41,235 nucleotides of DNA from a virus, in the UHGV virus genome UHGV-0192012, one strand, 5' to 3'. The notes beneath the pieces are model-generated. The model did not search any database. It worked only from the letters and a program-made list of their open reading frames with translations, and had not been told where the DNA came from. The position numbers and the translations under genes are program-made. This document shows positions 1 through 41,235 of this stretch, one piece after another (position 1 is the stretch's first letter; each line of letters starts with the position of its first letter).

Positions 1-261
1 TTGCCTAACGTAGAAGTGACCTCTACGGGCACTACCGACAGTTCTGGCGGGCATAGCCATAAAATCACAATTAAAGGAAACAACTCGCATGATGGTTCTG
101 GTATTGCATCATCGAGAGATGGAGATCAAGGTAATTACACTACCAGTACTGCTGGAAGCCATTGGCATAACGTCACTGTTTCCGGCTCATTCGGCGGTGG
201 TAAACCACACAACAATTTACCTCCATATCAAACAGTTTATCGGTGGGTCAGAACCGCTTAA
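1..261 (+). other. Silent tail-fibre C-terminal cassette 1B (direct orientation; begins at crossover site 41224 across the circular junction)
   Basis: No RBS or true start. Reads SESELPNVEVT...GGHSHKI...GSHWHNV...GGGKPHNNLPPYQTVYRWVRTA*, homologous to the C-terminus of 40348..41220 (PHNNMMPFEVIYRWKRTA). Confidence 0.9.
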
Positions 262-530
262 GCAGTCCGTTTCCAGCGATAAACAACTTCAAATGGCTGC
301 ATGTTGTTGTGCGGAGTCCCTTTCCCAGACACTCCAATTGTTATCGTATGATTATGCAAACCATCATCTGATGACTTATAAGAAATTTCAGGTTGCCCCT
401 TACCATTGCCCTGTGTATCAAGACTTTCACCACCACTGTTGTGGTCATCAGAGCCATATACTACGTGGTGATGTAATCCGGAGTTGCTACAAGTAGCCTC
501 GTGTTGATGTGGTCCATTTTCACTCTCAGA
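258..530 (-). other. Silent tail-fibre C-terminal cassette 1C (inverted)
   Basis: Manual translation of the minus strand 530->258: SESENGPHQHEATCSNSGLHHHVVYGSDDHNSGGESLDTQGNGKGQPEISYKSSDDGLHNHTITIGVSGKGTPHNNMQPFEVVYRWKRTA*. Begins at TCTGAGAGTGAA and shares the TTAA stop (258-261) with cassette 1B. Confidence 0.92.
519..530 (-). repeat. Shufflon-1 crossover site C (TCTGAGAGTGAA on minus strand)
   Basis: Inverted copy of TCTGAGAG(G/T)GA(A/G) also found at 40954-40965 and 41224-41235. Confidence 0.85.
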
Positions 531-546
531 GAAAAGGAGAAATCTT

Positions 547-1443
547 ATGATAAATAAATGTTTTGAATTTAAGGATTATAACCATAAAAGGTCTGAGCCA
601 AACTACACCACGGTAGCAGACTTTTACCGCTACTGTGACAATCAGAATAATGTATTGAAGTCACTCGCGGACTGTCTGCTTTGGCAACCATCTACTGACT
701 ACACTGTGGGACAGATAGTAAGAGCTCCGGGAATGCCAGTAGGGCATATAGCCAAGTGTACAACTGCCGGAAAATCATCTGAAGAAGAGCCTGCTTGGAC
801 AGATGGCGTGGTAACGGATGGCACAGCAAAATGGAGTGTGTATGATCCAGAAAGTGCAACAGATGACAAAATCACTACAGCCTCAAGCAAGAAGCTGGAT
901 AAGATTGGCGGGGCCATTACAGGACCTATATCCTATGATGGGACCCCTAAGACTGACATTGAACTTGTAAATAAATCTTACGTGTTGGCAGCCATAAAAT
1001 CCGCACTGGACGAAAGAACCAAGGCCATGTACCCGGTCGGATGCTATTTCTATTCCGATGACTCACGGGCTCCATCAGAGTACATTCCAGGGCTCGAGGG
1101 AACGACTTGGGAGCAGACGGCAGCGGGTCGCGTACTCATTGGTGCGGGTACTGCGGATAGCGGTACCGTGTACAATGCAGGTGATAAAGGCGGTGAAGAA
1201 AAGCACCCACTCACCCTTGATGAGTTGCCTAACGTAACAGGTAGTGTCGGCACGCTTGTTACCTGGGGGAACAACAAAAAGCAAAGTGGGTGCCTTTCTT
1301 ACACACAGACAACCACAAAATTCCCGTCGAGCGAAAGTGAGAATTGCTTTGGGGCTATCCTGAGTCTATCGTTTGGTAAAAACCTCGCCCATGAAAACAG
1401 ACCCCCATATAAAGTGGTGTATATTTTCTGTAGAACGGCATAA
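547..1443 (+). CDS. Tail fibre / receptor-binding protein 2 (constant region + expressed cassette 2A from 1213)
   Basis: AAGGAG RBS at 534-539. Paralogous to 40348..41220 (LWQP..Y..GQ motif; YPVG...GRVLIGAG...GDKGGEEKH collar-like motif; terminal ...PPYKVVYIFCRTA). Confidence 0.88.
   Translation: MINKCFEFKDYNHKRSEPNYTTVADFYRYCDNQNNVLKSLADCLLWQPSTDYTVGQIVRAPGMPVGHIAKCTTAGKSSEEEPAWTDGVVTDGTAKWSVYDPESATDDKITTASSKKLDKIGGAITGPISYDGTPKTDIELVNKSYVLAAIKSALDERTKAMYPVGCYFYSDDSRAPSEYIPGLEGTTWEQTAAGRVLIGAGTADSGTVYNAGDKGGEEKHPLTLDELPNVTGSVGTLVTWGNNKKQSGCLSYTQTTTKFPSSESENCFGAILSLSFGKNLAHENRPPYKVVYIFCRTA
1213..1224 (+). repeat. Shufflon-2 crossover site A (ACCCTTGATGAG, expressed locus)
   Basis: CCCTTGATGA recurs at 1444-1453 (+) and 1877-1886 (-). 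Here it lies within ACTCA-CCCTTGA-TGAGT, an inverted repeat around a 7-bp spacer. Confidence 0.88.
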
Positions 1444-1679
1444 CCCTTGATGAACTGGTTTCGCACGGTCACGCTATCCACTTTTACAATGACGATTGGA
1501 ACTCGTCTGACGGGAATGAAGGAAAATATAATCAGCCGGGTATTGTACACGATTCTGTTGACAGAAGCCCTAAAAATACAAATAGGTGGACTGACCTTGT
1601 AGAAAAAACCGGAGGAAACAAACCGTTTAACGTCATGCAGCCATATCAAGTAGTTTATATCTTCAGACGGTCCGTTTAA
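1443..1679 (+). other. Silent tail-fibre C-terminal cassette 2B (direct), starting at crossover site ACCCTTGATGAA
   Basis: Manual translation: TLDELVSHGHAIHFYNDDWNSSDGNEGKYNQPGIVHDSVDRSPKNTNRWTDLVEKTGGNKPFNVMQPYQVVYIFRRSV*. No start codon; the site overlaps the stop of 547..1443. Confidence 0.9.
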
Positions 1680-1887
1680 AGATATAAACAGTCTGATAAG
1701 GTTGCATAGTATTATGAGGTTTGCTTTTACCACTTGCCCCAATATAGTGAGTAAAACTGCCATCAACTGCCGTAGTATTAATATTTACAAGTCCCTGCTT
1801 CCAAACGTTATTATTCCCAGTTGGAACAGCGCAGAAGTTGTCATCTGTATACATCGTATGACTATGCTCAGCGTTTTCATCAAGGGG
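1663..1887 (-). other. Silent tail-fibre C-terminal cassette 2C (inverted), starting at crossover site CCCCTTGATGAA
   Basis: Minus strand 1887->1663: PLDENAEHSHTMYTDDNFCAVPTGNNNVWKQGLVNINTTAVDGSFTHYIGASGKSKPHNTMQPYQTVYIFKRTV*. Includes track ORF 1663..1854. Confidence 0.9.
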
Positions 1888-2039
1888 GAGGATGCTACTG
1901 ACTTATTCCCAGATAATTGACATTTTTATATGTTATTTATGTAGATTTTAGCTAACATTAAGCACGTATAAAGCACACGAAATTTACGGTAGTGTGTGGG
2001 AATACTGCACCTGTGCACTGTGTGTTAAGCACACGTTAT

Positions 2040-3011
2040 TCACACTTTATTGATGGCTTTTCGCAAGTCGGCCAAGGTTTTATGGGTGTAAACGCCTTTT
2101 GTCACTCCGATTCTAGCGTGTCCGAGTATCATCTTAACGGCAGTTTCATTAGCTCCAGACCGGTCTAGTAAGGTAGCCAGTGTGTGCCTGCATTCGTGAG
2201 GCGTATGATGCATTCCAAGCGTTTTCATAACTCGGTCAAAGAGTCTGCGAAACGCGTCATATTTTCCGTATGGGCAGATACAATCTTCTGCTTTTCGTTC
2301 AGCAAGAATATCAAATATTTTATTATGGATGGGTATTTTACGTACTCCTGCCAGAGTCTTACTCTTTTTTATATCTATATACCGCTGCCGGAGATTAATA
2401 TCTTTGGGCGTCAGCGCAAGGTACTCACCAACGCGCATCCCGGTGTATATAAGGATGAGCACATCTTTAACGCCGTCAACCGATTCTACAGCTCTCCACA
2501 GCTTACCTATCTGCCGTGCGGTGAACGGTCTTTTCGTATAGACGGGAACATGTCGGGGCAGCTCTATAAAACAGCTGAGGTTCGTTTCTACAATGCCGTT
2601 TTTTATGGAGTACTTGTAAAGCTGGCTAAGTAGCACACGGCACTTTTTGCGTGTACAGTAGCCGGCTTCGATGCCGTCTATGACATCCTGCAGCTGCTTG
2701 TACGTAATGCGCCGAAATGGCACAGAATGAAGTTGTGCAAGGTGCCTATAGCTGATTTCGTAGGCGGCCCGGGAAGATGGGCTGATGGATTCGAAATGGT
2801 GCAGGCTCCATGAGCGATAGACCGAAGAAAAAGTTACCTCCATTTCTGGTGTGATGCGATTCACGCTGACGAGGAAAGCGAATGCTTCCTCTCTGGTGGG
2901 AAAGTAGCCAAGTGGCTTCTGGCGGCCGTCAATCGTCTTTTTAACAACCCACGGCCTCCGCCGATTTCCTGTAAGCTTGTAAATTGAGCCATAACCATTT
3001 GGCAATCTCAT
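2040..3011 (-). CDS. Tyrosine recombinase, putative shufflon invertase
   Basis: Catalytic motifs TGMRVGE, KSKT, HECRHT, LGH and VYTH are all present. Adjacent to the invertible cassettes and distinct from the attP-linked integrase. Confidence 0.9.
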   Translation of the reverse strand: MRLPNGYGSIYKLTGNRRRPWVVKKTIDGRQKPLGYFPTREEAFAFLVSVNRITPEMEVTFSSVYRSWSLHHFESISPSSRAAYEISYRHLAQLHSVPFRRITYKQLQDVIDGIEAGYCTRKKCRVLLSQLYKYSIKNGIVETNLSCFIELPRHVPVYTKRPFTARQIGKLWRAVESVDGVKDVLILIYTGMRVGEYLALTPKDINLRQRYIDIKKSKTLAGVRKIPIHNKIFDILAERKAEDCICPYGKYDAFRRLFDRVMKTLGMHHTPHECRHTLATLLDRSGANETAVKMILGHARIGVTKGVYTHKTLADLRKAINKV

Positions 3012-3060
3012 AATTCTAAACCTCCTATATGGAGGTTATTTTAATGTATAAGGAGTTGTC

Positions 3061-3549
3061 ATGGACAATGTAATGGATACATTTCGTAATCTGGCGAATG
3101 ACATGGTAATAAAGCTCTTAGCGTCCTCCCTTCTGGTGGCGCTTTTTTACCATGCAGTGCTTTTCGGATTGTTCGGGTGCGTGGTCTTTCTGGACCTCTT
3201 TACGCGGTGGCTGGCGCTCAGCCATCAGCACCTGGTAACGCACAAGCAGGAGGCTACACTTGTAGATTGCTTATATGGGATACCCAGCGCACATAAGGCG
3301 GGCCTTATCAGCTCGTATGTCATGCGTAAGACTTTTTTTAGTAAAATGATTACTTATCTCTTACTCATTATTGGCGCCTCAATCGTGGATTACCTGATAA
3401 AAGGCTCCGGAGGGGGAGTCATGGCGGTGTCTCTGGTAATTACCTATCTCTCAATGACTGAGCTGCTTAGCATTGTTGAAAATTTGGATGAAGCCGGTGT
3501 GTCGGCAATGCACGATCTGATTGATTTGATTAAAGGGAGGCGGATGTAA
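3061..3549 (+). CDS. Phage holin (holin family 4 / toxin-secretion-lysis type)
   Basis: Multiple hydrophobic segments, LDLFT and ELLSIVENL..AGV motifs; directly upstream of the endolysin. Confidence 0.85.
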   Translation: MDNVMDTFRNLANDMVIKLLASSLLVALFYHAVLFGLFGCVVFLDLFTRWLALSHQHLVTHKQEATLVDCLYGIPSAHKAGLISSYVMRKTFFSKMITYLLLIIGASIVDYLIKGSGGGVMAVSLVITYLSMTELLSIVENLDEAGVSAMHDLIDLIKGRRM

Positions 3550-3551
3550 AT

Positions 3552-4127
3552 ATGCATGTAATTGATATCAGTGATTATCAGACTAATATAGATTGGTCTG
3601 AACTTAAAAAACATTGTGAAGGTGTGATTGTAAAGATTTCCGAAGGCTGTACCTTATCACGACTGCACGGTAAGCACATAGCGGCGGCGTCTGCCAGAGG
3701 CATTCCGTGGGGCGTGTATTGCTATACCCATGCTCAGACCGCTGCCAGAGCCAAGCAGGAAGCACAGACGGTCATCCAGGCACTGCGGGCACTTGGGTAT
3801 GGCAAGCCTAAACTGGGTGCGTGGATAGACATAGAAGACAGGAAAGTACTTTCCCTGTCTCCAGAAACTGTGACGGCCTGTGCCTCTGCTTTTATCTCAG
3901 CGCTTAATGGCGCGGGTGTAGAGGCCGGCATTTATGCAAGCCTTTCCACTTACAGAAGTAATCTCAAGATAGGGCTGCTTGCAGACTACGTACCATACTG
4001 GTGCGCTCAGTACTCTTCGAGATGTCGCTTCAAAGATTTTTTCCCACGGAAGAAGCTCCGAGGGTGGCAGTACACTGATGGCTACACCATCAATGGCAAA
4101 AAGTATGACCGAAATGAGTGGTATTGA
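3552..4127 (+). CDS. Endolysin, GH25 muramidase
   Basis: IDISDYQ, KISEG, GVYCY, WIDIE, WCAQY and WQYT motifs; catalytic domain only. Confidence 0.9.
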   Translation: MHVIDISDYQTNIDWSELKKHCEGVIVKISEGCTLSRLHGKHIAAASARGIPWGVYCYTHAQTAARAKQEAQTVIQALRALGYGKPKLGAWIDIEDRKVLSLSPETVTACASAFISALNGAGVEAGIYASLSTYRSNLKIGLLADYVPYWCAQYSSRCRFKDFFPRKKLRGWQYTDGYTINGKKYDRNEWY

Positions 4128-4265
4128 CGAAAAAGGCACTAAAAAAGACGCATTTTTCGCACGCTCCGCGATAAATATGTCATGGAACCAATAAAAATGC
4201 GTCTATGGTGCCTTTTTGTGCAAATTCTCAGTTAAAAATGGATTTTATCAGTTAAAGGAGGCAAA

Positions 4266-4763
4266 ATGTGCAAAAATTCAAAGAAATTATTGCTGATAAC
4301 TGGATTAATGCTTGTCTGCTTGTCTTTGCCGTCTTTGCAGTTACAGTCTGCTACACTTTATACAACCGTTCCCGAGTCGGAGCAGACTATAGTGATGTCA
4401 AAACCACAGTACGAGCGGTTGAAGCAGATAATCAAAGAGCTACAAACCGAGTTAAATCAGCAGGAACAATAATTAACACTGCTACAGCAGAACTCAGCCG
4501 AAGCATCAAGCGAGCTGATAAAAGCACAGAAAGAATTAAACGAGCAGAAAAACGAACTGGAGAAAACCAGAGAATTATTAAAGAGTGCAAAGATGGACTT
4601 GAACGAAGCCGAAAACTCACTAGCGAAGCAGAAGACATCTTTAATGCAGTTGACGAAAGAAATAAAATCTCTGGAACATAAACAAGTAGTCATGCGCCGT
4701 CAGCGGGATGTATATGCCGGCCTTTTGGCCTTGTCCGTGAGCGCGGTAATCGCTCGGAGGTGA
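4266..4763 (+). pseudogene. Overlapping spanin-like ORF interrupted by one in-frame TAA (4470-4472)
   Basis: ATG at 4266 gives a signal-peptide-like N-terminus. After the TAA the same frame stays open to TGA 4761-4763 (coiled coil, then hydrophobic VYAGLLALSVSAVIARR). Confidence 0.6.
4268..4681 (+). CDS. Putative spanin-like protein (N-terminal TM + coiled coil)
   Basis: After endolysin; hydrophobic ACLLVFAVFAVTVCYTLY followed by a charged heptad-rich region; AAGGAGG RBS. Confidence 0.6.
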   Translation: MQKFKEIIADNWINACLLVFAVFAVTVCYTLYNRSRVGADYSDVKTTVRAVEADNQRATNRVKSAGTIINTATAELSRSIKRADKSTERIKRAEKRTGENQRIIKECKDGLERSRKLTSEAEDIFNAVDERNKISGT

Positions 4764-4774
4764 TCCTAATCTAT

Positions 4775-4815
4775 AAAAAAAGGACTATCAGTCATTAGAC
4801 CGGTAGTCCTTTTTT
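4775..4815. terminator. Rho-independent terminator ending the late/lysis operon (bidirectional-looking)
   Basis: AAAAAAGGACTATC...GGTAGTCCTTTTTT stem flanked by A and T tracts. Confidence 0.75.
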
Positions 4816-4939
4816 ATTGCGCGTATTGAGAATAAGGTGACTACGGTTTGACCACACGTTAAGAAAATATATGGCAAAAAGATAAAAGAAAATACAGATA
4901 AACACTGATTTTTCACTGTATAAAAGCCCACCTGATATA

Positions 4940-4995
4940 ACTCAAAATCTGCCGATAGCAATATCGTGTGGGTTCAAGTCCCACCTCCGGCACCA
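4940..4995 (+). tRNA. 3' half of tRNA-Leu(CAA) = attP core (partial, not a functional tRNA here)
   Basis: ACT-CAA-AATC anticodon loop, long variable arm (CGATAGCAATATCG), T-arm GTGGGTTCAAGTCCCAC, acceptor end ...GGCACCA; 5' half absent. Confidence 0.85.
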
Positions 4996-5000
4996 ATGTT

Positions 5001-5043
5001 AAAAGCGCGATGGAATCTGAGAAATCAGACCATCGCGCTTTTT
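5001..5043. terminator. Terminator following the tRNA 3' half (also converges with integrase)
   Basis: AAAAGCGCGATGG...CCATCGCGCTTTTT stem with internal TCTGA-GAAA-TCAGA hairpin. Confidence 0.8.
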
Positions 5044-5128
5044 GTTTTGTGGCTAATGTAAGTCTTCTGATAAGTCTATTTGACTACAGGTTGACTACAG
5101 GTTAGATTTTTACGCTCATTTTCCATTC

Positions 5129-6217
5129 TCATTTGGCTTCTCCCAATGTTCCTGCAACATCGGCAGCTTGTGCATCCATACCCGGAGAAACATGGCTGTA
5201 AGTATCCATTGTCGTAGCAAAAGAGGAATGGCCGAGCCTGTATTGAACAATTTTAAAATTTATCCCCTGCTCTATTAAAAATGTGGCGTGAGTATGTCTG
5301 AAACAATGAAAAGTAAACTCACCAAGTCCTGCCTCACGAAATACTTTTTTAACTGCTCTTGAAACATTATCCGGAGCAAGTGGGGTTAATGCCTGTGAAG
5401 GGAATACCAGGTTACAGGCTTTTGGCTTCCCAAGCTTAAGGCCCAGCTCATTACAGTAAATGCGTTGTGTATGCAGTAAATGAACTAATGCATCGGAGAT
5501 TGTGATAGTACGGCGTGAGCTTTTTGTCTTTGTCGTTGGCGAGATCACCGCGGAGTTTCCCATCAGAGCCAGTACAGTCTGATTTACAGATACGGTTTTA
5601 TGCTTAAAATCGACATCCTGCCAGCGAAGACCAAGAATTTCTGACCGGCGCATACCAGTCTGAAGGGCAAATGTACAAAGTCTTGCAAGCATAGGATCAT
5701 GCAAATGATTGAAGAATTGAATAATTTGCTCCCTGTTTAAAGCTTTCGCTTCCTTCCTGTGCTGTTTTACCCTACGCACCGCAAGCAGTGGGTTAGAAGG
5801 GATAATACCGTCAAAAACAGCCTGCTTAAGTGCAGAGCTTACCACTGTATGAAAGTAATTTACTGTTCTTGGAGATAAGCCTCTATCTAACATTTGTTGC
5901 TGTTTTATCCTGAAAAGTGCAGGAGTTAATTGATCCATAAGCGTCTGCCCGAATGGTGAGACTAAAAGATGTGTATTCAATACCCCGAAGTAGGAACGAT
6001 AAGTATTTTCTGTTATGCTACTACGCATACCGTCTAACCATGCACTGCACCATTCAGCAAGCGTGATTTTTTCGTCAATCAAGGGGAAATCATTAAGTCT
6101 GGAGAGGTAAGTGTCTCGCTTTTCTTCTGCTTCTCTTTTAGTTTTACCGTAGAAGAATTTCCGCTTCCCCGCAACGGTAGCAGAAACGCAATAGCGATTA
6201 TCTTTTCTTTTAGCCAT
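5129..6217 (-). CDS. int: Phage integrase (tyrosine recombinase)
   Basis: N-terminal arm-binding region (KRKFFYGKTKREAEEK), TGMRRSE, TTKT, HCFRHT, LGH, TYSH; adjacent to attP. Confidence 0.95.
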   Translation of the reverse strand: MAKRKDNRYCVSATVAGKRKFFYGKTKREAEEKRDTYLSRLNDFPLIDEKITLAEWCSAWLDGMRSSITENTYRSYFGVLNTHLLVSPFGQTLMDQLTPALFRIKQQQMLDRGLSPRTVNYFHTVVSSALKQAVFDGIIPSNPLLAVRRVKQHRKEAKALNREQIIQFFNHLHDPMLARLCTFALQTGMRRSEILGLRWQDVDFKHKTVSVNQTVLALMGNSAVISPTTKTKSSRRTITISDALVHLLHTQRIYCNELGLKLGKPKACNLVFPSQALTPLAPDNVSRAVKKVFREAGLGEFTFHCFRHTHATFLIEQGINFKIVQYRLGHSSFATTMDTYSHVSPGMDAQAADVAGTLGEAK

Positions 6218-6241
6218 AATAAAAACCTTTCCGGCTGATTA

Positions 6242-6367
6242 TGCTATAATGTAGACGTAATCAGCCTATATAAATAACTTAACAACAGTAGATGATTACA
6301 ACGCTGGAATGTTGGTAGCATTTCGGCAGCGGCTCTGTGCATGTTGGTAGCATGCGCAGGGCCTTTT
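6242..6367 (+). ncRNA. Putative small RNA antisense to the integrase upstream region, with twin ATGTTGGTAGCAT hairpins
   Basis: Extended -10 TGCTATAAT at 6242-6250; 13-bp repeat at 6309-6321 and 6341-6353, each capping a stem; the second stem ends in a T-tract. Confidence 0.45.
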
Positions 6368-6374
6368 AATGTAT

Positions 6375-6469
6375 AAAAAATAGGGCCGACATCATATGAA
6401 GTCAGCCCCGCAAAACAATATTGTTTTTGGTTGTGACTTCATAGTAACCGAAAATATGCATAAAGTCAA
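6375..6469 (-). ncRNA. Putative ~60-nt small RNA with own sigma70 promoter and terminator
   Basis: Minus strand TTGACT (6469-6464), 17 bp, TACTAT (6446-6441); 16-bp palindrome AAAACAATATTGTTTT (6412-6427); GGGCTGAC...GTCGGCCC-TATTTTTT terminator. Confidence 0.5.
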
Positions 6470-6524
6470 GATAAAGGATACCAAGAGTCGATGACCCTCT
6501 CGAATAAGTTCCACGTGCTCTTTA

Positions 6525-7274
6525 TTAATAAGTTATCCTCATATGTAAAACCCCTGGTAAGCCTATTCTTAAACTCATTAAGTTCCCGCGCCATATGCTT
6601 ATTAACCCCATGTATTTTTTATGATGATCAGATTTGCGGTAAATAATTTCGGCAGCGGTTTGTCCGGTAATGGCATAATGAAATTTATTTTGAACCATAG
6701 CATAGAAATTTTTTGTTATTGGAGATTGTGAATCATAATCTGTGGAACATTCCGCAAAAATATCAGTAATCTTCTGATAGATTCTACGTTCGCTGGCACG
6801 AATGGAACGAACGCGTTCCAGCAATTCATCAAAATAATCTTTTCCGGTAACACGGCCATTCTTGAGCATATCATCATTCAGAACAAAGCCCTTGACAATA
6901 TATTCCTTTAGCGTTTGGGTTGCCCATATTCTGAATTTCGTGGCCTCTTTACTATTAACACGATATCCCACAGAAATGATTGCATCGAGATTATAATAAT
7001 TGATAATTTTATGCTGTGTTTTTCCAGCAATTGCGCCATGTTTAGTGGTTATTGCGATTTTTGCAATAACCACTTCTTTCGCTAATTCTCCCTCTTTGAA
7101 AATATTGCTTAAATGTCTATTAACCGTGGAAAGGGAAACATTGAAAAGCCTCGCAATATCTTTCTGTGGCATCCAGAAAGTTTCATCTTTATATAAAACA
7201 TTGATACTCTGATTCCCTTCATCAGTCTGATAAAGGATAATTTGTTTTTCGATTGGCGATAATTTATTATTCAT
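6525..7274 (-). pseudogene. rhuM: RhuM-family protein, C-terminally truncated
   Basis: Typical RhuM motifs (YNLDAIISVGYRVNS, FRIWAT, KGFVLND, DYFDELLERVRSIRASERR, VQNKFHYAITGQTAAEII). Similarity stops abruptly after YMGL. Confidence 0.75.
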
Positions 7275-7354
7275 TCACAGCTCCTTAATCTTTTAAAATG
7301 CCGGCTGCTATATTGGCAGCTCTTTTTTATTGTTACTGCTAAAATCGCAAGGCC

Positions 7355-7969
7355 TCACAAGCTCCTCCTCAGTTCCACGACCTTGCCAATGACGTTAACT
7401 GGAAGTTCTGCTATTTCCTTATTGGAGTAGAAATGAGGTGGATAGACTACTGGATTAAAGCCTATGAGGGTTACGCCCTCAGGGCTCTTTTTTATTTGCT
7501 TGCAGGTGGCTTCGTCGCCGTTTACCAGGATTATGGCTATATCCCCGGATTCCACGTCAGATTGGCATTTACATATAACTACATCATTATCTAATATCTG
7601 GGGCTCCATAGAGTGGCCCTTTATGCGGAGGGCGAAATATTCGCCTAAACTCGCCATTTTAGGAGTGATTTCTTCATATCCTTCTATATCCGTGATGGCC
7701 TCCAGGGGGATACCTGCTACCACTCGGCCAAGTATGGGGATACGGACGCCTTTTAAACGATTGGACTTATCTTCCCAACCCATTAAAAATGCGGGGGTTG
7801 TTGAAAGGGCTTTTGCTATTTTTTCGATTTTATCAGACGGAATGTTGGTAATAGCGCCTTTTTCATAGCGCTGAATGGTTGCTTTAGAAACACCAACCAC
7901 GCTTCCTACTTCTTCGAGAGTCTTATTTAATTGCAGTCTTCTTTCTTTCATGCGTGTTCCAATTGACAT
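7355..7969 (-). CDS. CI/LexA-like phage repressor (HTH + S24 peptidase)
   Basis: Xre HTH (LEEVGSVVGVSKATIQRYEKG), VAG cleavage site, GHSMEP serine, TCKQ lysine. Confidence 0.95.
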   Translation of the reverse strand: MSIGTRMKERRLQLNKTLEEVGSVVGVSKATIQRYEKGAITNIPSDKIEKIAKALSTTPAFLMGWEDKSNRLKGVRIPILGRVVAGIPLEAITDIEGYEEITPKMASLGEYFALRIKGHSMEPQILDNDVVICKCQSDVESGDIAIILVNGDEATCKQIKKSPEGVTLIGFNPVVYPPHFYSNKEIAELPVNVIGKVVELRRSL

Positions 7970-7999
7970 TTAAATCACCTCTTTATATTTTCTAAATCT

Positions 8000-8107
8000 A
8001 TAATACTATGATTTTACGCGCAAAGCAACGAAAACGTTACGTGTTAAGTAAAAAGTTTCTTGACATGAAACACAATCTGACGTATTATAAGTTACGTAAG
8101 GCGTTAC
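8000..8107. promoter_or_regulatory. Lysis/lysogeny switch: divergent promoters and operators
   Basis: Rightward TTGACA(8060-8065)-17-TATTAT(8083-8088); leftward TTGCTT(8028-8023)-17-TATTAT(8005-8000). GTTWC-N7-GWAAC-like operators at 8013-8029, 8036-8052, 8055-8071 and 8091-8107. Confidence 0.8.
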
Positions 8108-8132
8108 TTTTGGAGCGAAAGAAGGTGAGAAA

Positions 8133-8348
8133 ATGATTGACAGAAAACGCTTAATAGGAGTTATTTATTCAAGGGGGCTGACACAGTCCAAAGTTGCGAC
8201 AAATATTGGTATTTCTAGCAAAACCTTTTATCACAAGATGAAAACTGGGGTATTTGGTAGCGATGAAATCTATAAGATGAAGACGCTTCTTTCCATCCCT
8301 GATGAAGAAATGACTCCTATTTTTTTTACAAATAAAGTTACGCAGTAA
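8133..8348 (+). CDS. Cro-like HTH regulator
   Basis: 71 aa HTH (LTQSKVATNIGISSKTFYHK), divergent from the repressor. Confidence 0.88.
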   Translation: MIDRKRLIGVIYSRGLTQSKVATNIGISSKTFYHKMKTGVFGSDEIYKMKTLLSIPDEEMTPIFFTNKVTQ

Positions 8349-8353
8349 GTAAC
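8337..8353. promoter_or_regulatory. Distal operator GTTAC-N7-GTAAC at the end of cro
   Basis: Perfect palindromic match to the switch-region operator consensus. Confidence 0.65.
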
Positions 8354-8389
8354 TTTAGAGGAGGAAAACATCAAAGGAGGAGAAATGGA

Positions 8390-8710
8390 ATGACACCAGA
8401 TGTATGGAAAATTAACCACTATGGGTTTGAGTTATACGACAAGATTTTGGCTTATGACGCACCAGAAAGCACAAGCATTTTATCTTTAAATGAAATCGGG
8501 TATAAAACGCTGGAATATAGAAATTATGTTTTAGCAGCCGCACCGGTTATAAGTAATGGATTCCCACAGTGGGTTGGCATGGTCTACAAAATGTACACAG
8601 CCAACGACCCGGAAGGCATCGAAATCACAAAGATTGGCAACGCAGAATATAAATATCCAGAACATGCGCTCCAGTGGGGCATGGATTGGGTAGAAGGGAG
8701 GAACGAATGA
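8390..8710 (+). CDS. Hypothetical phage protein
   Basis: ORF with GGAG RBS; ATGA overlap with the next gene. Confidence 0.7.
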   Translation: MTPDVWKINHYGFELYDKILAYDAPESTSILSLNEIGYKTLEYRNYVLAAAPVISNGFPQWVGMVYKMYTANDPEGIEITKIGNAEYKYPEHALQWGMDWVEGRNE

Positions 8711-9441
8711 CTAACTTAGTAGAAATCAAAAATAACCAAGTTGTGGTTGACAGCAGAAGCGTGGCTAAAAATTTTGGTAAGCAGAATCAGCACGTTAACA
8801 GAGATATTGAAAATCTTATAAAAAAAGATGCGTCCAAAATTGGACGGATGTTTTACAAAGTTGAAATTCCTGATGTATATGGCCGACTTCAGAAGACCTA
8901 CTACATGAACCGTGACGGATTTAGCTTGCTGGTTATGGGCTTCACCGGAAAAGAAGCCATTGAATGGAAGCTCAAATATATTGAGGCCTTCAATGAGATG
9001 GAAAAGAAGCTCAAGAATCCGCTGGCCCTGCCGAACTTCAGCAATCCGGCAGAAGCTGCCAGAGCATGGGCAGACCAGTTCGAAAAGCGCAAGCAGGCCG
9101 AAGCCCTGAACGAGGCCAACCGCCCGAAGGTAATCTTCGCGGAGGCAGTAAGCGCTTCCCATTCGTCCATTCTCATCGGAGATCTGGCAAAAATCCTGAG
9201 AGGCAACGGCGTGAACATCGGGCAGAGACGCCTTTTCCAGTGGATGAGAGACCACGGCTACCTTATCAAGCAGAAAGGGGCAAGCTACAACATGCCTACA
9301 CAGCGAGCCATGGATATGGGACTTTTCAGGGTCAAGGAAGGAACCTACATCAATGGCAGCGGAGCGAATATAGTCACCAAAACAACCAAGGTGACCGGTC
9401 GAGGTCAGCAGTTTTTCATCAATAAGTTTTTGAAGGGATAA
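8707..9441 (+). CDS. Phage antirepressor (Rha N-terminal + ANT/KilAC C-terminal)
   Basis: DSRSVAKNFGK, YYMNRDGFSLLVMGFTG, WKLKYIEAFNEME (Rha); PKVIFAEAV, IGQRRLFQWMR, KVTGRGQQFF (KilAC). Start moved to ATG 8707. Confidence 0.92.
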   Translation: MTNLVEIKNNQVVVDSRSVAKNFGKQNQHVNRDIENLIKKDASKIGRMFYKVEIPDVYGRLQKTYYMNRDGFSLLVMGFTGKEAIEWKLKYIEAFNEMEKKLKNPLALPNFSNPAEAARAWADQFEKRKQAEALNEANRPKVIFAEAVSASHSSILIGDLAKILRGNGVNIGQRRLFQWMRDHGYLIKQKGASYNMPTQRAMDMGLFRVKEGTYINGSGANIVTKTTKVTGRGQQFFINKFLKG

Positions 9442-9458
9442 AACGGGGAGGATCAACC

Positions 9459-9800
9459 ATGAAAGTATTAAAAAATCCAGACCAGGTACTGCAGATTATG
9501 AACAGAAAGCTGGACGAGCTTCATAAGAGATTCGACGAGGCGGACGAGAAAGAAGCCACGGAGATTAGCGGGCAGGAGGCCGCGATCATCAGCGTCGCAG
9601 GGCATATTCGACACGCGATCGAGGACTATGGCTATTTCGGGGTGAAAGACATGGCGTGGGTCTATGAATACGTCAACGACGCTAAAGGAAAAGACCACGA
9701 GTACAGTAATCCCAGAGATACCTGGTTCATGAAAGGCCTCGCCAAGGGAGCCGAATGGGCCCTGAAAGAAGTCGAAAAGAGGATGGAGGAGGAACCATGA
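9459..9800 (+). CDS. Hypothetical phage protein
   Basis: ORF with GGAGG RBS, in operon. Confidence 0.75.
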   Translation: MKVLKNPDQVLQIMNRKLDELHKRFDEADEKEATEISGQEAAIISVAGHIRHAIEDYGYFGVKDMAWVYEYVNDAKGKDHEYSNPRDTWFMKGLAKGAEWALKEVEKRMEEEP

Positions 9801-10030
9801 CAAACGAAGAATGGAGCGAGATCATCGCCAAAGAGAAGAAAGCCCGCGCAGAGGCGATCGCCCTTTTCTGTCAGGCGCTGCAGAAAGCCGGAGTGCCGCT
9901 CATTTCGCTCGATATCGTCGAGCGTGACAGCGAGCGCATGGTCAAAGCTACGTTCACGTGGGGCGAGAGATGGGCGAACATCAGCCTGGACGCCCCGCAC
10001 ACCGCGCTCTATGGAAATGGGGCTCTTTGA
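9797..10030 (+). CDS. Hypothetical phage protein (possibly 3'-truncated)
   Basis: GGAGG RBS and ATGA overlap at 9797-9800; the 3' end runs into an antirepressor remnant. Confidence 0.6.
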   Translation: MTNEEWSEIIAKEKKARAEAIALFCQALQKAGVPLISLDIVERDSERMVKATFTWGERWANISLDAPHTALYGNGAL

Positions 10031-10148
10031 AATCAAAGAAGGCTCCTACGTAAACGGCGACGGCGTGAACGTCATCACCAAGACTCCGAAAATTACAGGG
10101 AAAGGGCAAAACTATTTCATCAATAAGTTCCTGAAGGAAGGTGCGTAA
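10000..10148 (+). pseudogene. C-terminal remnant of a second KilAC antirepressor
   Basis: RSMEMGLFEIKEGSYVNGDGVNVITKTPKITGKGQNYFINKFLK is homologous to RAMDMGLFRVKEGTYINGSGANIVTKTTKVTGRGQQFFINKFLK at the end of 8707..9441. Confidence 0.8.
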
Positions 10149-10150
10149 AC

Positions 10151-10414
10151 GTGGAACAGGCGAATAAGGTCTATCTGCTAAGCATAGAATTTCGCACGCA
10201 AAAATATTACGTAATAGACCTCAATGGGAGTCTTTCACGCAATATTTCCGACAGTATGTTGTTTTTTGACGAACGCAGGGCTGAATCCTATGCAGGTACC
10301 ATCGAAAGCCATATAGAGAGCACCATTGGAGAGCCGGCCACTATTCGTATTATGAGGCGTCCGTTATCTAGTGTTATTCCTAACACACTTCTCGAGTGCA
10401 TATCGTGCCCTTGA
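10151..10414 (+). CDS. Hypothetical protein
   Basis: GTG start after GAAGGTG; overlaps the 3' end of the convergent gene by 51 nt. Confidence 0.45.
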   Translation: MEQANKVYLLSIEFRTQKYYVIDLNGSLSRNISDSMLFFDERRAESYAGTIESHIESTIGEPATIRIMRRPLSSVIPNTLLECISCP

Positions 10415-11152
10415 AATGATTACCATCGCCTCAAGAGTGGATTGATAGGTTTCTGAGCTGAAGTGTTTAAGCTGGTGTGCTTTGGGGTTGCGGTATAAAT
10501 ACACGATTGCATTAAGCAAGGATTGTAAGCCTTTGTGTTCAGACCATTCATCAGAATTTGACAATCTATTCATGACAATTAGCGGGTTTTTCCCATCAAA
10601 ACATTGGTTCACAAGGGTATTCCCGTCTACATTGAGCCCGGATAAGTTCCTCAATTCCTCCATCAGGCATTTTGAGGCCTCAAATATCAAATGGAACAAA
10701 TCCTCATGTATTATTTCCGGTCTGCAAAAAGCAAGAATCTGAGGGTGGATGGAGAATTTCACCAGGTCATTCTTTAATCGGCATACGGTTTCGTTCGCTT
10801 CTTCAAGAGTGGTTGCAACAGATCTGGCTATCACTTTACCGGTGGGCAATAATTCAAGTCCGATAAAGCTTAGACGCTTGTTTAAATCATCCCTGGATTT
10901 ATTAAACGTTATCTGGTTATCAACATACAAAGAAGGCTGCATAATCCATTCAATGATATTTATCAGCGTCTGAAGGCTGTTGTTTTTATTAAAACCCATG
11001 ACAACAGCGTCATAAAGGCGGCGCCACTTAGTATCACGCTCATCTAGAGAACATTCAATATTCAGTTCAAAGAACATGGTTGAAATCTTATGGCCGGTAG
11101 TTAAATTTCCTAACAGTTCACATATAGGACGAATTTGATTGCTGTTAATCAT
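10364..11152 (-). CDS. TIGR02391-family protein (candidate prophage-encoded defence/moron gene)
   Basis: FHLIFEASK..LR..SGL..DG..LV..CF....P....N.L....E..EHKGL...RNPKAH pattern; opposite strand to the early operon; GAGGTG RBS places the start at 11152. Confidence 0.75.
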   Translation of the reverse strand: MINSNQIRPICELLGNLTTGHKISTMFFELNIECSLDERDTKWRRLYDAVVMGFNKNNSLQTLINIIEWIMQPSLYVDNQITFNKSRDDLNKRLSFIGLELLPTGKVIARSVATTLEEANETVCRLKNDLVKFSIHPQILAFCRPEIIHEDLFHLIFEASKCLMEELRNLSGLNVDGNTLVNQCFDGKNPLIVMNRLSNSDEWSEHKGLQSLLNAIVYLYRNPKAHQLKHFSSETYQSTLEAMVIISRARYALEKCVRNNTR

Positions 11153-11203
11153 AAAAATCACCTCAATCATCTCAATTATAGCAAAGAAAGAAGGTGCGTA
11201 AGA

Positions 11204-11452
11204 ATGCCAAAAATTAACATCACGGTGGATGAAGCCACCGAAATGCTTAACATCGGCCGTGCCAATCTGGTCGAGCTCATCGAGTCAGATGAGACCTTCC
11301 CCTGCTTCGCAGTGGGTAGAAAAATCCTGATTCCGGTAAAAGCCCTGGAAGAATGGGCAAATAACCGGGGACGGCTGAGAGTTGGCGTCAGGACAGTAAG
11401 CCGGACAGTCCAACTCATACGGCAGAGACGCAGGGTAAAGGAGGTGAGTTGA
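11204..11452 (+). CDS. Excisionase-like HTH DNA-binding protein
   Basis: ITVDEATEMLNIGR...FPCFAVGRKILIPVKALEEW (HTH_17-like); start at ATG 11204. Confidence 0.82.
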   Translation: MPKINITVDEATEMLNIGRANLVELIESDETFPCFAVGRKILIPVKALEEWANNRGRLRVGVRTVSRTVQLIRQRRRVKEVS

Positions 11453-11779
11453 GTGAAGAAATCAATCTTACGACGAATCAAGTGGGAGAACGTAAGCTTG
11501 CTGATGGCTACCGTAGCGGTGGCCGCGGCCGGAGCTTACGGAATCTACCATCACAAACCTGTATTCGATTACAGTAAAGTGCTTCCAAGTCATGTGGTGA
11601 CATACAGTTACCGCATTCAGGAGGGTGACACACTCTGGCACGTAGCCAGTACCGTAGCCCTTCCGGAGGACGACTTACAGCGGTTAGTCTTCCGGATTAT
11701 GGAAGACAACAAAATTAAAAATCCGGGCGCCATACAGCCCGGGGCGGTGATTCAGATAAATGTGGAGAGGAAAGTATGA
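11453..11779 (+). CDS. Membrane-anchored LysM-domain protein (YneA-like)
   Basis: N-terminal TM segment, then YRIQEGDTLWHVA...N.IKNPGAIQPGAVIQI LysM motif. Confidence 0.82.
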   Translation: MKKSILRRIKWENVSLLMATVAVAAAGAYGIYHHKPVFDYSKVLPSHVVTYSYRIQEGDTLWHVASTVALPEDDLQRLVFRIMEDNKIKNPGAIQPGAVIQINVERKV

Positions 11780-12111
11780 AAACTAAACAGGAACAGTTAT
11801 ATGACCTTCTCTGCGGTGACCCACGCATTTCAAACAATGAGGCAGCGGAACTGCTGAACATATCGCCGGGCTGTGCCAGAGCAACGAAGCACAAACTGGC
11901 AAAGAAGGGGCTTATCAAAATTGTATCCCCGCAGGAGGTTGAGATTCTGGAGCCTTACCCGGAAAATGAGCCGGCAGGAACCACTCTTCTGAAGATGGAG
12001 ATATACACCGAAATGGTCCAGACCTATATGGAAGACTTCAGGGAACAGACCACATTCCAGGACCGCCTGACGGTGGGGCGCGAAATCCGAAGGGTTCTGG
12101 ATCACATGTAA
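11776..12111 (+). CDS. Winged-HTH domain protein
   Basis: DPRISNNEAAELLNISPGCARATKHKLAKKGLI. Confidence 0.7.
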   Translation: MKTKQEQLYDLLCGDPRISNNEAAELLNISPGCARATKHKLAKKGLIKIVSPQEVEILEPYPENEPAGTTLLKMEIYTEMVQTYMEDFREQTTFQDRLTVGREIRRVLDHM

Positions 12112-12190
12112 AAAGCCCTTGACTACCGCAAATAGTCAAGAGCCTACCAAAAATAACTACATTTATAGATTACCAGAAAAGGGAGGAAAA

Positions 12191-12634
12191 ATGAAACTTC
12201 AGAAAATTTATACAGATGTTGTCAAGCTTTATTTCAGACGCGGGCCGGAGGATGAAGGCCACCGGCTCATCTATCAGTTTATAGAGGATGGCGTGGGATT
12301 TTCATTAAGCGCTTACTGCGCCTTCTGGGTTCCGCAGGAAGATTTCATTTTTAAGCCTACGGCCCTGAGGGCTAATGACCACATTTCCCACGTGCTTCAC
12401 CAGTTCAAGGATTTTATTCCGGGCAAGCTGGGAAATGAATTTATCCAGCAGGCCTGTCAGTTCCAGTCTGTGGTTTCCGAGGATGGAACGCGCAAGGTGT
12501 TCATCCAGAAGAAATATGCTGGCTGGCTGGATAAGGCAGATAAGATTTTCATACATGAGAAGTTTCAGGTTATCAAAGTGATTGATGGCCGCAGAATGGC
12601 CATTATTTCCGGATTACGGAAGATAGGAGAGTAA
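12191..12634 (+). CDS. Hypothetical phage protein
   Basis: GGGAGG RBS before ATG 12191. Confidence 0.7.
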   Translation: MKLQKIYTDVVKLYFRRGPEDEGHRLIYQFIEDGVGFSLSAYCAFWVPQEDFIFKPTALRANDHISHVLHQFKDFIPGKLGNEFIQQACQFQSVVSEDGTRKVFIQKKYAGWLDKADKIFIHEKFQVIKVIDGRRMAIISGLRKIGE

Positions 12635-12635
12635 T

Positions 12636-13043
12636 ATGCTGAGAATCGAGTTTGAAGGAAACGCCGAAGAAATTTTGCACGATATGGTGCTGTTGTTAGG
12701 CGGAGCGGGAACCCGCCCCGGGGAACGTATTCTGAATGTGGCCAAATCGGCGGATGGTCTGCGTAAGCTTAAGGAGCTGAAGGAAGCTCCTAATCCCATA
12801 GCAGAAGCTCCGAAAAAGGCCGAAGAAAAGCCGGCTAAGAAGGAACTGGCCAAGAGTCCGGAAGAACACACCACACCAGAACAGCTGACCAAGCTCCGCC
12901 AGGTGGCCGTGGCCTTCCTTAGAAAGGACCCGAAGAACCATGAAATCCTTAAGCAGTGGCTTTCCGTTCACGGATTTGAACGTATCACCAAGATTACCCC
13001 GGACAAGGTGGATATGTTCTTGGCGGAGTTTGAAAATGCCTGA
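12636..13043 (+). CDS. Hypothetical protein typical upstream of DUF2800
   Basis: AGGAG RBS; Pro/Ala/Lys/Glu-rich linker; synteny. Confidence 0.7.
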   Translation: MLRIEFEGNAEEILHDMVLLLGGAGTRPGERILNVAKSADGLRKLKELKEAPNPIAEAPKKAEEKPAKKELAKSPEEHTTPEQLTKLRQVAVAFLRKDPKNHEILKQWLSVHGFERITKITPDKVDMFLAEFENA

Positions 13044-14151
13044 ACAGCATGCGCTCTTAAGCGCGTCCAGTTCTTCCCGGTGGCTGGTATGCACACCATC
13101 CGCCCGCCTGGAGTCGCTTTACCCTAACGGTTCCAGTGCTTATGCGGAAGAAGGGACAAAGGCCCACGCCCTGGCGGAAAAGACGTTATCCGCCTTCCTT
13201 AAAGGGGGCAGCGGGAAGGTGGAGTGCGAGGACGCCGAAATGCGGGAGGCGGTACAGCGATATGTTGACACCTGTATCGAAAAGATTACAGCGGCACAAA
13301 CTGCTTCCCCGGACGCCGTCTGCGGGGTGGAAATCCGGCTTAACTTCTCTTCCTGGGTACCGAAGGGGTTCGGTACAGGGGATTGCGTGCTGGTATCCGA
13401 TTCCGGGATAGAGGTTATAGACCTTAAGTACGGCAAAGGGGTTCCGGTACACGCGGAAGGAAATACCCAGATGCGCCTGTACGCCCTGGGGGCCTATGCC
13501 CGCTATGGGCTGTTGTTTGATACGGACAGTATCACCATGACCATAGTACAGCCCCGCCTGGACAGCATTTCCAGTGACACGCTGTCCATGGATGAGCTTC
13601 TGGCGTGGGGCAGTAAAATCCGCCCCATTGCGGAAAAGGCCTTCCGCGGGGAAGGCGACTGCGTGGCCGGTGGGCATTGCCGGTTCTGCAGAGCAAAAAT
13701 CAAGTGCAAGGCACATCACGATTATCTGCTGGATGGCCTGAACTTCACCATACCCGATGAGCTGACAGATGATCAGCTGGCGGATATCGTGCTGAAGGCG
13801 AAGGAAATCAAGAGCTACATCAGCGATGTGGAAGCTTTTGCCCTGGCGGAAGCGTTGAAGGGTAAGAAGTGGAAGGGCCTCAAACTGGTGGCCGGACGGT
13901 CTACCCGAAAGATTACTGACGAAGAAAAGGCCATCGAACTGCTTAAGGCTGGGGGCTATACCGATGTGTACAAGCCGCAGGAGCTTAAGACACTGACCGC
14001 TCTGGAGAAGCTGGTAGGGAAGAAGAATCTGGCCGAATTGCTTAAAGGCGTGATTGAAAAGCCAGAAGGCAAGCCGACACTGGTTCCGCAGTCCGACCGC
14101 AGGAAAGAAATTACCGTTTTTGATGACAAGTTAATTGAAGAGGAGAACTAA
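13036..14151 (+). CDS. DUF2800 Cas4-like PD-(D/E)xK exonuclease
   Basis: HALLSASSSSRWLVCTPS, GT.AH, FGTGD, IDLKYGKG, QMRLYALG, HCRFCRAK..C. Confidence 0.88.
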   Translation: MPEQHALLSASSSSRWLVCTPSARLESLYPNGSSAYAEEGTKAHALAEKTLSAFLKGGSGKVECEDAEMREAVQRYVDTCIEKITAAQTASPDAVCGVEIRLNFSSWVPKGFGTGDCVLVSDSGIEVIDLKYGKGVPVHAEGNTQMRLYALGAYARYGLLFDTDSITMTIVQPRLDSISSDTLSMDELLAWGSKIRPIAEKAFRGEGDCVAGGHCRFCRAKIKCKAHHDYLLDGLNFTIPDELTDDQLADIVLKAKEIKSYISDVEAFALAEALKGKKWKGLKLVAGRSTRKITDEEKAIELLKAGGYTDVYKPQELKTLTALEKLVGKKNLAELLKGVIEKPEGKPTLVPQSDRRKEITVFDDKLIEEEN

Positions 14152-14153
14152 TT

Positions 14154-14693
14154 ATGAAATTCACAACAGGAAAAGTAAGACTCAGCTATGTACACGTTTT
14201 TGAAGCCAAGCCAGATCTGCAGGGCCGGCCTAAGTATTCCGCTGCCCTTCTCATCGATAAGAAGGACAGTAAGACACTGAACCGCCTTAAGACGGCATTT
14301 AAGCAGATTCTGGACGACCCGGAAACCAAGGCCAAGATGGGTGGTAAGATGCAGGGGCTTGACCTTCCGCTCCGTGACGGGGATGAAAAGCCGGATATGG
14401 CCGGATACCCGGGATGCTTCTACCTTAACGCCAAGGCCAGTGAAGACCACCCGCCATTGGTAGTGGACAGGGATAGAAACGACATTGTGGACCCGGCGGA
14501 AATATACAGCGGATGCTATGCGCAGGCCGTCATTTCCCTCTATCCGTACAACTTCAACGGCCGTAAGGGAATCGGCGTTGGCTTAAGCGCTATCCGTAAG
14601 CTAGCGGATGGGGCTCCGCTGGGCGGAAGCCGTGTCACGGCCGACGACTTCAGTGATGACCTTCTGGGTGACGGGGTGGATGACCTGCTATGA
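14154..14693 (+). CDS. DUF2815 single-stranded DNA-binding protein (T7 gp2.5-like)
   Basis: VRLSYVHVFE, KYS..LLI.K, PLRDGD, IYSGCY, acidic C-terminal tail. Confidence 0.88.
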   Translation: MKFTTGKVRLSYVHVFEAKPDLQGRPKYSAALLIDKKDSKTLNRLKTAFKQILDDPETKAKMGGKMQGLDLPLRDGDEKPDMAGYPGCFYLNAKASEDHPPLVVDRDRNDIVDPAEIYSGCYAQAVISLYPYNFNGRKGIGVGLSAIRKLADGAPLGGSRVTADDFSDDLLGDGVDDLL

Positions 14694-16639
14694 GGACACT
14701 GGGTATCGATATAGAAACCTACAGTTCTAACGATATCCGCTACGGGGTGTACAAGTACGTAGACGCGCCAGATTTTGAGATTCTGCTGTTCGGGTATGCG
14801 TTTGACGATGAACCGGTGGAGTGCATAGACCTCACTACACAGAAACTGCCGGATGAAATTGTTAAGGCGCTGTATGATCCGGAAGTTATCAAGACCGCGT
14901 TCAACGCGAATTTCGAAATAACGTGTCTGCGTAAGTTTTTCCCCGATTTACCCAGTGAGCAATGGGAATGCACGTCCGTACTGGCGTTATACAATTCCCT
15001 TCCCTGTTCGCTTTCCGGAGTGGCGAAGGCCTTAGGCCTTACGGAGCAGAAGGATACCCGGGGCAAGGCCCTTATCCGGTATTTCTCATCCCCCTGTAAG
15101 CCGACCAAGGCCAATGGCGGAAGGACGCGAAACCTTCCGGCAGACGCTCCCGAGAAGTGGGAAGAATACAAATCATATAACGTGCAGGACGTGGTGGTAG
15201 AAAGGGCAATCCGTAAAAGGCTATTGCCCTTTAAGCCTACCCCGCTGGAGCACACCTACTGGCTTGTGGATCAGCGGATTAACCGCAATGGGGCGGAAAT
15301 CGATAAGGAACTGGTGGAAAACGCCATAGCCATTGAAAGCGAGTACAAGGCGCATCTGATGGACCGCGCCAGAAAACTTACCCAGCTTCCTAACCCTAAT
15401 TCCGTGGCGCAGCTGAAAGGATGGCTGGAGGAAAAGACGGGAAAGGAATTGGAGAGCCTGGATAAGAAAACGGTAGCTTCGCTCTTAACTGAAAAACTGC
15501 CGGATGGCGTATCCGAAGTACTTAAGATCCGGCAGCGGCTGGGTAAGACGTCTGTGAAGAAGTTCAAGGCCATGCAGGAAGCCTGTACGGCGGAAGGGCG
15601 GATTCACGGCATGTTCCAGTTTTATGGGGCCATGAGGACGGGGCGATGGGCAGGGCGTATCGTACAGCTTCATAATCTGCCCAGAAACAGCATGCCAGAG
15701 CCCGATTTACTGCTTGCCCGTCAATTGGTCAAGGCCGGTGCTCTAGAAGCGTTAGAAATGATTTTCGACAACATTTCAGACACTTTGAGTCAGCTGATAA
15801 GGACGGCGCTCGTGGCCGGCAAGGGGAAGCGGTTCATCGTAGCCGATTACTCCGCTATAGAGGCCCGGGTGATTGCCTGGCTTGCCGGGGAGAAGTGGCG
15901 GCAGGAGGTATTTGCCCATAATGGCGATATCTACTGCGCGTCCGCTTCCCAGATGTTCGGCGTGCCGGTGGTTAAGCACGGTATCAACGGGCATTTACGA
16001 CAGAAGGGCAAGGTAGCCGAACTGGCGCTGGGCTATGGCGGGAGCGTGGGGGCTCTCAAGGCTATGGGGGCCGATAAGATGGGGCTCACAGAGGAAGAAA
16101 TGGCAGAGATTGTATCGAAGTGGCGGTTAAAGTCGCCTCATATCATCGATTTTTGGTATGCCGTCGATTGGGCAGCCAAAGAGACGATTAAGACCGGGAT
16201 CCCTAAACGGATACGGCAGGGGAACCTGGTATTCCACGCAGACCACGGGGCGCTGTTCATCGAGCTTCCTTCTGGGAGGCACCTTGTATACTGCAAGCCG
16301 GCCATAGGGATGAACCGCTTCGGTAGTGAGTCCATCACCTACATGGGCATGCAGCAGGTAAGCGGAGGCTGGGGCAGGCTTGAGACCTACGGCGGAAAGC
16401 TCGTGGAAAACATTGTGCAGGCCGTTGCCCGTGACTGCCTGGCCGACGCCATGCGCAGGCTGACGGAAGCGGGGTACAAGATCTGCCTCCACGTGCACGA
16501 TGAAGTGATTATTGAGGCGCCGGGGGGCTTCGGCTCCCTTGCTGACGTAGTACGTATTATGACACAGAACACGTCATGGAATAAGGGGCTTATTACCAAC
16601 GCGGACGGCTTTGAGTCGGCATTTTATAAGAAGGATTGA
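14690..16639 (+). CDS. Family A DNA polymerase with 3'-5' exonuclease
   Basis: DIETYS, AFNANFE (exonuclease); TGRWAG, ADYSAIEAR (motif A), RQKGKVAELALGYG (motif B), HVHDE (motif C). Confidence 0.95.
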   Translation: MRTLGIDIETYSSNDIRYGVYKYVDAPDFEILLFGYAFDDEPVECIDLTTQKLPDEIVKALYDPEVIKTAFNANFEITCLRKFFPDLPSEQWECTSVLALYNSLPCSLSGVAKALGLTEQKDTRGKALIRYFSSPCKPTKANGGRTRNLPADAPEKWEEYKSYNVQDVVVERAIRKRLLPFKPTPLEHTYWLVDQRINRNGAEIDKELVENAIAIESEYKAHLMDRARKLTQLPNPNSVAQLKGWLEEKTGKELESLDKKTVASLLTEKLPDGVSEVLKIRQRLGKTSVKKFKAMQEACTAEGRIHGMFQFYGAMRTGRWAGRIVQLHNLPRNSMPEPDLLLARQLVKAGALEALEMIFDNISDTLSQLIRTALVAGKGKRFIVADYSAIEARVIAWLAGEKWRQEVFAHNGDIYCASASQMFGVPVVKHGINGHLRQKGKVAELALGYGGSVGALKAMGADKMGLTEEEMAEIVSKWRLKSPHIIDFWYAVDWAAKETIKTGIPKRIRQGNLVFHADHGALFIELPSGRHLVYCKPAIGMNRFGSESITYMGMQQVSGGWGRLETYGGKLVENIVQAVARDCLADAMRRLTEAGYKICLHVHDEVIIEAPGGFGSLADVVRIMTQNTSWNKGLITNADGFESAFYKKD

Positions 16640-18993
16640 TTATGTTTACGATTGCGATAGCACAAAGCAAACTGGCTAAGACGTGGAAGAACACAGAGGC
16701 TACATGGGAAGACTTCTGCCAGCGGCTCAGGGAACCGATAAGGACTGCGGAGACGGTGGCCGAATATCGGAAGTTTTCAAAGGCCAGAAGGGACAGCGCA
16801 AAGGACGTTGGCGGCTATGTGTTCGGTTATTTGCGAGATGGACGGCGTAAGAAAGACTCTGTGGTATACCGGCAGGCCGTGACACTTGACGCTGACAGCC
16901 CTTCTGACACGTTCTTAGACGATGTAAAGAAGATATTGAGTTCATATGCTTACGCCTGGTATACGACGCATTCCAGCCGAAAAGAGGCCCCTAGGTACCG
17001 TCTGGTAGTTCCCCTATCCCAGAGGGTGGAACCTGAGGCTTATGAGGCGATGGCGCGTCGAATTGCCAAAGATATAGGCATGGACAGCTTCGACCCGACT
17101 ACCTTTGAGCCAAGCCGGCTGATGTACTGGCCGAGCTGTCCGAGGGACGGGGAGTACGCCATGGATGCAAGGCAGGGGGCGTTCCTTAACCCCGATGAGG
17201 TACTGGCGCGGTATGACAACTGGAAGGACGCCAGCGCATGGCCGATGGCCAGAAGTGAAATAGCCCTTATCCATGGAGGAAAGAAACAGCAGGACCCGAC
17301 GACCAAGAAGGGAGTTATCGGTGCCTTCTGCCGGGCGCACACCATAGAGGACGCCATAGAGACGTTTCTCTCTGATGTATATACGCCGGTAGACGGTATG
17401 GAGGGGCGGTATACCTACCGCAAAGGTTCCACATCCGGAGGACTTGTGACCTATGACGGGAAGTTCGCTTATTCACACCATGCGACAGATCCGGCCTCCG
17501 GCATGGACTGCAACGCCTTTGACCTGGTACGTGTACATAAGTTCGGCCCTCTGGATGATGACTGCGAGGATGATGTGCCTATAGGGAAGCGCCCTTCCTT
17601 TAAGGCCATGCAGGAATTTGCGGCGGAGGACAAGGCTACACGGATAGAACTGGGAAAATCAGCGATTGACTCCATGCAGGACAGCCTTATCTACGACCCT
17701 GAGGATTTCGATTGGATGGGGAGACTTCAGCGCGACCGGAACGGCAAGACTAAGCCGGTGGCGGAGAATGCAATCCTTATTCTGTCCTATGACCCGAGAC
17801 TTAAAAAGAAGTTCGGCATGAACCGCTTTTCCCATAGGCCTTCCGTATTGGCAGACCTTCCCTGGCGGAAACTGGAGGTAAGCAGCGTATGGACCGACAG
17901 TGATGACGCAGGATTAAGGAATTTCCTCTCCCTTAAGTTCCAGCTGCAGGGGCGACAGATTATCGATGACGCCCTTCTGCAGGTGATGGAGGATAATGCT
18001 TTCCATCCGGTAAGGGACTATCTTAAGGGGCTTACCTGGGACGGGGTAAAGCGGATGGATACGATTTTCAGTGACTATCTGGGGGCGGAGGACAGCCATT
18101 ATACTCGGGCGGTGGCCAGCAGCTTTCTCAAGGCCGCCGTGGCCCGTGTCATGCGCCCGGGGGTCAAGTATGACTACTGCCTTATCCTTTCCGGGCCGCA
18201 GGGGATAGGTAAATCCACACTGCTGGCAAAGCTTGGCGGGGAGTGGTTCAATGACTCCCTGGTATCCATCGGGACAAAGGATACACTGGAACAGCTGCAG
18301 GGAAGCTGGATTATAGAACTGGCCGAAATGCAGGCTACAAGCAAGGCGGAAAATGATGCGCTGAAGGCGTTCATTACTCGTCAGGTGGATAAGTTCCGTA
18401 AGGCCTATGGAAGGCGGACAGAGGCCTATCCCCGGCAGTGTGTCTTTGCCGCCACGACCAACGACAGCGAATTCTTGCGCGACCGCACAGGCGGGCGAAG
18501 GTTTCTTCCTGTACTGGTAAATGGGAACGGCAGGCTGAATGCGGCGGATATGGAGACCGACCAGATATGGGCGGAGGCCGTGGCCGCATATAAGAAGGAT
18601 AGTACTTTGCTTTTGGACGCGGAGGCCCGGAGTATGGCCGCAGAGATGCAGGACGCGGTGACCGAGGGCAGCGAAAAGAAAGGGCTTATCGAGGACTATC
18701 TGGAAAAGCGGTTTCCTGAATGCTGGCAGAAGCTGGACCTGTATGATAGGAAAGCTTATCTCGACAGCTATTCAGAGGAGACAGCGGAAGGCAGACCATT
18801 GGATAAGGTCTGTGTACTCCAGATCTGGGTGGAGGCCCTGGGAAACCGGAAGGACAAATTTACGTCAGCCAATTCCAGGGAGCTTAACGCCATTATGCAC
18901 CGGATTAAAGGATGGGAGCCTTACAAGAATGGTCGCGGGGCTCTCCGATTTGGGAATCTTTATGGGGTTCAAAAGGCCTATATCCGGGTGTAA
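16636..18993 (+). CDS. Primase-helicase (VirE/VapE family)
   Basis: N-terminal primpol-like (LDAD, YTTHS, PRYRLVVPL); C-terminal Walker A GPQGIGKS, IIELAE, FRKAYGR, ATTN, TGGRRF. Confidence 0.9.
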   Translation: MIMFTIAIAQSKLAKTWKNTEATWEDFCQRLREPIRTAETVAEYRKFSKARRDSAKDVGGYVFGYLRDGRRKKDSVVYRQAVTLDADSPSDTFLDDVKKILSSYAYAWYTTHSSRKEAPRYRLVVPLSQRVEPEAYEAMARRIAKDIGMDSFDPTTFEPSRLMYWPSCPRDGEYAMDARQGAFLNPDEVLARYDNWKDASAWPMARSEIALIHGGKKQQDPTTKKGVIGAFCRAHTIEDAIETFLSDVYTPVDGMEGRYTYRKGSTSGGLVTYDGKFAYSHHATDPASGMDCNAFDLVRVHKFGPLDDDCEDDVPIGKRPSFKAMQEFAAEDKATRIELGKSAIDSMQDSLIYDPEDFDWMGRLQRDRNGKTKPVAENAILILSYDPRLKKKFGMNRFSHRPSVLADLPWRKLEVSSVWTDSDDAGLRNFLSLKFQLQGRQIIDDALLQVMEDNAFHPVRDYLKGLTWDGVKRMDTIFSDYLGAEDSHYTRAVASSFLKAAVARVMRPGVKYDYCLILSGPQGIGKSTLLAKLGGEWFNDSLVSIGTKDTLEQLQGSWIIELAEMQATSKAENDALKAFITRQVDKFRKAYGRRTEAYPRQCVFAATTNDSEFLRDRTGGRRFLPVLVNGNGRLNAADMETDQIWAEAVAAYKKDSTLLLDAEARSMAAEMQDAVTEGSEKKGLIEDYLEKRFPECWQKLDLYDRKAYLDSYSEETAEGRPLDKVCVLQIWVEALGNRKDKFTSANSRELNAIMHRIKGWEPYKNGRGALRFGNLYGVQKAYIRV

Positions 18994-19319
18994 CCAAAAT
19001 TTTTTGGCCGGCCAATTTGGTTACATTGATTTTTCAGGAAAAATGTAACCAAAAATGGTTTGGTCACACTTTGGTCACATTTTGGTTACACCAGTTTAGC
19101 CAGTGTTTGTCGGGGTTTATTGGACTAGTGTAACCAAGTAACCAAAATATCCTTAAAATTTATATTTTAGAGATATAGATGGTATATAGGGCTAGATATG
19201 GATATAAAATGCCATATATAAATGTTGGCCGATTTTTGGTTACTTGGTTACATTTAATATTAAGTATCAGTATTTGTCGAATGAAATTGGGGGTCAGAGA
19301 TGTAACCAAGGGGTTACAT
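18989..19319. repeat. Putative replication origin with TGTAACCAA/TTGGT(T/C)ACA iterons and AT-rich core
   Basis: At least ten copies in both orientations (e.g. near 18989, 19017, 19044, 19060, 19071, 19081, 19129, 19236, 19301) in a non-coding gap after the primase-helicase. Confidence 0.75.
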
Positions 19320-19323
19320 AGAA

Positions 19324-19617
19324 ATGTTTGAAAAAGACATAGAAAAGTATTTACGAAAATCAATAAACCGGGCAGGCGGAGAATGCCTGAAATGGGTAAG
19401 CCCGGGGACGGCAGGAGTGCCAGACAGGATAGTGATATGCCCTGATGGCAGGATAGTCTTTGTGGAACTGAAGCGCCATTTTGAAAAGCCAAGACCGGTG
19501 CAGAGGGCAGTGCTTCGGAGGCTTTACCGCCTGCGGTGCCGGGTGGTTGTGATTGATAACCGAAAAAGTGTGGAGGGATTTATACGATGGATAGTAAAAA
19601 ATGGCTTGAGCGGTTAG
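19324..19617 (+). CDS. VRR-NUC domain nuclease
   Basis: EKDIEKYL, KWVSPGTAGVPDRIV, FVELK, PRPVQ. Confidence 0.9.
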   Translation: MFEKDIEKYLRKSINRAGGECLKWVSPGTAGVPDRIVICPDGRIVFVELKRHFEKPRPVQRAVLRRLYRLRCRVVVIDNRKSVEGFIRWIVKNGLSG

Positions 19618-19829
19618 ATGAAGCAGGTTCGAGGCTTTCACAGGCGGCGTGGGAGCTTAACCATATAGACGAACTGTGTACATATCCAGAAAGCTGTGAA
19701 GCGGTGAATTTGCGATTTTACGACGCCATTACGGATGTCTTTCTGTGTTGTTTTGAACTGCAGCTTCCGATTACAAGCAAGAGGTTTATTAACCTTATGG
19801 AAGCAAAATGGAGGGTGAACCATGAATAG
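19587..19829 (+). CDS. Hypothetical phage protein
   Basis: GGAGG RBS; overlaps both neighbours. Confidence 0.55.
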   Translation: MDSKKWLERLDEAGSRLSQAAWELNHIDELCTYPESCEAVNLRFYDAITDVFLCCFELQLPITSKRFINLMEAKWRVNHE

Positions 19830-20169
19830 CATTAATCATCCAGCGCACTACTGCCAGGGCGGCATTGAATGTATCGAGGCCATTAAGGCCGCCACCACAG
19901 GGCTTGTGGGGATGGAGGCTGTATGTACGGCCAACGCCATTAAGTACCTTTGGCGGTGGAAGCGAAAGAATGGGACGGAGGACCTGAGGAAGGCCAGATG
20001 GTATTTGGATCGGCTGATTAAGGAGGTAGAAGATGGAGTTCGTACCGCACGCATACCAGAAGGAAATAGCAAGGAAGATGATAGAGCTTCCGGCGGTGGG
20101 GGCCTTTCTGCAGATGGGTCAGGGGAAGACGGCCACCACACTGATGGCACTGAAAGACCTTCTGTATGA
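19822..20169 (+). CDS. DUF3310 protein (T7 gp1.7-like nucleotide kinase family)
   Basis: INHPAHY..GGIECIEAI, NAIKYLWRWKRKNGTEDLRKARWYL; C-terminal tail overlaps the helicase gene. Confidence 0.82.
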   Translation: MNSINHPAHYCQGGIECIEAIKAATTGLVGMEAVCTANAIKYLWRWKRKNGTEDLRKARWYLDRLIKEVEDGVRTARIPEGNSKEDDRASGGGGLSADGSGEDGHHTDGTERPSV

Positions 20170-21382
20170 CTATGTTTCCATTTCCAAGGTTCTGGTTATC
20201 GCTCCTAAGAAGGTGGCGGAAGATACCTGGCAGGCGGAAGGCCGTAAATGGGATGACTTCAGAGACCTGAGGTTCTCGACCGTCATGGGCACACCGAAGG
20301 AAAGACGGATGGCACTGGAATCCGATGCTGACATCTATGTGATCAACCGGGAGAATGTGAAATGGCTCTGCGAGCTGTATAAGTACCGACTTCCCTTTGA
20401 TGCCCTGGTGGTGGATGAAAGCACATCCTTTAAGAATCATCAGGCGGTACGATTTAAGGCGCTGAAGAAGTGTCTGGGGCGCTTTAAGAAGCGTATCATC
20501 CTTACCGGAACACCGAGGCCTAACACGTTGATGGACCTCTGGGCGCAGGTCTACCTTCTGGACGGTGGGAAGCGACTCGGAAAGACCATAACGGCATACC
20601 GGCGCACCTATTTTGTGCCAGAGAAGCAGTACCAGGGCGTTGTGTACTCGTATAAGTGCCGGAATAAGGAATGCGAGAAGGCCATATACGATAAGATCCG
20701 GGATATCTGCTTTACCCTTAAGGATGGATACAAGGAAATACCGGCAGAAGATAACTTCATCTATGTACAGCTTCCGGATAAGGCGAAAAGGAACTACATG
20801 CAGATGCTGAAGGAGCAGGTGCTTAGTCTGGGCGATGAGGAGATCACCGCCCTATCCGCTGCCGCTGTGTCCAATAAGCTTCTGCAGATGGCCAACGGGG
20901 CTATCTACGATAAGGACGGCCGGTATATGGAGATTCATGATGCTAAGCTGGAGGCATTGGGAGAAATCTATGAGGCCAATAAGCCCCTTCTGGTGTTCTA
21001 TAGCTATAAGTCCGATTTGGAAAGAATCCGGAAGAAGTTTCCAGAAGCCCGCACGCTGGACAGCGCAGAGGATGTGGACGCGTGGAATAGGGGAGAAATC
21101 CCTTTACTTCTGGCTCATCCGGCAAGCGCAGGCTACGGGCTCAATCTTCAGGACGGAGGGAGCACGATAGTATGGTTTGGGCTGACATGGAGCCTTGAGC
21201 AGTACCAGCAGGCAAATGCCCGGCTTAAGAGACAGGGGCAGAAACACCAGGTAATCATTCATCATTTGATCGCCAGAGGGACCATAGATGAGCAGGTCAT
21301 GAAGGCCATCAGGAGTAAGGCAGAAGGGCAGGCTGCGATGATGGAAGCCGTCCGGATGCTGAAGGAGACTATGCATGGCTAA
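20033..21382 (+). CDS. SNF2-family helicase
   Basis: PHAYQ, MGQGKT, VVDES, LTGTP, GYGLNLQ, QANARLKRQGQ. Confidence 0.92.
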   Translation: MEFVPHAYQKEIARKMIELPAVGAFLQMGQGKTATTLMALKDLLYDYVSISKVLVIAPKKVAEDTWQAEGRKWDDFRDLRFSTVMGTPKERRMALESDADIYVINRENVKWLCELYKYRLPFDALVVDESTSFKNHQAVRFKALKKCLGRFKKRIILTGTPRPNTLMDLWAQVYLLDGGKRLGKTITAYRRTYFVPEKQYQGVVYSYKCRNKECEKAIYDKIRDICFTLKDGYKEIPAEDNFIYVQLPDKAKRNYMQMLKEQVLSLGDEEITALSAAAVSNKLLQMANGAIYDKDGRYMEIHDAKLEALGEIYEANKPLLVFYSYKSDLERIRKKFPEARTLDSAEDVDAWNRGEIPLLLAHPASAGYGLNLQDGGSTIVWFGLTWSLEQYQQANARLKRQGQKHQVIIHHLIARGTIDEQVMKAIRSKAEGQAAMMEAVRMLKETMHG

Positions 21383-21626
21383 AGGGATGCTGAGGACGGT
21401 CTATTATCATCAGGACCCTACATTTGAAAGGGCGTGGGGTAAATTCAGGAAAGAGGCGAAAGAAGTCGCAGAAAAGAAAAGGGCGGTGGCGGCCTTCAGG
21501 GTCATAGCCACCATTCGAAAGATTATCCGCATAGCCGGGTATCGGTTGCGGTCGGATATTGTCATTCAGAATGTCAGAACAGGCGAAGTGTACAGAAGTC
21601 AGACGGAGGATAAGCGATGCAGATAA
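21375..21626 (+). CDS. Hypothetical phage protein
   Basis: AAGGAG RBS; operonic overlap. Confidence 0.7.
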   Translation: MAKGMLRTVYYHQDPTFERAWGKFRKEAKEVAEKKRAVAAFRVIATIRKIIRIAGYRLRSDIVIQNVRTGEVYRSQTEDKRCR

Positions 21627-21940
21627 AGGTAAAGGCGGAAGAACTGGAAATGAAGATTGAGGACGAAACCTATATTGTGACCGTACGGGACTGGGGCGAC
21701 ACTATCCGGGGTTACTTCACTATTGGCAAGACCTTTTACATGGCGGATTTGTGCTTTGTGCTTGACCGGATGATGCCGGAGGTTATGATCTTTGAGGCGG
21801 ATGATGACGGCAACGCATTGACCGGGGAAGAACTGTATTCCGCGTGGCCTAAGGTCATTAATTTCCGCAGCCTTCTGGAGTGTATCGAAGAATTTATATA
21901 TAGCGTGAAAGAAGCGTGGGGTACAGGAAATGAAGGTTAA
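21617..21940 (+). CDS. Hypothetical phage protein
   Basis: GGAGG RBS; operonic overlap. Confidence 0.7.
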   Translation: MQIKVKAEELEMKIEDETYIVTVRDWGDTIRGYFTIGKTFYMADLCFVLDRMMPEVMIFEADDDGNALTGEELYSAWPKVINFRSLLECIEEFIYSVKEAWGTGNEG

Positions 21941-22370
21941 GGACTTTTTCAGACGAGTACGGGGGCAGGCGCTGTACCTGGCGGCGCTTCATCAGGCGCA
22001 GAAATGCCTTATTACGGAAGTGGCAGGGCCTAAAGGTACGGCCTATGACAGCCCCCGGGTTTCAGGCGGAGAGATGGGGGATTTATCAAATAAGATTCTC
22101 CAGATGTATGCGGAGAGCTCTCAACTTGCTTCCTGTATTCTGACCGTATCCATACGGCTGATGCATGACCGGTGCGAGGCCCTCCGGCAGATTGATAAGC
22201 TGGAGGATGCTAAGATGTGCGCCGTACTGATTGAGTACTATATAAATGCGCATACCTGGCTGGAGGTGGCTAGCATTATCGGCTATTCCCTTCCACACGT
22301 CTACCGGCTTCACGGCGAGGCTATGAACGCATTGCGGGAAAGGACGGGGGACTATATTGCAGAAGCTTAA
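21930..22370 (+). CDS. Late transcriptional activator (ArpU/RinA/DUF1492-like)
   Basis: C-terminal sigma-region-4-like HTH (VLIEYYINAHTWLEVASIIGYSLPHVYRLHGEA); position before terminase. Confidence 0.78.
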   Translation: MKVKDFFRRVRGQALYLAALHQAQKCLITEVAGPKGTAYDSPRVSGGEMGDLSNKILQMYAESSQLASCILTVSIRLMHDRCEALRQIDKLEDAKMCAVLIEYYINAHTWLEVASIIGYSLPHVYRLHGEAMNALRERTGDYIAEA

Positions 22371-22812
22371 CGATGTCACGGATGAGGAACGGCGGGTTAT
22401 AGAGGAGCTGTATAGCGTCCGCGCGGTGCCAGAGCATAAAATATCCAGAGTATTAAAAAATGAATTCGGGATAAGCTTATCGACGGCGAAGGTACAGCGG
22501 GTTATTTTCCGATTTTCGGCGGAAGTCAGGCGAAAACGAAAGGCTGTGCAGAAGGAAAGATTATCTAAAGCGAGACGCAGGGCCCTGGAAAAATACGGAA
22601 AAGAGAATAAGGCATGGGCCAAAAAGCTGAAGAATCCGGTAGTAGTGGATTATAATCCGGAAGTGCACGGAATCCCTTTATGGCACGGAGAACCGGGGCA
22701 TAATCAGAATGTGGTAAAGAAGTGCATTGTGTGCGGGAGTTTATTTCATCCGTACACCGGATGGGAGAAAGATGAGGTGTATTGTTCATTCTCATGCCAG
22801 GCGAAGGATTGA
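22357..22812 (+). CDS. Hypothetical protein with C-terminal CxxC...CxxxC zinc-finger
   Basis: KKCIVCGSLF...VYCSFSC. Confidence 0.65.
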   Translation: MQKLNDVTDEERRVIEELYSVRAVPEHKISRVLKNEFGISLSTAKVQRVIFRFSAEVRRKRKAVQKERLSKARRRALEKYGKENKAWAKKLKNPVVVDYNPEVHGIPLWHGEPGHNQNVVKKCIVCGSLFHPYTGWEKDEVYCSFSCQAKD

Positions 22813-22875
22813 TTATTTATGTGACCGCGTTCCTATCAGGTGCGGCGCTGGGGATATTTTTGCAAAATCTGAAAG

Positions 22876-22910
22876 ATGATAGTAAATGATAGTTTTAAAT
22901 GTGCTAAAAT
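22876..22910 (+). promoter_or_regulatory. Putative late promoter with tandem activator-binding repeats
   Basis: ATGATAGT x2 (22876-22883, 22886-22893) upstream of extended -10 TGCTAAAAT (22902-22910), ahead of terS. Confidence 0.55.
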
Positions 22911-22950
22911 GGTAGTGTGGAAATGCGGGAATGAATGAAGACCCCTCTAC

Positions 22951-22980
22951 AAAAAAGGACCTTGATAGGGGTCCTTTTTT
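22951..22980 (+). terminator. Terminator-like hairpin upstream of terS
   Basis: AAAAAAGGACCTT GATA GGGGTCCTTTTTT. Confidence 0.6.
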
Positions 22981-23020
22981 GTTGCCTGAAAGGAGGGATT
23001 CCAGTAGAAAGGGGGCGGGC

Positions 23021-23476
23021 ATGGCAGAAAAGAAGCTAACGGTAAAGCAGAAGAAATTCATAGATTTCTACGTAGAAACTGGCAATGCCACGGAAGCGGC
23101 GAAAAAGGCAGGATATAGCAAAAGAACGGCAGAAGCCATAGGGCTCGAGAACCTAGGAAAACCTAGGATAAAAAAAGCCATTGCCGCCCGCCTGAAGGAA
23201 CTGGAGTCGAAACGCGTGGCAACAGCGAAAGAAGTGATGGAGTTTCTTACGTCTACCATGCGTGGAGAGGTAAAGGAAGAAGTTGTCGTATCTGATTTTC
23301 TGGGAGACGGCGTAAGTCAGACAAAGATAGTAGAAAAGCATGTTGGTGTAAGAGACCGGCTGAAGGCTGCGGAAGGGCTCGCCAAGAGACTGGGACTGAC
23401 GGAGCCGGAAGATACGGCAGAAGAGACTGGAGGTGTGCAGATTGTCGACGACACGGACACGGATACGACTGAGTAA
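23021..23476 (+). CDS. terS: Terminase small subunit
   Basis: LTVKQKKFIDFYVETGNATEAAKKAGYS...ENL.KP.I (Terminase_2 pattern); start moved to ATG 23021. Confidence 0.92.
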   Translation: MAEKKLTVKQKKFIDFYVETGNATEAAKKAGYSKRTAEAIGLENLGKPRIKKAIAARLKELESKRVATAKEVMEFLTSTMRGEVKEEVVVSDFLGDGVSQTKIVEKHVGVRDRLKAAEGLAKRLGLTEPEDTAEETGGVQIVDDTDTDTTE

Positions 23477-24710
23477 TATCATAGCTAAGCCTTTTTGGCG
23501 GGTGCATCAGGATGTCAAGAAACACGGGCATACTTACTATGTGTTAGGCGGTGGCCGTGGATCTACGAAATCTTCTTACATATCCATTGAAATCTGCATG
23601 CTTCTGATTCAGCACCCGGAATGCAACGCCGTGATACTGCGAAAAGTCGGGAATACCCTTAGAAACTCGGTTTATCAGCAGATGGAATGGGCTATGGATG
23701 TACTGCATATCTCTCATCTCTGGAAGAAAAAAGTAAATCCGCTGGAGATGGTCCATAAACAGACCGGGCAAAAGATTATTTTTCTAGGCGTGGATGATAA
23801 GAGCAAGCTGAAGTCACTGAAAATGCCTCATGGCTATGTAGGGATTGTGTGGTACGAAGAACTGGACCAGTTTTCCGGTATGGAAGAAATACGAAACGTC
23901 AATCAGTCACTGCTTCGAGGTGGTCCGCGTTTCTGGTGCTTTGCTTCCTACAACCCGCCAAAGAGCCGAGATAACTGGGTAAACGCCGAGATGCTGAACG
24001 ATGAAAAAGACAGGCTGTTCCATCATTCTGATTACCGGGCTGTTCCTTATGACTGGTTAGGCCCGCAGTTCTTTGAAGATGCAGAAAAGCTGAAAGCCAG
24101 AAATGAGGTGGCGTACCGTCATGAATATCTGGGAGAGATTACCGGAACAGGCGGAGGTGTGTTTGAAAATGTGGAAGATAAGGATATGACGGAGTTAATC
24201 CCGCTATTTGATAAGCTCCATTACGGCCTTGATTTCGGTTTTGCCGTGGACCCGCTGGCTTTTGTGGCAATGCATTATGACGCTAAACGCGAGGAACTGT
24301 ATATTTTTGATGAGATATACCAGCCGAAGCTTACCAACCGGCAGGCATTTGACATGCTTATCAAACGGACGGAAAGGCGCCCGGTAATCGCTGATTCTGC
24401 GGAACCTAAGAGTATAGCTGAACTCAGGGGCTATGGGCTGAACGTCATAGGGGCTAGAAAAGGCCCGGACAGTGTTGATTATGGCATTAAGTGGCTTCAA
24501 TCGCTGAATAAGATTTACATTGACAAAAGACGATGCCCGAACACCTATCGGGAATTCGTCTGTTACGAATATGAACAGACCCGGGGCGGGCAGTATATAT
24601 CGGCATATCCGGATAAGAACAACCATGCCATAGACGCCACGCGGTATGCGTGCATGAACCTGATGCCGGCGCATGGCCAGATTAAGTCCGCGCGGTCTAA
24701 TTTGTATTGA
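23433..24710 (+). CDS. terL: Terminase large subunit, PBSX family
   Basis: GGRGSTKS, WYEE, SYNPP, GLDFGFAVDP, ADSAEPKSI, NHAIDATRY. Confidence 0.95.
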   Translation: MCRLSTTRTRIRLSNIIAKPFWRVHQDVKKHGHTYYVLGGGRGSTKSSYISIEICMLLIQHPECNAVILRKVGNTLRNSVYQQMEWAMDVLHISHLWKKKVNPLEMVHKQTGQKIIFLGVDDKSKLKSLKMPHGYVGIVWYEELDQFSGMEEIRNVNQSLLRGGPRFWCFASYNPPKSRDNWVNAEMLNDEKDRLFHHSDYRAVPYDWLGPQFFEDAEKLKARNEVAYRHEYLGEITGTGGGVFENVEDKDMTELIPLFDKLHYGLDFGFAVDPLAFVAMHYDAKREELYIFDEIYQPKLTNRQAFDMLIKRTERRPVIADSAEPKSIAELRGYGLNVIGARKGPDSVDYGIKWLQSLNKIYIDKRRCPNTYREFVCYEYEQTRGGQYISAYPDKNNHAIDATRYACMNLMPAHGQIKSARSNLY

Positions 24711-24724
24711 TTTGAGGTGAAAGA

Positions 24725-26173
24725 ATGGCAGATATTACTAAAGCAACTGCTGAAACGTTAAAAGAGCGTGAGGCAAGGGATAGGGCGCTCAGGGCGTTTA
24801 ATCCGTCGTTTGACAGGTATAGGCTTCTTAAAGATGCCTACTATGGTGTTGGATTGTTCGAACACGGGGCGGGCCTTCGCAGACATCCTCGGGAATCCAT
24901 GGAGAACTTCAGGGACCGTCAGGCGCTGGCATATTACTGGAATTATACAGGGCCTATCATCAATGCCTATGTAGACCCGATTTACAAGGATGAAATCCGC
25001 AGGGAATATAAAGATTCTGAAATGTTTGACCGCTTTTTAAGTGACTGCGACAGAGCGGGGACGACATATCAGGATTTCTGCAAGGATGCGGCATTAGCGG
25101 CAAAATTGTATGGCGTGGCTTATGTTGTAGTAGACAACAGTAATGTGATGGCTGACAGCTTAGGGGATGCGCTCAGCAACAGACAGCTCCCTTTCTTAAA
25201 GCTTGTAACACCAGATATGATAAAAGACTGGACAATAGATGTTTTTGGGCGTTTGTACAGTTTTTCTTATACAGAAACTATTCAGACGGGAAGGAATCGT
25301 TCAGAAGAAATTACCTATATATGGACTCCTGACGAATGGTCAATAAGTACTAACGGTAATACCATAAGCGGCGCTCATAATTTAGGCCGGGTACCAGTAG
25401 TACAGTGGAGAGCCAGAAATACCAAACTTACAGTTATCAAACCTCCTTCTGAATTTCTTTCTGTAGCGCAGGCTAATTATTTCCTGTTTCAATTATGCTC
25501 GTGGCATACACAGATTTTGAGAGACCAGGCATTTAATATTCTGACCATGCCGGATACTGGTTCCACCGATATTACTGTAGGGACTAATAATGTACTGACG
25601 TATCCGCCGGAATCCAATCACACGCCGGCATTCATCAGCCCGGCTGCGGCTCCAGCGGAAATGTTGACCTCTCAGATGGATAGGACGATTCAGGAAATGT
25701 TCCGGATGTCCGGGCTTAATTCCGTTATCGGCTTACAGACAGATCAGTCTAAATCCGGTGTAGCTAAGCAGTGGGATTTCGAAACAACTAACCGCAGGCT
25801 TGCGGGATTTTCTGCAAGGTGCGAAAAGGCAGATGCGGCCATTGTGGCTCTCTATGAACTCTGGTCTGGGGATACTATAGATTATCATTGCGAGTATCCA
25901 AAAGACTTCAGGATTAACGATGTAGCGGACAGCCTGGCAGAAGCACAGACTGCACTTGAACTTGGGTTTGACACCCCGACCTACAAGAAGGAAGTTCTGA
26001 AGAAGGTGCTGGAAGCATACATGCCAAATCTGGAACCAGAAACTTACGATGCTATTGTTAATGAAGTAGAGGATGCGGCTAATCAGGCAGTCAGGGACAA
26101 TGTGTATGGCGCAGAAGGGGATGAGCCAGTAGATGCGGTTGACGAAGGCACAGAAGGCAGCCCGACAGTTTGA
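24725..26173 (+). CDS. Portal protein
   Basis: 482 aa directly after terL; SGVAK.WDF motif; synteny. Confidence 0.85.
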   Translation: MADITKATAETLKEREARDRALRAFNPSFDRYRLLKDAYYGVGLFEHGAGLRRHPRESMENFRDRQALAYYWNYTGPIINAYVDPIYKDEIRREYKDSEMFDRFLSDCDRAGTTYQDFCKDAALAAKLYGVAYVVVDNSNVMADSLGDALSNRQLPFLKLVTPDMIKDWTIDVFGRLYSFSYTETIQTGRNRSEEITYIWTPDEWSISTNGNTISGAHNLGRVPVVQWRARNTKLTVIKPPSEFLSVAQANYFLFQLCSWHTQILRDQAFNILTMPDTGSTDITVGTNNVLTYPPESNHTPAFISPAAAPAEMLTSQMDRTIQEMFRMSGLNSVIGLQTDQSKSGVAKQWDFETTNRRLAGFSARCEKADAAIVALYELWSGDTIDYHCEYPKDFRINDVADSLAEAQTALELGFDTPTYKKEVLKKVLEAYMPNLEPETYDAIVNEVEDAANQAVRDNVYGAEGDEPVDAVDEGTEGSPTV

Positions 26174-27683
26174 GAAGGCAATCCATAAGTACCTTGAGCA
26201 GGGATATACTGAACGCGAAGCCGTAGATAAAGCCTATAAAGAATTTCCTGTTATGAAGATCATGCAGAACGAAATACAGGGCAATCTGGCATCCACTATG
26301 ATAAAAGCCTCTGTTGGAACCATCACATTGAATGAAGCCCGGCGGGCAACCAGAATGGCATGGGCTAAAGACGACCTTACTCTGTCGGAAAGAACAACTA
26401 AAGGCGGAAAAATGGTACAGACCATGACCGCCAAGGCAATTCAGGATGCCATAAAGCAGGGGAAGAGTTTAAAAAAATTATCCCTTGATATATTTAACGG
26501 ATATACTGTTGGAGGCGTTATACCTACACAGGATATTCCTAAATGTATAGCAGAATTAACTATCATTGCAAAACTTAAAAAGGATACAGGTTCTAAACTA
26601 TACAGGCAGGCGCTTTCCAAGGTAAGAAATCATCTTAAACGAGTAAACAAGCCGGGCATGAAAGCAGCATACAAACAACTGGTGAAAGCTATTGATTCGC
26701 TGGATGAGGCTAAAATCCACAAGGCAATACACGTTGCTGCTTATGAAAAAACACGATACTTTGCTGAACGAATAGCCAGAACTGAGACTTCCCGGGCGTG
26801 GAATGCCGGAGTGTTTCGAAGATGGGCCGAGGATACCGACTGTGTTGCTTTCCAATGGAAATTATCTACAGCTCATCCGGTGACAGATATATGTGACCTG
26901 TATGCTCATGCGAATCTATATGGAATGGGCCCGGGGATATTCCCAAAGGATAAGGTGCCAGTATTACCTGCCCATCCGAACTGCATGTGCAGGCTTAGGC
27001 CTGTTATGACCGGTTCAGATTTACTTCAGACAGAACATGCAGAGGATATGGTAAATAAAGGTGGGGCGGATTATCTGAAAAAGTCCAGCGCAGAAACACG
27101 AAAGAAGATACTTGGGGTTAAAGGTGCAGAGTCCTTTGAAATGGGCAAGGTTGTAGACTGGAGAGGAATAGCTCACGGTTTTACTGACGAGCATATGACT
27201 ACAAGATTTAAAGTCAGGCATAAAGTACAATCTGTTTATGGATTGTACATGAGTTCAGCGGCTCCCGGGGGAGGAGATATACTATATGATGTAAACTATA
27301 GACCAAATAAGCATCGTGACGAAATCAAAGTGGCTGGAATACTAAATTCTGTTTTAGGTGGAGATATTACGTTATTGGAAGAGGTTAATACCCCAGGCAC
27401 TAAAAGACCAGATTATGTATGGCGTGGTAAGATGTGGGAGCTGAAAACTGTATCCAGTGAAAAAGCCGCTGATCGAGCCATACGAAAAGGAGTCAAGCAA
27501 ATTGCAAAAAATCCTGGTGGAATTATATTAAATTTTGGTGAAAATACTTTTAGTACCAAACAATGTAAGAATGTCATTATTGATAGACTTAAGCGAAGTG
27601 AAATTAAAACAACTATCGATATAATTGTTTTAAAGCAGGATAAGATACTTAATATATTCCGGTATAAAAAGCAAAAAAGATGA
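26133..27683 (+). CDS. MuF / SPP1 gp7-like head morphogenesis protein with C-terminal nuclease-like (CdiA tRNase-type) extension
   Basis: ERIARTE, DICD, PAHPNCMC (MuF); C-terminal ~150 aa with HRDE...KRPDYVWRGKMWELK (PD-(D/E)xK-like). Confidence 0.8.
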   Translation: MRLTKAQKAARQFEKAIHKYLEQGYTEREAVDKAYKEFPVMKIMQNEIQGNLASTMIKASVGTITLNEARRATRMAWAKDDLTLSERTTKGGKMVQTMTAKAIQDAIKQGKSLKKLSLDIFNGYTVGGVIPTQDIPKCIAELTIIAKLKKDTGSKLYRQALSKVRNHLKRVNKPGMKAAYKQLVKAIDSLDEAKIHKAIHVAAYEKTRYFAERIARTETSRAWNAGVFRRWAEDTDCVAFQWKLSTAHPVTDICDLYAHANLYGMGPGIFPKDKVPVLPAHPNCMCRLRPVMTGSDLLQTEHAEDMVNKGGADYLKKSSAETRKKILGVKGAESFEMGKVVDWRGIAHGFTDEHMTTRFKVRHKVQSVYGLYMSSAAPGGGDILYDVNYRPNKHRDEIKVAGILNSVLGGDITLLEEVNTPGTKRPDYVWRGKMWELKTVSSEKAADRAIRKGVKQIAKNPGGIILNFGENTFSTKQCKNVIIDRLKRSEIKTTIDIIVLKQDKILNIFRYKKQKR

Positions 27684-27930
27684 CTGAATCGTTGGCCCCC
27701 CACCAAAACGGGCAGAGGAGCGATTCAATCATCTTCTTGTATCTATTATAGCATGAAATTTATGGTTTTTAAAGTTTCATGACATGTTGTAGGCAGCATT
27801 TTATTAAATAAGAATTGTCTTTTGTATCAGGCAGGAACTGATACAGACCGCAGACGTTAAAGAACGGTCTTTTTTAGTGCATTAGTAGCAGGCAGGACCT
27901 GCGGATATTCTACACAGGAGGTAGAAATTT

Positions 27931-28545
27931 ATGAACATGGCAGAACTCTATGAGGCATTATCCAAAGTAGAAAACGGGGAAACCTATGTTTCTACAATTA
28001 AAGCAGAAATCAGCAAGGTAAATGCAGAAGCGGCAAAGTTCCGCACAGCAAAGAATGAAGCAGAAACTAAAGCTGAGGCTAAAATTAATGAACTGAATGC
28101 CACTATTGAAGAACTTAAAGCCAAAGGGACAGGGGCCCAGACGGTCACAGAACGCATTCAGAAACAGCTGGATGATCTGACTAAGAAATATGAAGCCAGC
28201 GAAAAGGCGAGGGTTGAGGCAGAAACGAAACGAGTAGAAGCGGACATCTTTAATAAGACAGTTGCTGAACTTACCAAAGGGAATGCGGCAGCTCCTGCTG
28301 AAGTAGCTAAGATTCTTGTTGGTAATATCCATGCTAAGGATGATGGCACATATGAATTCACTATGGCCGATGGCAAAGCGGTATCAGTTGCCGAAGGCGT
28401 TGGCGGATGGCTGAAAGGTAACGCATGGGCAGTCAAGAACACACAGAACACCGGAAGCGGTGCCCCAAATTCTGCTGCAGGAAGCGGGACCACAGGGAAA
28501 GCCGTTTCTCTTGCTGACGCAATTAATAACAGTCTTAATTCATAA
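27931..28545 (+). CDS. Capsid scaffolding protein
   Basis: Coiled-coil, Gly/Ser-rich tail; directly upstream of MCP; AGGAGG RBS. Confidence 0.8.
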   Translation: MNMAELYEALSKVENGETYVSTIKAEISKVNAEAAKFRTAKNEAETKAEAKINELNATIEELKAKGTGAQTVTERIQKQLDDLTKKYEASEKARVEAETKRVEADIFNKTVAELTKGNAAAPAEVAKILVGNIHAKDDGTYEFTMADGKAVSVAEGVGGWLKGNAWAVKNTQNTGSGAPNSAAGSGTTGKAVSLADAINNSLNS

Positions 28546-28566
28546 AAAACAAAGGAGATTTACATT

Positions 28567-29526
28567 ATGGCACTTACACTTGAATCAGCAAAGGCACTTA
28601 CTACCGACGCAGTACAGACTGGCGTCATTGATGAATTTCAGAAGTCTAACTGGCTTATGCAGCATATGCAGTTTGCGGACGCAGTATCCCCCGTAGGTGG
28701 TGGCTCCACAATGACCTATTCATATAACCGTGTGATTACTCAGCCGACTGCCGGCTTCCGTAAGATTAATGCGGAATACCCCGCACAGGAAGTGGAAACC
28801 AAGCGTTTTAGCGTTGACCTTGCAGTATTCGGTGGCGCTTTCGCTATTGATCGTGTGCTGGCAGGAATGAACGGGCTCGCTGACCAGGTAACACTTCAGA
28901 TACAGCAGAAGATTAAGGCTGCATCTGCCCTGTTCAACGATACTGTTATCAATGGCGATAAGGGCACCAATGATGCTGCGTTTGATGGTTTGGAAAAGTC
29001 ACTTACTGGCACTTCCACAGAAGTAACTCCGGCGTCTGCTATTGACCTGTCTGATTCTACAGCCATTGATACCAACTACAAGGCATTCCTTGACCAGGTG
29101 GATTTGTTCCTGGCTAATCTGGATGGTATTCCGTCCGGCCTGCTGATGAATGCAACCGCGCTGGCTAAGTTTAGAGCAGTTGCCCGTCGTTCTTCTGCTT
29201 ATCAGATGACTATGGACCAGTTTGGCCGTCAGGTGGAATCCTACAATGGAATTCCTCTGGTTAACCTTGGCACAAAGGCGGGGACTAATGATCCAGTAGT
29301 TCCGATTGCTTCTGACGCAGGTACTACCTCTATTTATGCCGTGCGTCTTGGAATGGACGGCCTTCACGGTGTAACCACTCAGGGCGGCACTCAGCTGATT
29401 CGCACATGGCTTCCAGATTTCTCTACTTCCGGAGCGGTAAAGACTGGGGAAGTAGAAATGCTGGCTGCCATTGCATTGAAGGCTACTAAGGCTGCAGGTG
29501 TTCTGCGCAAGATTAAGGTAAAGTAA
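28567..29526 (+). CDS. Major capsid protein
   Basis: 319 aa; FRKINAEY, INGD...AFDGL, YNGIP motifs; synteny. Confidence 0.9.
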   Translation: MALTLESAKALTTDAVQTGVIDEFQKSNWLMQHMQFADAVSPVGGGSTMTYSYNRVITQPTAGFRKINAEYPAQEVETKRFSVDLAVFGGAFAIDRVLAGMNGLADQVTLQIQQKIKAASALFNDTVINGDKGTNDAAFDGLEKSLTGTSTEVTPASAIDLSDSTAIDTNYKAFLDQVDLFLANLDGIPSGLLMNATALAKFRAVARRSSAYQMTMDQFGRQVESYNGIPLVNLGTKAGTNDPVVPIASDAGTTSIYAVRLGMDGLHGVTTQGGTQLIRTWLPDFSTSGAVKTGEVEMLAAIALKATKAAGVLRKIKVK

Positions 29527-29546
29527 TGAATTTATAGGAGGTAAAT

Positions 29547-29744
29547 ATGGCTAAAGTATATGCACCGGTAAAGGACTATACAGGAACCAGTGCCTCCGTA
29601 GGGTTTGTGAACGGCGTCGGAGAAACCTCTGACGCTCGTTTGCTTCTCTGGTTTGCGGAGCATGGGTACACCGTTTCTAAATCTGTACTGACGAGATTGA
29701 ATGAAGCAAAGAACGAAAGCGAAGTAAAGAAGGAATCAGAATGA
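29547..29744 (+). CDS. Small head-associated hypothetical protein
   Basis: AGGAGG RBS; VGFVNGVGET...WF..HGY. Confidence 0.75.
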   Translation: MAKVYAPVKDYTGTSASVGFVNGVGETSDARLLLWFAEHGYTVSKSVLTRLNEAKNESEVKKESE

Positions 29745-30166
29745 ATGCGGTGAATATCTTCAGAATAAGATTGAGACAGGCGGTAAAGGAATCAGCTAAT
29801 GCTGTACAGGACTATGCGGCAGAGCATCATGAATTCCGCTCGCATACGTCTGCGCTCGAGCAGTCCGTAGACACCACATTTCTTCATGGAGGAATGACAG
29901 GCCGTGTGTTCCTTAATACAAGGCGCGCCCCTTACGGGCCGTTTGTACACGAGGGAACCCCGCCGCATATCATCCGGCCAAAAAACAGGCAGGCACTGCG
30001 ATGGGTGGCAGGGGCTGATTTTGTGTTTTCCAGAAAGGTACGCCATCCAGGATATAGGGGTGACCCGTTTCTCTATAATGCCCTCGACGCTATGGATGAG
30101 GAAATTGACAGGATTTTTGACAAGTATATAACCCTTGCACTGGAGGAGGTGACAAATGGACTCTAA
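29741..30166 (+). CDS. HK97 gp10-like head-tail joining protein
   Basis: YGPFVHEGTPPHIIRPK...VRHPG...PFL. Confidence 0.75.
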   Translation: MNAVNIFRIRLRQAVKESANAVQDYAAEHHEFRSHTSALEQSVDTTFLHGGMTGRVFLNTRRAPYGPFVHEGTPPHIIRPKNRQALRWVAGADFVFSRKVRHPGYRGDPFLYNALDAMDEEIDRIFDKYITLALEEVTNGL

Positions 30167-30545
30167 TCTTATAACGGTTGAGGATTTAAGGGCTTCTGAT
30201 GAGCTTCTGGGACCTGTTGTCACAGAGGATACAGTTAAAGAGGCATACGACTCACTTTATCTGATGGCTAATACTCTTGGGATAGATGCTGGGGATGTGC
30301 AGATGACTTATCTTGTTAAAAGGTATCTGACTGTATATTCGCTGTGGAGTACAGCCATGACAAAAAGCTACAGCGCAGGACCTGCTTTTGGTGACAAGGA
30401 TAGTGATGCTTATGCTAAGAAGGCGGAGATGTACAGTGAAGAGCTCCGCCGGCTTGAAACCAAGCTCACAACGCCAGAGGCCTTTTTGGGGGTAACGGTT
30501 TCTGAAAAGTCCGGATATCGCTGTGTTTCACTGGCTAGGGGGTAA
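30156..30545 (+). CDS. Putative head-tail adaptor
   Basis: Size and synteny only. Confidence 0.55.
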   Translation: MDSNLITVEDLRASDELLGPVVTEDTVKEAYDSLYLMANTLGIDAGDVQMTYLVKRYLTVYSLWSTAMTKSYSAGPAFGDKDSDAYAKKAEMYSEELRRLETKLTTPEAFLGVTVSEKSGYRCVSLARG

Positions 30546-30550
30546 TACCT

Positions 30551-30991
30551 ATGGTATGGCTTGAACTTCTGCAGTATATAGCGGATAAATTGCAGAAAGC
30601 GGATTCCGGGCTCTATGTTGTTCTTGGGCTGCATGACCCACGTGTGCTCCCACTGAAAGACAAGGATTGTATTGTGCTTTATCGTGGGCAGGAAGCGCAG
30701 GATGAACAGGGGGCATCGTTTACTCCCTGTTCCATTACCTGTTATCTGGAATGCTGGACACGTGATGATTCACCAGATTTTGCTAATGGATATGAAAAGT
30801 TAACCAAGCTGGAGGCAAAGGTGGATAAAGTCCTGCTGTCCATCAAAGACGAGTCCGGAATGATAAGTGATTCTACGCAGATGTTAGATTTAGTTATTAC
30901 GCAGAAAGCAGGAGATATGGACTCTGTACGACCACTTATCGGGTCGCTGTATACTCTTTCTGCCTCTGTTTACACACAGGAAGGAGATTAA
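30551..30991 (+). CDS. Putative tail terminator/completion protein
   Basis: Size and position before the tail tube gene. Confidence 0.55.
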   Translation: MVWLELLQYIADKLQKADSGLYVVLGLHDPRVLPLKDKDCIVLYRGQEAQDEQGASFTPCSITCYLECWTRDDSPDFANGYEKLTKLEAKVDKVLLSIKDESGMISDSTQMLDLVITQKAGDMDSVRPLIGSLYTLSASVYTQEGD

Positions 30992-30994
30992 TGA

Positions 30995-31939
30995 ATGATT
31001 GTAAGAGGTTATAAAAGTGGTACCGTCCTTGATTATGAAACCACATATAACACATTGCCGGAAAAGAAAAATGGATATCGAATGCCAATTGTTTCCAACG
31101 AGCTTAAAAAGGACCAGACATTGATTGAGTCGGACGTGATTTCCGGTACAAGAAATGCCCTTCAGCCGGCTCTTGGCAGAGTGGCTGTGTCCGGGGATAT
31201 TGTTATTCCGGCTGACTATGAAGCCATCGGGTACTGGCTTAAGGGGCAGTTTGGCGCACCGCAGACTACAACAGGAGAAGGGATTTATACCCATAAGTTT
31301 GCCGTCCCTGAATATCAGCCGTCTATGGTTATTCAGAAGGGATTCCCAGATACCTCTAAATACATGATCTATACCGGATGTAAAATCAATACGGCAGAGT
31401 GGAAATTTGGTGATGACGCAGAAATGCAGGTTACCCTTTCTATGCTTGGCGCAGATAGAACAGTGGCGGATGCAGAATACAATAGTTCGGCAGTGACCGC
31501 CAAGTATTTACCCATTTCACAGAATCATGCTTATGTGAAATTGGGCGGAACAGAATCTAAGATTGTTAAATCAGTTACCTTTAAACTGGATGGAAGCCTT
31601 GATGACTCTCAGTATGTCGTAGGTGGTGGCGGAGTTCGCGGAGATATTCCGGAAGGTCTTATGCAGGCTACCGGTACCATTACTGCAATGTTTACCGATA
31701 CATCGCTTATGAGTCTGGCTGATGCAGGAACCAAGACCAGTCTTGAAATCGGCTTTAAAATGGACGACAAACATTCTCTGGCGTTCAATTTCCCAGAAAT
31801 CCAGATTGAACCGCATGACGCCAGCATTTCAGGGCCATCTGGTGTAGAGGTTGAAATCCCATTCAGAGCATTCTGGGGAAGCGATTCCGGTAAGTCATTG
31901 GTACAGGTGACTTTGGTTAATGATGTGGAGGGCTATTGA
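30995..31939 (+). CDS. Major tail tube protein
   Basis: 314 aa, beta-rich, YTGCKIN motif; precedes chaperone and tape measure genes. Confidence 0.82.
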   Translation: MIVRGYKSGTVLDYETTYNTLPEKKNGYRMPIVSNELKKDQTLIESDVISGTRNALQPALGRVAVSGDIVIPADYEAIGYWLKGQFGAPQTTTGEGIYTHKFAVPEYQPSMVIQKGFPDTSKYMIYTGCKINTAEWKFGDDAEMQVTLSMLGADRTVADAEYNSSAVTAKYLPISQNHAYVKLGGTESKIVKSVTFKLDGSLDDSQYVVGGGGVRGDIPEGLMQATGTITAMFTDTSLMSLADAGTKTSLEIGFKMDDKHSLAFNFPEIQIEPHDASISGPSGVEVEIPFRAFWGSDSGKSLVQVTLVNDVEGY

Positions 31940-32199
31940 TGGACATTAAGGCAAGAGCGCTGACTTATGGGCAGTTGAAGACATTAAGAAAAGCGGGGTA
32001 TGACTTAACCCGTATCAATAAAGATACAGTAAAAGGCAATTATGAAGGTCTGGTGCAGGATGCGCTGGAATACATTGTTGAGCTTGTGTATCCGGAGCTG
32101 AAGGATAAGCTAGATGACATGCCATATAAGGATATTATCCAGTTGGGTAATGAAACACTGGTTGCTACCTACGGAAGCAGTGAAGCTGAAAAAAACTAG
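31936..32199 (+). CDS. Tail assembly chaperone (gpG-like)
   Basis: Ends in EKN* with slippery A AAA AAC (32190-32196). Confidence 0.8.
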   Translation: MMDIKARALTYGQLKTLRKAGYDLTRINKDTVKGNYEGLVQDALEYIVELVYPELKDKLDDMPYKDIIQLGNETLVATYGSSEAEKN

Positions 32200-32519
32200 A
32201 GAGCGTCTACCGCTGGACGCTAAGCAAGCGGCCTTCTTATTGTGAGCAATGCAGAAAATGCTTTGCGAAAGAAGGGAAGCCGGCTCCGTGTAAAGGCTGT
32301 GAATACCGCTGCCCGGACCTTTCCGCGGAGAATGACGAAGTGTGGGAGTTGTGGACTTATTCCAGTACGCAGCTCCGTACCTCGTTTTCTGGAATTATAG
32401 GGATAGACTACAATGCAGTCTTTCATATAGCGGAATGCCTGGGAATGACCATAACCCCGGGGATTTTGCGAAAATTAAGTATCCTTGAGAAGGTTTTAAG
32501 AGAGAAGGTGAATTCATGA
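32196..32519 (+). CDS. Tail assembly chaperone gpT-like extension reached by -1 frameshift (DUF1799-like)
   Basis: The -1 frame is open from the slippery site to TGA 32517-32519: LESVYRW...CEQCRKC...CKGC...ENDEVWELW...TQLR...GIDYNAV...ILE. Confidence 0.8.
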   Translation, partial: LESVYRWTLSKRPSYCEQCRKCFAKEGKPAPCKGCEYRCPDLSAENDEVWELWTYSSTQLRTSFSGIIGIDYNAVFHIAECLGMTITPGILRKLSILEKVLREKVNS

Positions 32520-35362
32520 GCAAAAACAAAAATATATATGTAGAAATCCAAGCGGATGACCGTGCGAGTGCTAAATTAACTAATGTACAGAATAAGGTAA
32601 AGTCATTAGATCGTAAGCAGGCAACGGTTCACGTTAAGGCAGAAGACGACACACAGGGCGTGCTGGATTCTATAACGGAAAAGCTCAACAGCATCGGTAA
32701 TACAGCCGGAGGAGGATTCTCTTCTATACTTTCTTCTCTTGGTGGGATTGCCGCGGCAGGTGGTGCTGCGGTTGTGGCGCTGGATGGCATAAGTGGTGCA
32801 GTGAGTGGACTTACTTCTGCATTTATCACTTATAATGCCTCCATGGAGGATACGGAGACGGCATTTACCTCTATGATGGGTAGCGCGGAATCGGCTAAAA
32901 GTATCATGATTGAACTGCGAACTATGGCCGCCAAGACACCGTTTGAATTTAGTGACTTAGCTCCGGCCGCACAGCAGTTAAAGGCTTTCGGCTTTGAAGC
33001 TCAGAACATCATACCCACACTTACGGCAGTAGGAAATGCTTCAGCTGGCCTTGGTAAGGGCGCGGAAGGACTCAAAGAAATATCTTTCGTACTTGGCCAG
33101 ATTAAGGCCACCGGCAAGTTGATGGGGCAGGATGTCATGCAGTTGTCCCAGCTGGGGATTCCGGTTAAGGAAATCCTCGCTAAGAATCTGAAACTTACTG
33201 CAGATCAGCTGGCGGACGTAGGGCGTCTTGGAATAGATGCCGATACAGCCATTAAAGCCCTGACGGATGGTATGAATGAACGCTTTCCCGACATGATGGA
33301 TAAGATGTCACAGACCTTTAATGGGATGATGTCTTCCATGCGCGACGATATCGGAATTATGCTTGGTTCTATGGGGGAGGGAATTTTTCATAGCGTGGAA
33401 GATAAGCTCTCCAAAATAAAGGACTTGTTTGACCAGATGACAGACAATGTCACTTCAAAGGGGTGGAAAGATGTATTTGATGACATTATTCCAGATAATT
33501 TTGCAGATGCCTTCCGCCATATTTACGATACCGTCGAGCAGACATTTTCAGGTATGGACCAGATTGCGGAGCGTGTAAAGGAAACTTTCGTTAACTTGTT
33601 TTCTTATTTGGGAGGAGCTTCTGATTCTGATTTTTCTCCGCTGTTAAACGCAATTGATACCATCATCAGTTACATATTAAATCTGGAAAACATTGTGTGG
33701 TCGGTGGCTTCTGATATTTCCTCTATTGTTGGCGGTGTAATTTCATGGATTTACAATGCGGTCTCTTCTTTTGAACAGTGGATAATTTCCACATTCAATG
33801 GATTCTTTGGGGCTTTCCTTAAGGGACTCGCTAGCTGGGGAAATGGCGCCGTTGCCACGGTTCATGCATGGCTGTCTGCGGCATATAACGCCATTAAGGA
33901 CTTTGTTAATAAATGCTTGGATTCTCTGGGGGTGGTTGGGAAAGGCATTCGTGCCGTGGCTTCCGCTGCCGGGAAAGCTATAGATGTTGGCCTGGATTAC
34001 ATTAAGAATTCAAAGACTGCACAAGCTCTGGCCAATCCGATAAAGATTACTGCATCCAGTGCTCCTACCATTTCATACAAGCCGGCTAGTCTTGGCAGTA
34101 ACAGCGCATACACTCCTTCTAGAAGAGCCAGTGCTTCGTCAATAGGTGGAGGTGGCGGAGGAGGCGGAAGCGGTAAACGTGGGTCGTCTGGAAAAGGCAA
34201 GTCATCCGGAGGAGCCTCAAGTGCCGAAAAGGCTGCCGAAGAAGCAAAACGCAAGGTAGATGAACTGACCAAGGCGATTGCTAATGATTTATCTTCCTTA
34301 TCTGACAAGATTATGGATGAAACTGGGACTGCCTATGAAAAGGGTATGTCCAAGCTTGCATCTGAAGTAAACAAGATAAAGGAGGATATTGCTAAAGCCA
34401 ACAGTGCAGGAATTGACACGACTACGCTGAAAAATAAGTTGGATGAGTATGAAAAGCTGATAAAGGCTAAGGTCACTAAGGCGTGGAAAGAAGCCAATGA
34501 AGATCTTGCTCTGGATACTAGAAAAACGTTAGCCAGTGTAACTGACAACGCCAAGGCAGAGGCTCAGGTTGAATACGAAATAGCTGTGGCTAAGATTAAC
34601 CGGCAGAAGGAAACTGAGCTTAAGAAGATAGCTATAACCAGTGACAGCGCAGAAGCCAGAGTTGCCGTCGAGCAGTGGGCTGCTGCAAAGATTGCAGAAG
34701 CCCAGAAAACACTGGCACAGAAAAACCGAGGTGAAGCGCAGTCTTGGAGTGAAGCGTGGCAGAACGCCATCGAAAGCGTAAAGGCTAAGTGGGGGTCTGT
34801 GGCTAAACAGATGCAGGAAACCGCAGACGCAATTATCGATGATATGGTAGACGGGTTTACCAACGTATTTACTGACGTTTTGACCGGAGATTTTAAAAAT
34901 ATAGGTGATAGCTTCAAGGATATGCTAAAAAACATGCTGAAGGAAATTGCCAATTTTATGGCTAAGCAGGCTCTGACCAGTCTCTTTAACAGAGGCGGAG
35001 GAAATGGAAACTCCGCAGGAAATGCTATAAGTAACGTCGCAGGAGCTCTGGCGTCGGTTATCGGGCATAGAGCAAACGGGGGACCAGTACGAGCAGGACA
35101 TGCTTATATTGTCGGCGAAAATCAGCCGGAACTGTTTGTGCCGAACAGAAGCGGTACCATACTTCCCAGCGTTAATATGGGGGGTAATACGGCTCCCACT
35201 GTGCAGGTCGTCGTAGAAAATAATACAGGTAATGAAATGAAGGCTCAGCAGACCAATGAATTCAGTAACGGTAAATGGCTTACCAGAATCATTCTGAGCA
35301 CGGTGACTAATGCCGTTGGCACGAACGAAGGAGGGTTGAGAGATGCCATTGCAAGTGTCTGA
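32516..35362 (+). CDS. Tape measure protein
   Basis: 948 aa; AAKTPFE..L tape-measure domain, helical repeats, RANGGPV..G..YIVGENQPELFVP C-terminal motif. Confidence 0.93.
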   Translation: MSKNKNIYVEIQADDRASAKLTNVQNKVKSLDRKQATVHVKAEDDTQGVLDSITEKLNSIGNTAGGGFSSILSSLGGIAAAGGAAVVALDGISGAVSGLTSAFITYNASMEDTETAFTSMMGSAESAKSIMIELRTMAAKTPFEFSDLAPAAQQLKAFGFEAQNIIPTLTAVGNASAGLGKGAEGLKEISFVLGQIKATGKLMGQDVMQLSQLGIPVKEILAKNLKLTADQLADVGRLGIDADTAIKALTDGMNERFPDMMDKMSQTFNGMMSSMRDDIGIMLGSMGEGIFHSVEDKLSKIKDLFDQMTDNVTSKGWKDVFDDIIPDNFADAFRHIYDTVEQTFSGMDQIAERVKETFVNLFSYLGGASDSDFSPLLNAIDTIISYILNLENIVWSVASDISSIVGGVISWIYNAVSSFEQWIISTFNGFFGAFLKGLASWGNGAVATVHAWLSAAYNAIKDFVNKCLDSLGVVGKGIRAVASAAGKAIDVGLDYIKNSKTAQALANPIKITASSAPTISYKPASLGSNSAYTPSRRASASSIGGGGGGGGSGKRGSSGKGKSSGGASSAEKAAEEAKRKVDELTKAIANDLSSLSDKIMDETGTAYEKGMSKLASEVNKIKEDIAKANSAGIDTTTLKNKLDEYEKLIKAKVTKAWKEANEDLALDTRKTLASVTDNAKAEAQVEYEIAVAKINRQKETELKKIAITSDSAEARVAVEQWAAAKIAEAQKTLAQKNRGEAQSWSEAWQNAIESVKAKWGSVAKQMQETADAIIDDMVDGFTNVFTDVLTGDFKNIGDSFKDMLKNMLKEIANFMAKQALTSLFNRGGGNGNSAGNAISNVAGALASVIGHRANGGPVRAGHAYIVGENQPELFVPNRSGTILPSVNMGGNTAPTVQVVVENNTGNEMKAQQTNEFSNGKWLTRIILSTVTNAVGTNEGGLRDAIASV

Positions 35363-35723
35363 TAGGGTTTTCCCTTCCATTCCTAACCCAGTGTATCCTC
35401 TGGATGGTACATACAAGGATCATACGCTAAAGATGGAAATGGATAACATCACGGTTAACACAAGACCGAGGTTTACTAAAACTCCAGTAACATTTACCTT
35501 ACAGTGGACAGCCCTAAGGGCTGCTGAATTTTCCACTCTGTATGATTTCTATGTGAGCACGTGTAAGGGGTGCGCGTTGCCATTTACGTGGACTTATCCT
35601 GATGAACCTAATGACCCGTTAGCGGGAAAACAGTATAACATGCGTTTCGCCGGTGATTTGTCGTTCAGCCTGGCCAACCCCGGCTTATATACGGTTTCAG
35701 TAGCTATAGAGGAGGAGGTATAA
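35343..35723 (+). CDS. Distal tail protein (lambda gpM-like)
   Basis: Follows TMP; F.L.W...F..L..FY...PFTWTYP pattern. Confidence 0.7.
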   Translation: MPLQVSDRVFPSIPNPVYPLDGTYKDHTLKMEMDNITVNTRPRFTKTPVTFTLQWTALRAAEFSTLYDFYVSTCKGCALPFTWTYPDEPNDPLAGKQYNMRFAGDLSFSLANPGLYTVSVAIEEEV

Positions 35724-36328
35724 TGGATATTTCTACAGCGTCAATTATAGAAAAGAATAAGACATGTACCGATGGCGTTTATCTATTGCTTCTTGAAATT
35801 CAGTATAAGGACGAAGAACCAATTCGCTTGGTATACAACACAGAAGATATTGTTTTCAAGGGGAATACATATTACAAGTATGCGTTTGAGATTTCTGGAG
35901 TTAAGCAGTCCAGTGATGAGCTGCCAGACGTAACGCTTTCCGTCTCAAATATCACCGGAACAATTCAGCAGATTCTTGATAAGCATAATGGGGCCGGAGG
36001 GGCTAAGGTTACCCTCATGGTAATTAATTCCAATGTTCCGGATGAATTGTGTGATGAAGAACATTTCGTGATTACTGGCTCTACATGTACCAGCACTAAG
36101 GTGGATATTAAACTTGGTGCTGGTTTTTCGTTGCGCAAAAGAGTACCGGCTACCCGAATATTAAAAGACTGGTGCCCGTTCAAATTTAAGGGGGCACGAT
36201 GTGGGTATTCCGGTGCAGTAAGTACTTGTGATAAAACAAGAAATTGCTGTAAGAAACTCGGAAATTCTGTACGGTTTGGCGGGGAACCGACTATCCCGCA
36301 GGGGGGATTATATGCGCGGCGTAGCTGA
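35723..36328 (+). CDS. Minor tail protein (lambda gpL/DUF1833-like)
   Basis: L.VSNI motif; Cys cluster C.FKFKG.RCGY.G...CDKT..CC...N..RFGG.P. Confidence 0.82.
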   Translation: MDISTASIIEKNKTCTDGVYLLLLEIQYKDEEPIRLVYNTEDIVFKGNTYYKYAFEISGVKQSSDELPDVTLSVSNITGTIQQILDKHNGAGGAKVTLMVINSNVPDELCDEEHFVITGSTCTSTKVDIKLGAGFSLRKRVPATRILKDWCPFKFKGARCGYSGAVSTCDKTRNCCKKLGNSVRFGGEPTIPQGGLYARRS

Positions 36329-36650
36329 ACTACTGGGGACTCCGTTTGAGACCATGAAGTGCTGGCAGCTGGTACGCGAAGTTTATAAAGCAAACGGACG
36401 GGCTCTCCCAGATTATCCGGATATAGTCATTAAGGGGGATAAGGCGTATATGGAAGGGCAGGAACCATTGCGTAGAATCAACGAGCCAGTGGAAGGATGC
36501 ATCTGCGCATATGCCCTGCATTCTGATGAAATTGACCACGTGGGGGTCTATCTTGGTGGAAATAAGTTATTTCACTCTAAGATGGGTACTGGAGCATGCA
36601 TTGAGAAATTTTCGCGATATTTGCCAAGGCTGAAGGGGATGTATATATGA
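36312..36650 (+). CDS. NlpC/P60 tail tip protein (lambda gpK-like)
   Basis: LLGTPF...CWQLVREVY, HVGVYLG...FH; start at ATG 36312. Confidence 0.82.
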   Translation: MRGVAELLGTPFETMKCWQLVREVYKANGRALPDYPDIVIKGDKAYMEGQEPLRRINEPVEGCICAYALHSDEIDHVGVYLGGNKLFHSKMGTGACIEKFSRYLPRLKGMYI

Positions 36651-39600
36651 TTCATGTAATAATTGTAGATAATCCATTTGACCGCAGGCAGAGACGCGAT
36701 TATTTTGCCCCTTTTGAGAATGGTAAAAAGGTTAGTGATTACCACAAGGAAACCGGTGAAAAGGTATATGCCATCAATGGCATTCCTTGTACTGCGGATA
36801 CCGTGCCTATCGATGGCCAGGAAGTCATCGTAATGCCCTATGTGTCGGGTGGCTCGTTTAAAAAGGTATTTGGGTGGGTCGCAGCTATCGGAATTACCGT
36901 ACTGTCTGCCGGTGTTGGGGCGGGTATCATTGGTGCGTCTACCATGTCTGTATGGGCAAGGCTGGGGATAACCATGGCTTTGTCCTACATTGGCAATGGG
37001 ATTATGTCGAAATTGACACCAAAGCCAAAGGTAGATAAATCAAATACCGAACAATCCAACACGTATGGATGGGGAGAACCACAGTCCATTACATCGCAGG
37101 GCTACCCGCTTCCCCTGCTTTACGGCAGAATGAAAACAGCAGGAATTATGCTGCAGAGACACGTTATTTCCAACGGGGAAAAGCAGTATCTGAATATTCT
37201 GTACTGTCTGGCAGAAGGACCTGTCGATGCGATTGAAAATATACAGCTAAATGATAATCCGATATCGAACTACAGCGACGTGCAGGTAGAAAAAAGATAC
37301 GGTACAAATACGCAGACTGTAATTTCCAATTTTAATGATTCTTACTCTGATACACCTCTTGCTTATGAACTGAAACCGGAGCGTGGATGGTATACAGTGA
37401 AGCTGGATGGGAATATGGCACAGGCGGTGGAATTGACAATAGCCTTTCCGGCCGGTCTGTACTATAACAATGACGAAGGCGGAACCGATGCCACTAGTGT
37501 GCGTATTGCGGCTCAAATCAGAAAGGTAGGCACGGATACCTGGTATGATCTGCCGATTCCTAACGAAAATCAGGATGACGGAAGTAGGAAATCATTGCGG
37601 AAGCAGTGGAGACGTGCGTCTAATAATGGGACAACCATCAGTTGGACCGACTGGTATAGACAAAAAACAACAATACGAGATGAAGGCATTATCCGGTATA
37701 ACCAGAATAATGCCTTTTATCGTACCTATGGTTTCTATGACTTGTCACCGGCACAGTACGAAGTGCGGATGCGGTGTGTGGCTAAAGACGGTACATCCAT
37801 CCGTTACGTGAACAAAGTACAGTGGTCTGCGGTTACACAGGTTATTTATGATGATTTCATTCATCCTGGCAAGGCTCTGCTTGGAATAAGGGCTTTGGCA
37901 ACTGACCAGTTGTCGGGGAATGACCCGCAGATGACCTGCGAAGTGGTAAGGAACAAGGTGCAGGTATGGAACCCATTAACTTCAGCTTATGAGGAACAAC
38001 CGGCAAACAATCCAGCGTGGGCGGCTTATGATCTGGTGCATAGATGTACAAAAGTGGATACCGTGTCAGGAGGCACGTCTTACGTAGTGGATGGCGTTTC
38101 CAAAGATAATATGGATTACTATGCCTTTAAAGCGTGGGCGGATGCCTGTAATAATGCAAAGATTGAGTTCAATTATCTGTATGATTCAGCTATGACGCTA
38201 TGGGACGCTCTGGAATACCCATGTCGTGTGGGCCATGGTGCCGTCATGGTAGCCGGCACAAAATTTACTTGCGTTTATGACTACGCTAGCGAGCCTGTAC
38301 AGCTTTTTACGGTTGCTAATGTCAAGAAAGACAGCCTTTCCACGGAATATCAATCCACTGATAGCCGGGCAAATGCTATTGAAATTTCATTCATCAATAG
38401 GGACAAGAACTATGAACGTGACGTACTTACTGTTTATGGTGATTCCTACGATGACGATGAAACAACTCAGAAGCCGACGCAGATTGAGCTCATGGGGTGC
38501 ACCAGTGCACAGCAGGCTTATAAATATGGGAAATACTATCTTCGGTCGAATAAATATGAGATTCGCACGGTTTCCTTCGAAGCCTATGTAGACGCTATCG
38601 CCTGCTCTATTGGGGACGTTATCCTTGTACAGACGGATGCAGTCAGTTGGGGGCTCGGTGGCCGGATTAAGTCCGTAGAAGGTACGGTGCTGACTCTGGA
38701 TCAGGTGCCAGATGAAGAGTACACAACCATACTGATTCGAGACAACGCTACCGACAAAATCTATACAACTGCGGTAACGGCCATTGATGGAACTAAAGCC
38801 ACTGTGGAGAGTACTAATGGAGCCAGCGCAGGTGCGGTATATGCCCTCGGGGAGACCGGGAATAAGGCTAGAAAGTTTAAGGTACTGACCATAGACAAAG
38901 GGATGCAAGAACAAACCCGTACCATCACAGCGGTAGAGTACTATGACGAACTATATAACAGTGACGGTGACATTTTGCCGGTAATAGAAGAATACGACAG
39001 TGATGTGCCCGCTCCGAAAAATTTAGTACTGACCACAGAGAGCTACGTGGAAGCGGATGGCACATTAACCAACCTTGTCCACTGCGCTTGGGTTAACCCA
39101 CGCCAGTATGCACAGGTAAAAATGGAAGTTTCTTCTGACGGAGGGGACACATGGTCATATGAGACTGAGTTCAAACTGGGAGAATCTAGTTATGTATTCA
39201 AAGGGCTGTCCCTGTGTACTTATGGAGTAAGAATTTACTCAATTAATGATGTGGGTAAGGAATCAAGCAAGGTAACGAATTACATTATCACGGACGGTAA
39301 AGATAATCCGCCTCCGGATATAGTCAGCATTTCCACGGAACAACTCTCAAGCGGAATTCGCCGTTTCTGGTGGGATTTCACATATCCTTATCCAAATGAC
39401 ATAGCTGGTTTTAGGCTTAAATACACGCAGGGAAAAGAATTGAACTGGGGAACCGGTATACCGGTACAGGATGGGTTAGTGACTCAACAGCCGTATGAAA
39501 CACAGGCCATCCGTCAGGGAAGTCATGCCATCATGATAAAAGCTGTAGATAACGGTGGGAATGAATCTAAGAGTTTCGCCTATGCCTTGCTTGATGTAGG

Positions 39601-40348
39601 CGATTTAATACAGGAAAACGTGATATGGCACAAAGACTTCAAGGAAAATAGCTGGAGTGGGTTAAATCATACTGGCACAGTTCTTTCGGATGGAAACATA
39701 CACCCTGTAAATACCACTAATATGTGGAGTAATGCTAACGATTATAAATGGATTTCAGCTGAAAGTTTACAATGGAAATCTTCGTTTAAACAGATTAATG
39801 CAAAAGCGGAATTTACCACTCCGGTGTCGGGGCAGTTCTGGCTGAACGTAAAGCTGGATGGGCCCGCTTTAATCAGCTACCGCAAAGCGTTGGATGCTTC
39901 CGTGTGGAATGATACAGAAAATAACAATGGGTTCTGGCCAGATGATATGGGGTCAGGTCAGTGGAACAACGAAGCCTCCATGTGGATTCCTTATAGTGAC
40001 CGGGTCAATGTCAGCGCAGGGGATATGATTGAACTTAACATTGATTCTTCTAATGGGAAAAATACACAAACCGTTATTAAATCCATAGATGCTTATATAG
40101 ACGTTCCCGACCTGTTTAAGCATTTCGAGGATTTTTCCGTACCTGTTACGGGAATAGAATTACCAATTGGAATAGCGTACTATCACACCACCGCGGTAAG
40201 GCTGGATAGCGTAACGGATAGCACAGCCACGATGGTTAAGTTCATTTCCCGCACGCCATGTGTCGTTCAATTATTAGACAGCACAGGGAAAGCAGTTTCT
40301 GGAACGGCAGATATCACATGGCAAGGGTATAGAAAGGAGATTTTGTAA
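36647..40348 (+). CDS. Tail tip / host specificity protein (lambda gpI-J-like)
   Basis: 1233 aa; PLLYG, LAEGPV, NNPAW..YDL, LFTVANV, IGDVI, FN3-like repeats. Confidence 0.9.
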   Translation: MIHVIIVDNPFDRRQRRDYFAPFENGKKVSDYHKETGEKVYAINGIPCTADTVPIDGQEVIVMPYVSGGSFKKVFGWVAAIGITVLSAGVGAGIIGASTMSVWARLGITMALSYIGNGIMSKLTPKPKVDKSNTEQSNTYGWGEPQSITSQGYPLPLLYGRMKTAGIMLQRHVISNGEKQYLNILYCLAEGPVDAIENIQLNDNPISNYSDVQVEKRYGTNTQTVISNFNDSYSDTPLAYELKPERGWYTVKLDGNMAQAVELTIAFPAGLYYNNDEGGTDATSVRIAAQIRKVGTDTWYDLPIPNENQDDGSRKSLRKQWRRASNNGTTISWTDWYRQKTTIRDEGIIRYNQNNAFYRTYGFYDLSPAQYEVRMRCVAKDGTSIRYVNKVQWSAVTQVIYDDFIHPGKALLGIRALATDQLSGNDPQMTCEVVRNKVQVWNPLTSAYEEQPANNPAWAAYDLVHRCTKVDTVSGGTSYVVDGVSKDNMDYYAFKAWADACNNAKIEFNYLYDSAMTLWDALEYPCRVGHGAVMVAGTKFTCVYDYASEPVQLFTVANVKKDSLSTEYQSTDSRANAIEISFINRDKNYERDVLTVYGDSYDDDETTQKPTQIELMGCTSAQQAYKYGKYYLRSNKYEIRTVSFEAYVDAIACSIGDVILVQTDAVSWGLGGRIKSVEGTVLTLDQVPDEEYTTILIRDNATDKIYTTAVTAIDGTKATVESTNGASAGAVYALGETGNKARKFKVLTIDKGMQEQTRTITAVEYYDELYNSDGDILPVIEEYDSDVPAPKNLVLTTESYVEADGTLTNLVHCAWVNPRQYAQVKMEVSSDGGDTWSYETEFKLGESSYVFKGLSLCTYGVRIYSINDVGKESSKVTNYIITDGKDNPPPDIVSISTEQLSSGIRRFWWDFTYPYPNDIAGFRLKYTQGKELNWGTGIPVQDGLVTQQPYETQAIRQGSHAIMIKAVDNGGNESKSFAYALLDVGDLIQENVIWHKDFKENSWSGLNHTGTVLSDGNIHPVNTTNMWSNANDYKWISAESLQWKSSFKQINAKAEFTTPVSGQFWLNVKLDGPALISYRKALDASVWNDTENNNGFWPDDMGSGQWNNEASMWIPYSDRVNVSAGDMIELNIDSSNGKNTQTVIKSIDAYIDVPDLFKHFEDFSVPVTGIELPIGIAYYHTTAVRLDSVTDSTATMVKFISRTPCVVQLLDSTGKAVSGTADITWQGYRKEIL

Positions 40349-41220
40349 TGGCTATAAGTAAATATATAAGTACTGACGGGATGCTGAACTATGAAGGAAG
40401 CTCCTCTCCCACTACACAACAGCAGTATCAGGAAATGATTAAATCATGGGATGCTACTTTCCAGAATCTTTTGGATGCCGGGCACCTCTGGCAACCGGGT
40501 AAAGATTATCTGATAAATCAAGTGGTGGAAAGTCCATCTATGATCCCCAACACAGTAGCTAAGGTTACTACCCCAGGAACCTCCGGAATTACAGAACCTA
40601 CGTGGGGAGCTGTTGGAGACACAGTGGCGGACGGAACGGTGAGCTATTTGATAGTAGCCAAAACCACAGAAACAGCTACAGCAGACGATGTAAGTGCAGG
40701 CACAGATAAGTATAAGGCCATAACTCCCGCCGTCATGGCTGACCTTTTGAAAGATATCTACAAGCAGGCCAAGCTTGACGCCCATCCTGTAGGTAGTATT
40801 TACGAATCTACAGATTCGACTTCCCCAGCTGCCCTGTTCGGCGGTACGTGGGAAGCCATGGACCCAGGACGTGTGCTGGTATCCGCAGGTACTGCAAGCA
40901 CTGGGACTGTGTATAACGCCGGGGACAAAGGCGGGGAAGAAAAGCATCAACTCTCTGAGAGGGAATCACCACCACATACACACTCCGGTAGAACTAATAC
41001 AGACGGTTCTCATTCACACGGTTATATAGTCTCTACCTCAGCCGATGCGGGAGGTGGTTACCACATTAGAAAAACGAAATCGGCAACAATAGAAACATGG
41101 AACACCAGCGCTTCAGGAAATCATTCACATTCTTTTGTTACAGATGCCAGTGGTGGGAATCAGCCACATAACAATATGATGCCGTTCGAAGTTATATACC
41201 GTTGGAAACGTACTGCGTAA
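40348..41220 (+). CDS. Tail fibre / receptor-binding protein 1 (constant region + expressed cassette 1A from 40954)
   Basis: HPVGSIY...PAALFGGTWE...GRVLVSAG...GDKGGEEKH collar-like motif; HxH motifs (HTH, HSH, HSH); ends PHNNMMPFEVIYRWKRTA. Confidence 0.9.
   Translation: MAISKYISTDGMLNYEGSSSPTTQQQYQEMIKSWDATFQNLLDAGHLWQPGKDYLINQVVESPSMIPNTVAKVTTPGTSGITEPTWGAVGDTVADGTVSYLIVAKTTETATADDVSAGTDKYKAITPAVMADLLKDIYKQAKLDAHPVGSIYESTDSTSPAALFGGTWEAMDPGRVLVSAGTASTGTVYNAGDKGGEEKHQLSERESPPHTHSGRTNTDGSHSHGYIVSTSADAGGGYHIRKTKSATIETWNTSASGNHSHSFVTDASGGNQPHNNMMPFEVIYRWKRTA
40954..40965 (+). repeat. Shufflon-1 crossover site A (TCTGAGAGGGAA, expressed locus)
   Basis: Matches 41224-41235 (+) and 519-530 (-) in the same reading frame (S-E-x-E). 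Confidence 0.85.
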
Positions 41221-41223
41221 TGG

Positions 41224-41235
41224 TCTGAGAGTGAG
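41224..41235 (+). repeat. Shufflon-1 crossover site B (TCTGAGAGTGAG)
   Basis: 3 nt after the stop of 40348..41220; in frame with cassette 1..261 on circularisation. Confidence 0.85.

Follow-up and report, generated by a model that had tools for sequence, protein, structure and literature searches.

Can one phage recombinase shuffle the ends of two tail-fibre genes that stand side by side and, if so, what keeps the two sets of ends apart? This question is raised by a locus in the virus genome UHGV-0192012, analysed here as one stretch of 41,235 nucleotides (the window). The carrier is a temperate phage with a recombinase distinct from its integrase, and its host is probably Allisonella (Dialister) histaminiformans. 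An earlier note, made from the letters of the DNA, had described two fibre loci of three cassettes each, and all six cassettes and their sites were found where it placed them (Table 1). The six cassette sites lie in frame after GDKGGEEKHxL, and every cassette closes with the conserved tail that the note had described. Its assumption of a circular join at 41235/1 is borne out by the unbroken alignment of window 41225-529 to positions 4149-4688 of the related locus L031 (80%), and by a contig from sequencing run X3 that equals window 1-188 with 0 differences and runs on into 1A-end-like sequence. The silent cassettes had been called startless, which holds in the sense that none has a 5' start of its own; the reading frame of 1B contains a TTG at codon 5, and internal start-like codons occur in the others.

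Table 1. Positions of the shufflon features and adjoining genes in the window
Feature	Position	Strand	Basis or remark
Fibre gene 1, 290 aa	40348..41220	+	constant part (residues 1-202) and expressed cassette 1A
Array 1 expression site, 7-bp spacer CTGAGAG	40955..40961	+	sequence
Silent cassette 1B, 90 aa in total, across the circular join	41224..41235 then 1..261	+	internal site, spacer 41225-41231
Silent cassette 1C, tail-to-tail with 1B	258..530	-	terminal site, spacer 523-529
Shine-Dalgarno-like AAGGAG of gene 2, in the fixed left arm that belongs to the terminal site of array 1	534..539	+	sequence
Fibre gene 2, 298 aa, paralogue of gene 1, with expressed cassette 2A	547..1443	+	Pfam Gp10_C, PHROG tail
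Array 2 expression site, 7-bp spacer CCCTTGA	1214..1220	+	sequence and joints in relatives' contigs
Silent cassette 2B	1443..1679	+	internal site, spacer 1444-1450
Silent cassette 2C	1663..1887	-	terminal site, spacer 1880-1886
Tyrosine recombinase, 323 aa, likely invertase	2040..3011	-	Pfam PF00589, catalytic motif residues
attP-like copy of tRNA 3' end, adjoining the integrase; outside the shufflon	4971..4998	+	sequence
Prophage integrase, 362 aa; context gene	5129..6217	-	annotation searches

The sites of array 1 carry TCTGAGAG (40954+, 41224+ and 530-) and those of array 2 carry CCCTTGATGA (1214+, 1444+ and 1886-). With its GAR extension, each motif has exactly three copies in the whole circular window. 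Simulated loci of 3.9 kb (n = 2000) held about 0.01 copies of each extended motif, with a maximum of 1, and two different 7-mer+N+GAR motifs with three copies each appeared in 0/1000 simulated sequences. The two array-specific repeats of the earlier note are confirmed as motifs, but the invariant unit is the 7-bp spacer, which lies one base inside the coordinates given there. Around the spacer, the sites have a degenerate right arm common to the two arrays and a variable left arm, resembling R64 sfx. The right-arm consensus, [TGA]GAR(T/C/A)T.., is the same in both arrays, and conservation of the left arm is confined to the coding expression sites. Each array has the order constant>A>B<C and a single spacer sequence; B together with C makes up a two-headed segment, and A is a one-headed one. 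This structure yields four isomers per array with three expressed tips, A being expressed in two of the four. Computed for both arrays, the reachable states are 16 DNA isomers and nine protein pairs, the latter as many as the note had proposed. The six cassettes of the window are mutually 23-42% identical.

Comparison of cassette order in related genomes and sequencing runs, which the earlier note had called for, confirmed that inversion occurs at the predicted sites of both arrays. In what follows, L numbers denote related loci, X numbers sequencing runs with contigs, and P numbers fibre homologues. The runs compared contain at most 36% of the sampled words, and the isomers are those of relatives; mixed orientations within a metagenome may also reflect mixed strains. 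A contig of X4 reads constant2>2B<2C<2A, with joints 1212/1443, 1443/1886 and 1224/1877 and a 2A cassette with 0 differences from the window, and a contig of X1 has the B-C segment of array 2 flipped (joint 1454/1875). The contigs of X3 break off at all three array 2 sites, where alternative flanks follow, and at array 1 sites too (aligned on L031); X5 has an opposite-strand joint (4145/4981, L031 coordinates). In L030, 1A has its counterpart in a terminal cassette that is inverted and silent (93%). The expressed tip resembles 1B in L031 and P0138 and resembles 1C in P0123, P0137 and P0142; 2B is joined to the constant part in X4, L030 and L031, and 2C is expressed in L040. When the 16 isomers of L017 were set against the Megasphaera (M.) massiliensis locus L046, one matched over 3400/3400 columns at 99.97%, the next best reaching 2656 columns; three same-spacer inversions convert the L017 arrangement into that of L046. 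These two loci differ at both arrays and have identical recombinases.

Arrays without an A-type cassette (array 2 of L030, and L040) fit occasional deletion, and direct sites persist in many loci, with up to 7 cassettes. Reading the 1212-to-1443 joint, which skips 230 bases, as a deletion of 2A was rejected for X4, whose contig carries 2A in inverted orientation further along; in X3, the short side of this joint has only 18 bases. A joint 1214/172 in X6 was likewise rejected as cross-array recombination, the loose end being gene 1 constant part (40879-40908) mis-laid on gene 2.

The separation of the arrays was assessed after dropping the duplicates L008, L010, L034 and L035 and the distant single genes L033 and L041-L044. 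In 14/14 two-array loci, the two spacers disagree at 3-6 of their 7 bases, and 93/98 cassette-anchored sites carry the exact spacer of their own array, the five others including two erroneous picks from truncated cassettes (L013 and L006). Within arrays, the synonymous positions of the spacer are fixed, whereas variation occurs at the bases immediately flanking it in 20 and 14 of 27 arrays. This count shows no variation within the spacer by construction, and the evidence comes from the flanking counts and the 98-site scan. At least 13 natural spacers occur on the common arm across the phage family. The cassettes themselves are partitioned in the same way. Similar cassette pairs fall within their own array in 46/46 cases (28 within array 1, 18 within array 2, none across); tips of gene 1 homologues match array 1 cassettes in 23/25 cases and array 2 cassettes in none, and tips of gene 2 homologues match array 2 cassettes in 17/47 and array 1 cassettes in none. 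This partition could stem from protein fit. The insulation is not absolute, as a few exceptions are seen: two internal sites of array 2 in L013 are off by 2 bases and one site in L036 by 1, the gene 2 homologue P0021 bears the array 1-type TESE peptide (1/40 with a parsed site), and 1B and 2A have 16 identical bases after the spacer.

Sequence features indicate that the product of 2040..3011 is likely the invertase of the arrays. R193, H272, R275, H298 and Y308 are present, and the protein ends 15 residues after Y308; residues 1-80 have no Pfam match, and the protein aligns to phage integrases over its full length. The 22 cassette-linked recombinases (21 and that of the window) form one clade with SH-aLRT 99 in a quick tree, and the cassettes of L063 adjoin a recombinase from outside it. 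Relatives without silent cassettes (L032, L037, L038 and L027) have no whole recombinase. A promoter scan around the gene found 3 candidates against 3.0 expected by chance. The integrase is a separate protein, with about 25% identity at best to the other rows of the recombinase tree, and it has its own att-like site, which we take to be tRNA 3' end-like; a search for a whole tRNA found none. The possibility that 2040..3011 encodes a second integrase was rejected because of this att-like site and because its homologues at 34-41% identity, together with 8/9 at 41-44% (about 6 kb of flank), lack cassettes.

What the arrays vary appears to be the end of a T4-like fibre. The constant part of gene 1 comprises a helix, a carbohydrate-binding-like module and a T4 gp10/gp12-type collar (Pfam Gp10_C, E 7e-20; PHROG class tail/tail fibre). 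Residues 137-290 have T4-like gp12 short tail fibres as their best annotated relatives, with 39.6% identity to KVP40 gp12 (E 2e-19). The match of gene 2 to the same Pfam family has E 9e-13, and its constant part is 36% identical to that of gene 1. A homotrimer model of gene 1 scored 0.85 (best control 0.00; pLDDT at least 87; runs agreeing in at least 92% of contacts), on a scale whose mark is reached by 20/30 solved pairs and 1/23 single chains; resemblance to solved T4-type trimers may contribute to this score. In this predicted homotrimer, the variable middle (about residues 231-247) is outside the list of interface residues. The single-chain model of gene 2 has low confidence (mean pLDDT 55.8). 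A sequence search of solved structures with both genes gave no match at E<=1, and Foldseek with the gene 1 model gave nothing at E<=0.001, the top match being T4 gp10 at 0.05. Structural comparison by VIA aligned 47-57 residues with T4 gp11/gp10 at Z 5.0-5.4 and 55 residues with a tailspike module at Z 6.5; these scores are not counted as proof because they lie under VIA's own mark of 8. Array 1 tips have 85-107 aa, mostly with 2-3 HxH motifs, and array 2 tips 62-90 aa with 0-1. Each fibre gene is predicted to form a homotrimer whose collar would come mainly from the constant part, with the conserved cassette tail closing it and the variable middle as the distal tip. The variable tips would probably bind receptors or set host range.

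We consider it probable that the tandem fibre genes, each with three tips found in varied orders in relatives, form two arrays that are both likely inverted by the adjacent recombinase and kept apart most likely by their 7-bp spacers, giving nine pairings that probably alter the host surface bound. As in tyrosine-recombinase biology generally and R64 sfx in particular, the enzyme would bind the right arm common to both arrays, and strand exchange would need spacer identity; these two properties are proposed to allow one enzyme to serve the two arrays and yet keep them unmixed. The variable left arms would probably disfavor deletion between direct sites. A population of lysogens would then hold mixed isomers and release virions with different tip pairs, which may serve as a bet-hedge against surface variation of the diderm Negativicutes host. 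It is also conceivable that one recombinase inverts both arrays but tolerates spacer mismatch, cross-array products (a flipped gene 2, or tips that misfit the collar) being purged. Such tolerance would accord with the mixed spacers inside arrays of L013 and L036, the site peptide of P0021, the bases shared by 1B and 2A, the differing lengths and HxH content of the tips of the two arrays, and the cross-recognition of non-cognate sfx sites described in the accessible part of PMC11852207. This is nevertheless unlikely, given that synonymous spacer positions are fixed next to bases that vary, that a spacer common to both arrays occurs in 0/14 two-array loci, and that among the listed contig joints none is cross-array at the sites.

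The common right-arm consensus argues for a single enzyme, as do the presence of only one cassette-linked recombinase in each two-array locus, the loss of silent cassettes along with loss or truncation of the recombinase gene, and the changes at both arrays between L017 and L046 under identical recombinases. It is therefore quite improbable that another enzyme, such as a host Xer-type recombinase or the prophage integrase, inverts one or both arrays while 2040-3011 serves only array 2 or does some other job, even though the gene's position ties it to array 2 only, the closest recombinases (76-80%) include those of six single-array loci, L063 pairs its cassettes with another clade, and the recombinase copy of M. 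hexanoica has an internal stop with both arrays kept. There is least to be said for the idea, which we hold to be very improbable, that the genes encode structural baseplate or collar parts whose variable region has no role in host range, or has one in only one gene. The Pfam family does take its name from the baseplate protein gp10, the structure searches gave no match within their thresholds, and the gene 2 model is poor; against this stand the short-tail-fibre relatives of gene 1, the position of its variable middle outside the predicted interface, as expected for a distal tip, and the many divergent tips on near-identical constant parts, which fit receptor-driven selection.

If one enzyme does invert two insulated arrays, the consequence would be a combinatorial host range, with 9 tip pairs here and 4 x 7 = 28 in L055. 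In the published phage shufflons that were found, the varied component is a single receptor-binding protein; with two arrays, about 1.5 kb of cassettes yields diversity that multiplies rather than adds. Such a layout suggests that phages of the little-studied diderm Negativicutes have two adsorption proteins, each tuned independently. With natural spacers on a common arm, it becomes testable how tyrosine invertases that lack the extra C-terminal domain of Rci select partners and escape deletion, and also whether orthogonal arrays can be shuffled by a single enzyme, a result not obtained in a recent screen of Rci homologues, as far as its accessible text goes (PMC11852207). A broader claim, on which the balance is even, is that in this Negativicutes phage family a single integrase-derived recombinase operates two independent tail-tip shufflons, whose only insulation is the codon-embedded 7-bp spacers; the system would be a natural, inversion-biased equivalent of incompatible lox arrays, with combinatorial host range and ready single-enzyme orthogonal sites.

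A literature search found no phage shufflon with two arrays, and the accessible parts of PMC11375127 and 10.1101/606087 hold nothing on a two-array tail-fibre shufflon. The phage tyrosine-invertase shufflon as such is already known. The earlier note, which recognized no described counterpart of the two-locus layout, had overlooked the Rin shufflon of a receptor-binding protein in Bifidobacterium prophages (PMC6109161), which limits the novelty to the two-array design. The comparisons that follow rest on the accessible portions of the papers cited. Rin, which has a counterpart in Eggerthella lenta (PMC8778435), likewise belongs to temperate gut phages and has a tyrosine recombinase beside the array and separate from the integrase, a constant tail-protein N-terminus with start-less variable C-termini, and short asymmetric repeats placed within the gene and directly behind it, with isomers across genomes; in the relatives studied here, inversions also map to a short asymmetric repeat at the cassette head. 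The Rin locus is a single array with a single type of site, whereas in the window, from a phage of a Negativicute, each of two genes possesses its own array and spacer. The tips of Rin are like TP901-1 receptor-binding heads or H-type lectins, and its constant part is like the phage 1358 receptor-binding protein; the positive matches obtained here point instead to T4 gp10/gp12-type collar and needle parts. The Rin recombinase is described as lacking an N-terminal arm domain; the product of 2040..3011 has no Pfam match in residues 1-80 but aligns end to end with phage integrases.

The Rci-sfx system of R64/IncI plasmids shares the tyrosine invertase, the 7-bp spacer with conserved right and variable left arms, and the swapping of adhesin C-termini (PMC11852207, PMC4176322), but it acts on plasmid PilV with one array and one spacer rather than on the tail genes of a complete phage genome. 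The extra C-terminal domain of Rci is absent from the window recombinase (Y308 of 323 aa), and the right arm is here degenerate and doubles as codons. A BV01-like temperate gut phage of Phocaeicola vulgatus also inverts multiple cassettes at the 3' end of a tail-fibre gene, all configurations being found in reads, with one gene, one 10-bp motif and six variants (PMC13596623, a preprint). In Mycoplasma pulmonis HvsR (as cited in PMC2268961) and Streptococcus pneumoniae PsrA (PMC7096588), one tyrosine recombinase uses more than one site set for combinatorial variation; these act at chromosomal surface-protein or hsdS loci instead of phage fibres, and not on tandem arrays distinguished by a 7-bp spacer alone. 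Mu Gin, P1 Cin and p15B Min, as summarized in PMC6109161, also switch a tail-fibre C-terminus by inversion, but are serine invertases with one locus, in contrast to the PF00589 enzyme with R-H-R-H-Y described here. Engineered arrays of incompatible lox sites share one enzyme, independent cassette arrays and spacer incompatibility (PMC4176322); those arrays are synthetic and symmetric and also delete, whereas the system of the window would be natural and asymmetric.

The tandem tail-fibre genes 1 and 2 are paralogues whose constant parts are 36% identical. Each has its own array >A >B <C, in which 1A and 2A are expressed and the start-less cassettes 1B, 1C, 2B and 2C are silent. The six cassettes are headed in frame by six sites, three with the core spacer CTGAGAG (array 1) and three with CCCTTGA (array 2); with their GAR extension, both site types are absent elsewhere in the circular window (chance expectation about 0.01 copies). 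The circular join of 41235 to 1, assumed in the earlier note, is backed by the related locus L031 and by one contig of sequencing run X3. A 362-aa integrase lies at a separate place from the tyrosine recombinase, beside a tRNA-3'-like stretch. The recombinase and the divergent holin gene are 49 bp apart, and a 7-pair hairpin in this gap covers the recombinase's AGGAGG-like ribosome site; it could act as a terminator or restrict translation of the recombinase.

Features of the window and of related loci (window coordinates unless a locus is named)
Feature	Position	Remarks
Fibre gene 1	40348-41220	C-terminal Gp10_C domain
Fibre gene 2	547-1443	C-terminal Gp10_C domain
Tyrosine recombinase	2040-3011	residues R193, H272, R275, H298, Y308
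Hairpin	3019-3037	
16 identical bases, in 1B and 2A	41232-12; 1221-1236	
Phage parts of two X1 contigs	65-561; 2552-2905	
RhuM-family gene	6525-7274	between integrase and repressor
MuF-like protein gene	26133-27683	516 aa
L055 locus	L055 1819-6278	spacers CTACCGA, CTGTCGG
L063 locus	L063 4181-5960	single array, three cassettes
L045 recombinase	L045 8001-8966	one internal TAG
Two-array loci		window, L009, L012, L013, L015, L017, L020, L030, L031, L036, L045, L046, L052, L055
Single-array loci, same recombinase clade		L001-L005, L007, L014, L054

Of 98 cassette-anchored sites, 93 carry the exact 7-mer of their array. The base before it varies within 20 of 27 arrays and the base after it within 14 of 27, while synonymous positions inside stay fixed, indicating a spacer of 7 bp. 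The right arm, [TGA]GAR(T/C/A)T.., is common to both arrays; the left arm is conserved at coding expression sites only, where it is a partial mirror of the right arm, with a mean of 4.3 dyad matches out of 7, compared with 2.0 for internal sites and 3.0 for terminal ones.

Inversion at the sites predicted in the earlier note is borne out for both arrays by contigs and fetched loci of relatives. Contigs alone were mapped, from six different runs of the 24 listed; four runs were aligned to window 1-4200 and four to L031. In X4, a contig reads constant2>2B<2C<2A with its joints at the spacers, which is one of four predicted isomers. The B-C segment is inverted in an X1 contig, contigs of X3 terminate at sites of both arrays with alternative flanks, and in X5 constant1 is connected to L031's terminal cassette. 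Mixed states inside one run may reflect mixed strains. Among fetched loci, L030 carries the window's cassette 1A as a silent, inverted copy (93% identity), and the expressed tip is 1B in L031, 2B in L030 and L031, and 2C in L040. The cleanest case is L017 and Megasphaera massiliensis NP3 (L046, the same phage): the variable middle is identical in all six cassettes, and one of the 16 L017 isomers, three same-spacer inversions away, agrees with L046 at 99.97% across all 3400 columns. With inversion as the sole move, the window is computed to reach 16 DNA isomers and 9 protein pairs, and half of each array's isomers express the A tip. In two X1 contigs, phage sequence several hundred bases long runs into a loose end that resembles a type I-E CRISPR repeat; candidate readings are very long spacers, chimeric assembly and CRISPR-linked capture.

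After four duplicates were dropped, 14 two-array loci were counted, of which L031 and L036 are broken off by contig ends. The largest, L055, has four cassettes on gene 1 and seven on gene 2; in its array 1, as in L003, internal sites lie back to back. A quick tree of 42 recombinases places 22 cassette-linked ones, including those of eight single-array loci, in one clade (SH-aLRT 99), every main branch of which includes two-array loci, consistent with, though not proof of, a two-array ancestor. L063 is the exception, having cassettes with a recombinase outside the clade; this adjoining enzyme is 42% identical and grouped with cassette-less integrase-like proteins, and may be an integrase that was independently turned into an invertase. 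Recombinase homologues at E<=1e-55 occur in 46 of 400 Negativicutes genomes, where only six matches in five genomes reach at least 56% identity; of the 62 matches, 20 were examined with surrounding DNA, and one of the nine 41-44% matches with about 6 kb of flank has cassettes. L016, L027, L029 and L038 retain N-terminal recombinase fragments, their cassettes gone or replaced, and look like decayed shufflons. In L045 (M. hexanoica MH) both arrays are intact, and the internal TAG of the recombinase is possibly a frozen switch or a sequencing error.

We consider it probable, and the best reading, that a single recombinase would act on both arrays through common arms while incompatible spacers would hold them apart, letting two fibre tips switch independently. 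That a different enzyme inverts one or both arrays seems quite improbable; in close fibre-gene relatives without silent cassettes (L032, L037, L038) the recombinase is absent or a fragment only. In all 14 two-array loci, the array 1 spacer differs from the array 2 spacer at 3-6 of its 7 bases. Pairs of similar cassettes come from a single array each time, 28 from array 1 and 18 from array 2, and none spans the two. Of 25 gene 1 homologues in the databases, 23 have tips matching array 1 cassettes and none a tip matching array 2; for gene 2, 17 of 47 match array 2, 30 match neither library and none match array 1. A tolerant enzyme, with the arrays kept apart by selection, is unlikely but the weightiest alternative: selection alone could separate them because tips of the two classes have different lengths and HxH counts, array 2 of L013 and of L036 contains mixed spacers, an array 1-type peptide is present in the gene 2 homologue P0021, and 1B and 2A carry 16 identical bases directly after different spacers. 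This shared stretch may be left over from arm conversion between the two arrays, or may represent an arm of optimal binding.

In the gene 1 protein, residues 137-290 show similarity to the short tail fibre gp12 of T4-like phages (39.6% to that of KVP40, E 2e-19). Fold matches of the single-chain model (mean pLDDT 78, pTM 0.40) are weak, and a homotrimer of residues 140-290 scores 0.85 against 0.00 for the best control, a result to which solved T4-type trimers may have contributed (contact agreement between runs at least 92%, pLDDT at least 87; 20 of 30 solved pairs reach the score mark, as does 1 of 23 single chains). The variable middle (residues ~231-247) falls outside the predicted interface list, which fits a distal tip; from this model and the sequence variation we infer that the tips bind receptors, and that they do not set host range is a remote prospect. 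P0045, P0046, P0047 and P0048 combine the first 150 aa of gene 2 (93-97% identical) with unrelated, non-shufflon C-termini, indicating that whole distal modules are also exchanged by other means.

The window is an entire temperate siphophage-like genome of 41 kb, encoding integrase, cI-like repressor, DNA polymerase A, terminase, portal, capsid, tape measure, a lambda gpL/gpK/gpJ-like tail tip, holin and GH25 lysin, with the shufflon between gpJ and holin and split by the window ends. Its integrase, capsid and polymerase share 90% clusters with proteins named Allisonella histaminiformans (Dialister histaminiformans in current NCBI naming; Negativicutes), the likely host. The head-morphogenesis (MuF-like) protein has a C-terminal CdiA_C match (E 5e-6) and resembles a fusion to a polymorphic antibacterial toxin carried by the phage.

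The layout, which the earlier note did not recognise as described, is new in part. A phage tyrosine invertase swapping receptor-binding tips is already known: Rin does so in Bifidobacterium prophages (PMC6109161), with a counterpart in Eggerthella (PMC8778435), and BV01-like phages have a shufflon (PMC13596623; recombinase class not given in the text available). HvsR (as cited in PMC2268961) and PsrA (PMC7096588) are single tyrosine recombinases with several site sets. In the mostly open-access literature searched on shufflons, invertases and tail fibres, no two-array phage shufflon was found, nor any phage shufflon in Negativicutes, including Megasphaera, Allisonella and Dialister; the supplements of PMC9881135 (a 35,366-species survey) may list such a locus. 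The window system, whose recombinase and receptor functions are putative, works like Rin and differs from it in having two arrays. It also works like the R64 Rci shufflon, differing in enzyme and target, and its site anatomy is the same as that of the R64 sfx sites, which have a 7-bp spacer, a conserved right arm and a variable left arm (PMC11852207, PMC4176322).
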